The notes beneath the pieces were generated by a model. The model was not told the origin of the DNA. It made no database searches and was given only the letters and a program-made list of their open reading frames with translations. Positions 1 through 46,041 of a stretch of DNA of 46,041 bases are shown in pieces. How positions within the stretch are numbered: position 1 is the stretch's first letter; each line of letters begins with the position of its first letter. The position numbers and the translations under genes were made by a program. Origin of the DNA: a virus. The stretch is taken from the UHGV virus genome UHGV-1457062; one strand, 5' to 3'.

Positions 1-10305: not shown

Positions 10306-10962
10306 TTATTTCACTTCTCCGTCATACGTCGGAAGGGTGTCTTTAGTGGTGCTGGCTGTTCCTGCATTGGTTGGCACTTGGCTTTTTACCTGTCCGCCTG
10401 TGCTCTTAGGTGATGCGGTCTTTACAGCAATAGCGTTAGTAGTTGCATAACTCACTAATCTTATCTGTTCGAACTGCAAATCAAACTGTAAAGCTGATTC
10501 TGTTTTATATTCGTAGTCAATGCCTGTCAGAATCATATTATCAAACGTCTTATGCTCTGTGCTTACAATAATAGGCTGTCTGGCATTCATTATTTCATCA
10601 AGATAAGCAATAGCCTGTGAACACCTGTTACCGTTCACCCCTGCACTTGATAGCATATCACCACGTAATGCTAATGGTGTTTCTGTAATAATGCCTGAAA
10701 GCATAAGTTTATTATTCTTGATCCTGACATTATCAGATACATCATTACCATCCTGCACAGGATACGATGTAACATCGGCAGAACGTGAAACCTTAGTTGC
10801 CGGAACAGCGTCAAAAGTAATAGCTTTATAACTGGCTATCGTTGATGCATTCTCGTTATTCAGGTTGCTACATATAATGGCAAATCCGTTATCAGATTTA
10901 ACCTTGCTGTTAGATGTATTAATGTTAGATGTGCTGTTGATCTGACTTTCTTTGATAGCCAT
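10306..10962 (-). CDS. hypothetical protein (218 aa), Ser/Thr/Asn-rich
   Basis: Long ORF last in a co-directional block; no recognised motif. Confidence 0.55.
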   Translation of the reverse strand: MAIKESQINSTSNINTSNSKVKSDNGFAIICSNLNNENASTIASYKAITFDAVPATKVSRSADVTSYPVQDGNDVSDNVRIKNNKLMLSGIITETPLALRGDMLSSAGVNGNRCSQAIAYLDEIMNARQPIIVSTEHKTFDNMILTGIDYEYKTESALQFDLQFEQIRLVSYATTNAIAVKTASPKSTGGQVKSQVPTNAGTASTTKDTLPTYDGEVK

Positions 10963-11035
10963 TTATATTAATCCTTGTGTAATGAGCGGAAAGCAATAAA
11001 TATTGCCCCCGCTTTATTATTAGTTATCGTTAAAC

Positions 11036-12937
11036 TTAGTTAACGCTACTCTGTCCTGACAACGTGCTAAGAATCAGATTCGAACTAAACTGATTGTTGT
11101 TCGCTCTGATCTCAGTGCGGATTAAATCCTGAAAGCCGGGACCGTTAGGGATGACGTTAACAGAGATCATATCACTCGGCACCGTAACCTGTGCATTCAC
11201 GTTAACAGGGGTTGCGTATTGACGTTGTAGGCTTACAGTCGGCTGATAGGCTTCTGCTTTACGTGCAACAAGGGTTGATCCGTAGCTGTTAGCATTGCCA
11301 TTAATTAAATCAGTCCACCACCCTGGAACGCCGGACTGTGTTTCCTCACCGCGCACAATACGCCCTACATCTTTCGTATCGAGTCCAGTTGCATAACGAA
11401 TACCTTCATTGATAATCGTTGATGGCGACCATTCCCCATCTGTAACAGCGTCCATAACCTTTTGTGTCTCAGGTCGGTTATCATTCTCACCACGGCTAAG
11501 ATGTTTATTAATCCAGCTTGTGATTTGATTCCCGTAAGAAGTCATAGAGGTCAGTAATATAGCGCCTTGTTTAGCCAAATCCCCGAACGATGCACCAACA
11601 CCATAAGCTGCATTCTGTAAGGCTTTGCTTTCTTCCGGTTTGAGTGCTGGCATGTTGGCTATGCCATCAAAGAAGCCCAAAATAGCCTGATTCGATAGTC
11701 CATCTGTCAGACGGTCAAAGGCTGTAGCTGTCTTGTTAGCTGCGCGATATTGCTCTTTCTGTGCTTCTGTCAGTAGCTGCCCGTTGTTTTCCATATCAAC
11801 CATCGTTTTACGGAACTCTTCCCCATCACGGGAAAACATCTTGAGATAATGGCTGGCATCGTCTGCTAATGGTTCGATCAGGGATATGATGGCTTCTTTA
11901 GTCATTCCTCGGCGTTCACCTTCTCTCACCACGTCTTGCAAGAGTTGCAGCGGTCGCCCCTGGTAGGAAGCTATCTTATCTTTGTTCCATGCAAAGGCAT
12001 TCTGAATATCATTTAATGATCCTTCCCCGCCTCGCCACTCTTTTTTCTTACTATCCCATTCAGCAGTTCGGCTTTGATGACCAATGCGTTCGTTTAAGTC
12101 TTTGATATTATCAGTGGTCTTGTCCGCGCTTGCACTTGATACACCGTTTGCCCTCCCCCAATTAACCATTGCAGCCACCTGATTGCTATCGGCACCTACC
12201 AGATCGCTCATCTTCTGCAATTCCATACGTTCACGGGCTTTTTCCATTCCAGCGGATACAGCCATACTTCCTAAGCCAACGGCAGCGCCGCCGATAATGC
12301 CACCAACACCGCCCATCATTAACGCGCCACCGCCGCTAACACCTTCTTTGTGGAGCTTCTTAGAAGTAACTGGATATACCCCCCCAGCGGCAGCATTACG
12401 ACGCGTAGCAGCGGCTGCGGCTCGTCTTTCTAATGTGATGCGGTCACGGATCAGGGCATTCATCTTCGCTTGCGATATAGCGCCGGATTCATAGAGGCGG
12501 GTTTGTTCCTTAATGTAACGTAGAGCATCGTGATATTTCTTAATATCCATCCCTTCGCCATAGCGGGAATTGTTCTTGATGCCTTGTAACTGGCGATATG
12601 ATGCAAGGCGCTTGATCTCTGCCTTTTCAGCAATTGAGGCTCGTTTAGCCTGTGCTTTAGCGAGGTTTTTAGCTTCCTGTAGCTTCTGTTTAGTGCTGGC
12701 TTTAGATGCCTGTGTCTCAGATTTAACAGCCTGCTTAACATGCTGATCATGCTGGCGCTGAATCTCTTTTCCCAGCCTCTGTAAATCTTTCTGACGTGCT
12801 GCCGCCACTTGCACAGGTTTGATCCCCTGCATCTTCTTTTGTAGCTTATCCACTTCATTCTTAGCTTTCTGTAAGCTCTTGAAATCAGTGGTAAATGTCA
12901 CAACATTACTAATTCGTGAGGCGCTAATTTCTAACAT
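11036..12937 (-). CDS. hypothetical 633-aa protein: basic coiled-coil N-terminus, Gly-zipper hydrophobic segment, large C-terminal domain (tape-measure/pilot-like architecture)
   Basis: Heptad-like K/Q/A-rich N-terminus, GGALMMGGVGGIIGGAAVGLGSMAVSAG segment, no P-loop or catalytic motif recognised. Confidence 0.7.
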   Translation of the reverse strand: MLEISASRISNVVTFTTDFKSLQKAKNEVDKLQKKMQGIKPVQVAAARQKDLQRLGKEIQRQHDQHVKQAVKSETQASKASTKQKLQEAKNLAKAQAKRASIAEKAEIKRLASYRQLQGIKNNSRYGEGMDIKKYHDALRYIKEQTRLYESGAISQAKMNALIRDRITLERRAAAAATRRNAAAGGVYPVTSKKLHKEGVSGGGALMMGGVGGIIGGAAVGLGSMAVSAGMEKARERMELQKMSDLVGADSNQVAAMVNWGRANGVSSASADKTTDNIKDLNERIGHQSRTAEWDSKKKEWRGGEGSLNDIQNAFAWNKDKIASYQGRPLQLLQDVVREGERRGMTKEAIISLIEPLADDASHYLKMFSRDGEEFRKTMVDMENNGQLLTEAQKEQYRAANKTATAFDRLTDGLSNQAILGFFDGIANMPALKPEESKALQNAAYGVGASFGDLAKQGAILLTSMTSYGNQITSWINKHLSRGENDNRPETQKVMDAVTDGEWSPSTIINEGIRYATGLDTKDVGRIVRGEETQSGVPGWWTDLINGNANSYGSTLVARKAEAYQPTVSLQRQYATPVNVNAQVTVPSDMISVNVIPNGPGFQDLIRTEIRANNNQFSSNLILSTLSGQSSVN

Positions 12938-12971
12938 GCTAATTGTTTCCCTGTATTATGATTGTTGTTTG

Positions 12972-13169
12972 TTATTGTTTTTTAGAACAGTAGTATGTAA
13001 TTGCTTCAAAAGTGCTGCACCCAGTCTGAAACACACGCTGCCGCACATTATTTGCATCAATTGAAAGCATTCTGCATAAGGCACTGACATTGATTATTGA
13101 GTCATCGCTAATAGCTGCCAGTTCTTTTACAGACTTAAGAATTAATGCCTGTGAATTTTCTGTGTTCAT
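12972..13169 (-). CDS. hypothetical small protein (65 aa)
   Basis: Short ORF in the gap between the 343-aa and 633-aa genes, same strand. Confidence 0.3.
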   Translation of the reverse strand: MNTENSQALILKSVKELAAISDDSIINVSALCRMLSIDANNVRQRVFQTGCSTFEAITYYCSKKQ

Positions 13170-13322
13170 TGGTTTTCTCTCACATATATATTTTTATTTG
13201 GGTTTGTAGACAGTAGAAAAACAAAAAAGGCAAAGAGATTCGTTACTGTATTTGCGCCTACAGGTTAGGTAATCCCTTTACCCTTATTTTCCAGACGATG
13301 GGAATCGTCTATTAATGCTTTA

Positions 13323-14354
13323 TTACGCAGCAGATCCGAAGATGATAGCTTGCGGAATGTTGTTTACTGGCAGATAAGATGTCTCAGTAACCACAGATGG
13401 GAATTGGAATTCATCCTTGATTAGATATTGGTGATGCAACACGGCATCTTGACCTAACTCAGCATGACGCACACCAACGCCTGTGTGAAGCTGGTAACAC
13501 TGTACCGATTTATCCATTACCGGGACAATTGCGAAACCGTTCTCTCCGATGTGAGCAACAATCTCAGGAAACATTGACACATCAATAACAGTGATCCCAC
13601 CAATCTGGAAAGAGTCATAGGCTGGGTTAGAATCAACCATACGGGTAAACAGGGCCGTAGCACTCGCATCACCTGCATATTTCACCATGTCACTGATCAG
13701 CGGGTTAGATGACAAACCATCAGCAGCAGCGCCAGCAGCAAAGATAATTACACCAGTTCGCTTTGCAGCAAGACCAGACCCCAGCTTTTCACTCTGTAAG
13801 CGCACCGCTTTACGAATAGCAAGGAACGGGTTAACAGTAGTCGATGCAAAGTCGATAGCGGGTACCGTGGTTTTAGCCTGACCGTCGAGGAAGTCGAGAT
13901 CACCTTGTCCGGCATATTCAGATTCAACTTTCAGTCCCAGCAGCGCGGTAATCAGATCCACTTCAACACGGTTTGCGTGTGAACGGTAATGAGCCTCAGA
14001 GAAATCATTAACCGCTACCAGCATAGCATCAGAACGGTTTGGATATTGGCGGCTGTATTGTTCCAGGTCACGAGAAGTAACAGCGTTAATACTGCCGACG
14101 TGTTTCATCTGGAAAAGTTTGTTTGACCATTCCTGACGTTTAGAGGCGTTCCAGTCGCTTTGAGCGTAAGGCGAGGTTTCCCCAGCTACCTGCACAAACT
14201 GATCGATCAGGTCGGTAAGAAGAATGCTGTTTTCTGTATGATATTGCACATCGAACAGATCGAGATTAGTAATCAGGGTATTAAGTGCATTCTCATAAGC
14301 AAAAGGAGTTACTACCGCAGTATTAACGCCAAAATATGTTGATAAATCATTCAT
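13323..14354 (-). CDS. hypothetical protein (343 aa)
   Basis: Long ORF in co-directional block; no nucleotide-binding motif; function unknown (structural role is only a guess). Confidence 0.65.
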   Translation of the reverse strand: MNDLSTYFGVNTAVVTPFAYENALNTLITNLDLFDVQYHTENSILLTDLIDQFVQVAGETSPYAQSDWNASKRQEWSNKLFQMKHVGSINAVTSRDLEQYSRQYPNRSDAMLVAVNDFSEAHYRSHANRVEVDLITALLGLKVESEYAGQGDLDFLDGQAKTTVPAIDFASTTVNPFLAIRKAVRLQSEKLGSGLAAKRTGVIIFAAGAAADGLSSNPLISDMVKYAGDASATALFTRMVDSNPAYDSFQIGGITVIDVSMFPEIVAHIGENGFAIVPVMDKSVQCYQLHTGVGVRHAELGQDAVLHHQYLIKDEFQFPSVVTETSYLPVNNIPQAIIFGSAA

Positions 14355-14368
14355 TATTATTTTCCTTG

Positions 14369-14752
14369 TTAAGTCGTAGGGATCGCAAGTTCTTCATAAC
14401 CAGCAATTACAAAGCCGAGAGATTGCAGTTTTGCAATAACACTTGCCTTTTCCATGCTGTTAAATTCAATCCCATCTTCAGCCAGAATAACGAAAGTAGG
14501 ATGTGCAACCACTACGCTTTCCTGTCCTTCATAAGCCGGTTCAACTACTACGTGAGCAATATCAGATGCAGTTGTTGCTTTGGTGCCATCGGCTTTCAGC
14601 AAAGCCCCGACAATAAGATCGTCAGTGAGAGGTGAAGCCAGTTTGACGAGGCGATCTTGCAGCACTGGATCAGCAGCGTAAGCTACTACCTTACAGCGTG
14701 AACGGGAATTATCCGCATTCACTGCTTTTAATTTTCCATATGGGTTAGCCAT
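14369..14752 (-). CDS. hypothetical protein (127 aa)
   Basis: ORF 15 bp upstream of the 343-aa gene, same strand. Confidence 0.55.
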   Translation of the reverse strand: MANPYGKLKAVNADNSRSRCKVVAYAADPVLQDRLVKLASPLTDDLIVGALLKADGTKATTASDIAHVVVEPAYEGQESVVVAHPTFVILAEDGIEFNSMEKASVIAKLQSLGFVIAGYEELAIPTT

Positions 14753-14756
14753 AAGA

Positions 14757-14954
14757 TTATTTTCCTTTCAGTTGTTTAATTTTAGATTTAAGGGCATCAG
14801 CAAGACTAACCGCATCAGCCGATTTAAATAATTGGGCAGTGGTAGAACGAAGACTTTCGGGAGTAACTCCCAACAGTGCGGCAACCTTAATGAGGTTTTC
14901 ATCACTAACAATCATCGTTTCCCCGTCTTTGCTGATAATCATTTCTTGTTTCAT
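14757..14954 (-). CDS. hypothetical small protein (65 aa), basic C-terminus
   Basis: ORF track 14757-14996; internal ATG at 14954 (MKQEMIISKDG...) has an AGGAA RBS. Confidence 0.45.
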   Translation of the reverse strand: MKQEMIISKDGETMIVSDENLIKVAALLGVTPESLRSTTAQLFKSADAVSLADALKSKIKQLKGK

Positions 14955-15135
14955 AAATAACGTTCCTGTTAGTGCCAGACAAATAAAAAGCCCCAATGCC
15001 GTAAGAGGTTAATTCTGACCAGCAAAGGGGCTTTAACGTGCGGGCAATTACATAATTGATAAGTTAAACTATAAGAGGATTAAACATATCAGCAAATACA
15101 CTTTTTAAATATACTTGATGATATGCTTAAAGGAT

Positions 15136-15200
15136 GAATATCAGATCTTAGAAGGAAGGCTCTTAGGAGTTGCCCCTGGAATCACTAAGATCTGATATTC
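15136..15200. repeat. perfect 16-bp inverted repeat (gaatatcagatcttag / ctaagatctgatattc) with 33-bp spacer
   Basis: Read directly from sequence inside a ~950-bp ORF-free gap (15000-15948). Confidence 0.8.
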
Positions 15201-15948
15201 TGGATGCGGTGGCTAACCGCTGCCTGTTTTTGCTGTGGATGCAACAAAGTAAGGCTTTAAGGAATCACTATTCCAATTCTCATCTACTCACAGATTAAAT
15301 TTTAATAGGATTAACTACACCAACAATAATCTACCGTTTCAGAAAAAGCGTTTTTACAACCAAAGATTATAGATTTGCAGTCTATAAAACCCGTTTTGCT
15401 ATCAATATTTCCAAAGGTTATTGCACAATTCTTAGCTAAACTCTCTCTGCTTGCGGCTAACGCTATGCAGATGATTGTTTTTGACAACAACTTAATAGAT
15501 TATTCTGTTACTAACTTCCGTCATTAAATAAGAGTTTAATGATGTTAGTAAATAGTTATAAAATATAACTATCAGTGTAAGGCTCTTTAATGTTTTCGGA
15601 CAAAATAAGGAGCTTTAGGATAAGCATAGATGAAAAATAAAAGCGGGAAGGGCAAGGAGATAACACCTACCCGCTTTTATCAAAATTAAGCACAATGCCT
15701 AACAACATTCATCAACACAACGTAGAAACAATCAACAATCAAAGAGGGAGTTATGATTATTCTAAAACTTCTTGAGGGGATGGAAGGTAATATTTGTTAG
15801 AGGTTAATGCCACTCAACCTTTGAGGCTATCACCTTCCATATGCAGGGATTTATGACAGTAGAAGGATTAACACCAGTCAAAACCTTTTTATCTATCCCT
15901 AATATTATTATATAATGAAATCGTTATAAATGCAAATAATTTTCATTA

Positions 15949-16257
15949 TCATTTAGAGAAAATAGCACTTTTTGCTAAATCATCTACTAATTGCTGAATC
16001 TCTTCACTTGCAGCCTTTAACGTGCTGGCGGTGTCTGTGATGGTTTGAGTGCACATCTTGGCATCGTCCTCAATTAGCTCTAAATCGCTCACCAGAGAGA
16101 TAAAATCGTCAAGGCTTACATTCACCTTCATTAAGCTAATAACGCATTGAGAGAGCGTGTAATCGCATAAATCTGAATAGGCTTGATTTATTCTTGTTTG
16201 TAGTGAGATAGTCAGATCTAAAAGTTGTTCCATTGCATTGCTAATATCTTCTTCCAT
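15949..16257 (-). CDS. hypothetical acidic protein (102 aa), translationally coupled to rep
   Basis: Start ATG overlaps rep stop (TAATG); about 22% Asp+Glu. Confidence 0.55.
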   Translation of the reverse strand: MEEDISNAMEQLLDLTISLQTRINQAYSDLCDYTLSQCVISLMKVNVSLDDFISLVSDLELIEDDAKMCTQTITDTASTLKAASEEIQQLVDDLAKSAIFSK

Positions 16258-16817
16258 TATGCGGCTTCTCCTTGTAATGCATCATTAATCATATTCAATA
16301 CGATGTTAAAAGGTGTCTTGAGCGTCAGCACTTCATCACGATAACGCTCTAATGCTTCGTAGTCTTCTGTTTCTTCGTGCGGTGGTTTCTTCTTATCAAG
16401 GGAAAGAAGCCAAGTAAAAATTTCGGGCCGCTCAGGGAACTCTGATTCCTGTATTTCTTCTTCAACGATGATTTCTGAAACATTCAATATTTCATTAGAT
16501 TCGTTTTCTTTCTCAGAAGGATCAGGTAGTGATGATTCTCCTTTTGGAATATCAAGCACTCGATAAAGGTTAGAGCTTCCTGGTCGTGCATCTTTTATAA
16601 TTAATCCCATTTCGAGCAATTTCTTAACCCTTTCTTCTGCTGCTCTTGGTGTTATGCCAAAAACATCGCCTATCTTAGCGTAAGAGGGAAATGCACGATC
16701 AAACCCTCTCAAATAGCAGTAAAGGTTTTTAGCACTATCTGTAAATTTATGCCCGTTTACTTGGCTTATTTTTAGAATCCACATAGGAACTTTTACAAAT
16801 TGTTCTTCATTAATCAT
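16257..16817 (-). CDS. putative replication initiator (winged-helix Rep-like)
   Basis: ORF track 16257-16841 (GTG); ATG at 16817 with AAGGAGA RBS; HTH-like region ...KIGDVFGITPRAAEERVKKLLEMGLI...; iterons nearby. Confidence 0.5.
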   Translation of the reverse strand: MINEEQFVKVPMWILKISQVNGHKFTDSAKNLYCYLRGFDRAFPSYAKIGDVFGITPRAAEERVKKLLEMGLIIKDARPGSSNLYRVLDIPKGESSLPDPSEKENESNEILNVSEIIVEEEIQESEFPERPEIFTWLLSLDKKKPPHEETEDYEALERYRDEVLTLKTPFNIVLNMINDALQGEAA

Positions 16818-16870
16818 TAAAAATCTCCTTGATGTAATCACGCTCTACGGCGCTACTATGGTGATAAAAA

Positions 16871-17041
16871 TCACTTGCTTTTGTTTGAGAGTGTTTCAGC
16901 CTCTCTTTTCAACATATCAAGAATGTAATCTGTAACAGTGATACGTTTACTTCTGGCTTCTTTAAACAACACCTGAAATACTTCATCAGGAATATGAAAG
17001 CAAGTGCGTGGTTGTCTTTTCTTTTCTGTAGTTTCGCTCAT
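16871..17041 (-). CDS. ribbon-helix-helix (Arc/CopG-like) small regulator, 56 aa
   Basis: Manually translated MSETTEKKRQPRTCFHIPDEVFQVLFKEARSKRITVTDYILDMLKREAETLSNKSK; strong AGAAGGAG RBS; below the ORF-track size cut-off. Confidence 0.45.
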   Translation of the reverse strand: MSETTEKKRQPRTCFHIPDEVFQVLFKEARSKRITVTDYILDMLKREAETLSNKSK

Positions 17042-17062
17042 AGTTTTCTCCTTCTCCTGTTA

Positions 17063-17245
17063 TTATTCTTTCTCTGCTTCTGCCTTACGCAGTTCATCAA
17101 TAATTTTTAGTGCGTCGTCAAAGCATTTTTCACGCTCTGGGTAGCCACGGCGACGGGCTGTATTACGATTCTGGCGAACCTGGTAGCGGGTCATCTCACC
17201 AGCGAGATACGCAGAAACAATGTCATTTGGTGTAAACCATTTCAT
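17063..17245 (-). CDS. hypothetical small basic protein (60 aa)
   Basis: ORF at head of the RHH-rep operon. Confidence 0.4.
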   Translation of the reverse strand: MKWFTPNDIVSAYLAGEMTRYQVRQNRNTARRRGYPEREKCFDDALKIIDELRKAEAEKE

Positions 17246-17859
17246 TTTTGTAATTCCTTATTCAAATAAAAGAAAAACACACCTTGCAGCCTGACGGCTC
17301 AAAGTGCAGTGTATTGTGATTTGATTATTTAGATGGGGGAGATGCTTTTCTTACCCCTCACATTTACTTTACTACATATGGAGGCTTTTGTCAACCCCCT
17401 TTCATAAAAAATACGATCTTTTTCAATTTCTTATAATTTTTCTTATCTTTTTGTGCTATCTTATCTGGTACAATTCTCCACTATTGTCTAAAACGCTCTC
17501 AATCGCATTCTGACGAGGTTTTGATAAAAACAAGACATTCCCTTATGTAGAGGCTATTTATCTCGTCAGAGGCTTGTTTAAGGGGCTTATTTTGTATTTG
17601 TTAGATGATGGAAAGATGATGATAGATAAACTCTGATTTCAAACACCTTATAAAATACCTGCAAAGCTCTCAGAAGCTCTATAACGAGCTAATCTATTAC
17701 CGCTAAGTGTTTCCCTACCTTATATACGTTTAGCTCGCCTACGGCTTGATTTAAGCGGTAGAAACTTATTTAACCTTCAACTACTAAAACCATTCTTTCT
17801 TTTTTGTTTGTTGTTGGTTGTTGTCTGTGTGCTAACATCGCTAACGCGTAGCACACAAG

Positions 17860-18240
17860 GTTATTGCACTCGTCAGAGTATTGCACAATAGATTTTCTCT
17901 TAAATAGATTGATGATCGTTAGATTGGCGTAAGCCTCATCAATGGAACTATTGAAGCGCACAGCGCATAGACACTAACAACCATTCGCTTACGCTCAGGT
18001 TATTGCACAAGTAAATTTCAATCGTTAGATGGTAGTTAGTTAATTATCGTTCTGCGCACAGCGCAAGACTATTTAGCCTTACGCAAGCCGTAGGCTATTT
18101 GCACATAGTAGATTACATATTCGTTGTGAGCGGCATTAGCGAACATAGATCTACTAACTAACATCAACAAACAAAAAACTATGTGTTATGACAAGCAGTC
18201 TAACGACTAACACTCTAACTTGTGCAAGGTTCTGGCGAAT
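17860..18240. repeat. degenerate direct repeats (recurring TTATTGCACA, ATCGTTAGAT, GCGCACAGCGCA, CTTACGC motifs)
   Basis: Motif sets recur 2-3 times in the same order within the ORF-poor region 17250-19000. Confidence 0.5.
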
Positions 18241-18359
18241 GCCAATAGATTAAGGGATAGTCGAAGACTCCCTAACGGGTATCCCTTAATTATTCTTTAA
18301 AGATAAAAGAATTTATAAAAGATAATTTAATTGTAGTTTGATAGTTGATCTAATAGGTA

Positions 18360-18500
18360 ACAAAATTCTGTAGGGGTGGCTAACAGTTTTCTGTGGGGGT
18401 GTCTAACATAATTCTGTTAGGGTTGGGGTAACAGTTTTCTGTTAGGGTGCATATTTCTTTAAAAGTTAAGGATAACAGAATTCTGTGGGGGTAGTTCACA
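18360..18500. promoter_or_regulatory. iteron array (5 x ~22-bp TTCTGTnGGGGT-type repeats), candidate replication origin
   Basis: aattctgtaggggtggctaac / agttttctgtgggggtgtctaac / aattctgttagggttggggtaac / agttttctgttagggtg / aattctgtgggggtagttcac in tandem. Confidence 0.6.
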
Positions 18501-19010
18501 GTGACCTACCGTTACATCCATTTATCACATAACATCTGTGCAATGATCTTCTAAAAGTGTTTCTTGCTACCAAAATTAAACATCTAAAACAGGCTTAAAT
18601 TCAATGTAATTGATGATTAATCCCTGTGTAATTCCTACGTAAAAATTCAATGAAAAGTAGCTTAAAAGTGCAATGTTAGCTTTCTTCACTTTTACATCAC
18701 TTTCGCTGTGCCTTGTGTAATGCGGCATATAGCGCATCACTGCAAAATTGTTGCTCAATAAACGTTCTATCATTTGTCGAACAAGTTTCTTTAATGCAAC
18801 AAAAAATTATTTTTTCAAAATAAACACACTATTTAATAGCTTGCTAATTTTACCAAAACGTAACTACATGATTCTCATGCAAGACGTGTAGTGATAAAGC
18901 AGGCTAAATCACCACACTAAAAACCTTCGAATTTCGTAGTGAAAAAAGTCCTTTACACACCTAATCAACACGATCAATAATCACTACACACAAATCAACA
19001 CAGAAGGAAA

Positions 19011-19568
19011 ATGAAAATGGCTAATATTGGATACATTAGGGTATCGACTGTCCAACAAAACACAGACCGTCAATTAGCTGGAGTAACTCTTGATAAAGTC
19101 TTTGAAGATAAAGCGTCAGGCAAGAATACCCAGCGCCCACAGTTTGAGGCAATGATGAACTATGTGCGTGAAGGTGATGTTTTGCATGTTCACAGCATTG
19201 ATCGACTTTGCCGTAATACAGCCGACCTACTGGCAACGGTTGAGCAATTAACAGAGCGCGGCGTGTCTGTGCATTTCCATAAAGAAGACTTTAAGACAGG
19301 GAAGAACTCTCCCGCAGGGAATATGATGCTCACAGTGCTTGCAGCAGTGGCACAAATGGAACGTGAAATGATGCTTGAGCGGCAGCGTGAGGGGATCGCC
19401 GCAGCTAAGGCCGCTGGACGTATAGCAAAACGTGGTAATGGAAAAGCAATTGATCGAGCGGGAATTGTTGCCGCTCTCGCGAATGGTGGATCAATTCGGA
19501 GCGTAGCAAAAGATTTCAGTGTCAGCACACAGACGGTGCAACGTATCAAGAAAGAGCAGGAAGCGTAA
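19011..19568 (+). CDS. serine recombinase (resolvase/invertase family)
   Basis: N-terminal IGYIRVSTVQQNTDRQ catalytic motif, C-terminal HTH; about 185 aa; alternative start at 19017. Confidence 0.85.
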   Translation: MKMANIGYIRVSTVQQNTDRQLAGVTLDKVFEDKASGKNTQRPQFEAMMNYVREGDVLHVHSIDRLCRNTADLLATVEQLTERGVSVHFHKEDFKTGKNSPAGNMMLTVLAAVAQMEREMMLERQREGIAAAKAAGRIAKRGNGKAIDRAGIVAALANGGSIRSVAKDFSVSTQTVQRIKKEQEA

Positions 19569-19908
19569 TGCCTCCTGATATTTGAGAATTGTCGCTGCGT
19601 GGACCTGACGCCGCTGATCTTCGCGTTAAACATTGATCACGTCTGCGCCGATTTCAGAGAAAAAGACAGTAACTGAACTCACTATGAAGGCTAAACGTAT
19701 CTTTACACTTGATGAAAACGTTCAAAAAACAACCTAACCCCAAAATTCAACAAATTGCAACACATTGTTTTTAAAAGAAAATTAAATCTACATCAAATAT
19801 TGGTTGACGTAGATTGAGGTGAATAGTAGACTATTAGGGTAAATTACCACCCTTGTAACATCATTTAATGCATGTTCTAATCTTCCTATCGTAAAACCGG
19901 AGGAAGTT

Positions 19909-20067
19909 ATGCATTTACTTTCAAAACATCTTCACACTATTCACTTTCTCGTTATTGATGTATTCGTTGTGGCTATTAGTTACCGCATTTGCATCGCTTC
20001 CAGTGAAGAGATGGACGCTGTTGCAATTATTGCTCAAGCAATGGCGATGTTAACTAAACGACTTTAA
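19909..20067 (+). CDS. hypothetical 52-aa hydrophobic peptide
   Basis: Manually found ORF with GGAGGAAG RBS and upstream TTGACG/TAGACT promoter-like hexamers; single predicted TM helix. Confidence 0.25.
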   Translation: MHLLSKHLHTIHFLVIDVFVVAISYRICIASSEEMDAVAIIAQAMAMLTKRL

Positions 20068-20888
20068 TAATTTCACTATCAGGTGCATAAACACATCTTT
20101 GATCGCTGGATGTGTTATGCGCCTACTGGTGATTCAATCCTTAAGCCATTTCAACTCACTAAGGAGTTTTCTTTCTTCGTTCTCTCGCTGTTTACGCTCT
20201 AGCCAGGCTTTTCCTTCTGGCGTAGACAGGAACTTACGAGCGTGAATCTTGCGGTTATTACGTTTGATAGCTGCAATGTTTTTCATCGTGTGCCTCTGTA
20301 TTCATATGAAAATTAACAAGTTACATACTACACAGGAAGGCTACGCATAAAACACAATACAAGTAAAGATACATTTTCAAGACAATAGGAGCCATAAAGC
20401 GCCTTTGATGGTTATACCAAAAAATAAGCGCCGTAGGCGTATCCACTAAAAAGGGCTTTTTCACAAAAGCTATGAAGTCTTAGCAGTTCTTCTCTTATCA
20501 GGCACCCGTTGTACTCCGGTGGACGAAACCGTGCTAGAGCTTGATTCTTTCCCGATCAAGTTAGGTTTTGAAGAGGTGGGCTTTAATCCACTATGCACTT
20601 AAAACTCTTCCCATCATTTAGCCTGTTTATCCTCTGCAACGTCTCACGACGTGTAGCATCATTGGACACCGCGCCAGGTGTGGAACATCTTGCTAAGAGT
20701 TTTGGTAGAAGGTTTAGAGACGGTGGCACGTCTTCCAGCTTCAAAGGAACTTGTTACGAGGTTGAGCCTGTGAACTACTCGCCCATACGTGTTACACTAC
20801 CAAAGCCCATAACAACGTATAGGCGTTTGTAAGTGATAACAGAAGATACAATTTCTTAGAGAAGTTAAGCTAAGTTATTGATTTTCTT

Positions 20889-20936
20889 AATGGTGCCGAT
20901 AATAGGAGTCGAACCTACGACCTTCGCATTACGAAT
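20889..20936 (-). repeat. 46-48-nt copy of thrW tRNA-Thr(CGU) 3' portion (anticodon loop to CCA); P22-type att core, not a complete tRNA
   Basis: Reverse complement reads ATTCGTAATGCGAAGGTCGTAGGTTCGACTCCTATTATCGGCACCA; 5' half of the tRNA absent (sequence diverges at 20937). Confidence 0.7.
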
Positions 20937-21146
20937 CTGTAGCACCAATCATAACTATCTGTTTTAGCAAGCATTAACCGCATTCACTAACCTATAGTTG
21001 ATGGCACAAACAGAAAGTTGATGCATGATGTTGCCATGTGTATGTCACAAATACGGCACAACAATCTTCAAACATGTAGCCACCAGAATAGCACAACGCC
21101 TTGTGTACCATAGTTTTTCCACATCAACTACCGCAAGTATCGATAG

Positions 21147-21332
21147 ATGGAGGCTTGGATGTTAAACTTCATGACTTTGATTACTTGGTTGCATCACGAA
21201 ACTATTGAAGTGCAACTGGCACATGCCAACGGCGGATCTGTGCGCGGTATTTACAACCATGCTCAGTATCTCGATAAGCGCAGGGAGATGATGCAGTGGT
21301 GGGCGGACTGGATTGATGAAAAGGTGGAGTAA
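21147..21332 (+). pseudogene. C-terminal fragment of a P4-type integrase
   Basis: ...VQLAHANGGSVRGIYNHAQYLDKRREMMQWWADWIDEKVE matches the conserved P4-type C-terminus; no upstream catalytic domain. Confidence 0.6.
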
Positions 21333-21464
21333 TCCACCTTAACTATCGAATGGCATAAAGCCTTGCAATCCAGCGCAAAGCTTATATGCCACAGTTTTTG
21401 TTGCCACGCCATTCATATAGGTAAGTGACACAGAATGTGCCTAGATATACTGTGATATATAAAT

Positions 21465-23453
21465 TTACTTTCCAAGTAACTCCTCTATTTTCTCAATACG
21501 CATAGCTAACTCTTTTTGTTTCTCCAACAAACGAGAGTAGTTACGTCGTTGTAATGCAGCCTCGAGAGACAATGCCTCCTCATAACGAATTCCGTATCTT
21601 TCACCAGCTGGTGTATCAAGAACCTTTTTAAATTTTGCAGGGGCAGGTTCAGTATATTCTTCTGTATTTCCACCGCTCGTTTCTCTTGTTTTTTTTACCA
21701 CCTCCCCTATATTTGTCTGCACATCAACGTAAACGTCATCCCATGAGTCATAACATAGCAAGCCAAGCTTAAATCCATCTATTCCATGTGATGAAAAAAC
21801 TTTTTCAACACGCTGCGCAATCAGTCCAAAGTGCCATCTCGCACCATCTTCTCCTTTTATCGCTATTGCGTCATCAAATTTAAACCATGTCCCCCAGTCT
21901 ACTTCTGACCACGCGTCAAGAATATATTCTGGTATTTTTTCTTTGATGGGTTTATGGCGAGAGTCAGATGTATTAATTGACCCGGTACCAAAATACGCTG
22001 TTCTTCCTCTTTTGGAAGCTGTTCCATAATCATAGGTGTTGTCAAGAGATGGTCTAATGCCAGACCCCATGACTATTTCTGTTTTTGAGTTAAGTTGAAT
22101 GATTGAAGAATTAAATCCAATAGTCCCATCACCAGAATCTTCAGAACCACCAGAACAGAAAATCCTTCCATCGTTATCAACATTATTTCCGCTTGAGTGA
22201 AAGTCAATATATGAAACACCGGAATCTGTTGTACTACCAAGTTCAATAGATGAGCCAACAGATGCGATATTCAATTTACTATTTTGTAAAGTAACGTCAC
22301 CTGACATCAATATCATTGATGAGCATTTTGGTATCTCGAATCCTGATGTTATGGATGGCACATCTGTAAATGCAACAAGTATTTTACTATCTCCTGCTAG
22401 GGCGTGCCCCCCATTCATGTTGCCTATGCGAATAGCGTTTTTCCAGCGAACGGTTGAAGTAGAAAGGTTTGATAAGGCAATACCAGTATCTACAGCAGTA
22501 CCTCGAACATCACCACCACCGACAATCTGAATACCTGATCGATACCATACAGATGAACCTACTAACGCGGAAACATTAAACTCACATCCTGTAACGTTAT
22601 AAACTCCAACCGCAGCAGAATCCAGGCGTCCATACATATTTCCGCCAAAATATGCTCCTTTGAATGTACCAGGTGATGATGATATCGTTCCACCATCACC
22701 ATTTTGTGAAACCGCAAGACCAACAACACCAACATAATTTCTATCAGGATTTTCTAAGTTTGTGGCTGCTTCGTGAGTTAAAACAAACTCTCCGGCGTGT
22801 CTGCCGCCTTTTGCTTCTTGATATCCGAAATTATGGTGAACTAAAAACCCGTCAACTTTTGTTCCTGCCGATTGGTCATCAACAGCATTAATTCTGTCAT
22901 CATTAATCATGATATAGTTTATTTTAGCTGTGCTTGCATTAGGAACAGAACCAACAATTGAATCATTAATAATGATACCAATACCGTATGTAAGACCATC
23001 ATTTAAATACTCTGATGTCCTGCCCTGCATTATTGAAAACTTATCATTACCTCTAGATATAACTCCTGCGCCAACTAATCCGGCACCACCATTAATAGAT
23101 AGTTCGGTTCTTAACTGATCAGGATCATACTTCAGAACATTAGGAAAATAGAACTGCTGCGCCCCATAAGCATCATAAACAGCCATAGAATGGCCTTGCA
23201 CAGTTACGAACTTGGCAATCTGTCCGTTATATACCGGATAACCAGCAGCGTTAATGATGATTGGTTGCGAAACAGGAACGTGAGAGCCGTCTTCGTTCTC
23301 CACATAAACATGAATCTGGTTTTCAGGATTTACCGGGTCAGTGTCAATTTTACCGATATAAATTTTGCCATTGGCAACCGCTTTAAAAGAACGCGCCATA
23401 GTGAAGAGTTGCGAAGGCATGCTTACCACAACATTGGCTGTAATGTCTGTCAT
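21465..23453 (-). CDS. tailspike protein: P22 gp9-type head-binding N-terminus, divergent receptor-binding body, C-terminal S74-type intramolecular chaperone domain
   Basis: [43 protein letters not shown]... matches P22 gp9 N-terminus; C-terminus has [12 protein letters not shown] and [14 protein letters not shown] motifs. Confidence 0.85.
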
Positions 23454-23585
23454 TTAATTTGCTCCAGATACAAGGAATCGCCGCAGCATGGCTACGGTGA
23501 GTATTTGTTACATACCGAAACGGTACGATTGTTGATTTGTACAGTAGGTTTTACGATGCCATTCCACCCATTTGGTGAGGCATTG

Positions 23586-23843
23586 ATGATGTACAGCAAA
23601 TACGATGAGGCGCAGTTCCACTTGAGGCTTACGCACGAGTTGCACGCTAAGATTAAGCAGCGTGCAAAAATGAATAACAGGTCTATCAATTCCGAAATTG
23701 TGGCTACGATGGAAGAATCACTCTCCAAACCATCACCTGTAAGCGGGTATCGTGATGAAGAAGAGAGGCTGGCCTCATTAATCTCGGAACGAGTAAAAGA
23801 AGTTGCGGCTGATATCCTTAGAAAAGAAAAAACCCGCGATTAA
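23586..23843 (+). CDS. mnt: Mnt-like ribbon-helix-helix repressor (immI)
   Basis: NNRSINSEIVATMEESLSKPSPVSGYRDEEERLA matches P22 Mnt; GGTGAGG RBS before ATG at 23586. Confidence 0.75.
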   Translation: MMYSKYDEAQFHLRLTHELHAKIKQRAKMNNRSINSEIVATMEESLSKPSPVSGYRDEEERLASLISERVKEVAADILRKEKTRD

Positions 23844-23857
23844 GCGGGTTTAGTTGG

Positions 23858-24079
23858 TTAGTTATCAAAAAGTCCGTACGTTTCTTCTTCTTCAGGTGTA
23901 AGGGGAAGAATCTCTACTCTATCTATAGATACCTTTTCAATGTACCCATGAGGTCTACTTAAAATTAAAGCTCTCTCATGCCACAGAACTCCAAGAATGT
24001 GATACCTTCCAGCATCGCCTTTTACCCTGGCTCGTCCTTTGATTCTTGGCGGCATAATGCCATATTTTTTCTTTGCCAT
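23858..24079 (-). CDS. hypothetical protein (73 aa)
   Basis: ORF immediately downstream of the antirepressor genes. Confidence 0.4.
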   Translation of the reverse strand: MAKKKYGIMPPRIKGRARVKGDAGRYHILGVLWHERALILSRPHGYIEKVSIDRVEILPLTPEEEETYGLFDN

Positions 24080-24804
24080 TATGCAACATTACTCCCATGA
24101 ATCAGGTGTTGTAGTGCTTTAACACCTTCCGCATTGTAGCGGAATGCTTCCACCTGTTTGCTGGAATGCGCAGATTTATCCAGGAAGAACTTACCGTACT
24201 GCTCAGTTTTGAGGTTGTTTGCGTTAGCAATGCGACCAATCTTGTTGGCCGTTACTCCAAGCTGCTCTGCAACCTCCCCTGCTGAGTAGTAATGCTCTTC
24301 TATTGCTGGAAGAGGTATTGCATTAAAACCAACGATCGGGTTGATTATGCTTGCTGCCGCAGTCTGCTTTGCTTCCGGCGCAAGATTTGGCATCAAATCG
24401 AACAGATTGGTAACAGCTTCAACCGTCATTTTCAGTGTTCGCGCTTGACGATACTCAACAAGTCCACTCGCTGATTTACCGCTTTTAATGTGTGCTTCCT
24501 GCATACTTTCAAGTTTGTCTACAAGTGTTCGGCGAACTGCTTTAGATTCTCGAGCAGCAACACGAAGCGCCTGCTTGATAGTCATGGAGATAACATCAAT
24601 GTCAGCCCCGTTTTTCCGACCTACACTTTTTGTGTAGGTCTCGCCCTCCAATTCATCCTCAATTTTCTCGATGAATTTGTTGTTACGTACTGATGGCTCT
24701 CCACATAACTTGCGAGCTTCATTAACCATCATCAGAAGACTTTGGCTGTCAATGGTTTTATCCGTGACAACGGATCCGATGTTTGCTACATTCTTCAAAG
24801 TCAT
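24079..24804 (-). CDS. antirepressor-like protein (Rha/ORF6N-like N-terminus, KilA-C-like C-terminus)
   Basis: ORF 24079-24855 with internal ATG at 24804 and AGGAA RBS; ...SLLMMVNEARKLCGEPSVRNNKFIEKIE... pattern. Confidence 0.55.
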   Translation of the reverse strand: MTLKNVANIGSVVTDKTIDSQSLLMMVNEARKLCGEPSVRNNKFIEKIEDELEGETYTKSVGRKNGADIDVISMTIKQALRVAARESKAVRRTLVDKLESMQEAHIKSGKSASGLVEYRQARTLKMTVEAVTNLFDLMPNLAPEAKQTAAASIINPIVGFNAIPLPAIEEHYYSAGEVAEQLGVTANKIGRIANANNLKTEQYGKFFLDKSAHSSKQVEAFRYNAEGVKALQHLIHGSNVA

Positions 24805-24892
24805 TAGGCATTCCTTATGTGGTAGTAAGGGTGTGACATAGGCCGCCAGCAGCACACTGGCGGTTTTCTTTTTGCGTCGTCCGGCGCACCAA

Positions 24893-25519
24893 TCAATGAA
24901 TCCATTCCTCGCCGCGCAGTTTTGCCAGCATTGGCTGAGCGTTCTTTACGACAAAATTGTTGGTATCAAGATTCTTCATTTCACGAAGAAGTGATTTCTT
25001 GGTTTCTTCTGACATGTAGCGAGTCTCATATGCAATATCGTAAATCCTTCCTGAAAGCTCAGAACCAATTTGCTTCATTCCTGGGTAGATGTGTTTGCAC
25101 ATTTGTTGGCTCTTCTCCATCCACAATTGTAAGTAGCAGAGATTAACCAGTTCTTCGTCAGTAAACTGTTTTGCAATCGGTGAGCATTCTGCCTGCCGAT
25201 CCAAAATATCCAGCACCCAGCGGCGGAACTCTTTTGCTACAGGAGTGCGAGCAAACATCGCGATTAGGTGGGCACCGCGTAGTGAGAAAACTCGCACTTT
25301 TTTGCGATAATTTCCTGAGGTACTCACTTCGAGTACCTGAGTCATTCCGGCGCTAAACTCATCGCTATACTTGTTATAAATCATTGTTACTGCACGACTA
25401 TTTGCGTATTTAAGTGCAGATGCAATATTAGATGATGTGAACCAAACACCATGCATATCACGGGTGGGGACCAACTCAACTCCGTGGAAGTTGTAATCTG
25501 ATTTTGCTACAATATTCAT
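24893..25519 (-). CDS. ant: antirepressor Ant-like (Bro-N domain)
   Basis: FHGVELVPTRDMHGVWFTSSNIASAL... Bro-N signature; ATG at 25519 with AAGGAA RBS; downstream of arc as in P22. Confidence 0.7.
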   Translation of the reverse strand: MNIVAKSDYNFHGVELVPTRDMHGVWFTSSNIASALKYANSRAVTMIYNKYSDEFSAGMTQVLEVSTSGNYRKKVRVFSLRGAHLIAMFARTPVAKEFRRWVLDILDRQAECSPIAKQFTDEELVNLCYLQLWMEKSQQMCKHIYPGMKQIGSELSGRIYDIAYETRYMSEETKKSLLREMKNLDTNNFVVKNAQPMLAKLRGEEWIH

Positions 25520-25592
25520 GTTAGTTTCCTTGCATACGGTTACTGACATAGAGGCCCGGTTTGTGTTCGCGCACTGCCGGGCTTCACTATTT

Positions 25593-25766
25593 TTATTGGA
25601 TGACAACATCGCCCTTTGCCTCAAGTTTCATCAATAACTCCATTCGATAAGCTATCTCTGCCTGAATTGACCTATGGCATCTTTTTGCTGATTCGCGGAT
25701 ATGTGAATCAACCTTTTCTGTAAAACGAACCTGACGCGGCTTGATGGAAGATATCTTTTCAGTCAT
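25593..25766 (-). CDS. arc: Arc-like ribbon-helix-helix repressor (57 aa)
   Basis: Manually translated MTEKISSIKPRQVRFTEKVDSHIRESAKRCHRSIQAEIAYRME...; position upstream of ant matches P22 arc; below ORF-track cut-off. Confidence 0.5.
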   Translation of the reverse strand: MTEKISSIKPRQVRFTEKVDSHIRESAKRCHRSIQAEIAYRMELLMKLEAKGDVVIQ

Positions 25767-25865
25767 TATGCACTCCTGTTTTTAAAAAACTCATAATCTC
25801 ACTTTTTGTAGTTTGATTATTCACTCACACTCAGTATGAGTCAATGAATTTTTTATGGTGAACTA

Positions 25866-26507
25866 ATGAATTTTGACGATCAATTCCCATCAAGAGTATC
25901 TCTGGCAAGACAGTCCAGGGGTATGACGCAGGCGCAGTTGTCAAAATTAGCTGGTGTTGTTCAACGTCAAATAGCTGCATACGAGGGTGGTGAAGCTAAA
26001 CCACGGCTTCGGGTATTGCAGGCATTAGCCAACGCATTAGGTACTACGGCTGAGTGGTTAGCTCTAGGTGAAGGTCAGGGTCCGGGAACAAAAAACGTCA
26101 TGCCTGACGTTCTGGTAAAGCAAATACCAATCCTCAAACTAGATGAAGTTATGCATTACCTAAACACAGGTGAACACTCATCGTCTAGATTTCATCCGGC
26201 AATATACAATGTTGGTGACTCTGCATTTGCATTGACTATTGAAGGTGAAGCTATGACTACAAGTTCAGGTATTAGCTTTCCCAGAGGATCGGTTGTCACG
26301 TTCAGCCCTCTAGTAAAAGCTAAAAGCAAAGATTATGTAATAGCATCATTGGATAAAGAGCAAATATTGAGCTTCAAACAGGTTTACATTGGTGAAATAG
26401 AGACAAACCTAGTATCCCTAAACCCAATGTATCCTAATATTCTTGTTAGAAATGAAGATGTTAGTATTTTGGCAACCGCAGTTTACCTTGAAATCCCGTT
26501 GCTTTGA
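25866..26507 (+). CDS. lambda CI-like repressor (XRE HTH + S24 LexA-like domain) with Ser->Ala at the nucleophile position and no Ala-Gly cleavage site
   Basis: C-terminal VGDSAFALTIEGEAMTT...SFKQV...LNPMYPNILV parallels lambda CI ASDSAFWLEVEGNSMTA...FTFKKL...LNPQYPMIP; GEAM in place of GNSM. Confidence 0.8.
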   Translation: MNFDDQFPSRVSLARQSRGMTQAQLSKLAGVVQRQIAAYEGGEAKPRLRVLQALANALGTTAEWLALGEGQGPGTKNVMPDVLVKQIPILKLDEVMHYLNTGEHSSSRFHPAIYNVGDSAFALTIEGEAMTTSSGISFPRGSVVTFSPLVKAKSKDYVIASLDKEQILSFKQVYIGEIETNLVSLNPMYPNILVRNEDVSILATAVYLEIPLL

Positions 26508-26571
26508 TATCCTTTGGGAAGCGACACATTATCATCTGATATCCTGCGCAAAACTAAGGAGTGGCTACTCA

Positions 26572-27210
26572 ATGAAAAAAATAGATATATATAGCGATAC
26601 ATCAACCTATGTCATAGGATCATTAGGTTTTTTAATTTTTTTTGTTTGGCAGTACCAGTCACTATCTCCAGGGTGGAGATTTTTGGGGATGTCTTTGATA
26701 TCACTTGGTGCAGGAATAGCAACGCAGGTGTTGATGTATCTCTTTAATGGATGGCTCTCAAAAAGAGTTGAGAAAAAAAGAGCTGCTTCAATATGTAGAA
26801 GCCTAGCCATTCCAGAAGACTCTACAGATCAGGATGATATTGCAAAATGTTGGCGGTATATGATTGCAAGATACTCAAATGAGTTACTGGCAAACAGACT
26901 GTCCGACTTAATCGGGATCGTAGTTACCTCTGTTGGAACAATCATCAGTATAGGGATATCAATTTGGTATGTCGGGATGATTGTCTATTTTGTTTGGAAT
27001 AGAGACTTCAATGAACCTTTCCTTCTTTTTATACCTTTATTTTTCAGGATATTAGCATTCATATGTGAGTTATTGCTCTCTTTTTTCTGCAATGTTTTGT
27101 TCAACAGATACCCTGGTGAAGCAAGAAAGTTTAATAAAAACTATGATGAGTTAAGGAGAATAGATCCTTTTCTATCAAGTAAAGAGTTCCGCGATTCCAT
27201 TCGCAATTAA
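26572..27210 (+). CDS. AT-rich multi-pass membrane protein at the sieA locus (candidate superinfection-exclusion moron)
   Basis: ORF 26443-27210; ATG at 26572 with AAGGAG RBS; at least four hydrophobic helices; low GC. Confidence 0.6.
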   Translation: MKKIDIYSDTSTYVIGSLGFLIFFVWQYQSLSPGWRFLGMSLISLGAGIATQVLMYLFNGWLSKRVEKKRAASICRSLAIPEDSTDQDDIAKCWRYMIARYSNELLANRLSDLIGIVVTSVGTIISIGISIWYVGMIVYFVWNRDFNEPFLLFIPLFFRILAFICELLLSFFCNVLFNRYPGEARKFNKNYDELRRIDPFLSSKEFRDSIRN

Positions 27211-27231
27211 CAACATCCATGACATCAACCC

Positions 27232-29061
27232 TTAGCGATCAGTTGCATCATTGGCAAGTATTGGTCTGATGGCATTTGCGGCGTTATTCAGCGCTCTTTC
27301 ATAGGCTGGCGTTCCAGCTTTAGTGTTTGCCAGACGTAAGAGCGCATTCCTAGCCATAGGGCTTTCATAAACCCTCGACATAAGGCCAATCCCTGTTTCC
27401 CCAGCCAATAGCGCGCCTCCGGTTTTTAGGTTACCAATAACCCTTACCAAAGGCGCGAGTGTCATGCCAGTCTTCGTCACAACATTAGCCTCAGATGCTC
27501 TTTTGGTAGCATCGAGAATAGATAACATCCCCTCTATCTCTTTTCCGTTCTTCCCACCAAATACAGTTTTAAACACCTGACCATTTGCTTGTTTTTGCAG
27601 CTTGCCAAGCTCGGTCATCATTTTCTGAGGGCTGTCACCTACCTTGTCAGCTATTTTGCTGATATATGCCGCCCTTAGCATGTCTTTACCTTTTTGATCG
27701 AGTTTCCCGTACAATCGAGCTATATCTGACCCATATTGTCCATACACAATGGTATTTACAGCCTCGGGAGTTAAATCTCCTTTGTTTAGAACGTTTTTAA
27801 GGCGCGTTTGAGTTGCATGTGTTGCCATTTTTGCATAATCAGCTTTTCCCGCTCTCCATGCTGAAGCATCTTTTGGGCTAAGTCCTTTCGCTATAGATTT
27901 ACTAAGGCTATTGGTTAGCGAGTTGTAGACCCTGTCGACCATTGTTTGCGACATTGATGGCAGAACTGTACGATCGCCTTTTACGTCAATGCGGAACTGA
28001 GTTCTCAGCTTATCAAGTAACTCAAAGGCATCATCTCCATTTGTTATCTCCTGAATGGCATTCTTATAATCATTAAGCGCAGAAATGGTCTGGGTGTCAG
28101 AAACACCTTTAAGTTTCCCAAGTTCGTTTACTGCTCCGTCGATAGCTCTTATGGCGCCACTTGTATCAACTGGCTTTCCAACCATTCTTCCTGACAGGTT
28201 GTTTAGTTTTGACTTGGCTAACGATTTTTCCCTTGCAACGCCTGACTTTAGACTATCAACGACTACAGATGGATCGTAGTCGCCGTATTTTTCGGTGAAG
28301 CGATTAACAAGCTTGGTTCTAGCATCCTGCTGTGCGGCTCTCATTGGTCCAGTCCCAGCTATGACTCCTTCTGAGTAACCCTGCAGTTGATTGCCAAGTT
28401 TTGTTTTTGGAGGAACTACATCCGATGTCATAACTGGTACATCTGCCGCAGCGGCACGCTTGAGCAATTGCTGATCTGCTGGTGATATTTCGCCACGAAC
28501 AGCAGTAATTCCACGCCCTATTCCCTTTGCTGCTGCGGAAAGAACCCCCTGAGCGGCAAGGTTAACTCCGGCATTTTTAGTTGCATTTTGTGCGAAATCG
28601 CCTTTCTGATTTGCGGCCTCTGCCAGTGATCCAATAGCCATGCTTCCTGCCGTTCCAACTCCTGGAACTAAATACCCGCCAATTGTTTCACCAGCTTGCG
28701 CGTAAGGGTCTGTCGGTCGATCGACAGGGCGATAAACATCATCCAAAACCTTGGGGCCACCAAGCCCCTGGCTGATTGCATTAATCAGACTTGCGCCACC
28801 CTGCAATACGTCAAATGGTATGTTTACCAGACCACGACCAGCCTGTTCTGCAATTTGCCCTGCACTTTGACCACCAGTGAGCCAATCGCCAGCTTGTTGC
28901 ATCAATGATGGTTCTTCACGTGCTGGTTCATTGCTATCCTGGCTGACAGTTTGTTGCTGAACAGACTGTCCAGCAAAATACTCATCAATGGCAGATCCAA
29001 TATCTTCCGTGCTCGTACCATCAGGGAAGGTAAATGTCTTACCGTTTGCAGTTACTTTCAT
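27232..29061 (-). CDS. DNA injection (ejection) protein, P22 gp16 homologue
   Basis: 610 aa versus 609 aa in P22; conserved position after gene 20. Confidence 0.75.
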   Translation of the reverse strand: MKVTANGKTFTFPDGTSTEDIGSAIDEYFAGQSVQQQTVSQDSNEPAREEPSLMQQAGDWLTGGQSAGQIAEQAGRGLVNIPFDVLQGGASLINAISQGLGGPKVLDDVYRPVDRPTDPYAQAGETIGGYLVPGVGTAGSMAIGSLAEAANQKGDFAQNATKNAGVNLAAQGVLSAAAKGIGRGITAVRGEISPADQQLLKRAAAADVPVMTSDVVPPKTKLGNQLQGYSEGVIAGTGPMRAAQQDARTKLVNRFTEKYGDYDPSVVVDSLKSGVAREKSLAKSKLNNLSGRMVGKPVDTSGAIRAIDGAVNELGKLKGVSDTQTISALNDYKNAIQEITNGDDAFELLDKLRTQFRIDVKGDRTVLPSMSQTMVDRVYNSLTNSLSKSIAKGLSPKDASAWRAGKADYAKMATHATQTRLKNVLNKGDLTPEAVNTIVYGQYGSDIARLYGKLDQKGKDMLRAAYISKIADKVGDSPQKMMTELGKLQKQANGQVFKTVFGGKNGKEIEGMLSILDATKRASEANVVTKTGMTLAPLVRVIGNLKTGGALLAGETGIGLMSRVYESPMARNALLRLANTKAGTPAYERALNNAANAIRPILANDATDR

Positions 29062-30473
29062 CATTCCACCGTAAATTGAATGCCTGATTTTGAGGTATAT
29101 GATCCAACCTGATTCGGTGTTTCTCCTGAAGGTGTCGAATCTTGCGCTGGTGCTGCGTCAGTATTCATTGACATATACCGCTTAACGGCACTCCCCAATG
29201 ATTCACCTTTTTTAACATCCAACCCCAATATCTGACCGCCATTACGCGATTGTCCAGGGTTGCCATTCGCGCTCATCCACTCGGCTTTAAATTCATTAAA
29301 CTGCGCGTTTCGTCGCTCAAGGTTTGCCATTGCATCAAGCCATCTTGCGACCGTCTCAGGGTTATCCATGTCAGTTGGCGCACCCTGTCGAACGATCTCA
29401 ACGTCTTTATCCGTTGCTGGGCCGGGAGGTAGGAATTTAAGAACCTGACTGTTAACAAGGGCATTTTGGCGGATGCGCAAATCACGCAATGTCGTATCGC
29501 TTCCGGTAAGTTTTGCGAACATGTTCTGTGCGTTACCGAACAAACCTGTCGTTGGTTTTTCTGCTCTGAACTGTTGAGCAAGCGCACTCATAGAATTGGC
29601 TGAGTTTGATGATGCTGTGGCATTGTTTACAGCCGTCTCGATGCCTTTTTCCATGTTTACTGACAGCTTAGGTGCTTCACTAATCAACTGCTGAGCCTTT
29701 TCCTGCGCTTGCTGCATCTTAAACCCGAACTCTTGCTGATCCAGAGCCAAGCGTTGTGCTGCGATATTGTGCCCAGTCATTGCTGACTGATAGGAAAGGT
29801 TTTGCCCTCTCGCCTGAAGTGCTTCACCAGCCTGATTGCTGCGGATTGTCTCTGCCAGCCTGCCTCGGTCAATTTCACGACCAGCCATCTTGTCCTGAAC
29901 ATTGAAGTAATCAATCGGACCAAGAGCAACCATCCCAAGGTGATCAACAAACTCACCAAATCCTGAAGGATTCTGCTGATACATCTGAGCAACGTTATTA
30001 GGGTCAACACCGACGCGAGTCAGTTCCTTGGCGTTGTTTTGCAGCCATGATTGCATTGCTTCTGGAGACGAGGCCGCAAGGCGTGCGCCAGCCGCTAAGG
30101 TTCCTATAGAATTGCGCTGGTCTTCGTCTGCCCACTTCATACCAGACTGAATCTTCTCTAATTGACCAGGATATTTTGTCATCAGATCTCGAACCTGCTG
30201 TCGATCACCTGATTGAATAGCAGAAGCATAATCCTTTCTGAATGCTGCCTCTTGCTTCTGCTGATCATATTGCTGCAATCCTTGCATTGTGCTTGTTATT
30301 CCCTGCAGAGCCTGCAGACCGATATTGTTGCGACCAAGCCTGGCATCCTCATTATTCTGACGAATGTAAGCCAGTGTCTCATTTACATCACTCGCCTTTG
30401 GCGCATTCTCATTTTGCGCACCAATTCCAGCCAGAAAACCACCGGAGTTGATGCTCTGTTGCCAAGTTGCCAC
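29061..30473 (-). CDS. DNA injection protein, P22 gp20 homologue
   Basis: 470 aa (P22 gp20 471 aa); synteny. Confidence 0.75.
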   Translation of the reverse strand: MATWQQSINSGGFLAGIGAQNENAPKASDVNETLAYIRQNNEDARLGRNNIGLQALQGITSTMQGLQQYDQQKQEAAFRKDYASAIQSGDRQQVRDLMTKYPGQLEKIQSGMKWADEDQRNSIGTLAAGARLAASSPEAMQSWLQNNAKELTRVGVDPNNVAQMYQQNPSGFGEFVDHLGMVALGPIDYFNVQDKMAGREIDRGRLAETIRSNQAGEALQARGQNLSYQSAMTGHNIAAQRLALDQQEFGFKMQQAQEKAQQLISEAPKLSVNMEKGIETAVNNATASSNSANSMSALAQQFRAEKPTTGLFGNAQNMFAKLTGSDTTLRDLRIRQNALVNSQVLKFLPPGPATDKDVEIVRQGAPTDMDNPETVARWLDAMANLERRNAQFNEFKAEWMSANGNPGQSRNGGQILGLDVKKGESLGSAVKRYMSMNTDAAPAQDSTPSGETPNQVGSYTSKSGIQFTVE

Positions 30474-30485
30474 TGTTCACCTCCA

Positions 30486-31142
30486 TCAGTAAAGAAGAGA
30501 GCCGAGAGCACCTACACCTGCACCAATTGCCGCTCCCCATGGACCACCAACACTGCCACCAATAGCAGCACCAGAACCTATTCCACCAATCAATTTCTGA
30601 CCCGTAGATGGTCGGTTGGCATTTGCTGCGACTGCCGCTGCCTGCTGTTGATACAACTGACTGGCATTGTTTGCATAGGTCTGCCCGGCATTTGCCTGAC
30701 CTGTAAGAGCACCAAGGCCGATATTTGCCAGATTGTTGTAGTTGTTCATCTGACCTGACAGCCAGTTTTGACCGAGTGTAGGTGCGATTGATGCTAACTG
30801 GTTTCCTGTTGCTGTAGAGCCTAATCCACCCGTTGCCTCTGCTGCTGCCAGACTCTGGTAACGCGCCTGACCAGCAAGGTCTTTGTACTGCTGAGAGTTG
30901 TAATACTGGTTAAGCGCCTGACCTTGCCCCTGAAGAGAGGAAAGATTCTGCAACTGTGATACGTACTGCTGAGCGAGTGGCGTGAACGGTGCAAGGTTCT
31001 GCATGTTCGTTTGCCACATTTCGCGTTGCAATTCGATACCCTTTTCAGTTGCGCGTGCCTGGGCTTTTGAACCGCCATCACTGCCGCCTTTGCAGTAAAC
31101 AGCTTTGCTGAGGTGCTTATTGGCAATCTGGAAAATTAACAT
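30486..31142 (-). CDS. DNA injection protein, P22 gp7 homologue
   Basis: 218 aa, Gly/Gln-rich; synteny. Confidence 0.6.
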   Translation of the reverse strand: MLIFQIANKHLSKAVYCKGGSDGGSKAQARATEKGIELQREMWQTNMQNLAPFTPLAQQYVSQLQNLSSLQGQGQALNQYYNSQQYKDLAGQARYQSLAAAEATGGLGSTATGNQLASIAPTLGQNWLSGQMNNYNNLANIGLGALTGQANAGQTYANNASQLYQQQAAAVAANANRPSTGQKLIGGIGSGAAIGGSVGGPWGAAIGAGVGALGSLLY

Positions 31143-31599
31143 TCTTTAGCTCCTCGTATTTTGAGCGCGGTAACTGATAAATCGTGATGCCTACAGGCTT
31201 TCCATTGCTGGTATAAGCATCATCAAGGTGACCAACACGGGTAGCGCCAAGCAAACGGATAATTGCCCGTCCGTATTTCGTTGTGTCAGGAACCATGGTA
31301 ATGCTGTTAAGGAATGGTGAGTTTTCGAGAAGCCATTTGCAGAATAATCGATGCCCTTGCAGTGCATATTCTCCACGGAATCCGGGGTCATACACCGCAT
31401 GGCATTCAACAACGCTATGCCAGAAGTTACGCACTTCATGAACGCCAGCCAGCACTAATCCTTCGTAGATGCCGAGATATACCGCATCAGGCTTGATGTA
31501 GTATTTGTCTCCACTATCTACGATATTTCCCGTGTTTGCCGGGTTGTTGAGGAATTCTGCAAGCTTCACCGGATTATCGATGAGCTTTATTTCCATCAC
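31117..31599 (-). CDS. head assembly/ejection-associated protein, P22 gp14 homologue
   Basis: 160 aa; synteny between gp26 and gp7. Confidence 0.6.
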
Positions 31600-32549
31600 T
31601 GCTCCGCAATGATTTTGATGGTTGTGGCAGTAAACGCCGCACCATTTGACTGAATGGTTAACGTACTGCCATTTGTGGCAAGAAAGCCGTCTTTATCCAC
31701 GCTGAAGAACGTAGCTAACAGAATGTTATCGGTTGTTGTCGCCGAGTTGCGACTGCTTACCAGTGTGTCAGGAACAGAGCCGGAAAAGGTTAGCTGCATT
31801 GACCTGTTGGCGGTTCCGCTGGGCCACGTCCCGACGATCGACAGTTTGAAGAACAGGGTTTTGTTCTCGTTGAACACAACCATCTTGTTGTTAACGGTGT
31901 CGAAGAATGGTGCCAACGTGCCGGATGACGGCGTGAGCGTTTTCAGCAGGCTAACAAGGTTGGTAGGCGCTGTCGGAATTGTTACCGATACCCCTGAGTA
32001 AACAACCTCTGATTTCTTGCGCGTGGTGGCATACTCAAGCGCAGATATTCTTGTTGAGTGATCACCAACTGTGCTTTGTAGCGTCGAAATACTTCCCTCT
32101 GCCGCTGTGAGCCTGGTATCAAGTGCGTCGATATCAGTTGTATTCTGAGTTATGCGCGCATCATGGTTTGCTAACTCAGATTCATTGGCAGCAATTCGCG
32201 TCTCGTGATCAGCCAGCTCTGTTTCAGCAGCCGTAATCCTTGTTTCATGATCTGCAAGAGTGCTTTCCGCTGCTGCAATTCTATGTTCATGATTGATGAG
32301 AGTTGCTTCAGCAGCTTCAATTCTGGATTCATGGTCTGCAAGGGTGACATCCTGCTCATCGTTCCTGACTTGTGCGTCATAAGCGCCCTGTCCGGCCTCG
32401 TTGGCCTTGTTCGCCACGTTACCAACATCAGTACCCTGTGCGATAACGTACAACAGATATGACTGCGAGAAGATATTGCGTGGAAGGACTGATGTGTCGA
32501 GCCGTGTAGTCTGAATGATTACCGGCACATTGAGATTCGAATCAGCCAT
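31596..32549 (-). CDS. tail needle protein (P22 gp26-like) with C-terminal knob
   Basis: Trimeric coiled-coil heptads LADHETRI repeated 4 times; 317 aa suggests a knob extension. Confidence 0.8.
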
Positions 32550-33967
32550 TACTCAATCCTTATCTGGAAGCCTGACAGAGTGACAGGTGACTTCGTGATA
32601 ACTCGCAATTTGAAGCCAACATTTTTCCTGATGCGCCCGACTCGCTTCCACAAAACGCGTTTGTCGTAAACGAACGGTTCATTCTGCTCAATCATCTGCT
32701 CACGTCCGTAATTGATGCCGTCAGTGGTTGCAGAGAGAAAAAGGCGGTCGGCGTACTGCGCAACGCCAGTTGACGATTCAACTTCAAGGTCGAAAACTCT
32801 GGCGTTATCCGCTTTGAACAACGGAGTAAACAGCAGGTGTTCCTGTTGCTTGTCGTACTGGCTGCTGATATCGAATTGCAGTTTCCCGGTAACAGATTCC
32901 AGCTTATCGCCGCACGTTATCTGATTGCCTTCGTAAATGAAGTCGATAGCGCGGTACACATCGTCATACAGACCTGTTTTCAGTACACACCATTGCGGAC
33001 CATTGGCGCTTGAAGATGCGTCGTACACCAGAACATGGCGCGGAAGATGGATAATCAGCAGCTCATGCGCATCAAATCGCAACGATTCCATCACGCCATC
33101 AGCCAGTTCATCAGCAGTGTAGGAGCGTAGTATTTTCTCAATGCTCGCGCTGGCGATTGGTGATACCTGACCGGAACCGATGATGTACACAGACGGCGCA
33201 CCTGTTGCCGGATTGCTGATGAACGCATACGAATCAGCAAACGGCGTTTTGCAGTAAGTTCCGGCAATCCCTTTCTGCACCATCAGTGATGGCTGTGCGA
33301 CATACAAAGCGGCACCAACGGTGGTTGCACCAGTCAGGGAGAAATATTCAATCGTCGATGAACCAAAGCAGACGATGAAGTCTCGCCATGTACCTATGCC
33401 GATGATGCCGTCCGGCTGCGATTCTGCGCGATATTGTGCGCTGTAACGGTCAGGATGCGATTCGTCTTCAAGGTCAGTGATAAACCATGAATCCGTGCCG
33501 TCTTTTGACCACGCATAACGCCCACGTAAGCGTGTAATGTCGCGGACTGAACCTAACTCATACTGAGTGAATCCGCTGTCTGTAGGCCAGTTTGAGACGG
33601 TTTTAACCGTGCCATCATAGCGATACTCGACCAGTTGACCATTAACGCCTACCGCCTGTGATGTCCGACCATGCGCCATTGATACACGACCACTTCCGGC
33701 AACATCACCGACTTCGCTTTCGCCCTTATACAGCTTGCCCCCGCACACGCGATAAACAGCACTCTGCGCCATGTTGTACTCGACGCCGCGAGATACGCCG
33801 TTCACATCAGAGCGTTTGGCAATGCCCGGGAATGAGCGAAGATATCCGCTGCTGTTAAGGATTTCTTTGGGTGTAGCCAGCATATTCACTGGCAGATAGT
33901 CGATATAGTCGGCGTTTCGAAAGTCTTTGCCGACACCTTTCATAAGCGGAAGTTGCTGAATCGGCAT
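32549..33967 (-). CDS. tail accessory factor, P22 gp10 homologue
   Basis: 472 aa, same size as P22 gp10; synteny. Confidence 0.75.
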
Positions 33968-33976
33968 TTATTCACC

Positions 33977-34438
33977 TCACGTACTCGGATCATCTTTCTC
34001 GATGTAAAACCGATTCCACGTAAACGCGCTTTTTAACCCCGCCCCGCGAGGCATGTCATTTCGTCGCTCAAGTGGTGGTATTTTGGTTAAAGCGATACAG
34101 ATTGTTTGATATGCACTGTCAGCAGCGGTAAGGAGAGCGTCTGACGGCTGAATGACGTTATCCATGCACACTTGCACAGCGAGTTTCAAAGCGACGCCAT
34201 CATTTGCCCATGCAGGGATACCTGAATCATCGTCAGGTAACGGCATGATGCCGTTTTCTGTATCAGCAAACTGATATCCAAGCTCGATACCTTTAGCCTG
34301 CCATGCTGCCATCATGTCTTCGAGGTCATTAATGGCATCTTCAATTGCCTGAGGGTCAGCATCTGTCAACGTGGCATTGGAATACAGCCCGGCTTTTCGT
34401 AAAGCCTTTAGAACGAGATCACCCTTCGTTTTCGCCAT
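33977..34438 (-). CDS. tail accessory factor, P22 gp4 homologue
   Basis: 153 aa; synteny downstream of coat. Confidence 0.7.
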   Translation of the reverse strand: MAKTKGDLVLKALRKAGLYSNATLTDADPQAIEDAINDLEDMMAAWQAKGIELGYQFADTENGIMPLPDDDSGIPAWANDGVALKLAVQVCMDNVIQPSDALLTAADSAYQTICIALTKIPPLERRNDMPRGAGLKSAFTWNRFYIEKDDPST

Positions 34439-34607
34439 CTTCTTCCGCCTTAGCCACTTTTTGCTTCGTTGCGGTTTCTTCAGGAGTTTTTACCCAGCCT
34501 TTTTTCAGGTGAGATTTAACTTCTTCGTCATCAACGATGATGTAATCCAGCGAGTGGGGGCCGCAGGTGATCATCGATCCCGGCTTATAAAGCATGATTT
34601 GAGACAT
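34419..34607 (-). CDS. hypothetical small protein (62 aa)
   Basis: ORF track 34419-34775; internal ATG at 34607 (MSQIMLYKPG...) with GGAG RBS. Confidence 0.4.
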   Translation of the reverse strand: MSQIMLYKPGSMITCGPHSLDYIIVDDEEVKSHLKKGWVKTPEETATKQKVAKAEEDGENEG

Positions 34608-34616
34608 TTCGATCTC

Positions 34617-34646
34617 CAAAAAAAAAGAGGGGCCGAAGCCCCTTGG
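34617..34646 (-). terminator. rho-independent terminator after coat gene
   Basis: On minus strand aggggcttcggcccct hairpin followed by TTTTTTTT, directly 3' of the coat stop. Confidence 0.65.
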
Positions 34647-34647
34647 A

Positions 34648-35907
34648 TTACTGGTTAGCCAGTACCAGGCCGGTGAATTCCGGGACCAGTACGCTTGCGC
34701 CAGCCAGCGTGGTGAAGCGAGTCCACGTTTTGCCAGATTTAGCGTCGAACTGGTAAGCCATGATGATGGTCGCACCCTGCTCGGTCCTTGCGGTCATAAC
34801 CTGCGGACCCTGGCCGGTAGGGAATGCCAACTTGCCATACATCAGCTCAACAGAACCCTCAGCGAAGAAGATGTTGGAAGCCGCAGCCTTCTTGTTGAGG
34901 ATGGTGATCGCCGCGTTTGCCACCGGATTGGCGGTAACGTTCTGGTAAGGAATAGACGCCTTATCCTCGTTGTCTGGTGGCAGAATTTTCGGGCTGATGG
35001 TAACGGTAGTGCCATTTACTGCCAGGACGCGGAATACCTGCGGCTTACCTGTATCCACCTTCTTGATCATGTGGACACTGTTAACGCCTGCGATAGTGAA
35101 TGCATCGCCGACAGCCAGTACGCCAGCAGTGGATACGGTGATGTCACCCTGGCGGTTATCGGTAGGCGCGCCGTTGGAATCCATCGCGGTAACTTTGTGT
35201 TTTACTGCGCCGCCGAGAGTTACAGCGGTAGCTGAACCAGCCTTCATTGCGCCAGCATAATCAACGCGGAAACTGTCGAAGGATGCCACAGGTGGAATCT
35301 GAGCTTTCTCATAGGCTGTCAGAGTTGCACCGACCGCATATGCGCGAGAGCCAAGCTCCTTAGCCAGGTCTTTGTAGTTGAACGGGTTGTAGAACGCCTT
35401 GCGCTGACCACCCTGAGGCACACCAATGGACAGCATCATTGCATCAACGTCAGCCGATGCGTTCCAGAGTTCTTCGCCGAGAGTGCTACCGGTGGACGCC
35501 GATTTAATGGTGACCACGTTGGTGGAGCGAGCGACCACCTCATCGACGATCATGTTATCAACCCACGCCGCCAACTGGCGACCCGCCGCCTTGCCAGCCT
35601 GCTCTTTGTGCCACGGATCGCGCATTTCTTTTGCGTCCAGTTCGTAGATGACGTTCTCTGGCTCGCGGAAGCGAGCAGGCACCTGACGCTGAACGAGTGA
35701 GTTTGCAGTGGCCGAAGTCAGATCAAGTCCGCTCACGGTTTTCAGGTGGTAGCCCTGAGGGCGATAAACAACGTCGCCAGCGCGCTGCATTTCAATGTCG
35801 CCCGGTCGGAACTTGCTGCACTCGCGGGAAACGACATTGGACGCCTCAAAACTATCAATGACGCTCTCAAAGAGGATTTCGAGGTCTTTTGTTAACTGGT
35901 TAGACAT
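34648..35907 (-). CDS. major capsid (coat) protein
   Basis: 419 aa in gene-5 position between scaffold and gp4; followed by strong terminator; differs from P22 coat sequence. Confidence 0.8.
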   Translation of the reverse strand: MSNQLTKDLEILFESVIDSFEASNVVSRECSKFRPGDIEMQRAGDVVYRPQGYHLKTVSGLDLTSATANSLVQRQVPARFREPENVIYELDAKEMRDPWHKEQAGKAAGRQLAAWVDNMIVDEVVARSTNVVTIKSASTGSTLGEELWNASADVDAMMLSIGVPQGGQRKAFYNPFNYKDLAKELGSRAYAVGATLTAYEKAQIPPVASFDSFRVDYAGAMKAGSATAVTLGGAVKHKVTAMDSNGAPTDNRQGDITVSTAGVLAVGDAFTIAGVNSVHMIKKVDTGKPQVFRVLAVNGTTVTISPKILPPDNEDKASIPYQNVTANPVANAAITILNKKAAASNIFFAEGSVELMYGKLAFPTGQGPQVMTARTEQGATIIMAYQFDAKSGKTWTRFTTLAGASVLVPEFTGLVLANQ

Positions 35908-35927
35908 AGGTATTTAGCTCCGATGGA

Positions 35928-36824
35928 TTATTTTTTAGCTTTGTTCTTCGCCGCCCGGTATTCGGTGTAATCACCGGTGTCGCGCGCTTTTTCGAGAAGT
36001 TTGTCGAGGTTATTGATTACTGCGCCGTTGCTCCCCTTAACTGTCGGGGTTGTGGCTGCCGTGGTTTTTGCTTTTGGCATGATTCTGGCCTTCGATTCGA
36101 TACGTTCCAGCAGACGACCAATTGCTACGGGGTTGGTAGCTTCTGCCAGTTGCTTGCGCAGTTCAGCGTTGCGACCGAGTGCCAGAACAACGATTTCCGG
36201 CTTCTCTGACTCAAGAAGGATCATGTCCTGAATGTGAACAGGAACATCTTCGCGTACAGCCTGCTCTGCATCCTGGTAACCAGCCACTTTCAGTGCTTTT
36301 ACTCTATGCATGTAATTGGCTGCTTTCTGCTGAAGCGTTGCGGTACGCGCCTCTTCCTCTCGTTTCCGCTCTCGTACTTGCTCCTGGTATTTGCCGTTAT
36401 CCTCTGCCCACTTAGCCATGCGTTGCTGATAGATTTCTTCATCGAAACCGATGTCCTCATCATCCAGTTTTGGCATTCGCGGTGGTTGAGTGATTACCGG
36501 CTGCTGCTCGACGGGTTTCTGAGACTGACGCATCAGCTCTTTCAGCTCACGGTCTTTCTCTTTAATCGTCTTGCGCAGGTGTTTTACCAGTCCATGCTCT
36601 GCGCCATCTTCGCTGGTTGGCGAATCCAGCTTTTCGTCACCAAAGTAGAATTCCTGTTCTGATTCGTCGTTATCAGTTTCAGTAGCTTCCTCTGCATCAT
36701 TGCCGGAGAACTCACTGCCATCTTCTGTTTCGACTTCTTCAGCCAGTTCGACATCATCAGGAATCTGCTCTGACGCGTCGGTTTCGATTTCAACTTCTGG
36801 TGTGTTTTCTGCCATCTGGTCCAT
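35928..36824 (-). CDS. scaffolding protein
   Basis: 298 aa, acidic N-terminus, helical, basic C-terminal tail; gene-8 position. Confidence 0.75.
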   Translation of the reverse strand: MDQMAENTPEVEIETDASEQIPDDVELAEEVETEDGSEFSGNDAEEATETDNDESEQEFYFGDEKLDSPTSEDGAEHGLVKHLRKTIKEKDRELKELMRQSQKPVEQQPVITQPPRMPKLDDEDIGFDEEIYQQRMAKWAEDNGKYQEQVRERKREEEARTATLQQKAANYMHRVKALKVAGYQDAEQAVREDVPVHIQDMILLESEKPEIVVLALGRNAELRKQLAEATNPVAIGRLLERIESKARIMPKAKTTAATTPTVKGSNGAVINNLDKLLEKARDTGDYTEYRAAKNKAKK

Positions 36825-36914
36825 TTGTTACCCCTGTTTACTCGATGTTCAGCCCATCGGAAGGCAATAGGGTGCCAGGCCTCATAAAGACAGCCATTGC
36901 ACGTTATGGGTTAA

Positions 36915-39113
36915 TTACTGCTGTGGTTGTTGCTGGGTTGATTTTTGCAGGATGCTGCTGATGTCCATTCGTTGTGCATGGCCCTGTGCCTGACTTTTCA
37001 GGACAAGCTCTGCATCAGCACGGGCATTATCTCCTTGCTGTTGCTGGAACTGTCCGAGCAGTTTCAGCGCCTCACGGATATCAGATTTTTGCTGGCTATC
37101 GGCAGATGCGAGGATTTTCACAACATTTGCCGCAGCAACCTGAGCATCCGTCTGTGCCTGGAATGCTTTAACCTGAATGGCTGCTTGTTCGTTCTGCGCT
37201 TTCTGCAATTCAGCCTGACCAGCAAGAAGCTGACCTTGCGCAGCAACCATAGCCGGATCTGGCTGACTGGCCTGTTGTTGTTTCGCCTGCTCAACCATCT
37301 GCTGCTCTTCTGGCGTTCTCGGCTTGATAACTCCAGACAGAAGCAACTGATTGCGGTTGTATTCTTTAAGGTCGTCCATCCCTTCGCCGTCCATATTGTC
37401 GAGAATCATCGACGATACAAGGTCGTGCTTCGGCGTTCCTGGTGGGATAAGTGCCAGCATGGAAAGTAACGACTTAACCGTTGCGTCACGGCGAGTAGCG
37501 AACGACTGACCGACATCGACAGTCACTTCATAGTTACCCTGCGAAAGGTCGTTAAGCGCGATAACCTGCCCTGTATGACGGTCAACCACTTCACCAGTCA
37601 TCAGCGCCACGTCATCGCTGCCGTCCTCATTAACGATACGCATCGGCGTATCGCTGCCATAGACTTCACGAGCCATAGAAAGCCACACAACGCCAGCGCG
37701 ACGCATGGATTTAGCCATGTTGTCCATGTAGATATAGGACTGCGTATCCATCCGGTTAAAGATGCTATCAACGGTATCGGTAGCGACGTTGCTCGGCATG
37801 TTCTCAAGCTGCGACGCGCCTGTAATTTGCTGAATAGCCGTTCCGGTGTACTGCAACAGCCCGGCAAGAGCAGGCGGCATTTGTGTCGGAGGTGTCCAGC
37901 CAGCAACCTGAGCTTCTGAAATGACTGTTCCGTTTTTGTCCTTCTTGCTGGTCATAGGAAGAACTGCAGGTCTTTTCTTATTCCTCTCTGCCCAGTGATT
38001 CATTAATGGACCTGGAATGAAATCAACATCCACGATAGGAATGCCATCACCGCCAGCCTGAGTAGCGTTATCTGCAATCATGGAAACCATCAGATTCTCA
38101 AGACGCTGTGCATCCATCGCTTTTGCTGCGTGGCCTTCGATTCGCTCCTGATTATCAACAAATGAACGACGCCCATATACCGGGATGAGAGGAATATGTT
38201 CGCCCGGAATACGCTTAGGTTCTTCCAGCCATTCAGCGCCAGACAGAAGGCCGCAATAAACGCGGCGCTTCTTCACTGTCCGCTCGCCAATCAGTTCGAA
38301 TGCGCCATCGGTCAGCTCGTCGACAATATCTTTGATTTGATCTTCATCATAGATTGCCGTTTCTCCGCTAACAGGGTTACGCCATGCTGTGAGCTTCACC
38401 TTCTCTATGCGAACTTCGTAGTAGCGACCAACATAGATGGCATCTGGCGTTGACCAGTCATATTGAGTGCCAATGTCATCACGAGAAAGGCTTGCCGCGA
38501 TGGAATCAGGGTATTCAGCCTCGAACGCTTTAGGTGTCATGGAGAACATTTCCATAGCCCACATAGCATCAGAACGGTCATATTGCTTGCTGTCCTGATC
38601 GAAGAAGACGCATGTCGCTGGGTCGTAAACAGGAAGAAGGCTGATGCGTCGCTGCTCGTTACTCGGATCCATTTCATCTTCGTAATCGGCACACATGCGG
38701 AAACAACCGAATCCGCCCGTTACAGCATCATCAAATGCGTTATCACACGCTTCGCCACCGGATGTTTCCTGATAGTCAGCGCGGAATTTGCCGTTCATCT
38801 TTTCGGCTAACGCTTCCGATGCCTTATCGTCCTTCGGCCTGAATTTAACGCTGATGCGATTCTGTCGATACTCGCCAATGATGCGATCACATTCACGGGC
38901 AATCTTATTCAGTTCAAAGCGCGGGTAATGCTCAAACCTGCCTTCATCAAATGAGTAACCAGCGTTTGTGCTGCCTTCCCACTGTGCGCCGGACACCCGG
39001 ACGAAACGTTGAGCCTCAATAATTTGCTCACGCATATCCTGCGTTGCTGACCAGGCATTATCAAAGTTGCACAGCACCTTGCGATGCCAGTCAGTCATCT
39101 TTTTTTCTGCCAT
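36915..39113 (-). CDS. portal protein (P22 gp1-like)
   Basis: 732 aa with Gln-rich C-terminal barrel segment; between terminase and scaffold. Confidence 0.9.
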   Translation of the reverse strand: MAEKKMTDWHRKVLCNFDNAWSATQDMREQIIEAQRFVRVSGAQWEGSTNAGYSFDEGRFEHYPRFELNKIARECDRIIGEYRQNRISVKFRPKDDKASEALAEKMNGKFRADYQETSGGEACDNAFDDAVTGGFGCFRMCADYEDEMDPSNEQRRISLLPVYDPATCVFFDQDSKQYDRSDAMWAMEMFSMTPKAFEAEYPDSIAASLSRDDIGTQYDWSTPDAIYVGRYYEVRIEKVKLTAWRNPVSGETAIYDEDQIKDIVDELTDGAFELIGERTVKKRRVYCGLLSGAEWLEEPKRIPGEHIPLIPVYGRRSFVDNQERIEGHAAKAMDAQRLENLMVSMIADNATQAGGDGIPIVDVDFIPGPLMNHWAERNKKRPAVLPMTSKKDKNGTVISEAQVAGWTPPTQMPPALAGLLQYTGTAIQQITGASQLENMPSNVATDTVDSIFNRMDTQSYIYMDNMAKSMRRAGVVWLSMAREVYGSDTPMRIVNEDGSDDVALMTGEVVDRHTGQVIALNDLSQGNYEVTVDVGQSFATRRDATVKSLLSMLALIPPGTPKHDLVSSMILDNMDGEGMDDLKEYNRNQLLLSGVIKPRTPEEQQMVEQAKQQQASQPDPAMVAAQGQLLAGQAELQKAQNEQAAIQVKAFQAQTDAQVAAANVVKILASADSQQKSDIREALKLLGQFQQQQGDNARADAELVLKSQAQGHAQRMDISSILQKSTQQQPQQ

Positions 39114-39114
39114 A

Positions 39115-40530
39115 TCAACCTACACCACAAGGAATTGAGTAACTGGAATAGTCGGGTTGCGCAGCCGACTCCGGGCAATGCATACACATCATCAGCGCAT
39201 CAGCCAGGTTAGGAGATGGAATACCGAGCTTCTGCTTCATTTCGACCTTAGTCATAAGCTCCAGCTTCCCGTTGTTATTGAATTTGCGCTGAATCTGCGT
39301 CAGTTCTGCAAACAGCTTCTCCAGCATCTTCTCGCCTATCGCTTCTTTGTCGAAACTCAGCATGTCGTCGGGGTCTGCATACTCACCGTGGACAACCGCC
39401 CGATATGTCAGATACAGCCTGTCAGACAGTGCGTAATAGAATTGCGCTCGCTTATTGCGGAACACATCACCAATAGTGCGAACGTTGTCGCCCTGTACGA
39501 CTTCATCGGCCCATGCTCCGGCCTGATACGGCGCATCTTCATCAAATGGCGATTCGCTACCCTTGAACATCGTGGCGGTGATTTTCTTGCCGGAGAACGC
39601 TTCCGTTGTCTGTCTGCGTAGGCCCGCACCGACGCCATCACCATCCCACAGGTAATGGTCAGCGCCGTCTTCAATTGCCAGCGAAGTAGCCCAGTCAGCA
39701 CCCTCGTTGATGTCCATCAGCAGACCTTCGGCAATGCGCTTAACTACCGAACCGTGACGCGATGCATAACCTTTAGCATCTGGCCCTGTATCTGATGGGT
39801 CATGCGCAGAGACAACAGCGCCTTTCGCTTTCCATCCGAGTTTCTTGTGCGCATCGGTTGCGGCTTCAAGCCATTCACGTTTGATGATTGCCATATCACT
39901 TGCGCTTACCGGCTCACCAAGCCAGATGTGACGATACAGTGTCGGATTTCTGCGTTTACACTCTTCCATCTCCAGACGGAGAACTTCAGGAAAATGCGGG
40001 TTGTCGGTGTAGTTCACCGTCAGCAGACAAATATCATCGGGAGGATTTACGACGAATCGCTGATAGGTATCGTCGAGGATGTTTTTCGGGTTGAAACTTA
40101 CCCATATTTCAGAGAACGGCTTACGGATGGTTGGAATCAGGATATCCCACGATTCCTTCGTTACCGCCTCCGCTTCTTCCACCCAGCAGATATCAATACC
40201 TTCGAGCGATTTAATCTTCGTCGGGTTGTTTTTTATTCCGTAGAACATGAATTCAGCATTCGTTCCGAGATGACGAATCATTGAACGCTGAATTTCAAAC
40301 TCAGCCGAATATCCTTCACGCTCGATGGTGTCTTCAAGCAACCGGATTACAGAATCGCTGATACTGTTTTGCAGTTCACGAGCGCAGAGTATGCGCACAG
40401 GCTGCCGACGCGCCGCTTCAACAAGCAGTCTCGCAATTGCCCATGACTTACCGCTACCTCGACCGCCTTTGGCGACTTTGTAGCGATGCGCCTCAATGAA
40501 CGGTTCAAAGATAGGATTAATCGAGGTCAT
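39115..40530 (-). CDS. terminase large subunit
   Basis: Walker A KGGRGSGKS near N-terminus; 471 aa; overlaps small subunit stop. Confidence 0.9.
   Translation of the reverse strand: MTSINPIFEPFIEAHRYKVAKGGRGSGKSWAIARLLVEAARRQPVRILCARELQNSISDSVIRLLEDTIEREGYSAEFEIQRSMIRHLGTNAEFMFYGIKNNPTKIKSLEGIDICWVEEAEAVTKESWDILIPTIRKPFSEIWVSFNPKNILDDTYQRFVVNPPDDICLLTVNYTDNPHFPEVLRLEMEECKRRNPTLYRHIWLGEPVSASDMAIIKREWLEAATDAHKKLGWKAKGAVVSAHDPSDTGPDAKGYASRHGSVVKRIAEGLLMDINEGADWATSLAIEDGADHYLWDGDGVGAGLRRQTTEAFSGKKITATMFKGSESPFDEDAPYQAGAWADEVVQGDNVRTIGDVFRNKRAQFYYALSDRLYLTYRAVVHGEYADPDDMLSFDKEAIGEKMLEKLFAELTQIQRKFNNNGKLELMTKVEMKQKLGIPSPNLADALMMCMHCPESAAQPDYSSYSIPCGVG

Positions 40531-46041: not shown

Follow-up and report, generated by a model that had tools for sequence, protein, structure and literature searches.

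The small integrated elements that most resemble the locus described here differ in how much of a virion they encode. P4 is an integrative element at a tRNA gene that depends on a myovirus, and its packaging signal is a copy of the P2 cos site. Capsid-forming PICIs (cf-PICIs) encode the whole set for head formation and packaging (capsid, protease, portal, connectors and small terminase) but no tail parts; their tails are taken ready-made from temperate phages. Accounts of the cf-PICIs describe them as making their own capsid proteins and taking other parts from the helper (PMC10085698; 10.1101/2025.02.11.637232; summarised in PMC12772148). A single capsid homologue is described for SaPIbov5, in which the satellite-encoded relative of the helper capsid protein, Ccm, changes capsid size or shape (as presented in PMC8569155). 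PLE, in the description accompanying PDB 8g1r, re-sizes the coat protein of the phage ICP1 itself with an external scaffold. ICP1 encodes Odn, a nuclease with a satellite-type DNA-binding domain that cleaves PLE origins (PMC8263062).

The window analysed here is the UHGV virus genome UHGV-1457062 at its full length of 46,041 nucleotides. It contains a block of six tightly packed minus-strand ORFs (10306-14996), with 94% of the span coding. The block encodes capsid shell and cement proteins, a tape measure and a tail-tube initiator, and is the virion-parts module of a 12-kb integrated element. The element is probably a PLE-like phage satellite, which parasitises strictly lytic E. coli myoviruses of the Stephanstirmvirinae (phAPEC8/phi92 type, about 150 kb) and supplies part of its own virion. 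The satellite family looks new and undescribed.

Results

Organization of the integrative element

The locus is a 12.1-kb integrative element at thrW (Table 1). It is bounded by two 21-bp direct repeats of thrW sequence, which are 12,098 bp apart. In reference genomes thrW sits at the right-hand copy; in the window the gene is broken at about 20936 by a P22-like prophage, and ARAGORN found no intact tRNA there. The site is a tRNA integration hot spot, and the element adjoins other island and prophage debris.

Table 1. Features of the element and its borders (window coordinates)
Feature	Position	Strand	Basis or remark
Distal attachment-site repeat AATGGTGCCGATAATAGGAGT, copy of the tRNA-Thr thrW 3' end	8791..8811		Direct repeat pairing with 20889-20909
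Tyrosine integrase (DUF6538 + SAM-like + Phage_integrase)	8867..10231	+	Pfam; RefSeq start at 8954
Tail-tube initiator (Dit-like), 218 aa	10306..10962	-	Pfam Dit_like, phAPEC8 gp103 and PDB matches
Tail tape-measure protein, 633 aa	11036..12937	-	phrog_16051, phAPEC8 gp104, PDB phi92 gp134
Conserved 65-aa protein	12972..13169	-	Directly upstream of the tape-measure gene
Major capsid protein, HK97 fold, lambda gpE family, 343 aa	13323..14354	-	PF03864 via family; Foldseek
Capsid decoration (cement) protein, predicted gpD/SHP-like fold, 127 aa	14369..14752	-	AF2 and Foldseek
Conserved 65-aa protein	14757..14954	-	Upstream of the capsid genes; 79 aa if read from TTG at 14996
102-aa acidic helical protein	15949..16257	-	ORF list
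Rep-like origin-binding protein, winged HTH (HTH_36), 186 aa from ATG at 16817	16257..16817	-	phrog_270 and HTH_36
Two small conserved genes (56 aa, 60 aa), head of leftward operon	16871..17245	-	Conservation
Five ~24-nt iterons with palindrome TAACAGnnTTCTGTTA	18355..18493		Repeat search
Small serine recombinase (resolvase/invertase), 185 aa	19011..19568	+	Pfam Resolvase
~80-nt non-coding element shared with phapecoctaviruses	19572..19654		Nucleotide matches
Attachment-site repeat at thrW 3' end	20889..20909		Direct repeat; reference genomes

The integrase is intact; it matched PF00589 (3e-17) and PF20172 (4e-9), and a convergent integrase occurs at the equivalent position in all related islands. 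The Rep-like protein matched phrog_270 'replication initiation protein' (1e-8) as well as HTH_36. The iteron array is the presumed origin of replication; the related islands each have their own array at the equivalent place. The resolvase (Pfam Resolvase, 1e-38) has 100% amino-acid identity with its counterpart in the otherwise divergent E. coli island L006. The 56-aa and 60-aa proteins gave no match in the family search and are 62-80% identical in Klebsiella, Cronobacter and other E. coli islands. Family matches of the 102-aa protein were weak, none being below E 0.03.

Virion proteins of the gene block

The initial annotation had placed these ORFs on one strand as a co-directional module, which was confirmed; the strand is the minus strand. 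It had also called them orphans with no recognisable motifs. This proved wrong: known families of virion proteins account for four of the six products, namely a tube initiator, a tape measure, an HK97-fold capsid and a gpD-like decoration protein. The annotation itself held that clear homology to well-characterised families would speak against orphan status; because such homology was found, that description is refuted.

The 218-aa protein matched Pfam Dit_like at 98 bits (5e-28; cut-off 24 bits) and has 64% identity to phAPEC8 gp103 (E 3e-90). Its matches in the PDB include phi92 gp135 (1.9e-68) and the 'tube initiator protein' 9cuy_K (7e-7). In the phage collection 132 of 159 matching records have at least 60% identity, and these come from the same kind of phage, phapecoctavirus or phi92-type, as the matches to the tape measure; the weaker matches (<32% identity) fall in unrelated phages of ~50 kb. 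The Dit-like gene is carried by only a subset of the related islands.

The architecture that the initial annotation had ascribed to the 633-aa protein was recovered: residues 1-195 are basic (net charge +24), a hydrophobic segment rich in Gly follows at about 199-232, and the remainder is a large C-terminal domain. Its guess of a tape-measure protein was also borne out, with matches to phrog_16051 'tail length tape measure' (1e-71), to phi92 gp134 in the PDB (1e-48) and to phAPEC8 gp104 (32% identity over 450 aa). Homology extends to the first 68 aa (35% identity, 6e-8), and judged by its sequence the protein is a full-length tape-measure homologue. The tape measures of the islands have 600-634 aa, all somewhat shorter than the 662 aa of the phage counterpart. 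Matches in the phage collection amounted to 134 records, mostly of 143-156 kb, which are named as or resemble phapecoctaviruses, phi92-type phages and close relatives. The 65-aa protein encoded next to the tape measure has homologues in the same place in 9 of 11 compared loci and additionally in locus L024. It had no match in Pfam or PHROG and no similarity to phAPEC8 gp105; possibly it is a tape-measure chaperone or regulator.

For the 343-aa protein we examined the window copy together with 14 homologues. Pfam Phage_cap_E (PF03864) was matched by 11 of these 15 family members (best 2.6e-9), the window copy itself being below threshold. The phAPEC8 capsid protein has 23% identity to it over 178 aa (7e-4). 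A check for the HK97 fold, as initially proposed, was positive: the top Foldseek matches of the AF2 model, which has a low confidence (pLDDT 55.6), were all HK97-fold capsid proteins (best 1e-8). The model of the 127-aa protein (pLDDT 78, pTM 0.71) matched decoration chains from three capsids, PhiTE, Bas63 and Sf14 (1e-5 to 3e-4, TM up to 0.65), and further matches were phage 21 SHP and lambda gpD. For this protein, tests by sequence only were not significant. In position and size its gene corresponds to the decoration gene of the likely helper, and the protein is predicted from the model to have a gpD/SHP-like capsid-decoration fold. The 65-aa protein upstream of the capsid genes gave no match in family searches; it is 58-77% identical in other E. 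coli islands, and ORFs of 73-77 aa stand at its position in the Klebsiella and Cronobacter islands.

The order decoration-capsid, then small ORF-tape measure-tube initiator, mirrors that of phAPEC8. Two readings had been offered for the block at the outset; a minimal virion-hijacking module is favoured by the evidence, while a membrane-acting effector module is without support. Since head shell and tail-core parts are both encoded, one may also think of a self-sufficient, helper-free producer of minimal particles, such as a gene-transfer agent or tailocin variant. However, the ORF list and family searches revealed no portal, terminase, protease, sheath, tube, baseplate, fibre or lysis genes in the 12.1 kb. 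A particle therefore cannot be built or filled from the parts of the element alone, and we regard this explanation as scarcely credible.

Recurrence and conservation of the core

More than 10 enterobacterial genera harbour the same core, in the order 125-128 aa / ~345 aa / ~65 aa / 600-634 aa / (Dit) / convergent integrase. Its hosts include E. coli, Klebsiella, Cronobacter, Citrobacter, Buttiauxella, Kluyvera, Phytobacter, Scandinavium and Raoultella; the form found in Yersinia is more distant. The islands differ in their insertion sites, and modules are exchanged between them. In none of the loci examined does a portal, terminase, sheath or tube gene adjoin the core genes. Matches to the element in IMG/VR are predicted proviruses, not virion DNA.

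In identical copies from other E. coli genomes the ORFs of the block are annotated by RefSeq as intact genes. The dN/dS values in the block range from 0.05 to 0.36. They are lowest in the 65-aa gene upstream of the tape measure (0.05, L024 versus L006) and in the tube initiator (0.08); the capsid gene, the 127-aa gene and the tape measure have 0.12, 0.145 and 0.16, and the 65-aa gene upstream of the capsid genes has 0.36. All genes tested are under purifying selection, so the ORFs are real genes and not chance ORFs. Apart from the distant Yersinia locus, where no cement homologue was detected, the islands examined retain both capsid and cement genes, which co-evolve as a pair; this pairing suggests a working shell.

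The element could in principle be what decay has left of an unknown temperate phage related to the phAPEC8/phi92 type; most genes would then be lost, and the surviving ORFs would have no current role. Phage structural genes next to an integrase, at an integration hot spot beside island and prophage debris, would agree with this. Random decay, however, would not yield the same minimal set and order in so many genera at different loci. Purifying selection and the absence of adjoining portal, terminase, sheath or tube genes also speak against it, as do the phage matches, which are overwhelmingly to lytic phapecoctavirus/phi92-type records of ~143-156 kb, and the recent contact with a lytic phage described below. 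No temperate phage of this group is known to us, which makes a decayed prophage of the group unlikely. Altogether we consider such a remnant highly improbable.

Sequences shared with lytic phages

The ~80-nt non-coding element matched about 60 phapecoctavirus-type records (~81% identity, E 3e-11). Its phage counterpart straddles the inner boundary of a 328-bp direct terminal repeat. This repeat has been reported for a phapecoctavirus (PMC6563267) and is also visible in the WPEC6 and Schickermooser records. The chance that an arbitrary 80-nt match in a 150-kb genome overlaps either repeat boundary is ~0.1%. The divergent island L006 has the element in the same place, beside the resolvase; no equivalent was found for the Klebsiella or Cronobacter island. 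It is not a structured RNA, and it copies only one of the two repeat boundaries. From its sequence it is a candidate packaging-site mimic, but it could alternatively be an early promoter, an operator or a piece of an origin.

A few phages of the helper type encode a nuclease-like protein with DNA-binding domains that match the Rep proteins of the islands. Over residues 9-112 the Rep-like ORF shows 100% identity with the N-terminus of gp053 from phage Mt1B1_P17, and the genes share 99.2% DNA identity over 353 nt, which implies recent contact. This gp053, its BI-EHEC homologue and inny_184 each have two tandem domains of the island-Rep type, with identities of 100% or 93% to the Rep of the window island, 75% to the L006 Rep and 52% to the Cronobacter island Rep. 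The C-terminal domain of the chimeric proteins matches MUG113/T5orf172 and phage GIY-YIG or homing endonucleases, the Pfam matches being borderline (21-22.6 bits versus a cut-off of 22.3 bits). The chimeric proteins look like a nuclease built to attack the island.

A putative phage nuclease directed at the Rep specificity of the island indicates antagonism, not necessarily transduction. It would also fit a non-transducing defence island, in which divergent 'poison' versions of capsid, cement, tape measure and tube initiator co-assemble with helper proteins and spoil the virions, so that kin are protected and the island stays unpackaged. The encoded proteins are indeed divergent homologues of exactly those parts that nucleate head and tail assembly, and a block of virion assembly is a known route of defence; Tab, as portrayed in PMC10884400, targets tail assembly. 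However, the element holds a full mobile-replicon kit (integrase, att repeats, Rep, iterons and resolvase), occurs at different sites and in different hosts across genera, and swaps modules with other islands. It keeps a copy of the terminal-repeat boundary, which a pure poison would not need, and the conserved capsid-cement pair points to a working shell. Models of defence systems gave no match to the island proteins. We consider a purely defensive island unlikely. The defence and satellite readings are compatible, as interference with helpers is also known from satellites.

Discussion

For the satellite that we favour, the helpers of the window copy are likely phapecoctaviruses of the phAPEC8, ESCO13 and Schickermooser types. 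We infer its induction, mobilisation, packaging and transduction, its interference with the helper and the specific role of its tape measure as follows. The element would be silent in the chromosome until infection by a helper leads to excision by the integrase at the att repeats. Replication would start from the iteron origin with the small wHTH Rep-like protein and the replication enzymes of the phage. Its own capsid shell and gpD-like cement proteins may build or re-size a capsid fitting 12 kb, and its own tape measure and tube initiator may seed tails on helper baseplates. The helper would supply portal, protease/scaffold, terminase, sheath, tube, baseplate and fibres, and its terminase could recognise the island DNA by the ~80-nt copy of the terminal-repeat boundary. 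In a counter-attack by some helper phages, the putative GIY-YIG/T5orf172-type nuclease fused to DNA-binding domains of the island Rep type would cut the island origins, in parallel to ICP1 Odn acting on PLE.

The likeness to PLE lies in the small size of the integrated element (18 kb in PLE, 12 kb here) and its apparent link to a large myovirus that is strictly lytic, in a small origin-binding initiator with an iteron origin and modular Rep/origin variants that differ between islands, and in a phage chimera that joins a T5orf172/GIY-YIG-type domain to a DNA-binding domain of the satellite initiator type. No sequence homology to PLE genes was found. The hosts here are Enterobacterales, a tyrosine integrase acts at tRNA genes, and capsid, cement, tape-measure and tube-initiator genes are the element's own, whereas PLE re-sizes a phage coat protein. 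Unlike Odn, the phage nucleases have two tandem satellite-type domains, with an identity of up to 100% versus 42%.

As with SaPIbov5 Ccm, the capsid protein is a diverged satellite homologue of a helper HK97-fold capsid protein. Here, however, it is paired with its own gpD-like cement, a pair conserved in the islands examined other than the distant Yersinia one; the lytic helper exceeds the satellite tenfold in size, and capsid identity to the helper is 23%. The element resembles the cf-PICIs in combining its own capsid protein with other parts from a helper, but its head set consists of shell and cement only, without portal, protease and terminase genes, and tail-core parts are added. With P4 it shares the size of ~11-12 kb, integration at a tRNA gene, apparent dependence on a myovirus and, as a candidate, a copy of the helper packaging signal. 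In contrast to P4, the helper is a lytic phage with short direct terminal repeats and not a cos phage, and the element has its own capsid protein instead of an external scaffold; family searches revealed no homologues of Sid, Psu, delta or the alpha primase-helicase.

The virion proteins resemble those of the Stephanstirmvirinae (phAPEC8 gp115, gp114, gp104 and gp103; phi92 gp123, gp124, gp134 and gp135) in family, fold, size and gene order. The island copies are nevertheless diverged, with identities falling from the tube initiator through the tape measure to the capsid and with decoration recognisable at the fold level only. They reside in a bacterial chromosome on a 12-kb integrative element, and their tape measures are somewhat shorter. 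If our interpretation is correct, the element would be a satellite that supplies its own capsid, cement, tape measure and tube initiator, and the tape-measure part would, to our knowledge, be without precedent among known satellites.

Virion genes in an element integrated at thrW

The six ORFs of the module are present on the minus strand, and the observation that first drew attention to them is real. Coding sequence accounts for 94% of the module span, and the RefSeq annotation of E. coli genomes with identical copies treats the genes as intact. The initial annotation also described the 633-aa protein accurately: residues 1-195 carry a net charge of +24, a Gly-rich hydrophobic segment follows at residues ~199-232, and the remainder is a large C-terminal domain. 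The description of the block as an orphan was wrong, however; the 218-, 633-, 343- and 127-aa proteins can be placed in virion families by sequence or fold. A search of NCBIfam gave no match and the PADLOC defence-system models gave no real match.

Features of the window. Coordinates, strands and assignments are given where available.
Feature	Position	Strand	Assignment or remark
Older island segment	3084-8638		at left of the element
vat	3084-7214		vacuolating autotransporter
MarR-family regulator	7340-7864		in older island segment
Integrase remnant	8321-8638	-	broken
thrW 3'-end repeat (21 nt)	8791-8811 and 20889-20909		borders of the element
Tyrosine integrase			convergent with structural genes; precedes structural module in map order
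218-aa ORF	10306-10962	-	tail-tube initiator
633-aa ORF	11036-12937	-	tape measure
65-aa ORF	12972-13169	-	upstream of tape-measure gene; no family placed
343-aa ORF	13323-14354	-	major capsid protein
127-aa ORF	14369-14752	-	predicted capsid decoration protein
65-aa ORF (79 aa from upstream TTG)	14757-14954 (to 14996)	-	no family placed
Hairpin counterpart	14985-15034		weaker, long loop
AT-rich gap (~950 bp)			after structural module
Early operon			leftward; 60 aa, 56 aa, wHTH Rep-like protein of 186 aa, 102-aa protein
Non-coding stretch (~1.8 kb)	18355-18493 (iterons)		five iterons of ~24 nt
Small serine recombinase			after iteron stretch; then a few tiny ORFs
Resolvase plus ~80-nt element	19011-19654		L006:2752-3395 in a divergent E. 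coli island
~80-nt element	19572-19654		immediately 3' of resolvase gene
P22-like prophage	20936-46041		adjoins the element in thrW
Integrase C-terminal fragment	21147-21332		P22-like prophage
Tailspike	21465-23453		P22-like prophage
Ant-like genes	24079-25624		P22-like prophage
c2-like repressor	25866-26507		P22-like prophage; further virion genes also present

The window comes from the E. coli chromosome, from the island hot spot at thrW/proA, next to the gene for the vat autotransporter. The module is part of a 12.1-kb element bounded by repeats of the thrW 3' end. ORF and family searches of these 12.1 kb found no genes for portal, terminase, protease, sheath, tube, baseplate, fibre or lysis. 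The element thus combines an integrase, att sites and a replication module with an incomplete morphogenesis set, as is general for phage satellites; a self-sufficient producer of particles is excluded by this gene content.

The thrW site was hit later by insertion of a P22-like prophage just beyond the element, and no intact tRNA is left in the window. The vat segment and the integrase remnant lie on the other side, and therefore several elements are stacked at thrW. The window is identical to IMG/VR contig IMGVR_UViG_3300045988_145383, a metagenome-derived predicted provirus; this call is probably due to the P22-like prophage. All matches in IMG/VR, including the window itself, are predicted proviruses, and they therefore provide no evidence of encapsidation.

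Scanning the island for sigma-70 promoters and terminators revealed no enrichment, and no pattern of T4-type late promoters (TATAAATA) was detected upstream of the late genes of phage phAPEC8 or of the island genes. An Rfam search of the island returned nothing credible. When the sequences that precede the capsid operon were aligned between islands, the only feature to emerge was a hairpin with a T-run behind it, present in some islands. In three related islands (L003, L006 and L007) this structure precedes the first gene of the capsid module by ~40 nt, and the window has a weaker counterpart. It might keep the late operon insulated until a helper phage gives a signal.

Tail proteins

The 218-aa protein is a member of the Dit_like family (PF21821), with 98.2 bits against a cut-off of 24.2 and an alignment over positions 1-125 of the 127 in the profile. 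Its identity to gp103 of phAPEC8, a phapecoctavirus, is 64%. Among solved structures it matched gp135 of phage phi92 (21vq_N, E = 1.9e-68), a chain labeled 'tube initiator protein' (9cuy_K, 7e-7) and the Pam3 tube initiator (E = 0.014). The 633-aa protein is homologous to tape measures: it matched phrog_16051 'tape measure' at 1e-71 as well as gp134 from the solved phi92 baseplate, and its C-terminal 450 aa and first 68 aa are 32% and 35% identical, respectively, to the phAPEC8 tape measure, gp104. Both ends of the island tape measures are conserved with the phAPEC8 protein, while the basic coiled-coil middle is not.

The gene order in the island (decoration protein, capsid protein, small ORF, tape measure, tube initiator) mirrors that of phAPEC8, where a 132-aa decoration protein and a 333-aa capsid protein are followed further on by a 72-aa protein, the tape measure and the 233-aa gp103. 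In both, the tape-measure gene is directly upstream of the tube-initiator gene, with a length of 633 aa in the island versus 662 aa in the phage. No similarity was found between the 65-aa protein encoded upstream of the tape-measure gene and phAPEC8 gp105. The tape measures of the window and of the related loci L003, L006, L007, L014, L017, L018, L020, L022 and L023 all have 600-634 aa, i.e. they are 28-62 residues shorter than the phAPEC8 protein. The tail might be slightly shorter as a result.

Head proteins

Homologs of the 343-aa protein are 41-83% identical to the window copy. Of 15 aligned family members, 11 match Phage_cap_E (PF03864, the lambda gpE family; best E = 2.6e-9); the window copy has no match at E≤0.01. 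The 343-aa protein matched phrog_29 'major head protein' (1e-4) and aligned weakly with the phAPEC8 major head protein (23% identity over 178 aa, 7e-4). In a Foldseek search the top 20 PDB matches were all phage capsid proteins, followed by encapsulins, which assigns the protein to the HK97 fold. These matches include the capsids of ICP1, PhiTE, Bas63, Sf14 and lambda, the best at 1e-8, with an AlphaFold model of low confidence (pLDDT 55.6, pTM 0.58).

The model of the 127-aa protein is good (pLDDT 78) and has a gpD/SHP-like fold; Foldseek matched it to the decoration chains of PhiTE, Bas63 and Sf14 (1e-5 to 3e-4, TM up to 0.65), to SHP of phage 21 (8e-4) and to lambda gpD. Sequence comparison with the decoration protein of the presumed helper gave nothing significant (BLASTP E = 0.04; hhalign E = 0.087), and the same holds for phi92 gp123 (E = 0.98), phrog_2680 (E = 0.068) and a phmmer search. 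The fold search alone, on a predicted structure, settles the assignment as a decoration protein. The family comprises 137 clusters at 90% identity, and every source name shown is 'hypothetical protein'.

Links to lytic Stephanstirmvirinae phages

In the phage collection, the tape measure matched 134 records, mostly of 143-156 kb, from phapecoctaviruses, phi92-type phages and close relatives. Matches to the tube initiator with at least 60% identity came from the same kind of phage; those below 32% were in unrelated phages of ~50 kb. Apart from the structural genes there are two more, independent links, namely the ~80-nt element and a set of chimeric phage proteins.

The ~80-nt element occurs with ~81% identity and sharp edges in ~60 phapecoctavirus-type genomes, where it covers phage positions ~271-352, across the inner boundary of the terminal repeat. 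A terminal repeat of 328 bp has been reported for the phapecoctavirus Schickermooser (Korf et al., PMC6563267), and the records of Schickermooser and WPEC6 have the same 328-329 bp at start and end. The start of a phage record can be arbitrary and position at a record end is, on its own, weak evidence of a packaging site; we accepted it here because the 328-bp repeat is found at both ends of two records. The divergent E. coli island L006 has the element in the same place. We interpret the element as a putative copy of the helper terminase site; a role as promoter or operator instead is possible. An equivalent candidate mimic of the packaging site was sought in the Klebsiella and Cronobacter islands and was not found.

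At the ends of WPEC6 and Schickermooser (L012, L013, L027 and L028) both repeat boundaries share the motif ...GTT(G/A)|AGCA..TTCT..TA..CGTA, a possible cutting signal of the terminase. In the island the right-hand version is retained at only 20 of 27 positions. A structured RNA was considered and rejected after folding both strands of the island and phage versions (Z-scores 0.3-0.9).

The second link is a 353-nt stretch with the ribosome-binding site and codons 1-104 of the island Rep gene; it is 99.2% identical to DNA of phapecoctavirus Mt1B1_P17. In this phage it forms the N-terminus of gp053, a protein of 328 aa (L009:2326-3312). This is followed in gp053 by a second wHTH domain, with 75% identity to the L006-type Rep. 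The C-terminal domain of gp053-type proteins has borderline matches to MUG113 (1.6e-4 to 4e-4) and T5orf172 (0.037); its identity to proteins of other phages annotated as GIY-YIG or homing endonucleases is 35-47%. An unannotated homolog in phage BI-EHEC (L026) has the gp053 architecture and 93% identity to the Rep of the window island. Protein inny_184 of the phi92-type phage inny (L025:1438-2541) shares the second domain and the nuclease-like domain with gp053, and in the first domain it has 52% identity to the Cronobacter island Rep. The DNA-binding domains of the phage chimeras are thus 100%, 93%, 75% and 52% identical to island Rep proteins. The two wHTH domains are in tandem and correspond to the Rep proteins of two different island types; the first is swapped between phages. 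Full-length genes of the gp053 type were found in only six phage records.

The phage ICP1 encodes Odn, a T5orf172 nuclease with a DNA-binding domain like that of RepA from the satellite PLE; it cleaves PLE origins and protects the phage (PMC8263062). All three phage chimeras share this architecture, a T5orf172/GIY-YIG-type domain joined to the DNA-binding domain of a satellite initiator. By analogy, gp053-type proteins look like dual-specificity anti-satellite nucleases of the Odn type.

The island family

Loci with the core of the element also occur in E. coli (where there are at least two more types), Klebsiella, Cronobacter, three Citrobacter, Buttiauxella, Kluyvera, Phytobacter, Scandinavium and Raoultella, with a more distant form in Yersinia. 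It consists of a 125-128-aa decoration protein, a capsid protein of ~345 aa, an ORF of ~65 aa, a tape measure of 600-634 aa, an optional tube initiator and a convergent integrase. Insertion sites vary, one of them being a tRNA-Gly gene, and the iteron array is distinct in each island.

The dN/dS values are 0.12 for the capsid gene, 0.145 for the decoration gene, 0.16 for the tape-measure gene and 0.08 for the tube-initiator gene; the 65-aa genes have 0.05 (upstream of the tape measure) and 0.36 (upstream of the capsid genes). The island family is alive. This purifying selection contradicts the idea that the element is a decayed prophage, as do the minimal architecture kept across many genera and the fact that nearly all matching phages belong to a lytic group.

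In the E. coli island L024 (GCA_965296415.1) the capsid module shares 79-83% identity with that of the window, and the tail module and integrase share 91-98% with type L006, so capsid and tail modules recombine between islands. The resolvase and the ~80-nt element are nearly identical in the window island and L006 (100% aa identity, dS ~0.09), whereas the other genes of these two islands show 28-57% identity; resolvase and element thus seem to move together as a module.

Among 5,426 complete E. coli genomes, 57 hold ≥80% of the 8.2-kb core of the element, 124 the replication module and 712 sequence related to that module. The cargo is not the same in all E. coli copies. Some copies of the rep/origin region (e.g. 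in FDAARGOS_1259 and 2 HS-C) carry an extra ~1 kb; in these or neighbouring copies the Rep gene bears the name 'LexA family transcriptional regulator' or 'transcriptional regulator', and there is also a 'transporter' gene.

Proposed mechanism

Taken together, the element is probably a satellite of Stephanstirmvirinae. The signs of induction, packaging and transfer by a helper are indirect: the element shared with the terminal-repeat boundary and the chimeric nuclease-like proteins of the phages. The earlier guess of a virion-hijacking module is likewise probably right. The analysis establishes the homologies, the element borders, the conservation, the selection and the DNA exchanges between phages and islands; the dynamic steps that follow are inferred. 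Upon helper infection the island would excise, replicate from its iterons with its own Rep and phage enzymes, and express the structural module. The helper terminase would then package it through the copied repeat boundary into heads made or re-sized by the capsid and cement proteins of the island. The inner core of the tail (the tape measure, plus the tube initiator where an island has one) would be satellite-encoded and the remainder would come from the helper. The satellite tape measure could provide functional tails suited to satellite delivery, or it could compete with that of the helper and also lower helper yield; its role is the weakest point of the mechanism.

An island that purely interferes with the phage and is never packaged would also be consistent with the antagonism between phages and islands, and it is compatible with a satellite. 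It leaves unexplained, however, the mobile-replicon kit, the apparently copied repeat boundary and the conserved capsid-cement pair.

Comparison with known satellites and implications

In its working the element most resembles the PLE/ICP1 system, with a lytic myovirus as helper, modular pairs of Rep and origin and an Odn-like counter-measure of the phage. The likeness is only functional, and the family searches of the island proteins revealed no homology to PLE. PLE of Vibrio is described by a large serine integrase, a RepA_N initiator and TcaP, whereas the integrase here is a tyrosine recombinase, the Rep is of the HTH_36 type and the capsid is handled differently. The capsid homolog recalls Ccm of SaPIbov5 (PMC8569155). 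Unlike cf-PICIs, the element has no portal, prohead protease, head-tail connectors or small terminase, and it does have tail-core genes. No matches to Sid/Psu, delta/epsilon or the alpha primase-helicase of P4-like satellites, which are further defined by the P2 cos site, were found with Pfam, PHROG and NCBIfam in the module and the scanned neighbours.

A December 2025 overview names no satellites other than P4, PICIs, cf-PICIs, PLE and a family of jumbo-phage islands; few satellites of virulent phages are known (PLE, PICMI and a jumbo-phage island) (PMC12772148). Searches of the open-access literature with phage names, satellite terms and protein accessions found no description of the island family. 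We regard it as a probable satellite family not described before, with a set of parts that has no precedent and with what looks like a counter-weapon on the phage side.

We lean slightly towards a broader reading, in which these islands are widespread Enterobacterales satellites of lytic Stephanstirmvirinae and the first to bring both a capsid shell (capsid and cement) and tail-core parts (tape measure with or without tube initiator), with the helper providing portal, terminase, sheath, tube and baseplate; on the phage side, repeated capture of Rep DNA-binding domains would have given rise to Odn-like nucleases of dual specificity that are directed at the origin. If true, this would be a second, independent arms race of the PLE/ICP1 type, in E. 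coli and its relatives, and the 'borrowed specificity' strategy of the nuclease would be general rather than a curiosity of ICP1. A satellite-encoded tape measure and tube initiator would mean that such parasites can swap parts of the tail core and not only heads, and the tape measure raises the testable question of whether it contributes to DNA delivery or to helper exclusion. A family in E. coli, Klebsiella and Enterobacter tied to phAPEC8/phi92-type phages would also be a tractable model in the best-studied host. The arms race would involve phages of therapy cocktails. Because phapecoctaviruses and phi92-like phages are therapy candidates and sequence related to the replication module is present in 712 of the E. 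coli genomes, the elements may influence how well phages work and may transfer DNA from strain to strain. The copy in the window adjoins the vat toxin island.

Follow-up and report, generated by a model that had tools for sequence, protein, structure and literature searches.

Several described phage and satellite systems come close to the locus reported here. Foremost is the lambdoid late region (Q, PR', 6S RNA, tR'), where a near-consensus promoter directly follows the upstream gene and is succeeded by several hundred bases free of open reading frames (ORFs), two intrinsic terminators and the first late gene, all on one strand. Another is the P4 PLE leader with its CI RNA, and the related c4 of P1 and P7; in P4, premature termination in the leader is controlled by an RNA made from that same leader. 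The put RNA of phage HK022 is about 70 nt long, lies near the promoter and consists of two short stem-loops; it acts in cis and makes RNA polymerase resistant to terminators. Finally, untranslated phage transcripts carry RNase III hairpins (the T7 early R sites, lambda sib), helices of about two turns with an internal loop.

The window, i.e. the whole 46,041-nt stretch of DNA that was analysed (UHGV virus genome UHGV-1457062), holds an example of the lambdoid arrangement. It is found in a tandem P22-like prophage (20937-46041), where Q occupies 44172-44690 (PF06530). Here, between 43575 and 44194, a PR' promoter (TTGACA-18-CATAAT, 11/12 consensus positions) is followed by an ORF-free leader of about 590 nt with two terminator hairpins, and then by the holin gene. 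The rest of the window (1-20936) is the E. coli thrW island, and the subject of this report is a 994-bp stretch of it without a credible ORF (14955-15948).

This stretch resembles the lambdoid late region in all the points of layout just listed, with two predicted intrinsic terminators before the first structural gene. It differs in that the element that carries it has no recognisable Q (PF06530/PF03589), in that the upstream gene encodes a 102-aa acidic protein, in the length of the putative leader (about 925 nt vs about 590), and in its long hairpins with allelic stems; the two show no sequence similarity. With P4, P1 and P7 it shares a setting in a small integrative satellite-like element, promoters followed by terminators, and inverted complementary segments in the leader. 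By analogy with P4, RNA-based control may operate in this element as well. However, no match to the Rfam C4 family (RF01695) was found in the window or in six related loci, there is one complementary pair here rather than a regulator with two targets, and the leader precedes the structural operon, not the replication operon. The likeness to put lies in a structured leader RNA that precedes terminators, in a phage-like element where no antiterminator protein can be recognised, but a put-type RNA would make read-through constitutive unless initiation were repressed.

The gap and its host element

The gap sits in an integrative phage-like sub-element of about 12 kb, bounded by a tyrosine integrase gene and a tRNA-Thr attachment site. 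The genes and neighbouring stretches are as follows.

8867-10231, plus strand: tyrosine integrase (RefSeq annotation)
10306-10962, minus strand: Dit-like protein (PF21821)
11036-12937, minus strand: tape-measure-like protein, 633 aa
13323-14354, minus strand: capsid protein (PF03864, the lambda gpE family, matched by 8 of 12 homologues)
14369-14752, minus strand: 127-aa protein (ORF list and RefSeq)
14757-14954, minus strand: 65-aa protein, first gene of the structural operon (RefSeq CDS)
15949-16257, minus strand: 102-aa acidic protein, no Pfam match
16257-16841, minus strand: O-like winged-helix replication protein
16871-17245, minus strand: two small proteins, p56 and p60
17246-19010: second ORF-free stretch, 1.77 kb
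19011-19568, plus strand: Hin-like invertase

The sequence-only reading had described a long ORF-free gap between two operons. The absence of coding content holds up well. From 14954, where the 65-aa gene begins, to 15949, where the 102-aa gene stops, ORFs reach 59 aa at most, the RefSeq genome identical to window positions 1-20936 has no annotation there, and six-frame pieces of the gap (at least 39 aa) have no match in Pfam or PHROG. A coding relic was considered and ruled out, as there is no Pfam or PHROG match and indels among variants are not multiples of three. The gap does lie between operons, the replication or early operon on one side and the capsid and tail-like operon on the other, but both of these are on the minus strand, and it is thus an inter-operon leader and not a divergent control region. 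Known RNA families offer no identity for it: Rfam is empty for the gap at the gathering threshold in a window-wide search and empty up to E = 10 in 14700-16300, and on the six related loci only tRNAs and a TPP riboswitch were matched. A comparison of the gap with 50,697 phage records gave no similarity in the near or the distant (sensitive) mode.

Is the element a remnant or a going concern? Similar DNA is present in 282 of 5,426 complete E. coli genomes (strain GW-AmxH19, NZ_CP048647, is one carrier), and gene order is identical in Citrobacter, Kluyvera, Buttiauxella, Phytobacter, Scandinavium, Kosakonia and Raoultella. Its spread and the order kept across genera suggest a satellite-like mobile element that still functions, not a prophage in decay. 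The family carries its own lambda-gpE-like capsid, tape-measure-like and Dit-like genes, and no terminase or portal was found among the element's proteins. Nor was a homologue of an antiterminator (Q, N or other) found in its ten proteins with Pfam, PHROG and PADLOC; the same Pfam library does detect Q in the neighbouring prophage. About one-fifth of the element's 12 kb is non-coding. The widespread island lies next to the vat toxin gene.

In public records the element's proteins are unannotated or misannotated (‘transporter’, ‘ACP S-malonyltransferase’), and the searchable literature, by topic and by sequence string, gave no description of the element or its leader RNA. The capsid protein showed no similarity to phage records, and PDB sequence searches with it and with the 127-aa protein returned nothing. 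For the 65-aa protein, an AlphaFold model (pLDDT 70.6) predicts a beta-hairpin and three helices; Foldseek of this model against the PDB gave no match at E <= 0.001.

Predicted promoter, leader and terminators

On the minus strand, reading from the 102-aa gene towards the structural genes, the gap can be parsed into the following features. The promoter and terminators are assigned from motif matches.

15907-15936, minus strand: putative sigma-70 promoter TTTGCA-18-TATAAT, 10/12 consensus match, 13 bp past the stop of the 102-aa gene
14975-15900, minus strand: putative leader transcript of about 925 nt, ORF-free, as delimited by the promoter and terminators
15780-15840, minus strand: HP1, promoter-proximal hairpin with a 13-bp outer stem and an inner stem, then a C/U-rich tract
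15627-15680, minus strand: T3, candidate internal intrinsic terminator, 12-bp stem then UUUUAUUUUU, about 270 nt from the predicted start
15206-15220, minus strand: HP-a, small hairpin GCGGU-loop-ACCGC, just 5' of HP-b on the RNA
15136-15200, minus strand: HP-b, the palindrome hairpin, with a 16-bp lower stem, internal loop UGAUUCC, an upper stem and apical UCCUAAGAGC
15080-15130, minus strand: HP-c, 23-bp imperfect hairpin between HP-b and T1
14975-15034, minus strand: T1, candidate final intrinsic terminator, AAAGCCCC...GGGGCUUU then UUUUUAUUUGU
14952-14967, minus strand: Shine-Dalgarno AGGAA (14963-14967) and ATG (14952-14954) of the 65-aa gene

The promoter is the sole minus-strand promoter-like site that a motif scan found within the gap. 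Its hexamers are identical in 10 E. coli variants, and transcription of the leader would start near 15900. Of the two further stem-loops that had been noticed from the letters, at about 15783-15840 and about 15640-15680, both are present. The first is HP1 (arms 15780-15792 and 15828-15840, 92% complementary; -24.8 kcal/mol, z = -4.69), whose one non-Watson-Crick pair is a G·U on the minus strand; in other genera an analogous hairpin is followed by CCUCUUCUCUAAAAUC. The second belongs to T3 (arms 15637-15651 and 15666-15680, 93% complementary), in which the stem AAAAGCGGG...CCCGCUUUU is followed by AUUUUU (-21.6 kcal/mol, z = -4.9). T3 is terminator-like on both strands, and its U-run is interrupted by one change in most other E. 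coli variants.

Between the end of the T1 stem (-23 kcal/mol, z = -3.4) and the ATG of the 65-aa gene there are 33 nt, and the U-run of T1 reaches almost to the Shine-Dalgarno sequence. In the second type of capsid module a compensatory change (AAUGCCCCC/GGGGGCAUU) keeps the T1 stem paired. A strict terminator scan lists neither T1 nor T3 because their loops exceed 8 nt; both consist of a G+C-containing hairpin directly before a U-run on the transcribed strand, which defines an intrinsic terminator. The motif scan found no promoter-like site between T1 and the ATG of the 65-aa gene, and expression of the structural operon must therefore pass T1. The early operon shows the same design in the window, with a promoter at 17394-17366, a terminator hairpin with U-run and the first gene at 17245, and matching promoter-terminator-gene designs occur at the early operons of two related loci (L004 and L012). 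Sister variants have a 127-aa basic protein among the products of their early genes. Both operons of the element are predicted to stand behind promoter-plus-terminator cassettes.

Variation among E. coli copies sets the promoter-proximal part of the gap apart. Among 31 distinct E. coli variants, mean pairwise identity is 92-96% in bins covering 15260-15859, 79-83% in 14960-15259 and 69-90% in the flanking genes, so that 15260-15859 is the best-conserved part of the locus although the flanking modules swap among variants. The same gap is flanked by either of two capsid-module types, < 35% identical in protein, and by several types of replication module. The alleles of HP-c and T1 go with the p66/capsid module type that follows downstream.

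The layout extends beyond E. coli. Six other enterobacterial genera have an equivalent ORF-free gap of 460-710 nt in the same place, and five of these six loci were scanned for promoters and terminators. In Citrobacter, Kluyvera, Phytobacter and Raoultella, four of the five, an 11/12 promoter has the same position and orientation; an intrinsic terminator lies directly ahead of the first structural gene in four of five as well. A promoter (TTGCAT-17-TAAAGT, in L007) and a terminator (in L008) that the scan missed were read by eye. Similarity at the DNA level, as judged from E. coli against Citrobacter, is confined to the promoter region, where the spacer is conserved too. The predicted transcript start reads A(A/U)GGG(U/A) in all members of the family, and TAGGGT-like hexamers are present. 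Q-dependent lambdoid late leaders combine a Q-binding element with a -10-like element in the initial transcribed region, where polymerase pauses in a sigma-70-dependent manner. For the first 160 nt of the leader, the alignment across genera was too poor to show a shared fold.

The palindrome and its neighbouring hairpins

A perfect 16-bp inverted repeat with a 33-bp spacer had drawn attention to the gap in the first place, and it is confirmed. Its arms, 15136-15151 (GAATATCAGATCTTAG) and 15185-15200 (CTAAGATCTGATATTC), are 16 nt long, 100% complementary and 33 nt apart. In 300 first-order Markov simulations of the gap (spacer 3-60), the longest perfect inverted repeat had a mean of 8.3 +/- 1.1 nt and a maximum of 12. 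On the minus strand the repeat forms the lower stem of HP-b (-36.2 kcal/mol, z = -5.1), and HP-c, on its 3' side, has a fold of -21.1 kcal/mol (z = -7.6).

Does the sequence matter, or the pairing? Complete genomes, IMG/VR and metagenomes yielded 39 full-length E. coli copies, 29 of them distinct, and three alleles of the HP-b stem.

Allele A: 5' arm GAAUAUCAGAUCUUAG, 3' arm CUAAGAUCUGAUAUUC
Allele B: 5' arm GAAUAGAUAUUCCUGA, 3' arm UCAGGA(A/G)UAUCU(A/G)UUC
Allele C: 5' arm GAAUAGCAGGAUCGUAG, 3' arm CUGCGGUCCUGUUAUUC

Although 8 of the 16 arm positions vary among them, every allele is fully paired, with 14-16 Watson-Crick pairs and the rest G·U. Three parts do not vary, namely GAAUA/UAUUC at the foot of the stem, (U)GAUUCC in the internal loop and UCCUAAGAGC at the apex. 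The sequence-only reading had named folding and covariation across homologues as a check. An alignment guided by a covariance model was fitted to the structure for 13 distinct variants, which represent only three independent alleles plus a few point variants; in it, both partners have changed in 11 of the 16 palindrome pairs, and every cell of the palindrome is paired (100%). Over the whole hairpin module 97.7% of cells are paired, vs 31-49% with slid partners, and 15 pairs are changed on both sides, a number reached by none of 500 shuffles. HP-c contributes 4 pairs changed on both sides, with its wobbles G·U on the minus strand. HP-a has 96.9% of cells paired and a loop that varies; as its stem is invariant, it is uninformative for covariation.

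The wobbles also tell the strands apart. At each of the seven palindrome positions that are not Watson-Crick, the minus-strand RNA has a G·U pair where the plus strand would have A·C, and HP-a, HP-b and HP-c together show 12 distinct G·U pair types vs one A·C on the minus strand. Since pairing is kept despite unrelated stems, and since all wobbles are G·U on one strand, the palindrome is very probably an RNA hairpin of the minus-strand leader and not a DNA site, as far as comparison of alleles can tell. A template-switch ‘palindrome correction’ at the DNA level could also keep the arms matched, and part of the G·U asymmetry could come from a mutation bias coupled to transcription, a bias that would itself imply minus-strand transcription. 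The proposal of a structured small RNA thus stands in part. A structured RNA is supported, but the hairpin would be situated inside a long minus-strand leader rather than in a free-standing small RNA gene. A search with a covariance model of the three-hairpin module (R1) found it in E. coli-type elements only.

What could HP-b do? Its allele is unlinked to those of rep, p56, p60, the invertase, the tape-measure or the Dit gene. This argues against a reader of the stem sequence encoded by the element and favours a role of structure only, or a partner encoded elsewhere. Because the stem is free to change in sequence and tracks no protein allele, our best guess is a structure-only element, e.g. 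an RNase III processing or stability site. Like the RNase III hairpins of phages, HP-b has a helix of about two turns with an internal loop in an untranslated phage transcript, and its pairing is conserved while its sequence is not; the modelled helix geometry would suit RNase III, which cleaves double-stranded RNA stacked coaxially over about 20 bp or more. Unlike those sites, it has the conserved apical UCCUAAGAGC and internal-loop (U)GAUUCC. These loop motifs offer a hint of a specific ligand.

Possible roles of the leader and their meaning

Taken with its promoter and terminators, the gap is probably a transcribed, structured leader of the capsid operon under termination/antitermination control. 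The sigma-70 promoter at 15936-15907 on the minus strand, strong and probably constitutive, would give rise to an untranslated structured RNA of about 925 nt. The predicted terminators T3, at about +270, and T1, directly before the ribosome-binding site, would stop most transcripts, and the capsid operon would be turned on only once RNA polymerase had become terminator-resistant or the terminators were bypassed. HP-b would lie in the 3' third of this leader, with the palindrome as its lower stem and HP-a and HP-c flanking it. Candidates for the antiterminator are a Q/N-like factor of a helper phage, a protein of the element or the RNA itself. The model supposes that the promoter fires, that the terminators work and that read-through is regulated.

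The leader might in addition supply RNAs that act in trans. An RNA of about 270 nt from the promoter to T3, or processed leader RNAs, would then confer immunity in the manner of P4 CI or P1 c4, or interfere with a helper, and the HP-b alleles would be specificity types. Such a role would extend the leader model, with which it does not conflict. A discrete RNA would be expected from a strong promoter with a good terminator after it, the promoter-to-T3 stretch is highly conserved, terminators are present at both operons as in P4, and divergence is 50% in the HP-b stem vs roughly 15-20% in its flanks, as expected from selection for new specificity. Targets, however, are hard to find. There is no third copy of either arm within 3 mismatches, no complementarity of at least 12 nt between the gap and the rest of the element, and pairing with the early leader is, in the best duplex, not above that of shuffles (17/200). 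There is no match to Rfam C4 or another family, and the HP-b allele is unlinked to alleles of the early region. We regard trans-acting RNAs as unlikely.

Packaging is a different matter, as an element with no terminase or portal of its own requires some packaging signal. The gap, or 15260-15860 within it, could be a pac or cos site for a helper terminase, placed at the head of the structural module as lambda cos is. Its position directly upstream of the structural genes would suit this, and the strong conservation of 15260-15860 among mosaic variants would also fit pac or cos. Yet neither the lambda-type nor the P2-type cohesive end, which we take to be GGGCGGCGACCT and GGCGAGGCGGGGAAAGCAC, is present in the gap. 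The sole P2-like cos match (14/19, at 12018-12036) falls within the tape-measure-like ORF, where a single allele has it, and is therefore probably due to chance. The gap resembles none of the phage records, and a packaging site would leave the promoter, the terminators and the strand-specific RNA covariation unexplained. The packaging role once proposed for the gap is thereby weakened, and we consider it quite unlikely, with the conserved promoter-proximal part left as a candidate.

Still less likely is an antisense RNA of about 100 nt from the plus strand, which would pair with the leader. An extended -10, TGATATGCT (15119-15127), would set its start near 15134, and its end would be the following site.

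15206-15232, plus strand: T2, terminator-like, the HP-a stem then a T-run, 3' of the palindrome on this strand; allele-specific

The plus strand of the HP-b region folds well (-39.2 kcal/mol, z = -3.4), and T2 gives the window's allele a terminator-like site after the hairpin. But the T-run is replaced by TATCTTTCATGG in allele B and in L015, so that T2 is not a conserved feature, and all 7 stem wobbles would be A·C mismatches in a plus-strand RNA. The scan found no plus-strand promoter upstream of the hairpin, and the -10 candidate, read by eye, is altered in the L002-type allele.

The recombinase or regulator site suggested from the letters did not survive the allele comparison. A double-stranded DNA site for a dimeric protein, such as the Hin-like invertase or a ribbon-helix-helix protein, would account for the perfect symmetry in the window's allele, and the invertase gene and those of small DNA-binding proteins are nearby. 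Half of the arm positions differ between alleles with pairing kept, however, the imperfections are strand-polar G·U pairs, the alleles are unlinked to those of invertase, rep, p56 and p60, and there is no second copy to serve as a recombination partner. Such a site is very improbable. A replication origin in the gap is almost certainly to be dismissed, since, although the gap is downstream of a Rep/O-like gene as in PICI-type satellites, five 23-bp iterons beside an AT-rich stretch lie in a different gap (18358-18502), no repeat family of at least 3 copies and > 13 nt was found in 14900-16000, and variants that differ in Rep type share the conserved gap.

What, then, does the termination/antitermination leader add to known systems? 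Relative to the lambdoid late region, the new features here are most likely the lack of a recognisable antiterminator gene, the longer leader and a stem that diversifies while its loops stay fixed. A more far-reaching proposal, possible but with the balance against it, is that a new class of regulatory RNA, acting in cis or in trans, lets an undescribed satellite family couple expression of its capsid gene to a helper phage. In that case specificity for immunity or helper recognition would reside in the HP-b alleles, and UCCUAAGAGC with GAUUCC would be where an antiterminator or RNA polymerase docks.

The locus offers a structured RNA with good covariation support that matches no listed phage cis-regulatory RNA, and it does so in an element that is common, both in E. 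coli (282 of the 5,426 complete genomes) and in at least six other enterobacterial genera. Should the leader prove to be only of the lambdoid late style, it would be ordinary, yet it would improve the annotation of a widespread island. It would be of more interest if the HP-b alleles were specificity determinants, or if the RNA itself conferred terminator resistance. If the leader is a termination/antitermination switch, it would make the way in which a mini-element senses its helper readily accessible to experiment.

Repeated leader motifs and the early-operon control region

The leader, an ORF-free gap before the capsid operon, would give a minus-strand RNA in which two motifs are doubled. 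A putative control region also precedes the early operon, the replication-side genes upstream of the leader.

15158-15168 and 15247-15270, minus-strand RNA: UAGUGAUUCC and UCCU(A/U)AAGCCUU, two occurrences each
17245-17394, minus strand: early-operon upstream region

The loop of the big hairpin, HP-b, carries one copy; a small hairpin (GGAAUAGUGAUUCC) about 95 nt upstream of it carries the second. The doubled motif could represent a repeated ligand site. In the early-operon region, a promoter close to consensus (TTGACA-17-TAAAGT) is accompanied by a 5' hairpin and, about 30 nt ahead of the first gene, by a predicted terminator made up of a hairpin and a U-run; the same layout is present in Citrobacter and Raoultella relatives (loci L004, 4644-4771, and L012, 4936-5122), so that both operons of the element lie behind terminators.

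Replication origin and variable genes

The element's second, larger ORF-free stretch (17246-19010) contains iterons.

18290-18502: AT-rich stretch adjoined by five direct repeats, each about 23 bp long (TAACAGnnTTCTGTGGGGGT)

The repeats, with a spacing of 23/23/25/44, and the AT-rich stretch form a typical iteron replication origin. A 127-128-aa protein whose N-terminus is very basic (MGRKKKNNLKRIEK...) is encoded by most family members, and its gene lies two genes upstream of the promoter of the leader (e.g. L016, 3057-3440; L004, 6930-7316); this gene is absent from the window's variant and from the related locus L002. The 194-aa Rep-like ORF of the window has a C-terminus homologous to a separate 67-aa gene in sister elements.

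Tandem insertions at thrW

A P22-like lambdoid prophage is inserted in tandem with the element at the same tRNA-Thr site, and provides an example of a lambdoid late leader in the same window.

3084-7864: vat (vacuolating autotransporter toxin gene) and a MarR-type neighbour, just upstream of the element
20937-46041: P22-like prophage (tailspike, ejection proteins, needle, portal, terminase)
44172-44690: prophage Q gene
44194..44165: prophage PR' promoter
about 44114-44152 and 43697-43735: prophage terminator hairpins
43575: start of the prophage holin gene

Integrase remnants separate the vat/MarR-type pair from the element, an arrangement that points to islands arrayed in tandem at thrW. ARAGORN detects no intact tRNA in the window, because the divergence of its sequence from the reference begins within the tRNA-Thr gene. 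Outside the island, beside yagU, is a full-length match to the Rfam IS009 RNA (197 bits; 154-354, minus strand).

The element and its relatives

about 8300-20936: integrase-to-tRNA-Thr element, about 12 kb

Several names in public records look like propagated annotation errors: 'ACP S-malonyltransferase' for homologues of the 65-aa protein (14757-14954), and 'transporter' and 'ABC transporter ATPase' for those of the 102-aa protein (15949-16257) and its neighbour. GGCGAGGCGGGGAAGGATC (12018-12036, minus strand) matches the P2/P4 cohesive end over its first 14 nt, with 0 matches expected from shuffles. This stretch is, however, part of the tape-measure-like ORF, where it codes for WRGGEGS, and it occurs only in loci carrying that allele of the gene; the match is probably a coincidence.

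What, then, is the element as a whole? Its genes include those for a capsid protein of the lambda gpE family, a tape-measure-like protein and a Dit-like protein, but its approximately 12 kb contain no terminase or portal gene. Of 5,426 complete E. coli genomes, 282 carry it; it also occurs in several other enterobacterial genera, and its family is highly mosaic. The element looks like a member of a phage-satellite family undescribed so far.

Follow-up and report, generated by a model that had tools for sequence, protein, structure and literature searches.

A probable iteron origin and a putative structured RNA in the gene-free stretch of a satellite-like element of Escherichia coli

A gene-free stretch in an integrated satellite-like element

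What does a small mobile element keep in a stretch of about 1.7 kb that carries no recognizable gene? The stretch in question (positions 17,246 to 19,010 of a 46,041-nucleotide viral sequence, UHGV-1457062, hereafter the window) lies between a leftward rep operon and a gene for a serine recombinase (19011-19568; Pfam Resolvase, E 1e-38). We regard it as the replication-control region of an integrated, phage-satellite-like element of about 12 kb in E. coli (about 8.7-20.9 kb in the window), with two working parts, a lambda-O-type iteron origin and, upstream of it, a conserved multi-helix element (Table 1). Our preferred reading, to which we assign a probability of roughly 0.55, is that the stretch combines an origin with an adjacent structured element, putatively RNA rather than single-stranded DNA, whose promoter and function are likewise putative. 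An earlier, sequence-only reading had proposed an iteron-type origin together with partition or regulatory sites or a non-coding RNA locus. The origin was upheld and the RNA locus emerged as the best of these options, whereas the partition site was not supported.

The scarcity of ORFs noted in that reading was confirmed. The longest stop-to-stop frame is 76 aa. The small ORFs were rejected as genes because their protein identity between loci falls below their DNA identity, and the corresponding 1.0-1.9 kb in Klebsiella and Leclercia was left empty by gene callers. At the right end of the stretch, the GTAGTGA/TCACTAC half-site-like repeats preceding the recombinase gene (at 18888, 18936, and 18981) may form a res site, and a consensus scan placed the promoter-like TTTACA-18-AATAAT at 18952-18981. 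Logan contigs of 13.4 kb, considered as circular episomes, were rejected as such; their ends fall inside the integrase gene because elements of this kind sit in tandem. The satellite family, which carries capsid and tail genes and resides in Enterobacteriaceae, appears to be undescribed so far, with neither the element nor the region described in the literature on the thrW/vat island, on satellites of phi92/phAPEC8-type phages, and on new satellite families.

Table 1. Features of the gene-free stretch and the adjoining rep operon, in window coordinates.
Feature	Position	Strand	Basis or remark
Leftward rep operon	16257-17245	-	HTH-like, RHH-like, and Rep ORFs
Rep, O-like winged-helix initiator	16257-16841	-	PHROG matches
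56-aa RHH-like protein	16871-17041	-	assigned by reading the sequence
60-aa HTH-like protein	17063-17245	-	assigned by reading the sequence
Candidate rep-operon promoter, TTGACA-17-TAAAGT	17366-17394	-	consensus scan, 10/12 matches; putative function
Candidate rightward start region	17454-17499	+	extended -10-like motifs, then boxA-like CGCTCT
Local duplication of the AGCTCGCC..GGCTTGWTTAAGSGG block	17558-17765	+	copies near 17558-17590 and 17731-17765
Structured module, type A, degenerate family member	17796-18300	+	fold, profile match, conservation
Hairpin GTGTGCTA..CGC-TAA..GCG..TAGCACAC	17827-17856	+	MFE fold
5' arms of the long-range helices closing the module	17862-17926	+	pair with 18196-18247; inverted repeats
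Repeat unit 1, ATCGTTAGAT ... GCGCACAGCGCA ... TTATTGCACA	17915-18020	+	repeat search, alignment
Repeat unit 2, mini-hairpin, then hairpin 18074-18097	18021-18126	+	repeat search, fold, profile
Family-invariant UGAGCGG within helix UUCG/CGAA	18120-18143	+	sequence
3' arms of the closing helices, with inverted motif TTGTGCAA at 18220	18196-18247	+	inverted repeats, fold
Terminal hairpin GATTAAGGGATA..TATCCCTTAATT, 3' edge of module	18248-18291	+	12-bp helix; no canonical terminator
AT-rich stretch, putative DNA-unwinding element	18283-18345		85-88% A+T in 40-nt windows
Five iterons, TAACAGwwTTCTGTnrGGGT, one orientation	18358-18502	+	repeat search, TRF
One iteron-like relic each from two other Rep classes (TTCACAGTGACCTACC, CGTTACATCC)	18494-18520	+	by eye
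Three inverted WTTRCACA copies right of the origin	18537-18721	-	TGTGCAAT at 18537; TGTGTAAT at 18625 and 18714
Upstream region of the serine recombinase gene	18886-19010	+	half-site-like repeats, promoter-like sequence

Iterons follow the class of the initiator

The five iteron copies start at 18358, 18381, 18404, 18429, and 18473 (spacing 23/23/25/44), TRF reports a period of 23 at 18366-18447, and TTCTGTNRGGGT occurs 5 times in the entire window, always on the plus strand and within 18366-18492. The tandem iterons of the earlier reading are thus borne out by the repeat search, by TRF, and by their uniqueness to this spot. A GATC at 18347 lies beside the AT-rich stretch, and AT-rich stretches with a GATC at the same place recur in the relatives. 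Rep, encoded nearby, matches replication-initiation and O-like families of PHROG (E 1e-8 to 2e-4) and, weakly, HTH_36 of Pfam. Homologues of the 60-aa protein of the same operon were found in E. coli, Escherichia albertii, Klebsiella, Raoultella, and Leclercia.

Related loci collectively carry 8 or more Rep classes, and every class has a distinct iteron, regardless of the module type (A, B, or C) found upstream. The iteron sequence follows the Rep class in 25 of 26 loci, the exception being L047, in which a Rep of one class is paired with iterons of another. Where the Rep class differs, the iteron block is replaced; where Rep is 97-98% identical, it is kept. During these exchanges the AT-rich stretch stays with the module, the similarity breaking at 18342. 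Such co-change of initiator and repeats argues for an iteron origin. Tandem repeats of approximately 17-23 bp in helical phase, an adjacent AT-rich region, and an iteron-matched initiator gene in cis, the hallmarks of this type of origin, are all present, so that the origin proposed earlier is well supported and the gene-free stretch very probably contains it, as judged from the sequence. Single relics of foreign iterons, compared with the iterons of L012/L032 and L019/L041, persist at the conserved right junction of the array. No DnaA box (TTATCCACA, at most 1 mismatch) or IHF site (WATCAANNNNTTR) was found in 17250-19010; neither is required by lambda-type origins.

Lambdoid ori-lambda/O and the rep-ori regions of SaPI/PICI elements share several traits with this locus: direct repeats of about 20 bp, arranged in tandem and in helical phase, an AT-rich stretch next to them, a nearby gene for an O-like initiator of the winged-helix type, and the joint change of iteron and initiator. 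Unlike in those systems, where the iterons lie inside or just 3' of rep, here a distance of approximately 1.1 kb separates them from the rep operon, upstream of which they lie. In addition, neither a P-like loader nor a primase was recognized, DnaA and IHF consensus sites are lacking, and a folded element of 0.5 kb is attached on the AT-rich side.

The divergent control region

Between the rep operon and the module, a TTGTCAAC(CCCC) block containing the -35 hexamer of the candidate rep promoter is kept in the loci inspected (the window, L007, L010, L042, L043, and L045); the exact heptamer of this block is missing from L002 of Franconibacter. In the rightward direction, extended -10-like sequences TGcTATCTT (17454-17462) and TGgTACAAT (17466-17474) are followed by the boxA-like CGCTCT (17494-17499). 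A CGCTCT-like sequence is present downstream of the start region in nearly all loci. TGnTAnnnT at an equal offset from TTGTCAA was found in the window and in 5 of 15 related loci, and no convincingly conserved promoter of the module could be recognized beyond this extended -10-like motif. We therefore treat 17454-17499 as no more than a candidate rightward promoter. Farther downstream, many relatives contain a single copy of the AGCTCGCC..GGCTTGWTTAAGSGG block, which corresponds to the absence of 17586-17727; their BLAST alignments stop at 17585 and restart at 17728, and the two parts overlap in the subject.

The second repeat family is part of a structured module

The sequence-only reading had described a set of degenerate repeat units to the left of the iterons. 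The motifs indeed recur in the same order, with AGGTTATTGCAC at 17858 and 17997, ATCGTTAGAT at 17915 and 18021, and GCGCACAGCGCA at 17956 and 18054, but they make up only 2 units and a partial third (TATTTGCACA at 18097) rather than a larger set. Units 1 and 2 are identical in 70 of 117 columns (60%), with an alignment score of 75 versus 32.7 ± 7.1 (maximum 56) in 500 shuffles. Relatives lack exactly one unit, between the 2 ATCGTTAGAT or the 2 GCGCACAGCGCA copies, and unit 1 is missing from L003, L005, L006, and L008; these one-unit absences identify the units as real tandem duplicates. The central domain of a structured module has been duplicated in tandem, and the two copies make up the second repeat family. 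A partition site is unsupported, given that the repeats reflect a duplication within a folded element and that no parA/parB-type gene is present among the ORFs of the element (Pfam, PHROG, and NCBIfam). The earlier reading overlooked two properties of the repeat region, namely its long-range inverted complementarity and its membership, as a degenerate copy, in a family of conserved structured modules.

In the window, the fold of 17720-18300 reaches -167 kcal/mol (z -6.4 on the plus and -4.6 on the minus strand), and a second run on this type A copy gave z -4.5/-5.7 (+/-), without consistent strand asymmetry between the runs. A profile of 21 non-A modules matches 18021-18087 on the plus strand (E 1.6e-9). 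The module is closed by long-range helices 17862-17888/18220-18247 and 17905-17926/18196-18217; across 15 sequences, the 24-pair closing helix is 97.8% paired and shows one-sided changes from U-G to C-G and from G-U to A-U, most pairs of the type A copy being invariant. The 5'-proximal hairpin consists of MFE helices 17827-17834/17849-17856 and 17839-17841/17846-17848, and relatives of the L007 type carry GCGTTA..CCCC-AAA-GGGG..TAACGC in its place, still a hairpin by eye. Unit 2 includes the family-invariant mini-hairpin GCGC-ACA-GCGC (18054-18064), and in every module folded a hairpin of varying sequence follows GCGCAYAGCGCAA. The invariant UGAGCGG (18127-18133) is enclosed in relatives by unrelated helices, namely CUACGC/GCGUAG, CUUGUUCC/GGAACAGG, and CUUUCGG/CCGAAAG (pairing by eye). 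The terminal hairpin is a perfect palindrome in L015 and is deleted in L014; no terminator-like site, including an intrinsic terminator after the module, was found in 17000-19200. Likenesses to a hammerhead (CUGACGAG), a T-loop (GGGUCGAACC), and boxB (GCGC-ACA-GCGC), noticed by eye, received no support from Rfam and are not put forward.

Folding and covariation across relatives

Against dinucleotide shuffles, 8 non-A modules have z-scores of -5.6 to -9.6 for the strand that reads towards the origin; for the opposite strand, the values range from -1.9 to -6.2. The forward MFE is below the reverse one by 17-48 kcal/mol in all 8, whereas non-coding flanks yield -0.3 to -2.9 and the flanking non-coding and coding controls overall +0.8 to -4.0. 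In 21 modules, the forward strand contains more G than C (skew +0.11 to +0.19). In the three-way junction, 15 of 15 pairs are kept in 7 sequences (100% of cells paired, compared with 25-38% in slid controls), and 6 pairs show double compensatory changes; since only Watson-Crick pairs from about 3 lineages were counted, the test is silent on the strand and on RNA versus DNA. Around the invariant GCGCACAGCGCAA and UGAGCGG, different modules carry helices at matching positions although the helix sequences are unrelated; much of the helix covariation was recognized by eye. When RNAalifold was run on the 3' domain as aligned by plain MAFFT, just 5 pairs emerged because the stems were misaligned. 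Strand-specific fold stability in the non-A modules and compensatory changes that maintain helices are both as expected of structured RNAs in general. It is this family-wide structure and covariation, and not the repeats themselves, that makes a non-coding RNA locus the best reading of the second repeat family.

Loci that share only 72-84% identity in the rep region are 86-96% identical over 17728-18342, the module being better conserved than the adjacent rep genes. Across Escherichia, Franconibacter, Klebsiella, and Leclercia elements, modules of 0.4-0.65 kb share one position, directly adjoining the AT-rich stretch on its upstream side. Among 5,426 complete E. coli genomes, the unannotated module was present as type A in 352 and as type B in 438, roughly one genome in seven to one in twelve; carriers include ExPEC strains with the vat island and E. 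coli D8 (NZ_CP010151), whose module lies at 2894632-2895132. The earlier reading had named remnants of a degraded coding sequence as one outcome that would overturn it, and decayed coding sequence or functionless filler could account for the scarcity of ORFs, the AT-richness of type A, and the indel polymorphism. The compensatory changes and a conservation above that of the flanking genes contradict it, as do the 76-aa limit on open frames, the poorer conservation of the small ORFs as protein than as DNA, and the occurrence of the module in 4 genera, which makes this explanation extremely improbable.

Searches for known RNAs and related DNA were negative. None of the 4,227 families of Rfam 15, including GOLLD, ROOL, C4/CI antisense RNA, ribozymes, and tRNA-like structures, matched the region at the gathering score; a permissive threshold returned chance-level matches only (E 0.5-5), and nothing was found in the modules of L002, L010, L042, L043, and L045. 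Neither the region nor a Klebsiella module has DNA similarity to phages or plasmids, except for 2 E. coli records in the plasmid set, and a comparison with the adjacent P22-like prophage for a shared pac site revealed only chance 11-13-mers.

RNA, single-stranded DNA, or protein-binding sites

In the model we favor, Rep produced from the leftward operon would bind the five iterons and open the adjacent AT-rich stretch. The module would most likely be a non-coding RNA whose transcription starts in the divergent control region and runs rightwards to the origin and into it. The repeats, the co-variation of Rep and iterons, the fixed position, the folding beyond that of shuffled sequences, and the compensatory base changes are computed properties of these loci; from them we infer that the folded module is somewhat more probably an RNA than anything else, its molecule type, promoter, ends, and function being part of that inference. 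Such an RNA would most likely act in cis, its transcription and folding beside the unwinding element helping to open or prime the origin by analogy with transcriptional activation of ori-lambda or RNA II-type priming, which would couple replication to derepression of the control region. Cis-activation or priming as the specific role remains a doubtful assignment. In Klebsiella, a Dam gene points towards the origin from the opposite side, so that antisense transcription of the module is possible.

The module might instead work as single-stranded DNA, its hairpins serving, after opening by Rep, as priming or helicase-loading signals akin to IncQ ssi or primosome assembly sites. It always adjoins the AT-rich stretch, a linkage kept through iteron swaps, strong strand-specific folding persists under DNA energy parameters (z -6.8 versus -4.3), and no clear promoter or terminator was found for it, all of which would fit. 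Known ssi and pas signals are single or double hairpins of 40-130 nt, whereas the module is a multi-junction fold of 400-640 nt. Furthermore, its helices contain many G-U pairs and tolerate A-U to G-U changes, the folded strand left of the origin would be the leading-strand template and little exposed, and the right flank lacks a mirror structure (z -0.6 to -2.9 in a search for convergent structured transcripts or paired ssi sites). We consider a single-stranded DNA signal rather unlikely.

A distinctive motif, WTTRCACRA, bears on 2 further explanations. Its TTRCACA core occurs 7 times in 17881-18714, compared with about 0.45 copies expected from the window-wide density; it is forward in the repeat units of the module (17881, 18003, and 18099) and reversed in the 3' arm (18221) and right of the origin, where the 3 inverted copies are spaced 88-89 bp apart. 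L010 has the same layout, and an extra copy at 15415-15428, in a second ORF-poor gap, is confined to type A loci. A motif that changes direction across the origin in this way might still be recognized by a DNA-binding regulator. The repeats as a whole could accordingly be sites in duplex DNA for a regulator, partition, or packaging protein, with the folding a by-product of palindromes: the 7 copies face each other across the origin at spacings of 88-122 bp, the L010 layout and the additional type A copy agree with this, and the neighboring genes encode small HTH-like and RHH-like proteins. Protein sites on duplex DNA would not be expected to yield nested helices of a three-way junction in which 6 pairs have changed on both sides and none is broken, nor helices that differ wholly in sequence between lineages while the topology is kept. 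Together with the strand asymmetry of folding, the lack of ParA/ParB or terminase genes, and the lack of similarity to phages, plasmids, or the adjacent P22-like prophage, this renders duplex sites very unlikely.

Alternatively, the module could be a stand-alone RNA acting in trans, either as a protein sponge with a repeated UUGCACGAG-type motif or as a regulator of the helper phage or host, its proximity to the origin being incidental. Five to seven same-strand WTTRCACRA copies in differing structural contexts and loop motifs GCGCACAGCGCAA and UGAGCGG, invariant in all types, are compatible with such a role, and abundant non-coding RNAs with unknown role occur in satellites and phages (PMC7567579). 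Conversely, the position against the AT-rich stretch is invariant in every locus, no terminator bounds a discrete RNA, and the motif recurs inverted in the unstructured right flank, pointing to a role of the motif at the DNA level. A trans-acting RNA is therefore unlikely, and an RNA acting beside the origin stays our preferred reading.

Relationship to known origins and RNAs

A parallel in organization is offered by PLE, small integrated satellites of Vibrio cholerae that produce abundant non-coding RNAs. There, too, a non-coding region of kilobase scale (about 3 kb) is bordered by genes in a leftward cluster; part of this region is an iteron origin bound by the Rep of the satellite itself (PMC7567579, PMC7145576). 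The 2 elements have no sequence relationship, the non-coding RNA highlighted for PLE (the IIR transcript) is located elsewhere in the satellite (PMC7567579), and the sections of these reports considered here mention no conserved structured module beside the PLE origin (PMC7567579, PMC7145576). RNA-based origins, known from ColE1 (RNA II) and from extrachromosomal mycobacteriophage prophages (PMC7157519), likewise involve a structured RNA of several hundred nt directed towards the replication start, as would be the case here, but need no Rep or iterons, both of which are present in our locus. Because Rep and matched iterons are present and no antisense RNA I-type partner was identified here (nor was an RNase H site), we do not assign the region to the ColE1-type RNA II primer origins, and the resemblance is one of functional analogy only.

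GOLLD and ROOL RNAs resemble the module in size class (0.4-0.65 kb), in their many helices and junctions, in their prophage-like carriers, and in having no known function. The module differs from them in lacking an Rfam match even at E up to 5, in residing in another host clade, the Enterobacteriaceae, and in its fixed position beside an origin. In IncQ (RSF1010) oriV, strand-specific hairpin-forming DNA also adjoins an AT-rich segment and iterons; there, ssiA and ssiB are hairpins of about 40 nt on both strands, whereas the fold described here is one-sided, multi-junction, and 400-640 nt long, and the element encodes no RepB'-type primase.

Implications for the satellite family

While the iteron origin itself is ordinary, a covariation-supported folded element fixed to its unwinding side is unusual. 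This element spans at least 4 genera and at least 8 Rep/iteron specificities. Hundreds of sequenced E. coli carry it, yet it is missing from Rfam, phage and plasmid collections, and annotated genomes alike. Tentatively, it may represent a new class of large ornate non-coding RNA, integral to a hybrid "Rep + RNA" origin in an apparently undescribed satellite family. As a single-stranded DNA signal, the module would be by far the largest of its kind. If, in turn, its RNA helps to fire the origin, it would reveal a new way in which transcription is coupled to initiator-driven replication in mobile elements and would provide a handle on an apparently uncharacterized family of satellites.

A satellite-like element at the thrW site

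The window matches the chromosome of E. coli D8 at 99.99% over positions 1-20936, where the D8 annotation and profile searches give the gene order yagU, the vat autotransporter island, a ~12-kb integrative element and the thrW tRNA-Thr site, the last of which is broken in the window at 20936 by a P22-like prophage. The ~12-kb element (Table), which carries neither terminase nor portal, looks like a phage satellite of an apparently undescribed family, and no account of it was found in the literature. Klebsiella, Leclercia, Raoultella and Franconibacter have related elements, 2 of them in tandem on one K. michiganensis contig (L059). Beside the non-coding region, E. coli and Franconibacter encode a small recombinase of the serine resolvase type; the loci from Klebsiella, Leclercia and Raoultella (L042-L058) encode a 186-205-aa tyrosine recombinase in its place, which a Dam methylase gene often separates from the iterons.

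The ~1.4 kb of the window from the recombinase gene to the thrW junction (19570-20936) has only ORFs of 48-52 aa, and Klebsiella relatives carry HNH and other genes at the matching end. The P22-like prophage (20937-46041; tailspike head-binding domain, injectosome translocase, P22 coat, portal and large terminase) is inserted in thrW immediately after the element. The D8 match stops inside the tRNA-Thr, and an ARAGORN search of the window yielded no intact tRNA. Within the element, the early (rep) and capsid genes are separated by a second ORF-poor gap of ~1 kb (14996-15949). An Rfam IS009 sRNA scoring 197 bits (154-354, minus strand), between yagU and the window start, is unconnected with the finding.

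Features of the element and of its non-coding regions (window coordinates)
Feature	Position	Strand or direction	Remarks
Integrative element at thrW	8700-20936		~12 kb; D8 annotation and profile searches
Tyrosine integrase	8867-10231		Part of element
Dit-like tail protein			Part of element
633-aa tail protein			C-terminal two thirds like Phi92_gp134 and phAPEC8-type myophage "tape measure" (E 1e-48, ~33% identity)
343-aa capsid-like protein (gpE-like)			Phage_cap_E in relatives
Terminator-like hairpin	15206-15223	+	Second ORF-poor gap
AGGTTATTGCACAA copy (WTTRCACRA motif)	15415-15428		Second ORF-poor gap; type A loci only
Promoter-like site	15936-15907	-	Second ORF-poor gap
Rep operon	16257-17245	Leftward	60-aa HTH-like protein, 56-aa RHH-like protein, O-like Rep
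Gene-free stretch under study	17250-19010		1.76 kb; part of element
Repeat units 1 and 2	17915-18020, 18021-18126		Second repeat family
WTTRCACRA	17881, 18003, 18099	Forward	Module repeat units
WTTRCACRA	18221	Reversed	Module 3' arm
AT-rich stretch	18283-18345		63 bp
Iterons (n = 5)	18358, 18381, 18404, 18429, 18473		Starts; repeat search
WTTRCACRA	18537, 18625, 18714	Reversed	Right of origin
185-aa serine recombinase	19011-19568		Part of element

A composite replication-control region with two repeat systems

The gene-free stretch is a real, composite replication-control region. From left to right, it comprises a candidate rep promoter with the leader, a conserved block of control sequence, the structured module, a putative AT-rich unwinding stretch, 5 iterons specific to the Rep class, a set of inverted motifs and the recombinase upstream region with res-like half-sites. 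It is non-coding. Its longest open frame is 76 aa, its small ORFs show lower conservation at the protein than at the DNA level, and gene callers predicted no gene in the corresponding stretch (1.0-1.9 kb) of the Klebsiella and Leclercia loci.

Both repeat systems described in the sequence-only reading, the iterons and a second, longer family, are real. The iteron core TTCTGTNRGGGT is absent elsewhere in the 46 kb. The second family consists of 2 degenerate tandem units followed by a partial third; units 1 and 2 are identical in 70 of 117 columns (alignment score 75 versus 32.7 ± 7.1 in shuffles) and both carry, in one common order, TTATTGCACA, ATCGTTAGAT and GCGCACAGCGCA. In relatives, precisely one unit is missing, and the deletion ends fall within repeated 10-12-mers.

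A probable iteron origin

Comparison with 57 related loci was decisive for the origin question. Loci with a Rep 97-98% identical to that of the window can be aligned with it across the iterons; in those with a Rep ~50% identical, similarity ends at 18342 and restarts at 18488-18510. In the 26 loci for which Rep-iteron pairing was tabulated, at least 8 Rep classes are each associated with one iteron sequence, and related Reps go with related iterons (L043 compared with L045, the window with L056). The pairing is independent of module type, the window's Rep class occurring with TAACAGAATTCTGTGGGGGT in types A, B and C. The sole mismatch among the 26 is L047 (2836-3110), presumably a recombinant: its Rep and the L048 Rep are 100% identical, and its iteron array is that of L056, a locus with a Rep of a different class. 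The stretch was searched for DnaA and IHF consensus sites and none was found; lambda-type origins likewise lack them. The iteron-type origin proposed earlier is supported by the co-variation of Rep and iterons across loci and by the 63 bp of 85-88% A+T that precede the iterons, and we put the probability that the stretch holds such an origin at about 0.85.

Immediately after the last iteron (18494-18520), TTCACAGTGACCTACC and CGTTACATCC each occur once. They resemble the iterons of 2 other Rep classes, which suggests that iteron arrays may be swapped at a common junction. Strand composition also reverses at the origin: on the origin-facing strand, G exceeds C in the non-A modules (21 loci, +0.11 to +0.19), and on the same strand right of the window iterons (18503-19010) C exceeds G (-0.25).

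A conserved module with a predicted fold beside the probable origin

In every locus, a block of 0.4-0.65 kb separates the control region from the AT-rich stretch. This module has at least 3 sequence types: type A in many E. coli as well as the window, type B in L010 and relatives, and type C and the Klebsiella types in Franconibacter (L002) and L042-L058. Little is common to the types except UGAGCGG, GCGCACAGCGCAA and some short stretches able to form hairpins, all in constant order. A profile of 21 non-A modules matches unit 2 of the window at E 1.6e-9 and unit 1 weakly, indicating that the second repeat family is a duplicated central domain of the module, composed of a hairpin, a GCGC-ACA-GCGC mini-hairpin and another hairpin. 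The GCGCACAGCGCAA domain is also duplicated in Klebsiella-type modules (L047-L049 and L056-L058, e.g., L047:3046-3682), where an (TTAATTGA)n microsatellite of locus-dependent copy number divides the 2 copies. Module DNA is 86-99% conserved, versus 72-84% for the adjacent rep-operon DNA. No Rfam family matched the module, and nothing similar was found in phage and plasmid collections. Of 5426 complete E. coli genomes, 352 carry type A and 438 carry type B, at most 3 per genome and chromosomal with one exception; no annotated feature underlies any module match among the matches listed.

The region 17720-18300 folds at -167 kcal/mol (z -6.4 against shuffles); non-coding flanks and coding controls gave z of +0.8 to -4.0. 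In L010, z is -8.8 on the strand equivalent to the window plus strand and -4.6 on the opposite one; 8 non-A modules range from -5.6 to -9.6 on the origin-facing strand versus -1.9 to -6.2 on the other, with forward minimum free energy lower by 17-48 kcal/mol in all 8. A three-way junction, UUGUGCC ... GGCACAA around 2 hairpins, was formally counted on 7 sequences: all 15 pairs are intact in 100% of cells, 6 with both sides changed and none broken, and slid controls show 25-38% pairing. Read by eye, helices of unrelated sequence fill the same positions across loci, including CUACGC/GCGUAG, GUA(G)CGUC/GGCGUAC, CUUGUUCC/GGAACAGG and CUUUCGG/CCGAAAG just 5' of UGAGCGG, and UUCG/CGAA at UGAGCGG in the window. 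All modules folded have a hairpin of variable sequence 3' of GCGCAYAGCGCAA, and the stem of the GGCUYAGUGAAC..CUYUAGCC hairpin survives replacement of C-G by A-U and of A-U by G-U. Most type A pairs are invariant; the 24-pair type A closing helix (17862-17888 with 18220-18247) is 97.8% paired across 2 divergent left-arm variants, with changes from U-G to C-G and G-U to A-U.

RNA or single-stranded DNA

On these predicted folds, the module would most likely be a non-coding RNA that reads into the origin. For the second family, the suggestion of a non-coding RNA locus is favoured by folding and compensatory changes across the module types; strand preference in the window's own copy is inconsistent. 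Candidate extended -10 motifs for rightward transcription lie at 17454-17462 and 17466-17474; only 5 of 15 related loci have such a motif at the corresponding offset, and in most loci a boxA-like CGCTCT lies downstream. A terminator scan 3' of the module found none; the module, if RNA, probably extends into the origin. The strand asymmetry of folding persists under DNA energy parameters, which makes action as single-stranded DNA a possible alternative.

The WTTRCACRA motif, corresponding to TTATTGCACA, occurs in 7 copies between 17881 and 18714 versus ~0.45 expected. Its orientation flips in L010 as in the window, and the flank right of the origin is unstructured. This DNA-like layout suggests that the copies, besides their place in the fold, may be binding sites for one of the element's small regulators.

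The nearest analogies are PLE satellites, which have their origin in a large non-coding region and produce ncRNAs in abundance (PMC7567579), as well as RNA-based prophage origins (PMC7157519), ColE1 RNA II and the ssi hairpins beside the iterons of IncQ. The module region belongs to none of these 4 systems. The origin is of a known kind; what is new is the structured element attached to it, which merits experimental attention.

Follow-up and report, generated by a model that had tools for sequence, protein, structure and literature searches.

The window analysed here, the whole 46,041-nucleotide stretch of UHGV virus genome UHGV-1457062, was found to be Escherichia coli chromosomal DNA from the integration hot spot at the tRNA-Thr gene thrW. 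Read from the left, it comprises yagU, the vacuolating autotransporter toxin gene vat (3084-7214) with a MarR-type neighbour, a 12.1-kb integrative element (8791-20914), and a P22-like prophage that begins at ~20937, is recognised by attP/thrW matches to phages, and encodes its tailspike at 21465-23453. At each end of the 12.1-kb element lies a direct repeat of the thrW 3' end, namely a left attachment repeat at 8791-8816, identical at 24 of 26 positions to 20889-20914, and a right attachment repeat at 20889-20936, which contains that direct repeat and represents a partial 3' end of tRNA-Thr thrW. No complete tRNA was found in the window; homology to other E. coli genomes stops at 20936, the point at which tRNA-Thr and then proA follow in those genomes, and in other strains the 12.1-kb element directly adjoins thrW-proA. 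Together, the vat island and the 12.1-kb element presumably constitute a thrW island of an already described type. A review places a thrW island of ~20 kb in ExPEC/APEC strains.

Within the element, a tyrosine integrase (8867-10231, + strand; Pfam Phage_integrase, 3e-17, with DUF6538 and a SAM-like domain), labelled tyrosine-type recombinase/integrase in RefSeq, is followed by a block of phage-structural cargo on the - strand (10306-14752), among which a match to phrog_16051 at 1e-71 was detected. This cargo consists of a Dit-like tail protein (10306-10962; Pfam Dit_like, 5e-28), a tape-measure homologue (11036-12937) that matches phi92 gp134 (E 1.3e-48) and shares ~33% identity with the tape-measure proteins of phAPEC8/phi92-type myophages, a 343-aa homologue of lambda-E-type major capsid proteins (13323-14354), and a 127-aa protein (14369-14752), all encoded on the - strand. 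Proteins 42-49% identical to the 343-aa product contain PF03864 and bear the name major capsid protein E; a tblastn search with this protein against phage genomes returned no match, so that its identity as a capsid protein rests on the PF03864-carrying homologues. Portal and terminase are absent from the element. Further to the right, a 194-aa Rep-like winged-helix protein (16257-16841, - strand; weak Pfam HTH_36) matches the replication-initiation family phrog_270 (9.6e-9) and the O-like families phrog_678, phrog_8540 and phrog_391, and five iteron copies of ~23-24 bp, already noticed in a first-pass annotation of this DNA and borne out here, span 18355-18493 and may represent a replication origin. 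Different iterons occupy the equivalent position in Escherichia sp. E1V33 (L023). An Rfam scan of 8000-21500 at a permissive threshold produced a chance snoRNA match only, leaving the long non-coding flanks unaccounted for, and a PADLOC scan of the element's proteins for defence systems produced no matches.

The last gene of this compact element, bounded like the rest by the thrW repeats, encodes a small serine recombinase that the first-pass annotation had taken to stand alone. Its open reading frame is intact at 19011-19568 (+ strand), within which the gene itself most plausibly occupies 19017-19568 and specifies 183 aa (RefSeq WP_001273869.1). The product matches PF00239 (Resolvase) over residues 6-137 (E 1.1e-38) and, in its C-terminal helix-turn-helix (HTH), HTH_23 over residues 146-182 (E 1.2e-5). 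In comparisons with TnpR and with invertases, scored by E value rather than by percent identity, it aligned end to end with Tn3/gamma-delta resolvase at E ~1e-27 and with the Gin invertase at E ~1e-24 to 3e-24, and with Sin at E 1e-18; the alignment with the resolvase C-terminal domain extends to residue 182-184 of a protein of 183-185 aa. Furthermore, R8, S10 and the sequence DRLCR (a DRLxR motif) match R8, S10, R68 and R71 of Tn3/gamma-delta, and an alignment of 29 family members revealed invariant Y6, R8, S10, R63, R66, E115 and R116. On these domain matches and alignments the open reading frame is a genuine small serine recombinase of the resolvase/invertase family, in agreement with the Tn3-resolvase/invertase assignment made at first pass. 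The clade has no close counterpart among studied resolvases, the nearest solved structures aligning at E ~1e-27 only, and is a new, uncharacterised branch of a very well-known kind. A literature search by three RefSeq protein accessions found them in no paper, and close relatives of the recombinase were present in none of the phage records and in only 12 plasmid records.

Translation probably starts at the ATG at 19017, giving the 183-aa product, because a ribosome-binding site (AAGGAA, 19004-19009) is correctly spaced for that codon only, RefSeq assigns a 183-aa product to the identical locus of strain D8, homologues start MANIGY, and the ATG at 19011 is missing from a 99%-identical allele (L011). 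Against this diverged allele the gene shows 10 synonymous differences and 1 non-synonymous difference, a pattern by which it is intact and evidently evolving under constraint.

Directly upstream of the gene, where no adjacent res site had been seen at first pass, we identified six related 10-bp half-sites clustered within 118 bp (18886-19003), the cluster ending 13 bp before the start codon. The candidate crossover site, site I (18886-18917), is a 32-bp inverted repeat of 10-12-10 geometry, GTGTAGTGAT-aaagcaggctaa-ATCACCACAC, in which a forward half-site GTGTAGTGAT (18886-18895) and a reverse half-site ATCACCACAC (18908-18917) are separated by a 12-bp spacer with the core AGC-AG-GCT. Judged by this symmetry, the centre of cleavage would be the AG at 18901-18902, flanked by AGC and GCT. 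Candidate accessory site II (18934-18973) comprises inverted half-sites 20 bp apart, tcGTAGTGAa in forward orientation (18934-18943), which is degenerate with 3 of 10 positions mismatched, and ATCAACACga in reverse orientation (18964-18973). Candidate accessory site III (18980-19003) comprises two half-sites in the same, reverse orientation, ATCACTACAC (18980-18989) and ATCAACACAG (ATCAACACag; 18994-19003), spaced 14 bp start to start. A sigma-70-like promoter on the + strand (TTTACA, an 18-bp spacer and AATAAT; 18952-18981), agreeing with the consensus at 10 of 12 positions, sits between and overlaps sites II and III, and a TTTACA ... TATAAT arrangement is found at the same place in a plasmid relative (L008).

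A single copy of the composite site I is present in the 46-kb window, compared with 0.02 expected by chance. In a position-weight scan of the window it obtained the top score of 27.8, the next best match reaching 17.8 and the shuffle maximum being 23, and no second site rose above the shuffle range. Matches to GTGTAGTGAT with at most 1 mismatch number 5 window-wide, 3 of which fall within ~100 bp upstream of the recombinase gene. Taken alone, the half-site cluster is only moderately unusual, its repeat count (5 copies) being equalled by 9 of 612 windows of 150 bp. Because repeat counting within the window is not decisive by itself, the case for a res site rests on comparison between loci. The inverted repeat at 15136-15200, to which the first-pass annotation had pointed as the nearest strong one, is real, with 16-nt arms that are 100% complementary; it was rejected as a partner site, being devoid of the half-site motif and 3.8 kb distant.

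For the comparison between loci, homologues at 60-82% identity were gathered from public assemblies and genomes. The most-repeated upstream 8-mer differs between homologous loci yet occupies the same positions, defining a family layout: two convergent half-sites, forward and reverse, separated by ~20-22 bp, are placed at about -130 to -150, a forward copy follows at about -83, and reverse copies stand at about -55, -38 and -24. The 10-12-10 geometry of site I was recovered at -131 to -157 in 10 loci, counterparts of site II near -83 and -53 in L008, L018-L021 and L023, and the site III pair at -37/-23 in L008 and at -39/-25 in L018-L020. Of 21 loci, 7 passed a strict automated test of this layout, as against 0 of 755 control windows drawn from the same loci. 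The window itself fails this test because its site II half-sites are degenerate, and a count anchored on site I was used instead, in which half-sites were tallied between a clean 10-12-10 site I and the start codon and the expectation was taken from the rest of the loci. Across the 10 loci with a clean site I, this yielded 29 further half-sites against 1.7 expected. Automatic choice of the best inverted repeat misplaced site I in several loci (L002, L014, L016 and L024), which were read from the 8-mer layout or from a footprint alignment (A2). In that alignment, built from five loci that share the recognition helix of the window protein, the six half-sites and an AGC-NN-GCT core are conserved and the flanks diverge.

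Upon comparison of the proteins with their upstream regions, recognition helices and half-sites were found to co-vary: helix VSTQTVQRIKKE is associated with half-sites GTGTAGTGAT or GTGTGGTGAT, helix VSTNTISRIKKE with TGTAGCGAT, helix VSTRTVMNIKAE with GTGTTGCAAT, and helix VAPSTVQRIKKE with TGTATCCATT. The central dinucleotide differs between elements (AG in the window, AC, and TT in L008), and the number and orientation of accessory half-sites vary by specificity group, with an inverted site III in L012 and L015. Such a conserved layout, combined with helix/half-site co-variation, is the behaviour expected of real binding sites for the recombinase. Taken jointly, we consider it likely, with good confidence, that the gene is of resolvase type and that the 118-bp cluster at 18886-19003 is a res-like multi-subsite site acting as its partner.

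The single site I also bears on a different reading, in which the protein would be a DNA invertase of the Hin/Gin/Cin/Pin kind flipping a nearby segment such as the tail-related genes that the element indeed carries. Invertases belong to the same superfamily and are of the same size, the similarity to Gin (E 3e-24) is about equal to that to resolvases (E 1e-27), and the best-matching PHROG family, phrog_125 (2e-62), is labelled DNA invertase; invertase genes, too, adjoin one of their crossover sites. An invertase nevertheless needs two inverted crossover sites in cis, and a single site I in 46 kb is what a resolvase, with one res per replicon, would have and speaks against an invertase; the window-wide search turned up no second crossover site, inverted or otherwise, beyond the shuffle range. 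Invertase crossover sites are simple 26-bp sites served by a remote, Fis-bound enhancer that usually falls within the 5' part of the invertase gene, whereas the locus presents four extra half-sites, as is characteristic of resolvases controlled through accessory sites. A distance of 6-8 kb separates the tail-related genes from the locus, and close relatives of the recombinase occur on plasmids of ~2-5.8 kb that leave no room for a switch. Finally, 89 complete E. coli genomes match 80% or more of the 3.6-kb region compared; each has one same-strand place and all are colinear, with no orientation variants among them. An inversion switch, one of the roles first proposed for this gene, is on this evidence scarcely credible.

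The organization of the candidate res site most closely recalls that of Tn3/gamma-delta. In both cases the protein, ~183-185 aa long, has its catalytic domain at the N-terminus and an HTH at the C-terminus, and is encoded directly downstream of a res of ~114-118 bp; this res comprises three subsites of dimer size, of which the crossover site is the most distant from the gene, contains the gene's promoter inside its accessory sites, and bears an outer TGT at the half-site ends. The distance between the centres of site I and site II is also alike, at ~52 bp here and ~53 bp in Tn3, the latter figure combining commonly quoted spacers with published subsite sizes. The differences are nonetheless several. 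The 114-bp Tn3 res accommodates three dimers at sites measuring 28, 34 and 25 bp (PMC2602789); here site I extends over 30-32 bp rather than 28 bp and site II over 40 bp rather than 34 bp, and the half-sites of site III share one orientation where Tn3 has an inverted pair. Unlike in Tn3/gamma-delta, the two central bases of the crossover site are not palindromic and change from element to element (AG, AC, TT), the linker reads GRIAKRGNGK instead of GRRR/GRKR, and no transposase or evident transposon ends accompany the gene, the likely substrate being a multimer of an integrative element or plasmid and not a transposition cointegrate.

This resemblance raises the question of whether the locus is the tnpR/res remnant of a decayed Tn3-family transposon with no present role, as a res directly upstream, three dimer sites and an embedded promoter together make up the classical Tn3/gamma-delta layout. 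Against such an origin, neither a Tn3-type transposase nor remnants of one were found among the open reading frames of the element or beside the homologues examined, and similarity to Tn3/gamma-delta TnpR is moderate only (E ~1e-27). A relic would also sit poorly with an intact gene under constraint and with the finding, described below, that tRNA-integrated elements repeatedly carry the cassette at one position and that small plasmids carry it as well. We accordingly regard the transposon relic, likewise among the possibilities raised at first pass, as very improbable.

Two further systems offer partial parallels. Cre/loxP of the P1 plasmid prophage, in which a dedicated site-specific recombinase turns dimers into monomers, is a functional analogue from a phage-related element able to persist as a replicon; Cre itself, by contrast, is a tyrosine recombinase unrelated in sequence, and acts at a simple 34-bp site with no accessory sites. 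Sin and the beta recombinase are plasmid-borne small serine resolvases for multimer resolution, and the accessory site of Sin, termed site II, is composed of same-orientation (direct-repeat) half-sites (PMC2428073), as is site III here. Sin res differs in being 86 bp long and in containing two Sin dimer sites together with a site for an HU/IHF bending protein, whereas the present locus has six half-sites, corresponding to three dimers, and no bending-protein site was identified in it; the window protein is moreover closer to Tn3 resolvase than to Sin.

The res site, the recombinase gene and a terminator-like hairpin (19557-19577) together form an exchangeable cassette of 0.84 kb (18793-19633, + strand). 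In E. coli AR436 (L174), unrelated DNA replaces exactly 18793-19633 and both flanks are 92-98% identical. In Escherichia sp. E1V33, identity is 98-100% in the small flanking genes but only 63% in the recombinase, and the half-sites are different. Because unrelated DNA takes the place of the cassette in a sister element, the cassette is dispensable for chromosomal carriage. We detected it in 314 of 5426 complete E. coli genomes (~6%), with 333 of 334 places being chromosomal; parts of the surrounding backbone region match ~14% of complete E. coli genomes. A family of tRNA-integrated elements harbours the cassette at one and the same position, and small plasmids carry it too, which identifies it as part of their backbone rather than an inserted piece. 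In the corresponding region, another element (L175), related and 12.4 kb long, instead encodes a Dam methylase and a small tyrosine recombinase, which fits a functionally equivalent replacement of the cassette, without proving it. Circularity of this 12.4-kb element was considered as a sign of an episome and set aside, as its 30-bp terminal overlap corresponds to a tRNA 3' end and may be an att repeat collapsed by the assembler.

Relatives of the recombinase on small plasmids share 64-71% identity with it. Among complete circular records in PLSDB, relatives are carried by two plasmids of 5.5-5.8 kb and three of ~2 kb, and terminal overlaps of draft contigs imply further circles of 4.66 kb (L008/L009), ~4.8 kb (L024) and ~5.3 kb (L033). 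The ~2-kb plasmids encode such a recombinase alone and have no Rep gene. On plasmids this small, a resolvase has no obvious task other than maintaining them as monomers. A conserved module of origin plus res was also considered and discarded, no iterons having been found next to res in the small plasmids.

The 4.66-kb Salmonella plasmid presents a close correspondence in specificity, in that the C-terminal DNA-binding region of its recombinase is nearly identical to that of the window protein, its catalytic domain being more diverged, and its half-sites are near-identical to those of the window (GTGTGGTGAT). This shared DNA-binding region and half-site sequence would be compatible with a cassette that mainly fuses and separates the element and small plasmids of the same specificity; a variant in which the protein is chiefly a DNA-binding repressor could draw on the promoter embedded in the res sites, and the ~2-kb plasmids that encode only such a recombinase, with no Rep gene, could be accommodated by either. 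The central dinucleotides, however, differ between the window (AG) and the Salmonella plasmid (TT), a mismatch that in serine-recombinase chemistry would block productive exchange. In addition, no cointegrate junctions were seen, and resolvases that use accessory sites strongly disfavour intermolecular recombination (PMC9943657). Fusion with plasmids, or a role chiefly in repression, therefore appears unlikely.

With moderate confidence, we favour a resolvase with its own res that resolves multimers of the excised, replicating thrW element and represses its own synthesis, which is the multimer-resolution role among those first proposed; the multi-subsite res-like site upstream, with a layout conserved across diverged homologues, points in this direction. 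An episomal, replicating phase of the element is made plausible by the Rep-like gene and the iterons. Replication from the iteron origin could, for example, generate a dimer, and head-to-tail joined copies of the element would then form the substrate. Recombinase dimers would bind site I (18886-18917), site II (18934-18973) and site III (18980-19003), and two res sites would synapse through their accessory sites on supercoiled DNA. The four subunits assembled at the two copies of site I would cut the central AG (18901-18902) through Ser10, and the strands would be exchanged by subunit rotation and religated to yield monomers. The same binding at sites II and III, which enclose the promoter, should repress the recombinase gene, an autoregulation that we propose by analogy. 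The binding, the position of cleavage and the topological selectivity are likewise predicted from features of the locus. It is through accessory sites that resolvases come to select directly repeated sites within one supercoiled molecule (PMC9943657), and the one composite res site in the window, together with a median of one cassette per E. coli genome, agrees with one res per replicon. An element that spreads as a packaged satellite would have no obvious need for monomerisation.

More tentatively, the cassette may serve as the plasmid-maintenance module of undescribed, ~12-kb tRNA-integrating satellite-like elements that alternate between chromosomal, plasmid-like and packaged states. As parts of the same tentative reading, this family would carry its own lambda-E-type capsid and phi92/phAPEC8-type tape measure, with a Dit-like protein here as well, and the element-specific half-sites and non-palindromic crossover dinucleotide would furnish each lineage with a private resolution system. 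Such private systems, if real, would explain why the cassette swaps as a unit between otherwise near-identical elements. Searches of the literature on satellites of phi92/phAPEC8-type phages and on a thrW PICI found no description of such an element; by its capsid and tape-measure homologues, the 12-kb element is put forward as a candidate new phage satellite in a known pathogenicity-island locus.

These results have several consequences for how the locus is understood. The host element, satellite-like in its capsid, tape-measure and Dit-like proteins, may be a more unusual object than the recombinase, a lead suggested by its gene content that goes beyond what is established here. Within the 12-kb element, the cassette marks a replicon-like backbone. 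The appropriate annotation of the gene is as a resolvase whose candidate res has been mapped, and not as a possible phase-variation switch beside the vat toxin island. Its res, a variant of familiar designs, would follow Tn3 in the layout of three dimers and Sin in having an accessory site whose half-sites share one orientation, and the natural series of co-varying recognition helices and half-sites found across the family could help to understand and engineer DNA recognition by small serine recombinases.

In the 12.1-kb thrW-integrated element (window 8791-20914), the cassette made up of the candidate res site, the recombinase gene and a terminator-like hairpin (window 18793-19633) is replaced in Escherichia sp. 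E1V33 (L023, 6050-6580) by a res and recombinase cassette of different specificity, and in E. coli AR436 (L174, 3783-5273) by an unrelated 183-aa gene, with flanks in both that are still 92-100% identical to the window. The left breakpoints of these exchanges were clustered near 18793-18813; the right breakpoints, at about 19533 and 19634, were unlike each other. Also identified was a related 12.4-kb contig (L175) that has integrase, capsid, tape-measure, p56 and p60 genes in common with the window element, and in which the region of the serine resolvase instead encodes a tyrosine recombinase of 186 aa together with a Dam methylase (1707-3670); the resolution function may have been taken over there by non-orthologous genes. 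A further relative, L004, encodes a large serine integrase (547 aa; 1-1490) where the window element has a tyrosine integrase, and retains the same gene order of Dit-like, tape-measure, Rep-like and small resolvase genes.

Related recombinases were also found on circular molecules. In E. coli and Salmonella, plasmids of approximately 2 kb (NZ_AP027492.1, 1952 bp; NZ_CP130129.1; NZ_CP116175.1) carry as their sole annotated gene a recombinase with 68-69% identity to the window protein, preceded by GAGTAACCC-type repeats. These plasmids lack a Rep gene and, judged by eye, apparently have one T-poor strand. A circular 7.77-kb contig from a Motiliproteus MAG (77-bp terminal overlap) encodes an integrase and a recombinase of 50% identity and contains a complete SRP RNA gene; it could represent an ffs-integrating element after excision.

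Within the window element, a perfect 16-nt inverted repeat (GAATATCAGATCTTAG / CTAAGATCTGATATTC, 33 nt between arms) occupies an intergenic position upstream of the structural operon (15136-15200), and bears no relation to the half-site motif of the recombinase. Four copies of AGGTTATTGCACAA-like 14-mers (15415-15428, 17858-17888 and 17997-18010), dispersed in the long non-coding region from the Rep-like gene to the iterons, may be further sites of protein binding, forming a second set.

The thrW site also holds, in tandem with this element, a P22-like (Lederbergvirus-type) prophage (20937-46041) encoding a 662-aa tailspike (21465-23453), with integrase/attP remnants at approximately 20870-21400 matching HK75/HK446-type phages.

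The 12.1-kb element itself encodes a Dit-like protein (10306-10962), a homologue of the phi92 gp134 tape measure (11036-12937; E 1e-48), a lambda-E-type capsid homologue (13323-14354) and a possible decoration/cement protein (14369-14752), in an arrangement matching the relative order of gp123-124 and gp134-135 in phi92. Portal and terminase genes are absent from 8791-20914. We found no account of a comparable element in the literature on phi92/phAPEC8-type satellites or thrW PICI. The element looks like a phage satellite, for which phi92/phAPEC8-type myophages are perhaps the helpers.

Follow-up and report, generated by a model that had tools for sequence, protein, structure and literature searches.

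The stretch of DNA analysed here (the window; 46,041 nucleotides of the virus genome UHGV-1457062) carries a gene that a sequence-only reading had described as a chimeric tailspike: a head-binding domain of the P22 type, a receptor-binding body of unrecognised type, and a chaperone of the S74 type. This locus raises three questions: does the gene encode a working spike, what kind of module is its central body, and which polysaccharide on the host surface does that body recognise? It is likely that the product is a functional receptor-binding protein of a P22-like (Lederbergvirus-type) prophage that resides in thrW of an O4 extraintestinal-pathogenic Escherichia coli, that it is assembled from three exchangeable modules, and that the O4 O-antigen is the ligand it most likely binds. 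The protein has already been deposited under a generic name and the modular class to which it belongs is known; the part that stays unclassified is the body.

The tailspike gene and its prophage

The tailspike gene is a single ATG-to-stop open reading frame on the minus strand, 662 codons long, that fills positions 21465 to 23453 exactly (Table 1). The ATG is preceded, at a distance of 9 nt, by a GGAG ribosome-binding site, and a strong terminator-like hairpin further 5' (23830..23851) separates the tailspike gene from the genes of the immI region. On the left of the gene, the chromosomal flank (14000-20936) matches prophage-free E. coli genomes at 100% identity up to position 20936, 46 nt into an annotated tRNA-Thr gene beside proA. 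This gene, thrW, is the classical integration site of P22. The sequence at the junction ends in TGGTGCC…, the reverse complement of the CCA end, and ARAGORN detected no whole tRNA there. At the thrW end, no complete prophage gene lies beyond the tailspike gene. The flank contains genes for a vat-type serine-protease autotransporter and a MarR-like regulator, a combination that is typical of extraintestinal-pathogenic strains.

Table 1. Features of the tailspike locus, in window coordinates; residue numbers refer to the 662-aa precursor
Feature	Position	Strand	Basis or detail
Intrinsic-terminator-like hairpin 5' of the tailspike gene	23830..23851	minus	Stem of 8 bp (5 GC pairs), then a T-run
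Complete tailspike gene	21465..23453	minus	ORF list; 662 aa plus stop, 71.3 kDa precursor
P22-type head-binding (tail-hub docking) domain, residues 1-113	23115..23453	minus	PF09008; Sf6 gp14 and P22 gp9 structures
Module junction, residues 114-120 (…YDPDQ/LRTELSI…)	23094..23114	minus	Similarity switch
Central receptor-recognition body, residues 114-413, unnamed family	22215..23114	minus	Conserved core 186-350 at window 22404-22898
Pre-chaperone stalk, residues 414-495	21969..22214	minus	Confident AF2 strands; 3gw6/9vvr alignment; weak PF12219
C-terminal intramolecular chaperone Peptidase_S74, residues 496-662	21468..21968	minus	PF13884; alignments to 3gw6, 3gud, 7y5s, 6eu4, 4uw8
Predicted autoprotease catalytic dyad Ser496…Lys501 (SDSRHK)	21951..21968	minus	Alignment to 3gw6/3gud
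3' 46 nt of tRNA-Thr (thrW), prophage/chromosome junction	20891..20936	minus	Flank match to prophage-free O4 genomes

An identical protein is present in the databases as WP_097732007.1, named "phage tailspike protein [E. coli]", and its cluster at 90% identity has 121 members. The same 662-aa protein is encoded on at least 23 contigs, gut metagenomes included, and these contigs show two distinct immI/gp16 P22-like backbones. This recurrence bears on whether the gene could be a decaying remnant of a defective prophage that no longer yields a functional spike, as might be suggested by a truncated version of 203 aa in another genome (P0031) and by an integrase-like fragment just 3' of the gene (21147-21332). 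We regard a remnant as very improbable: the protein recurs unchanged on those contigs, the reading frame is intact with its ribosome-binding site, domain boundaries and catalytic residues all kept, and a complete set of P22-type morphogenesis genes adjoins it.

Terminal modules and their precedents

The sequence-only reading had assigned the first ~110 residues to the head-binding domain of P22 gp9. The Pfam Head_binding model (PF09008) matches residues 1-113 over its full length (profile 1-113/113; E 9.9e-67). Residues 1-119 match the structure of Sf6 gp14 (7sg7; E 6.6e-65) with ~88% identity, and residues 1-117 match the P22 gp9 structures 8tvr, 2xc1 and 1lkt (E 1e-50 to 5e-45) with ~75% identity, both values counted from the alignments. 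Over residues 1-115 the CUS-3 spike is 97% identical, and this similarity ends after residue 115. The N-terminus is of the P22 type, as had been proposed, but it is nearer to the spikes of P22-like phages of E. coli and Shigella (CUS-3, Sf6) than to gp9 of P22 itself.

The boundary of this module is sharp. The first ~342 nt of the gene are 90-96% identical to sequences in 1,133 of 5,426 complete E. coli genomes and also match HK620, CUS-3, Sf6 and others (88-96% identity); DNA-level relatives of the tailspike gene were found for this segment only. Similarity to other P22-like phages at the DNA level ceases at nt ~342-345, codon 114-115, while in the spike of phage EcoPhCCP1 and in other proteins that share the body and have different adaptors, similarity to the tailspike begins at residue 114. 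Open reading frames of the window carry P22_portal, P22_Tail-4 (gp4), Phage_stabilise (gp10), the Sf6-type needle knob Phage_tail_NK, gp7 and gp20. We infer with high confidence that the trimer would attach to the gp4/gp10 tail hub through residues 1-113, as the spikes of P22, Sf6 and CUS-3 do; the spike is predicted to be present on virions as a trimer and to mediate adsorption.

At the opposite end of the protein, Peptidase_S74 (PF13884) matches residues 496-557 with E 1.8e-10 and 41.4 bits, against a Pfam cut-off of 22. The chaperone of K1F endosialidase (3gw6) aligns over residues 422-644 (E 5e-21) and the released fragment of phi29 gp12 (3gud) over residues 496-593 (E 2e-16). T5 pb1 (4uw8) matches at E 8e-11 and belongs, with Klebsiella Kp7 gp51 (7y5s) and Acinetobacter AS12 gp42 (6eu4), to the weaker chaperone matches obtained with phmmer. 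Judged by their E-values, the matches of both terminal modules go well past what chance would give. The 3gud chain starts with SDERHK, its first residue standing opposite Ser496 of the S496-DSRH-K501 motif. In 3gw6 the first position of the dyad is an Ala, presumably the S911A non-cleaving mutant, and the Lys five residues on matches Lys501. Ser496, Asp497 and Lys501 are kept in 22-24 of 26 homologues. An auto-cleaving S74-type chaperone, with a signature known from endosialidase and T5 tail fibres, had been proposed for this end, and the motifs quoted for it (residues 496-507 and 540-553) do align with S74 domains, with the Ser/Lys dyad in register with that of the solved homologues.

The chaperone is preceded by a stalk. 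The pre-chaperone stalks of K1F endoNF (3gw6) and of the tailspike 9vvr align with residues 422-495, residues 448-495 have a weak match to PF12219, and in both of the AF2 models that we built no part has higher confidence than the stalk (pLDDT 85-95, beta strands). The S74 domain would nucleate trimerisation of the stalk and body and, after folding, would cut itself off between Thr495 and Ser496 by means of the Ser496-Lys501 dyad. Cleavage of this predicted scissile bond would leave a mature subunit of 495 residues (52.1 kDa) and a fragment of 167 aa (19.2 kDa). We have high confidence that trimerisation is aided by the C-terminal domain and that autocleavage would occur at Ser496. In K1F endosialidase, phi29 gp12 and T5 pb1 the homology to this chaperone is domain-wide and the chaperone likewise follows a trimeric stalk; the passenger upstream of it in the tailspike differs from all three of theirs.

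The closest precedent for the whole protein is the endosialidase tailspike of CUS-3 (siaK1, ABQ88383.1), also from a P22-like E. coli prophage, which has the same three-part layout, experimentally supported: Head_binding at residues 1-113, an exchangeable body, and a stalk with Peptidase_S74. The stalk and chaperone of the two proteins are 32% identical over 235 residues, and the junction falls at the same place, after …DPDQLR. The body of CUS-3 is a K1 endosialidase (beta-propeller PF12217, beta-barrel, PF12219 stalk) in a protein of 981 aa, whereas the tailspike has 662 aa and lacks the endosialidase domains, with only a weak PF12219 signal at the tail end. We rejected an endosialidase body on this ground: PF12217 and the beta-barrel PF12195 are absent, yet both were found in CUS-3 scanned identically. 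Given the CUS-3 precedent, being chimeric is the normal state of this tailspike class; the modular build seen by the sequence-only reading is real, but it is not a novelty.

P22 gp9, Sf6 gp14 and HK620 gp9 share three things with the tailspike: the head-binding domain, a P22-type tail machine, and a gene that follows the immI region at the end of the prophage. These spikes are O-antigen endoglycosidases, and the O-antigen is probably the receptor class of the tailspike as well. Their bodies are single-chain right-handed beta-helices, and they are not known to have a cleavable chaperone; the tailspike, unlike them, has an S74 chaperone and a body with no beta-helix signal.

The central body: family, conservation and fold

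Residues ~114-413 have no match in Pfam, PHROGs v4 or NCBIfam, and a profile of the body family searched against PDB sequences returned only chance matches (pyruvate dehydrogenase E1, E 0.17-0.34). No glycosidase or lyase family matched the body, which has no resemblance to the folds of known depolymerases, and the view taken in the sequence-only reading, that the body is of an unrecognised type and not a copy of a characterised tailspike, proved correct. The closest relative from an isolated phage is the spike of EcoPhCCP1, a Kagunavirus-like siphophage (XHQ01510.1), which is uncharacterised, 59% identical over residues 114-630 and 69% identical in the body. It has the same order of body, stalk and chaperone, although its adaptor is the CBA120-type PF18668 in place of PF09008, and its chaperone fell below the Pfam S74 threshold in our scan. 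EcoPhCCP1 plates on 4 of 41 UTI isolates (PMC12919940).

The family to which the body belongs is large. A word-index search gave at least 28 clusters, all containing body and stalk and most of them S74, with PF09008, PF18668 or no recognised adaptor at the N-terminus. An exhaustive HMMER search, in which family size was counted in clusters at 50% identity, gave 2,112 representatives at E<=1e-3, 1,450 at <=1e-10 and 313 at <=1e-30. Adaptors in the scanned members include T7 tail-fibre N-termini as well as the P22 and CBA120 types, and many members are fibre-like, with T7 tail-fibre or gp34-type domains. An S74 domain was found downstream of the body in only 64 of the 172 members examined, so the body has no strict need of this chaperone. 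Two long members, P0069 and P0076, have a canonical PF12708/PF13229 beta-helix upstream of the body module, an arrangement with which a binding or stalk role agrees as well as an enzymatic one. PF12708 matches in some homologues were considered as a clue to the nature of the body and set aside, because they sit upstream of the body module.

Among 50,697 genomes of cultured phages the family hardly occurs; its members there are EcoPhCCP1, four Pseudomonas syringae phages (31% identity in the body), Stappia phage SI01 and fragments elsewhere; a literature search found nothing on Solidus gp83. A scan of genome contigs with a narrow pattern identified three loci, in Sphingomonas, Allorhizobium and Pseudomonas luteola. 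The body module is, to judge from these sequence comparisons, exchanged as a cassette among phages: it occurs in EcoPhCCP1 with PF18668, behind P22-, CBA120- and T7-type adaptors, and in two P22-like backbones.

Seven positions of the body (K199, G217, R218, D237, G255, E291, D322) are invariant across 99 diverse members, and D186, H219, T231, R238, Y240, D253 and N293 are nearly so; all lie within the core at residues 186-350. The charged residues among the invariant ones may have a structural and not a catalytic role. The body would be the module that sets polysaccharide specificity, as the sequence-only reading had proposed.

The fold of the body was approached with AF2. A model from a 28-sequence alignment reached a pLDDT of 50, and a monomer model from a 99-sequence alignment, drawn from the exhaustive search, reached a pLDDT of 80.3 and a pTM of 0.61. 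In the latter, model residues 49-268 (protein 162-381) have essentially no DSSP strands, though their pLDDT is about 67-87, and the stalk (protein ~384-463) has beta structure at very high confidence. The best Foldseek matches of the body model (the endoNF stalk, K5A lyase, HylP hyaluronidases and T5 pb1) are weak, and these are phage fibres of the intertwined kind. HylP (2yvv/2dp5) matched over 226-253 aligned columns with E 2.9-6.5 and TM about 0.2, which is not significant. The streptococcal phage hyaluronate lyases of this type are elongated intertwined trimers, and they serve as a comparison for how the body might work, one that carries no significant similarity; a HylP-type fold would give a monomer chain without intrachain sheets, which is what the model of the body shows. 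On the strength of this monomer model, which is of moderate confidence, the body probably folds only as an intertwined trimer and not as a single-chain beta-helix in the manner of P22. Hydrophobicity and glycine autocorrelation over the conserved core revealed no clear solenoid period (maximum about 0.14), which speaks neither for nor against the intertwined fold. According to the DepoScope paper, triple-helix depolymerase domains frequently rely on intramolecular chaperones (PMC11326577).

The body might instead be an ordinary right-handed parallel beta-helix depolymerase that has diverged too far for HMMs and is mis-modelled by AlphaFold. We consider this improbable. Neither an HMM match nor a fold of the PF12708/PF13229 type was found in the body, and an ordinary single-chain beta-helix would be expected to give many strong matches. 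A different question is whether an intertwined body has to be an enzyme. A non-enzymatic adhesin comparable to T5 pb1, binding surface glycans reversibly without cleaving them, would agree with the lack of a match to any glycosidase or lyase family, with T5 pb1 having the same type of chaperone and appearing among the weak fold matches, with the fibre-like character of many family members, and with P0069 and P0076, in which the separate beta-helix could be the enzyme. On the other hand, seven positions, K199, R218, D237, E291 and D322 among them, are invariant among 99 sequences of ~30-50% identity; with ligands that presumably differ, such invariance would more typically go with a common chemistry than with the binding of a ligand. 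Short-tailed P22-like virions must also cross the O-antigen layer, usually by enzymatic means. A purely adhesive body is a tenable but unlikely alternative to an enzymatic one.

The O4 O-antigen as candidate receptor

If the body is a specificity module, its ligand may be reflected in the serotypes of its lysogens. The use of host serogroups of prophages to infer the specificity of receptor-binding proteins is an established approach, and Lederbergviruses and Kagunaviruses are known to swap serogroup-specific receptor-binding proteins (PMC10408124). Of 5,426 complete genomes, 36 have full-length O4 wzy, a background of 0.66%, and these 36 include all 12 genomes listed with a thrW-side flank 100% identical to the window. 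Only one complete E. coli genome carries the tailspike gene (99.5% identity in the body); it too has serotype O4, and its prophage is at the ybhB/bio site instead of thrW. Both informative lysogen lineages that carry the tailspike are thus O4, two lineages that may share ancestry or capsule type. For a third context, the flank of contig L012, O4 was found in 4 of the 25 best matches; this flank is a mobile island common to many serotypes.

The body would most likely bind the O4 O-antigen of the host lipopolysaccharide. From the two lysogen lineages we put recognition of O4 by the body at about an even chance, and its predicted cleavage of O4 at slightly less than that. The O4 gene cluster encodes the dTDP-L-rhamnose and UDP-L-FucNAc pathways and has no uronic-acid step of its own; the sugar composition of the O4 O-antigen, as we partly presume, likewise includes no uronic acid. 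With a glycan that apparently lacks uronic acid, cleavage would proceed by hydrolysis and not by beta-elimination, if the body is an enzyme. A lyase was accordingly rejected as a reading of the body, beta-elimination being unlikely if O4 is the substrate, and the comparison with HylP is limited in the same way: the mechanism of those lyases requires uronic acid, which the O4 gene cluster, in part by our assumption, appears not to supply.

Instead of the O4 O-antigen, the spike could have a capsular (K) polysaccharide of ExPEC as its target. We consider this unlikely, because the O-antigen is the usual receptor of P22-like temperate phages, including P22, Sf6 and HK620, whose structures match the tailspike, and because the association measured here is with O4 wzy. 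O4 was not among the serogroups for which a specific receptor-binding protein was resolved in the published E. coli survey (PMC10408124), and our literature search beyond that survey found no E. coli O4 tailspike or O4-specific receptor-binding protein.

The boldest interpretation is that the body founds a structurally new class of receptor-binding proteins or depolymerases: an intertwined trimer, neither beta-helix nor beta-propeller, with a conserved site formed by K199/R218/H219/D237/Y240/E291/D322, missed by Pfam and PHROGs, abundant among uncultured phages and prophages of Proteobacteria with no fewer than 2,112 clusters at 50% identity, and represented here by the first O4-antigen-specific glycosidase of E. 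coli. Taken as a whole this is speculative, and we would not expect all of it to hold.

The modular design of the tailspike will not surprise a specialist; the unclassified body and its candidate O4 specificity merit a test at the bench. O4 is a common serogroup of uropathogenic E. coli and of canine and avian extraintestinal E. coli, and if the spike is O4-specific, it could be used in typing, in phage engineering and for enzymatic stripping of the O-antigen. The body stands for more than 2,000 sequence clusters that have neither annotation nor structure, and current depolymerase predictors, with training sets of beta-helix, beta-propeller and "triple-helix" folds, may overlook this family. 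The tailspike is an E. coli protein that is easily expressed; one structure and one activity assay of it would annotate the entire body family.

Chromosomal neighborhood of the thrW site

The 3' 46 nt of the tRNA-Thr gene thrW, the site at which the P22-like prophage is integrated, mark the junction between the prophage and the chromosome, and ARAGORN found no complete tRNA in the whole window; thus, a complete copy of thrW must sit at the other end of the prophage, beyond the window. Next to thrW, the genes for a serine-protease autotransporter and a MarR-family regulator form what looks like the virulence island of the vat/vatX type found in extraintestinal-pathogenic E. coli. A further island, which encodes a tyrosine integrase and a Dit-like tail protein, could be a satellite or a defense island; several of its ORFs, all of fair size (11036-12937, encoding 633 aa, 13323-14354, 14369-14752, and 16257-16841), had no match in Pfam. 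Between this island and thrW lies a gene for a serine recombinase or invertase, which is kept in the O4 genomes and in the majority of contigs that carry the tailspike gene.

Features around the thrW junction and upstream of the tailspike gene
Feature	Window position	Strand	Remarks
Serine-protease autotransporter	3084-7214	+	1,376 aa; Peptidase_S6, Autotransporter, and ESPR domains
MarR-family regulator	7340-7864	+	After the autotransporter gene
Integrase island	8867-16841
Tyrosine integrase	8867-10231		Integrase island; 454 aa
Dit-like phage tail protein	10306-10962		Integrase island
Serine recombinase or invertase	19011-19568	+	Resolvase plus HTH
tRNA-Thr (thrW), partial	20891-20936	-	3' 46 nt only
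immI-like region	23556-27210		Upstream of the tailspike gene
Arc/Mnt-type gene	Within 23556-27210		immI-like region; opposite strand
Bro-N/P22_AR_C antirepressor	24893-25624		immI-like region
LexA-like repressor	25866-26507		immI-like region; HTH plus Peptidase_S24
SieA-like gene	Within 23556-27210		immI-like region

The same tailspike in other prophages

The gene set of the immI-like region is not common to all backbones with this tailspike: a second backbone, on which the tailspike is identical, has the classical Mnt/Arc/Ant set in its place. The attachment site also differs. Whereas the prophage in the window is found at thrW, the O4 dog isolate L001 (NZ_CP098187.1, 23108-24238) has a P22-like prophage with the tailspike at the ybhB/bio locus, where it adjoins a gene for an InsQ/TnpB RNA-guided endonuclease.

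Truncated and extended homologs

A truncated tailspike, P0031 (203 aa), was detected on a 5.2-Mb NCBI contig; it retains the head-binding domain and approximately 90 residues of the body, all 100% identical. The presence of this truncated copy in another genome indicates that some copies of the tailspike are decaying. Two longer members of the family, P0069 (1,282 aa) and P0076 (1,557 aa), carry a canonical beta-helix of the pectate-lyase type, and the unnamed module, which forms the central body of the tailspike, follows it only a long way downstream. These proteins may be spikes with two specificities, or the unnamed module may serve in them as a binding or stalk unit.

Follow-up and report, generated by a model that had tools for sequence, protein, structure and literature searches.

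A variant of the P22 second immunity region with a CI-like gene and two antirepressor-type genes in a P22-like Escherichia coli prophage

The second immunity region (immI) of phage P22 is a textbook case of layered gene control, built from two ribbon-helix-helix (RHH) repressors and one antisense RNA. The interval between genes 16 and 9 in which it lies is known as a highly variable “ant moron” (PMC2629481). The HS-1 type of this moron, from the E. coli HS prophage, was drawn in 2008 (Villafane et al., PMC2629481, Fig. 3) and was described as having putative antirepressor genes with no apparent arc, so that it must be controlled by a mechanism other than that of P22. In phage L, mnt is located next to gene 9 without ant (PMC8022706). 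Gifsy prophages carry antirepressors that are controlled by LexA (as summarised in PMC7067206).

The 16-9 interval described here belongs to a viral DNA of 46,041 nucleotides (UHGV-1457062; hereafter, the window), and it is a real, already sequenced variant of P22 immI in a P22-like E. coli prophage. With 98% identity to phage JEP4 (MT740315) and 97.7% to the E. coli HS prophage, the DNA is essentially that of these two. The SieA-like gene is missing from JEP4, whose ant1 allele is 77% identical, while the HS prophage has an IS3 inserted in ant2. The CI-like partner gene, the family of the 57-aa RHH protein (RHH57), the orphan status of mnt and the antisense elements appear in neither source description. 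Every gene of the cluster was found at or near the position given in an earlier note on this DNA, and each is a member of a conserved family. That note had called the cluster unusually dense; the genes are indeed packed between genes 16 and 9, but the density is relative, since the cassette is also present in JEP4 and the HS prophage, and SPN3UB and Serratia prophages likewise have antirepressor-type genes in tandem. The prophage carrying the interval is integrated at thrW.

The interval occupies the P22 immI slot. It is bounded on the left by the homologue of gene 16, encoding a DNA-ejection protein (27232–29064, minus strand), and on the other side by the gene 9 homologue, encoding the tailspike (21465–23453, minus strand; Pfam Head_binding E 9.9e-67 and Peptidase_S74 E 1.8e-10). 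The tailspike combines the P22 head-binding domain with a C-terminal endosialidase-chaperone domain. In alignment, the boundary sequence directly upstream of gene 9 (23454–23508, minus strand) is nearly identical to P22 positions 16150–16204; an equivalent “boundary sequence” is annotated in CUS-3 (H18). Adjoining gene 16, as in P22, is a gene for a 212-aa SieA-like membrane protein (26572–27210, plus strand; phrog_7745 E 2.4e-20), which shares 28% identity with P22 SieA over 148 aa (E 4e-24). Homology and genomic position place the protein in the SieA family, and its exclusion activity is putative. Its presence varies from cassette to cassette. The main immC repressor of the prophage lies beyond the limits of the window.

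The antirepressor operon and the divergent CI-like gene have a 99-bp control region in common (25767–25865). The promoter scan detected the site TTGACT-17-AATAAT (25816–25844, minus strand) as the best match of the region (10/12). Its -35 hexamer sits inside the motif TGAGTCAATG, which is kept in orthologous cassettes, and an upstream ACTCA is also conserved among them. Candidate operator elements extend over 25789–25841 and comprise ACTCA (25789–25793), ACTCAcACTCAgtaTGAGT (25823–25841) and an imperfect inverted repeat (25793–25803 and 25810–25820). A clear 17-bp CI-type palindrome common to all orthologous control regions was not found; these regions have only recurrent ACTCA/TGAGT half-sites in common.

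The first gene of the operon, in the position of arc, encodes RHH57 (25593–25766, minus strand), and a 57-aa homologue heads the operon in every orthologous cassette. Its profile matches are weak: Pfam Arc at E 0.011, below the cut-off; the Arc/Mnt profile in hhalign at E 1.8e-4 with a probability of 48%; and, as the top PDB profile matches, Arc and CopG at E 0.03–0.4. BLASTP gave no alignment with P22 Arc. RHH57 thus appears to be an RHH protein that is related to P22 Arc only remotely. The “P22-like arc” of the earlier note stands as a small RHH gene, but not as a P22-like one.

The CI/C2-like repressor gene (25866–26507, plus strand) encodes a 213-aa protein with an N-terminal HTH domain and a C-terminal S24 domain (Pfam HTH_3 E 9.3e-13 and Peptidase_S24 E 1.3e-12), which is 25% identical to P22 C2 over its full length. 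The protein has IEGEAM where P22 C2 has QGDSM, so that the nucleophile Ser is replaced by Ala, while the general-base Lys is retained (FKQ). The Ala-Gly cleavage site is also absent: the aligned position reads LDEVMH, compared with VSAGQW in P22 C2, and none of the CI-like orthologues compared has Ala-Gly there. Most orthologues retain the Ser and Lys dyad, and the recognition region (RQIAAYEGGEAKPR) is invariant among them. The Ser-to-Ala substitution and the absence of Ala-Gly predict that this allele cannot self-cleave, in agreement with the earlier description of an adjacent non-cleavable CI-like protein. JEP4 has a separate, full immC with a 216-aa C2; therefore, the CI-like gene is a second repressor gene and not the main one. 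No LexA box was found in the control region, which makes SOS control unlikely for the copy analysed here. The sole near-match to a LexA box, at 23529–23544, is at chance level (20 found vs 16.7 expected).

In all loci examined, the CI-like gene was transcribed divergently from the RHH57-ant operon. This pairing was observed in 39 viral contigs (25 identical and 14 diverged, the latter with 41–46% identity) and in two Yersinia genomes, down to 41% identity of the CI-like protein, and it persists with or without mnt, orf73 or the sieA-like gene. A search of genome contigs with patterns from close relatives returned only three loci, and the scan of viral contigs is the informative one.

The next gene, ant1 (24893–25519, minus strand), encodes a putative 208-aa antirepressor consisting of Bro-N (Pfam E 2.2e-10) and P22_AR_C (E 4.6e-14); the Bro-N Ant-like gene noticed earlier is therefore present. 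P22 Ant consists of P22_AR_N and P22_AR_C, so that ant1 is not a P22-type Ant: the C-terminal domain is the sole domain in common, with 30% identity. A putative, diverged sar-like antisense RNA gene (25505–25592, plus strand) overlaps the start of ant1. It has an extended -10 element, TGcTACAAT (25505–25513), and a predicted RNA (approximately 25520–25592) that covers the ant1 RBS and contains two hairpins and a T-run. DNA alignment indicates homology of its promoter and first hairpin with P22 sar/Psar. The fold is the two-hairpin fold of P22 sar (z = -5.6), with compensatory changes at five pairs. A search of 131 bases around the window copy gave no match to Rfam sar (RF00262, gathering threshold 43 bits) even at E<=10, whereas P22 scores 97.8 bits and SPN3UB has a member of the family at the corresponding position (48 bits). 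A SymR match of 21.8 bits, compared with a gathering threshold of 61, was treated as a chance resemblance between two-hairpin antisense RNAs. The element is a putative antisense RNA gene and the positional homologue of P22 sar.

The gene ant2 (24079–24804, minus strand) encodes a 241-aa antirepressor-type protein, the true start being Met18 of a 258-aa ORF. It has 1969 homologues, most of them 241–247 aa long. The protein consists of two shuffling halves, either of which is fused in relatives to other domains: Bro-N (13), ORF6N (9), Rha (6), AntA (5), KilA-N (5), ANT (3) and also P22_AR_N. No Pfam match at E<=0.1 and no NCBIfam match was obtained, and the protein belongs neither to Phage_pRha (PF09669) nor to ANT/KilAC (PF03374). 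Ant2 therefore represents a separate family without a Pfam model. With the AF2 model of the protein (pLDDT 80), Foldseek retrieved antirepressor and KilAC proteins from BFVD (E 5e-9 to 1e-3). The “Rha/KilA-C-type” label of the earlier note is not borne out by Pfam; the resemblance to KilAC proteins is structural. The last 64 residues weakly match a MerR/RacA/BldC/Xis-like winged HTH in the PDB (Foldseek, E 0.07–0.6). This is the only PDB resemblance; a sequence search of the PDB returned nothing below E 0.4.

A second putative antisense RNA gene, “sar2”, was identified over the ant2 start codon and RBS (24764–24876, plus strand) by the promoter/terminator scan, folding and a covariance model. 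Its promoter is GTGACA-17-TACATT with a TG extended -10 (24764–24792), and the predicted RNA (approximately 24798–24876) contains a terminator hairpin (24840–24866) followed by TTTTCTTTTT. The strongest terminator of the region is on the antisense strand. Compensatory changes were found at two pairs. The covariance model (R1) detected sar2 in 27 of 35 sources, with one copy per locus, always antisense and 3' of ant1; it found no copy in P22, Sf101 or VSe13, and sar2 matched no Rfam family. In SPN3UB, where the second slot is occupied by another gene, that of an ORF6N protein, a copy likewise precedes this gene. Because the promoter of sar2 is located within the coding sequence of ant2, constraint on the protein may account for part of the promoter's conservation.

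The last gene of the operon, orf73 (23858–24079, minus strand), is the 73-aa ORF reported earlier (phrog_4977 E 5.5e-54); its ATG overlaps the ant2 stop codon (TAATG). Its distribution is narrow, with only eight protein clusters that are all at least 80% identical, and it is present or absent between otherwise identical cassettes. No Pfam or NCBIfam match was obtained. An intrinsic-terminator-like hairpin with eight pairs and a T-run, TTTCTTTTCT (23830–23851, minus strand), overlaps the 3' end of mnt and would end the antirepressor operon.

The identity of ant2 bears on the earlier claim that the region contains two different antirepressor-type genes. The claim would fail if a frameshift had split a single ant gene and ant2 were its C-terminal half, an idea that its adjacency to ant1 and shared orientation alone would favor. 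This explanation can be dismissed almost with certainty: ant1 is a complete two-domain gene that spans Bro-N and positions 5–72 of the 73-position P22_AR_C model and then ends with its own stop codon, the two genes are 88 bp apart with a conserved hairpin in the spacer, ant2 has its own RBS and ATG as well as full-length 241-aa homologues, and P22 Ant does not align to it. The genes are therefore different. It is a separate matter whether both products are antirepressors. “Anti-repressor” is an annotation label of phrog_1726, and the function of ant2 is putative; the protein might instead be a DNA-binding regulator or a host-takeover protein sharing Bro/KilA/Rha domains, leaving one true antirepressor only. 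The missing Pfam and NCBIfam matches, the dissimilarity to P22 Ant, the winged HTH as sole PDB resemblance and the unrelated ORF6N protein in the second slot of SPN3UB are consistent with that possibility. In contrast, the match to the family so labelled is strong (E 6.7e-101), the BFVD matches and the fusions of its halves to AntA, P22_AR_N, ANT, Bro-N and Rha domains point to antirepressors, and ant2 is co-operonic with ant1 under the same sar-type antisense arrangement. We therefore regard a non-antirepressor role for ant2 as possible but doubtful.

The mnt homologue (23586–23843, plus strand) encodes an 85-aa protein (Pfam Arc E 4e-15) that is 47% identical to P22 Mnt (E 5e-24), as expected from the P22-like mnt of the earlier note, and it is annotated in JEP4 as “regulatory protein mnt”. 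In alignment, the DNA upstream of mnt follows P22 Pmnt/Pant/Oarc/Omnt base by base and, beyond these, the leader of P22 gene 9. Where P22 has its mnt operator, the window has a palindrome, ATACCGAAACGGTAC (23512–23526), a candidate Mnt operator whose single perfect match in the window is at this site. The beta-strand residues of Mnt are Q/H/R, compared with H/N/R in P22, which fits a different operator sequence. The candidate mnt promoter, TTGTTG-17-TACGAT (23529–23557, plus strand), is the positional homologue of P22 Pmnt (TTGAGA-17-TATCAT); it is weak by consensus and was not called by the promoter scan. In P22, mnt is divergent from arc-ant, with Omnt over Pant. In the window, however, mnt and gene 9 are divergently transcribed, and mnt and the ant operon converge. 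The same arrangement of mnt and gene 9 occurs without any ant in Sf101 and VSe13. The mnt unit thus appears to be what is left of a P22 immI after deletion of arc and ant, a state also seen in Sf101, VSe13 and phage L. A copy of the Mnt operator was sought near the ant promoter (25767–25865), and none was found.

The locus therefore resembles P22 immI in its genomic slot, in its Mnt with Pmnt and operator at homologous positions, in the RHH gene at the head of the ant operon, in the Ant C-terminal domain, in the SieA homologue and in the putative sar-type antisense RNA with a homologous promoter at the RHH-ant junction. It differs from P22 immI in that mnt lies apart from the ant operon, facing gene 9, the position of the divergent repressor is occupied by a CI/C2-like HTH-S24 protein, Bro-N replaces P22_AR_N in ant1, RHH57 does not align with Arc in BLASTP, and a further antirepressor-type gene, which has a putative antisense element to itself, is added together with orf73. 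The comparison with P22 immI suggested earlier thus agrees in slot, Mnt and Pmnt/Omnt positions, but not in the coupling of mnt to the ant operon.

As the best explanation, we consider it reasonably probable that the interval is composite and that recombination set two regulatory units side by side: a self-contained antirepressor cassette (the CI-like gene at 25866–26507 with RHH57, ant1, ant2 and orf73 at 23858–25766) and a P22 immI lacking arc and ant (23454–23843, comprising mnt, the Pmnt-homologous promoter, the Omnt-like palindrome and the gene 9 leader). Gene content, homologies, the active-site substitution, the conserved synteny and the conserved RNA hairpins are observed, and we infer every binding and regulatory step. 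The sigma-70 promoter (25844–25816, minus strand) would drive RHH57, ant1, ant2 and orf73, with transcription stopping at the terminator (23851–23830). The CI-like protein would take over the task of P22 Mnt by binding the 99-bp control region and keeping the operon shut in the lysogen, and RHH57, in the role of Arc, would act as an early autoregulator that limits the antirepressor burst after infection. Each ant gene would be throttled further by a short cis-antisense RNA over its RBS, starting at an extended -10 promoter just inside the gene and ending at an intrinsic terminator upstream of it; one of these RNAs would be a diverged sar, and sar2 would have the same design with a different sequence. 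Ant1, which has the P22 Ant C-terminal domain, and probably Ant2 would bind and inactivate immC-type repressors of their own or co-resident prophages, and two different antirepressors may widen the target range. Since mnt, its promoter and the Omnt-like palindrome abut the gene 9 boundary sequence, Mnt probably acts there and not on the antirepressors, autoregulating and modulating transcription into the tailspike gene. The relic Pant hexamers before gene 9 are poor (ATGGCA ... TACAAA), so that Mnt may be no more than an autoregulator or a remnant.

Two other schemes for the regulation were weighed. The region could be an immI of the P22 style, with a single promoter for both ant genes under joint control by Mnt and Arc and with the CI-like gene as an unrelated neighbour. 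The similarity of Mnt to its P22 counterpart, the RHH gene at the operon head and the 16-9 location favor such a scheme, which is implicit in the earlier note. However, mnt is located at the far, convergent end of that operon with its own Pmnt and Omnt homologues, the control region has no Mnt-type palindrome, the divergent partner that is conserved is the CI-like gene, cassettes L022, L025 and L039 have the CI-like gene, RHH57 and ant1 without mnt, and a complete ant operon is lacking in Sf101 and VSe13, which do carry mnt. We consider this scheme improbable, and Mnt is not supported as part of the control of the ant operon. Alternatively, the CI-like and SieA-like genes may form an exclusion or defence moron expressed by the prophage, with the repressor regulating only itself and RHH57 and the antisense RNAs alone controlling the ant operon. 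HTH-S24 proteins often autoregulate, and the two genes are co-oriented and adjacent, in line with the place of sieA in P22. The defence-system models of PADLOC gave generic HTH matches (RmrA and CapH models), which may be read in favor of a moron, but no specific defence family was matched. The CI-like gene stays beside RHH57-ant in JEP4, in many loci lacking the SieA-like gene, in Yersinia and in diverged cassettes, and the motif conserved in the control region takes in the -35 hexamer of the promoter for the ant operon. An exclusion moron is thus also unlikely.

The composite explanation would mean that the P22 immI circuit was rebuilt via module exchange: a CI-like protein replaced the maintenance repressor, the antirepressor N-terminal domain was swapped, a second antirepressor-type gene and a second antisense RNA were added, and the original Mnt stayed behind as guard of the leader of the tailspike gene. 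Confirmation of this scheme would account for the remark of 2008 that control of the HS-1 type has to differ from that of P22, add a new family of small antisense RNAs, and make phage JEP4 a tractable E. coli system for studying why prophages carry several antirepressors. The findings on the 16-9 interval change no general principle. As with the Gifsy antirepressors and Tum of coliphage 186, the antirepressors would be silenced by an HTH/S24 repressor other than the main immunity repressor. In contrast to those systems, the repressor here is phage-encoded and adjacent, with Ala at the nucleophile position, no Ala-Gly and no LexA box.

A broader reading can be offered only tentatively. The CI-like/RHH57/Ant1/Ant2 set may be a self-contained mobile cassette, exchanged between the immI slots of podoviruses and the tail clusters of siphoviruses. 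In this cassette, a non-cleaving S24 repressor would replace Mnt, and two mechanistically different antirepressors would each be gated by their own cis-antisense RNA. If so, sar2 would be an undescribed RNA family, Ant1 and Ant2 might target different repressor families and arm the prophage with a tunable means of cross-induction or of bypassing immunity in polylysogens, and orthologues with the Ser-Lys dyad might link the cassette to a damage signal. Antirepressor cassettes within tail-gene clusters were found in Salmonella phage SPN3UB and in Serratia prophages, the host phages being siphoviruses. In an arrangement similar to that of the cassette in the window, these have an Arc-type gene, sar, a Bro-N/P22_AR_C Ant, a sar2-type element, a second antirepressor-type gene and a small ORF. 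In contrast, their divergent regulator is an Arc/Mnt-family protein (108–148 aa) and not a CI-like protein. The Serratia prophages carry the same ant1-ant2 tandem, at 53% and 79% identity.

Our analysis revealed that the regulatory genes between gene 16 and gene 9 form two units: mnt, with a Pmnt-like candidate promoter and an operator-like palindrome beside gene 9, and a cassette of a CI-like gene, a small ribbon-helix-helix gene (RHH57) and two antirepressor-type genes (ant1 and ant2). The earlier note had read Mnt, Arc and both ant genes as one cluster; each gene that it listed is real by profile and alignment evidence, but the single-region reading did not hold. The interval is the P22 immI slot, for which Villafane et al. 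used the name "ant moron" and distinguished ten types among sixteen genomes (PMC2629481).

The mnt gene (23586-23843, plus strand) encodes a Pfam Arc domain (E 4e-15) and shares 47% identity with P22 Mnt. When the mnt-gene 9 spacer was aligned with P22, TTGTTG-17-TACGAT fell on Pmnt, ATGGCA...TACAAA on Pant, and the palindrome ATACCGAAACGGTAC (23512-23526) on the 17-bp P22 mnt operator, while the 55 bp after the palindrome were nearly identical to the P22 gene 9 leader. Given these matches, the mnt unit is a P22 immI that lacks arc and ant. Sf101 and VSe13 share this mnt|gene 9 arrangement, and phage L is described as retaining no more than an mnt-like remnant (PMC8022706). No second copy of the palindrome occurs within the window. 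The beta-strand residues of Mnt differ between the window and P22, which is consistent with an altered operator. P22 carries two copies of the boundary sequence aaaattcaccgtagcca, at 16036-16075 after the ant terminator and at 16150-16204 before gene 9, and the operator-like site of the window is joined straight to the counterpart of the second copy, suggesting that these repeats are recombination points for module exchange. A sequence that differs from a LexA box at one position, TTGTTGATTTGTACAG (23529-23544, plus strand), lies across the candidate mnt promoter; such matches occur at chance level window-wide.

Within the cassette, the Bro-N Ant-like gene of the earlier note was confirmed as ant1, with Bro-N and P22_AR_C domains, but its start was corrected to 25519, giving a 208-aa product behind an AAGGAA ribosome-binding site. 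The proposed P22-like arc is a ribbon-helix-helix gene, but its 57-aa product (25593-25766) is only remotely Arc-like. ant2 (24079-24804, minus strand) encodes 241 aa; the ORF described as 258 aa is a gene, but its true start is Met18, on which the JEP4 annotation, the phiKp_30 homologue and the PHROG profile agree. The ant2 stop codon is overlapped by the ATG (TAATG) of orf73 (23858-24079, minus strand; phrog_4977), a 73-aa ORF represented by only 8 near-identical clusters among 5.8 billion proteins.

We considered whether ant2 could be half of a frameshifted single ant gene. This was ruled out, as ant1 is complete with both domains and a stop codon, and ant2 has 1969 homologues, mostly of 241-247 aa, and no similarity to P22 Ant. 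The second gene is not a member of the Rha or KilA-C type either, and ant2 has no match in Pfam or NCBIfam. An exhaustive search resolved it into two independently shuffling halves (about residues 1-110 and 105-241). In 58 relatives carrying one half, the other part included Bro-N (13), ORF6N (9), Rha (6), AntA (5), KilA-N (5), ANT/KilAC (3) or P22_AR_N (2). The BFVD matches of the AlphaFold model (pLDDT 80) are named antirepressor or KilAC (E 5e-9 to 1e-3); against the PDB, only the last ~64 residues gave a weak match, to winged HTH domains of the MerR/RacA/BldC/Xis type. These domain partners and fold matches place ant2 within the antirepressor/Bro/KilA domain network. That ant2 itself has antirepressor activity is a more tentative proposal.

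The CI-like protein (25866-26507, plus strand) contains HTH_3 and Peptidase_S24 domains, and its alignment with P22 C2 runs from end to end. The GDSM of C2 is replaced by GEAM, and Ala-Gly is absent at the aligned cleavage position; most orthologues retain the Ser and Lys, and Ala occurs in the window allele and two others. CI-like relatives were sought in viral contigs and genomes, and all window proteins were then mapped onto the loci. In every case, the CI-like gene was transcribed divergently from a small RHH gene, behind which lay ant1-type and, in most cases, ant2-type genes. This pairing holds even at 41-46% identity and in Yersinia, and all orthologous cassettes encode a 57-aa RHH protein. 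In contrast to this core, mnt, orf73 and the SieA-like gene, whose homologue here (26572-27210, plus strand) follows the CI-like gene, vary in presence among loci. Phage JEP4 is 98% identical over 23441-26561 and possesses, elsewhere, a complete immC whose C2 is 216 aa long; the CI-like protein is therefore a second repressor.

The minus strand of the 99-bp control region (25767-25865) contains TTGACT-17-AATAAT (25844-25816), the best promoter match of the area, whose -35 lies within TGAGTCAATG, a motif kept in orthologous cassettes. Among 5-mers, ACTCA/TGAGT recurs most in eight orthologous control regions, and its spacing to the start codon of the CI-like gene is fixed; the predicted HTH recognition region of the CI-like protein is invariant. 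ACTCA/TGAGT and TACCGnnnCGGTA are candidate operator elements, an assignment that we make with some reservation. The control region contains no LexA box.

Both ant genes are preceded by a putative antisense RNA element. At the junction of RHH57 and ant1, the alignment with P22 Psar and sar covers TGcTAnAnT, the bases complementary to the ant start codon, an initial hairpin (GUUAGU...ACUGAC), and a terminator hairpin with a T-run. The predicted 77-nt RNA adopts a P22 sar-like fold (z = -5.6), and compensatory changes affect five stem pairs among ten diverged junctions. With the Rfam sar model (RF00262), P22 reaches 97.8 bits and the SPN3UB element 48 bits; because the model does not detect the window copy, we describe that copy as a diverged sar-like element and not a family member. 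The element (25517-25588, plus strand) also matched the SymR antitoxin RNA below threshold (21.8 bits; gathering score 61), probably reflecting a shared two-hairpin antisense shape only.

The element at the ant1-ant2 junction, sar2, has the same design. Its predicted promoter, GTGACA-17-TACATT with a TG extended -10, lies just inside ant2, and no intrinsic terminator in the region is stronger than the one that follows on the antisense strand (24840-24866 plus TTTTCTTTTT). The stem is preserved via compensatory changes. A sar2 covariance model detected the element in 27 of 35 sources, each locus having a single copy that lies immediately 3' of ant1 and in antisense orientation; P22, Sf101 and VSe13 gave no hit, and Rfam gave no match to sar2. 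In SPN3UB, the element precedes a different second-slot gene, encoding an ORF6N protein.

We propose that the CI-like protein would hold the antirepressor operon off in the lysogen, the role of Mnt, and that RHH57 would autoregulate after infection, the role of Arc. The sar-like RNA and sar2 would block translation of ant1 and ant2, respectively, and the Ant proteins would inactivate immC-type repressors. The separate Mnt would regulate itself and perhaps also affect read-through into gene 9, as already proposed for the P22 ant moron (PMC2629481). We regard this overall picture as moderately probable.

The DNA of the region is already public in phage JEP4 and the E. coli HS prophage, and at a coverage of at least 80% it occurs in 12 of the 5426 complete genomes of E. 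coli. In E. coli HS (3081-4228), ant2 is interrupted by an IS3-family element, matching the IS3 triangle of a 2008 figure; that study drew the HS-1 type and commented that arc seems to be missing and that control must differ (PMC2629481). Our literature searches turned up no account of the CI-like partner, of RHH57 as a family, of the orphan mnt or of the second antisense element. Klebsiella phage phiKp_30, a 33.7-kb Lederbergvirus, has counterparts of mnt, ant2 and sar2 at ~90% identity (3956-5063) but, unlike the window, lacks ant1, RHH57 and the CI-like gene; homology breaks within ant1, ~20 nt from its 3' end.

The prophage is P22-like (Lederbergvirus), and its late-gene half lies in the window on the minus strand. 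The late-gene run starts with Q, RusA and YbcO near 44-45.5 kb and includes gene 16 (27232-29064), after the head genes, and the tailspike gene (21465-23453; Head_binding and Peptidase_S74), all on that strand; immC lies beyond the right edge. A Rha protein (Phage_pRha and ORF11CD3; 41440-42051, minus strand), encoded downstream of the lysis genes like P22 rha, is a third antirepressor-type gene product of the prophage. Homology to prophage-free E. coli chromosomes stops at ~20936, inside the tRNA-Thr gene thrW beside proA, and comparison of these sequences indicates that this point (20890-20936) is the prophage end and attachment junction. Since only a partial thrW copy is present, ARAGORN and Rfam reported no tRNA in the window.

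Just outside this end lies a Hin/Gin-type serine recombinase gene (19011-19568, plus strand; Resolvase and HTH, E 1.1e-38), beside ~1.8 kb (19633-21465) without any ORF above 80 aa; this could be a decayed invertible segment or the remnant of another element. The thrW-adjacent island encodes a 1376-aa SPATE-type serine-protease autotransporter (3084-7214, plus strand), a tyrosine integrase (8867-10231, plus strand), a Dit-like phage tail protein (10306-10962, minus strand) and a protein named "LexA family transcriptional regulator" in RefSeq (16257-16841, minus strand), and looks like a mosaic of a virulence island and prophage remnants. At 154-354 (minus strand), the Rfam IS009 RNA family matches with 197 bits, exceeding its gathering score.

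What the first reader, a model, noticed from the sequence alone, without database searches (positions are those of the whole stretch)
25866..27210. Moron pair at the P22 sieA locus: CI-like repressor without catalytic serine plus AT-rich membrane protein
Between injection gene 16 and immI, on the strand opposite to all flanking phage genes, sit a lambda CI-family protein and a low-GC multi-TM protein. The CI-like C-terminal domain aligns with lambda CI, but the nucleophilic Ser is Ala (GEAM for GNSM) and there is no Ala-Gly site; the Lys is kept. RecA-mediated autocleavage should therefore be impossible. The layout recalls lambda cI-rexAB; it may be a constitutively repressed exclusion or abortive-infection module.
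Basis: partly seen in the sequence, partly recalled or inferred. Interest (0 to 1): 0.75.

Follow-up and report, generated by a model that had tools for sequence, protein, structure and literature searches.

The report
SieA exclusion gene beside non-cleavable antirepressor regulator
The membrane gene is a known, already tested phage-exclusion gene (type B SieA), and the serine-less CI-like gene next to it most likely keeps a neighbouring antirepressor operon switched off, a variant of phage P22's second immunity region rather than a new defence system.

Summary
Both ORFs are real, and the sequence observations hold. The CI-like protein (25866-26507) has Ala129 in place of the S24 nucleophile, keeps Lys171, and has no Ala-Gly in its linker.

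The membrane protein (26572-27210) is not novel. It is 97% identical to the type B SieA of E. coli prophage HS1. Leavitt et al. 2024 cloned that gene without the CI-like gene and showed it excludes P22-like phages by blocking DNA injection.

The two genes are not a conserved unit. In 5,426 complete E. coli genomes the CI-like gene occurs in 28 and this sieA in 21. They are adjacent at near-identity in 4 records.

The constant partner of the CI-like gene, seen in 13 distinct loci (16 fetched) from podo- and siphovirus prophages, is a divergent operon. That operon has a near-consensus promoter, a 57-aa gene, a homologue of P22 sar antisense RNA and one or two antirepressor genes. In E. coli NC22 a Mnt/Arc pair fills the same slot.

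Best reading: the CI-like protein is a RecA-insensitive, Mnt-like maintenance repressor of an immI-type antirepressor cassette, with sieA as separate cargo. The sieA part is already known. The regulator is a modest new variant of a known kind.

The parts
25866..26507 (+). CI-like regulator, 213 aa: an N-terminal 5-helix HTH and a proteolytically dead S24 (LexA/lambda CI) C-terminal domain.
   Evidence: Pfam HTH_3 + Peptidase_S24. phrog_4 transcriptional repressor, E=7.5e-30. AF2 pLDDT 86 and Foldseek top hit lambda repressor. 100% identical in phage JEP4, where it is annotated 'repressor protein C2'.
26250..26252 (+). Codon GCT = Ala129, at the position of the S24 nucleophilic serine.
   Evidence: Alignments to lambda CI, P22 C2 and the HS1 C2-like repressor. 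The 81%-identical homologue in L011 has TCT (Ser) here, a single-base difference.
26376..26378 (+). Codon for Lys171, the retained general-base lysine (SFKQ).
26572..27210 (+). sieA, type B: an inner-membrane superinfection exclusion protein of 212 aa.
   Evidence: 206/212 identical to HS1 SieA. phrog_7745 'SieA-like', E=1.4e-20. tblastn to P22 sieA: 27% identity, E=7e-7. Carries the motif FNRYPGEARKFNK. Function shown for the HS1 orthologue in PMC10883804.
26504..26532 (+). Candidate sieA promoter (TTGATA-17-CATTAT), inside the 3' end of the CI-like gene. SD AAGGAG lies at 26556-26561.
   Evidence: Consensus scan and sequence. It lies within the 106 bp that sufficed for HS1 sieA function. Only the part from the -10 onward is shared with NC22, so the -35 is uncertain.
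25767..25865 (.). Divergent control region of 99 bp (GC 0.29) between the CI-like gene and the 57-aa/antirepressor operon.
25816..25844 (-). Pant-like sigma-70 promoter, TTGACT-17-AATAAT (10/12), driving the 57-aa/Ant operon.
   Evidence: Conserved as TTGAC[TA] with a 17-18 bp spacer and a (A/C)AT(A)nT -10 hexamer in 7 of the 8 loci scanned; no TTGAC[TA] was found in the L012 region examined. Aligns with P22 Pant.
25829..25841 (.). 13-bp dyad ACTCA-GTA-TGAGT that overlaps the -35 of the Pant-like promoter. It is a candidate operator (inference).
   Evidence: ACTCA/TGAGT half-sites recur at the -35 and at about +20 of the leader in the related loci.
25593..25766 (-). 57-aa first gene of the antirepressor operon (phrog_10182), at the position of P22 arc.
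   Evidence: Conserved partner in all loci examined. Its fold is unresolved: the RHH signals are weak and the AF2 monomer is one long helix.
25505..25597 (+). Homologue of P22 sar cis-antisense RNA. Extended -10 (TG 25505-6, TACAAT 25508-13), an RNA of about 25521-25597 complementary to the Ant RBS and start, then a GC-rich terminator hairpin and a U-run that ends at the 57-aa stop codon.
   Evidence: MFE -29.4 kcal/mol, z=-4.8. The element is visible in the 12 loci extracted, and the hairpin statistics come from 11 of them. Hairpin: 93% of cells paired, 7 of 12 pairs with compensatory changes, 0 of 500 shuffles reach it. Aligns with the annotated P22 sar region and has the same geometry.
24893..25519 (-). 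Antirepressor (Bro-N + P22_AR_C). The start may instead be ATG 25609.
   Evidence: Pfam. phrog_245 Ant, E=6e-66. BLASTP to the P22 Ant C-terminal part, E=2e-9.
24079..24807 (-). Second antirepressor-like gene (phrog_1726; called 'KilA protein' in JEP4).
23858..24079 (-). 73-aa gene of unknown function (phrog_4977), the last gene of the operon.
23586..23843 (+). True Mnt homologue (RHH, 85 aa). It is divergent from the tailspike gene, not from the ant operon.
   Evidence: Alignment with P22 Mnt and Arc, PHROG Arc-like hits, JEP4 annotation 'mnt'. No P22-type Omnt in the window.
27232..29064 (-). gp16 ejection protein. It is the boundary of the region and, with gp20, the likely target of SieA.
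   Evidence: phrog_770, E=3e-245. PMC10883804.
21465..23453 (-). Tailspike gene (gene 9 homologue), the other boundary of the 'ant moron'.

Best explanation
Two independent things lie side by side in the variable 'ant moron' between genes 16 and 9 of a P22-like prophage.

(1) sieA. ORF 26572-27210 is a type B SieA. It is an inner-membrane protein made in the lysogen that stops superinfecting P22-like phages at DNA injection, probably by interfering with the gp16/gp20 ejection-protein conduit. It is expressed from signals immediately upstream and needs no partner.

(2) The CI-like gene. ORF 25866-26507 is the maintenance regulator of a variant secondary-immunity (immI-type) cassette. The inferred mechanism has four steps:
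- A lambda-CI-fold dimer binds the 99-bp divergent region.
- There it represses a near-consensus promoter that drives a 57-aa protein (at the Arc position), two antirepressors and a 73-aa protein.
- A sar-homologous antisense RNA additionally blocks Ant translation.
- The protein therefore plays the role that the RHH protein Mnt plays in P22.

Without the Ser nucleophile and the Ala-Gly site, the S24 domain would serve only as an oligomerisation scaffold. Antirepressor synthesis would then stay off during SOS and would be released only when the cassette enters a cell that lacks the regulator.

What is shown: the identities, homologies, synteny, promoter and RNA conservation, and SieA function (in the HS1 orthologue). 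What is inferred: DNA binding, repression rather than activation, the operator sequence, the targets of the antirepressors, and the lack of cleavage.
For: SieA:
- 97% identity to HS1 SieA. The family motif and the type B N-terminal extension are present. PHROG and P22 hits agree.
- HS1 sieA cloned with 106 bp upstream fully excluded P22, L, MG40, MG178 and LP7 (PMC10883804).

CI-like protein:
- HTH + S24 fold, with Ala129, Lys171 and no linker Ala-Gly.
- The near-identical HS1 prophage has a separate cleavable C2-type repressor at immC. This window ends in the nin region.

Linkage to the antirepressor operon:
- Every context examined had an HTH-S24 homologue (40-81% identity) divergent from a 57-aa (once 67-aa) gene plus a P22_AR_N or Bro-N/P22_AR_C antirepressor. 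The contexts were E. coli, Salmonella, Yersinia, Leclercia, Klebsiella, Hafnia, Providencia and unnamed assemblies, in P22-like and lambda/HK97-like late operons.
- The gene downstream of the CI-like gene varies: SieA type B, SieA type A, phrog_2651, nothing, or unrelated genes on the other strand.

Control signals:
- The Pant-like promoter is conserved and near consensus and aligns with P22 Pant. That favours negative control.
- The sar homologue is conserved with covariation.

Slot swap: in E. coli NC22 the same slot, between sieA-B and a P22AR_C antirepressor, holds a Mnt-like gene divergent from a classical Arc-type gene.

Literature: Villafane et al. 2008 noted that HS-1 has ant genes but no arc, and must control them differently (PMC2629481).
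Against: - No experiment addresses the CI-like protein.
- The operator is only guessed, and no promoter for the CI-like gene itself scored in the scan.
- A genuine Mnt homologue is also present 2 kb away (23586-23843), so Mnt-type control of something in this region is not excluded.
- The 57-aa protein could not be shown to be an RHH protein: Pfam ParD_like is below threshold, hhalign gives 17% probability, and the AF2 monomer is one long helix.
- Most family members keep Ser and Lys (17 of 23 and 19 of 23 sequences). The C-terminal domain may therefore retain some activity in relatives, and its loss here might mean decay rather than design.
- sieA lies co-oriented 64 bp downstream with no predicted terminator between, so some co-transcription cannot be excluded. 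In E. coli H22 sieA-B again follows a CI-like gene of the long form.
Confidence: 0.65

Rival explanations
1. The CI-like gene and the membrane gene form one functional operon like lambda cI-rexAB: a repressor-controlled exclusion or abortive-infection module in which the non-cleavable repressor governs the membrane effector.
For: The two genes are co-oriented and 64 bp apart, with no predicted terminator between them. In E. coli H22 a sieA-B gene also follows a (long-form) CI-like gene. A co-oriented cargo slot downstream of the CI-like gene recurs in E. coli.
Against: HS1 sieA works alone with 106 bp of upstream DNA. SieA blocks DNA entry and is not abortive infection. The two genes are adjacent at near-identity in 4 records, against 28 genomes with the CI-like gene and 21 with this sieA. 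sieA-B also follows a Mnt-like gene, and P22 sieA follows mnt/orf59a. Homologues of the CI-like gene in siphoviruses have no co-oriented membrane gene but always have the antirepressor operon. No ACTCA/TGAGT-type dyad lies in front of sieA.
Confidence: 0.1
2. The CI-like protein is an activator or sensor, as in the TF-smORF induction modules of Silpe et al. 2023. On an unknown non-SOS cue it would switch on the divergent 57-aa gene and the antirepressors, which inactivate the primary repressor and induce the prophage. The dead S24 domain would serve as a signal-receiving domain.
For: The architecture matches: an XRE-type TF divergent from a small ORF that sits upstream of antirepression functions, at varying sites in late or accessory regions of unrelated phages. 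The 57-aa protein has no confirmed DNA-binding fold. Lambda CI-type proteins can activate as well as repress (established knowledge).
Against: The target promoter is near consensus (TTGACT-17-AATAAT) and conserved, which is typical of a promoter that needs repression, not activation. The cassette keeps the P22 sar antisense brake and Pant homology. A Mnt/Arc pair is an alternative occupant of the same slot. Classical Ant proteins, not only a smORF, are encoded downstream.
Confidence: 0.12
3. The CI-like gene is a decaying remnant, or a heteroimmunity 'extra repressor' aimed at other phages' operators, with no role in controlling the neighbouring operon.
For: The catalytic Ser and the cleavage site are lost. 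The C-terminal half has low GC (0.375). In E. coli E272 the gene survives in a deleted prophage.
Against: The ORF is intact and 98-99.5% conserved at the DNA level in 28 E. coli genomes, and its protein is identical in the isolated phage JEP4. The HTH recognition region (VVQRQIAAYEGGEAKPR) is almost invariant across homologues of only 40-49% identity. These always keep the same divergent promoter and partner genes, which indicates a selected, local function.
Confidence: 0.08

Closest known systems
Type B SieA of E. coli prophage HS1 (EcHS_A0321); P22 SieA family (Leavitt et al. 2024, PMC10883804)
   Same: 97% identical over all 212 residues. It occupies the same position, between gene 16 and the ant region of a P22-like prophage, and has the same motif FxRYPxEAxxFNK. 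It has the ~40-residue N-terminal extension, relative to type A, that the paper says carries an extra membrane segment.
   Different: Six amino-acid substitutions. Function was not tested for this allele.
P22 immI secondary immunity region (mnt / arc / sar / ant)
   Same: Same genome position. A divergent maintenance regulator faces a strong Pant promoter. A small first gene is followed by sar antisense RNA across the ant RBS, here homologous in sequence and geometry. The Ant protein shares the P22_AR_C domain.
   Different: The regulator facing Pant is a 213-aa HTH + dead-S24 protein instead of the 83-aa RHH protein Mnt. The first gene is a 57-aa protein of a different family from Arc. There are two antirepressor-type genes plus a 73-aa gene. 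A Mnt homologue is present, but it is displaced next to the tailspike gene.
Lambda CI / P22 C2 / LexA self-cleaving S24 repressors
   Same: Two-domain architecture and fold. The C-terminal domain superposes on the lambda CI C-terminal domain at 1.8 A. The Lys of the dyad is retained.
   Different: Ser is replaced by Ala, and there is no Ala-Gly in the linker, where the model predicts a helix (residues 92-101). It is not the primary immunity repressor and is not located at immC.
Antirepressor genes under dedicated repressor control (Gifsy GfoA/GfhA under LexA; Fels-1 FsoA under the Fels-1 repressor; Lemire et al. 2011, PMC3121763)
   Same: An antirepressor transcription unit lies outside immC and is held off in the lysogen by a protein repressor.
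   Different: In the Gifsy phages the controller is host LexA, which is SOS-cleavable. Here it is a cassette-encoded, apparently non-cleavable CI-type protein. The non-cleavable Gifsy repressors are short proteins that lack the C-terminal domain, not S24 pseudo-proteases.
TF-smORF prophage induction modules (Silpe et al. 2023, PMC10432266)
   Same: An XRE-type transcription factor is divergent from a small ORF linked to inactivation of the primary repressor. The module is found at different places in different phages.
   Different: In those modules the TF activates and the smORF itself is the antirepressor. Here the promoter looks constitutive, classical Ant proteins and sar are present, and repression is the likelier mode.

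Membership tests
SieA superinfection exclusion proteins (type B) | Sequence homology to SieA proteins | tested here: met
   206/212 identical to HS1 SieA. phrog_7745, E=1.4e-20. P22 sieA by tblastn: 27% identity, E=7e-7.
SieA superinfection exclusion proteins (type B) | Conserved motif FxRYPxEAxxFNK near the C-terminus | tested here: met
   FNRYPGEARKFNK is present. The motif is defined in PMC10883804.
SieA superinfection exclusion proteins (type B) | Multi-pass inner-membrane protein, with an N-terminal extension relative to type A that carries an extra membrane segment | tested here: inconclusive
   The extension is present: 212 aa against 164 aa for type A, and the PHROG type A profile aligns only from residue 45. 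A Kyte-Doolittle scan (19-residue window, threshold 1.6) gives hydrophobic stretches around residues 37-58, 110-142 and 146-178. No stretch inside the first ~36 residues passed the threshold, so the extra N-terminal segment was not resolved. No dedicated topology predictor was run.
SieA superinfection exclusion proteins (type B) | Located between the gene 16 and gene 9 homologues of a P22-like prophage | tested here: met
SieA superinfection exclusion proteins (type B) | Excludes P22-like phages by blocking DNA injection | not testable with these tools
   Shown experimentally only for the 97%-identical HS1 protein.
Self-cleaving S24 repressors (LexA / lambda CI / UmuD) | S24 beta-rich C-terminal fold joined to a DNA-binding domain | tested here: met
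   Pfam PF00717, E=1.3e-12. AF2 + Foldseek: lambda CI, LexA and UmuD' all at probability 1.00.
Self-cleaving S24 repressors (LexA / lambda CI / UmuD) | Nucleophilic Ser in the G-x-S-M motif | tested here: not met
   The motif is GEAM, with Ala129.
Self-cleaving S24 repressors (LexA / lambda CI / UmuD) | General-base Lys | tested here: met
   Lys171 aligns with lambda Lys192.
Self-cleaving S24 repressors (LexA / lambda CI / UmuD) | Ala-Gly (or Cys-Gly) scissile bond in the linker | tested here: not met
   The aligned stretch is LDEVMHY. The only AG dipeptide is in the HTH. Among the 22 homologue clusters, only P0016 has AG at this site.
Self-cleaving S24 repressors (LexA / lambda CI / UmuD) | RecA-stimulated autocleavage | not testable with these tools
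   Predicted to be absent from the two failed features. Established knowledge: LexA S119A and lambda CI Ser149 mutants do not cleave.
P22-type immI secondary immunity region | Antirepressor gene homologous to P22 ant, between genes 16 and 9 | tested here: met
   P22_AR_C domain. BLASTP to P22 Ant, E=2e-9.
P22-type immI secondary immunity region | sar antisense RNA across the ant ribosome-binding site | tested here: met
   Same geometry as the annotated P22 sar, and alignable sequence. Extended -10, terminator with covariation. Transcription itself was not observed.
P22-type immI secondary immunity region | Arc (RHH) as first gene of the ant operon | tested here: inconclusive
   A 57-aa gene sits at exactly the arc position. 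ParD_like E=8e-4 is below the cut-off. The CopG hit has E=0.25. hhalign to Arc/Mnt gives 17% probability, in the RHH register. The AF2 monomer is one helix.
P22-type immI secondary immunity region | Mnt (RHH) maintenance repressor divergent from Pant | tested here: not met
   The divergent gene is the HTH-S24 protein. The Mnt homologue lies at 23586-23843, next to the tailspike gene. There is no P22 Omnt.
Lambda cI-rexAB-type repressor/exclusion operon | Exclusion genes obligatorily linked to, and co-transcribed with, the primary immunity repressor | tested here: not met
   Linkage is not conserved. The primary repressor is elsewhere in HS1. HS1 sieA is active on its own. Co-transcription itself is not testable here.
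TF-smORF induction modules | The TF activates a divergent small ORF that inactivates the primary repressor | not testable with these tools
   The layout is compatible, but the near-consensus target promoter argues for repression.

The most novel reading that the evidence does not exclude
The CI-like / 57-aa / sar / Ant unit may be a self-contained, horizontally mobile 'anti-immunity switch' that inserts into the late operons of unrelated temperate phages.

In this reading the pseudo-protease C-terminal domain is not just a dimerisation scaffold. It could be a sensor for a non-SOS cue. Alternatively it could be the target of the cassette's own antirepressors, which would give a bistable feedback loop. 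Either way the host phage would gain an SOS-independent route to induction, or to trans-induction of resident prophages.

The repeated loss of the Ala-Gly site is consistent with this reading, and so is the independent loss of Ser or Lys in several branches. Together they would mark an evolutionary shift from an SOS-cleavable controller to a signal-gated one.
Probability: 0.15. Interest if true: 0.6.

Novelty: new variant of a known kind. Interest (0 to 1): 0.3.

Why it matters
For the membrane gene nothing new is gained. It is a known, tested exclusion protein, and the annotation 'hypothetical protein' can simply be replaced by 'SieA type B'.

The CI-like gene is of modest interest. It suggests an answer to a question left open in 2008: how HS-1-type prophages control their antirepressors without arc/mnt.

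It also shows that the P22 immI logic (maintenance repressor, small first gene, sar RNA, Ant) exists as a portable cassette with an interchangeable regulator. That cassette is found in both podovirus and siphovirus late operons across the Enterobacterales examined.

Finally, the family is a natural series of S24 domains at different stages of losing self-cleavage features. That could be useful for studying how LexA-like proteases become pure scaffolds.

Antirepressor cassettes affect cross-induction of prophages in polylysogens, so knowing their controller matters when predicting prophage stability.

Tried and rejected
- **Defence-system membership.** PADLOC gave only generic HTH hits for the CI-like protein and nothing for the membrane protein. 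NCBIfam gave nothing above the cut-offs.
- **LexA control of the ant operon.** By eye the intergenic region has only CTGT-N8-AACT, which is not a LexA box.
- **P22 Mnt operator.** There was no match in the window with either spacing tried.
- **CI-like operator in front of sieA.** None was found. Only a direct repeat, TGATATCCT, is there.
- **A firm operator from comparison of intergenic regions.** Only the promoter and loose ACTCA/TGAGT half-sites are shared. Spacing varies from 37 to 47 bp, so no operator is claimed.
- **RHH fold for the 57-aa protein.** The PDB profile search was not significant. hhalign gave 17% probability. AF2 gave a single helix and Foldseek found no match. The question is left open.
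- **Mnt-like gene as part of the mobile cassette.** Rejected. The small + strand ORFs at the distal end in the siphovirus loci are unrelated to Mnt.
- **The CI-like gene as a primary repressor in another phage (hits H27-H30).** Rejected. E272 is the same prophage type with its late region deleted.
- **Rfam.** There was no significant family. The only hit was symR at E=0.74, which happened to mark the sar-like element.
- **Literature.** No paper mentions EcHS_A0322 or WP_001008290.
Full report
**1. The observation**

The two + strand ORFs exist exactly where described. They are flanked by - strand phage genes: the gp16 ejection protein (27232-29064) on one side and antirepressor genes on the other.

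ORF1 (25866-26507, 213 aa) matches Pfam HTH_3 and Peptidase_S24 above their thresholds. HMMER alignments to lambda repressor chains pair lambda LEVEGNSMT with LTIEGEAMT, and FTFKKL with LSFKQV. The nucleophilic Ser149 of lambda is therefore Ala129 here (codon GCT, 26250-26252), and the general-base Lys is kept as Lys171.

In a multiple alignment with lambda CI, P22 C2 and the C2-type repressor of prophage HS1, the scissile Ala-Gly of those proteins faces LDEVM. The only Ala-Gly in the protein is inside the HTH. The residue-level lambda result rests.

An AlphaFold model (mean pLDDT 86) has a five-helix N-terminal domain, a low-confidence linker and a beta-rich C-terminal domain. Its best structural matches are lambda repressor (3bdn, E=2e-11; C-terminal domain 1f39 at 1.8 A), then LexA and UmuD'.

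ORF2 is best read from ATG 26572, which is preceded by AAGGAG. It is 212 aa long, has several long hydrophobic stretches and has GC 0.358 against 0.475 for the prophage part of the window.

**2. The membrane gene is a known SieA**

ORF2 matches PHROG 7745 'superinfection exclusion SieA-like' (E=1.4e-20) and P22 sieA by tblastn (27% identity, E=7e-7).

The region is 98% identical in DNA to the P22-like prophage of E. coli HS, and the protein is 206/212 identical to HS locus EcHS_A0321. Leavitt et al. 2024 (PMC10883804) describe exactly this protein as the 'type B' SieA:
- It is 24% identical to P22 SieA.
- It has an N-terminal extension with an extra membrane segment.
- It carries the shared motif FxRYPxEAxxFNK. 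The window protein has FNRYPGEARKFNK.

They cloned HS1 sieA with 106 bp of upstream DNA into Salmonella and found full exclusion of P22, L, MG40, MG178 and LP7. [quoted passage not shown]

A promoter-like TTGATA-17-CATTAT lies inside those 106 bp (26504-26532). The membrane gene is therefore a plain SieA orthologue that works without the CI-like gene.

**3. The two genes are not a unit**

- Among 5,426 complete E. coli genomes the CI-like gene is found in 28 and this sieA in 21.
- Only 4 records hold both side by side at near-identity, and three of those are copies of strain HS.
- Behind an identical CI-like protein (WP_001008290.1), the co-oriented slot holds one of four things: type B SieA; a type A SieA (164 aa, phrog_7745 E=7e-109); an unrelated 122-aa protein; or nothing, as in the isolated phage JEP4.
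- Conversely, sieA-B follows a diverged long-form CI-like gene in E. coli H22 and a Mnt-like gene in E. coli NC22. P22 sieA lies downstream of mnt.

sieA is therefore cargo in a variable slot next to whichever maintenance regulator is present.

**4. What the CI-like gene is always linked to**

Homologues of 40-81% identity were traced to their contigs. The search was also run in reverse, starting from the 57-aa gene. The contexts were Salmonella Kottbus, Yersinia enterocolitica, Leclercia, Klebsiella variicola, Hafnia alvei, Providencia phage PSTNGR2lys, E. coli H22 and unnamed assemblies.

In every case an HTH-S24 gene lies divergent from a 57-aa gene (67 aa once), followed by a P22_AR_N or Bro-N/P22_AR_C antirepressor. 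Often a second antirepressor of the ORF6N, pRha or KilA type follows.

The cassette sits between gp16 and the tailspike gene in P22-like prophages. In lambda- and HK97-like prophages it sits among tail genes, and in one case at a prophage end. It is therefore a portable module.

The minus-strand promoter in the 99-bp divergent region is near consensus (TTGACT-17-AATAAT). It is conserved in 7 of the 8 loci scanned and aligns with P22 Pant.

**5. A sar homologue**

Between the 57-aa stop codon and the Ant start codon, the + strand (antisense to the operon) carries:
- an extended -10 (TG-n-TACAAT, 25505-25513) inside the first Ant codons;
- the complement of the Ant start codon and RBS;
- a small hairpin;
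- a GC-rich hairpin followed by a U-run that ends at the 57-aa stop codon.

The 78-nt stretch folds with z = -4.8. The element is visible in the 12 loci extracted. In an alignment of 11 of them, the terminator stem has 93% of cells paired and 7 of 12 pairs with compensatory changes. No shuffle out of 500 reaches that, and slid controls give 36-53% paired. The many G-U pairs on this strand would be A-C mismatches on the other strand, so the structure belongs to the antisense transcript.

The annotated P22 record places sar in exactly this geometry: from the arc stop to the ant start, with Psar inside ant. The P22 sar region aligns with the window element. By my own comparison, the P22 hairpin sequence is identical to that of locus L011.

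The cassette is thus a true relative of P22 immI. Pant, sar and the Ant C-terminal domain (BLASTP E=2e-9) are shared. The two protein regulators are different.

**6. Cassette swap**

In E. coli NC22 the slot between sieA-B and a P22AR_C antirepressor is filled by a Mnt-like RHH gene, annotated as truncated. It is divergent from a classical Arc-type 57-aa gene. In the window, HS, JEP4 and H22, the same slot holds the CI-like gene divergent from the phrog_10182 57-aa gene. Two regulator pairs are therefore alternative occupants of one position. This is the strongest argument from position that the CI-like protein does Mnt's job and the 57-aa protein does Arc's.

Villafane et al. 2008 (PMC2629481) had already remarked that HS-1 has antirepressor genes but no arc and 'must' control them differently. 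I found no later paper that addresses the gene.

**7. Mechanism proposed**

- Shown: the identities, synteny, conserved promoter and sar, the absence of the Ser and Ala-Gly features, and SieA function in the orthologue.
- Inferred: the CI-like dimer binds the divergent region and represses the strong Pant-like promoter. The 13-bp dyad ACTCAGTATGAGT over the -35, and the recurring ACTCA/TGAGT half-sites, are only candidates for the binding site.
- Inferred: sar limits Ant translation.
- Inferred: being uncleavable, the regulator keeps the antirepressors off during SOS. The prophage's own induction would run through its C2-type repressor, which is cleavable in HS1 (GDSM, SAG, FKK).

This window ends in the nin region (Q, RusA, YbcO). 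Its own immC was therefore not seen, and that step is extrapolated from HS1.

**8. Family-level picture of the S24 domain**

- Of 23 sequences (the query plus 22 clusters), 17 keep Ser and 19 keep Lys. Only one (P0016) has Ala-Gly at the lambda-aligned position.
- Ser is replaced by Ala in the E. coli/Salmonella subclade. The 81%-identical L011 protein still has TCT, so this is a single T-to-G change.
- Ser and Lys are lost independently in cluster P0022 and in the Providencia phage homologue (DPAM, FRQ/FRR).
- Many distant members carry an extra C-terminal tail of about 60 residues.

Loss of canonical self-cleavage therefore seems general in this family, and the Ser loss here is a late step.

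**9. Rivals**

- The cI-rexAB-like operon idea is weakened by sections 2-4.
- An activator or sensor role, as in TF-smORF modules (PMC10432266), fits the layout. It is disfavoured by the near-consensus promoter, the retained sar brake and the Mnt/Arc swap.
- A decaying or heteroimmune 'extra repressor' is disfavoured by the near-invariant recognition region and the constant partners.

Remaining uncertainties:
- No operator has been identified.
- The 57-aa fold is unresolved.
- The role of the genuine Mnt homologue at 23586-23843 is unknown. It faces the tailspike gene and has no P22-type operator nearby.

**10. Verdict**

Its central idea, a coupled and possibly novel exclusion or abortive-infection module, is not supported.

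The sieA part is already known. The regulator is an uncharacterised but unsurprising variant of P22 immI control. Interest is about 0.3.

Noticed in passing
window 25505-25597 (+): A conserved homologue of P22 sar antisense RNA lies between the 57-aa gene and Ant. It has an extended -10 promoter and a covarying terminator, is not annotated in any of the records inspected, and has no Rfam match.
   Followed up: yes
window 23586-23843 (+) and 23454-23585: A genuine Mnt homologue sits divergent from the tailspike gene rather than from the ant operon. No P22-type Omnt and no clear palindrome is present in its upstream region, so its target is unknown.
   Followed up: partly
window 26505-26513 and 26537-26545 (+): A direct repeat, TGATATCCT, brackets the candidate sieA promoter. 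A third copy is at 23810, inside the mnt-like gene. Its meaning is unknown.
   Followed up: no
window 25843-25874 (+): The sequence AATGAATTTT occurs twice, 22 bp apart. The first copy starts a 5-codon mini-ORF (MNFLW) just upstream of the CI-like start. In several homologues the upstream ATGAGTCAA, which overlaps the -35 of the opposite promoter, is in frame and is annotated as the start (N-terminal 'MSQ...' extensions).
   Followed up: partly
L021 (E. coli H22) 2552-3415; P0012-P0021: Long-form members of the CI-like family carry an extra C-terminal tail of about 60 residues that looks helical or coiled-coil-like (e.g. ...ERLKRLDEIAERLEK...). The window protein lacks it.
   Followed up: no
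L022 (E. coli NC22) 2902-3345: In an otherwise syntenic prophage, a Mnt-like gene (annotated as truncated) and a classical Arc-type 57-aa gene replace the CI-like gene and the phrog_10182 gene. This is a clean regulator-pair swap.
   Followed up: yes
L003 (E. coli E272) 9267-10772: A prophage remnant in which the CI-like gene abuts a replication gene. The whole late region, from sieA/gp16 to the nin genes, appears to be deleted.
   Followed up: partly
window 19011-19568 (+): A serine recombinase (Resolvase + HTH, Pfam E=1e-38) lies about 2 kb beyond the tailspike gene, near the prophage end. It could be an invertase or part of another element.
   Followed up: no
window 8867-12937: A second set of mobile-element genes lies outside the P22-like prophage: a tyrosine integrase (8867-10231), a Dit-like tail protein (10306-10962) and a 633-aa ORF with no Pfam match.
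   Followed up: no
window 41440-42051 (-): A further Rha/ORF11CD3 regulator gene lies between the lysis genes and the terminase genes, at the same place as in HS1. With the two in the ant region, it is a third antirepressor-type gene in this prophage.
   Followed up: no
NZ_CP146561.1 (hit H118): sieA-B at 98% identity lies on a 39,940-bp record classed as a plasmid. It may be a circular P22-like phage genome.
   Followed up: no
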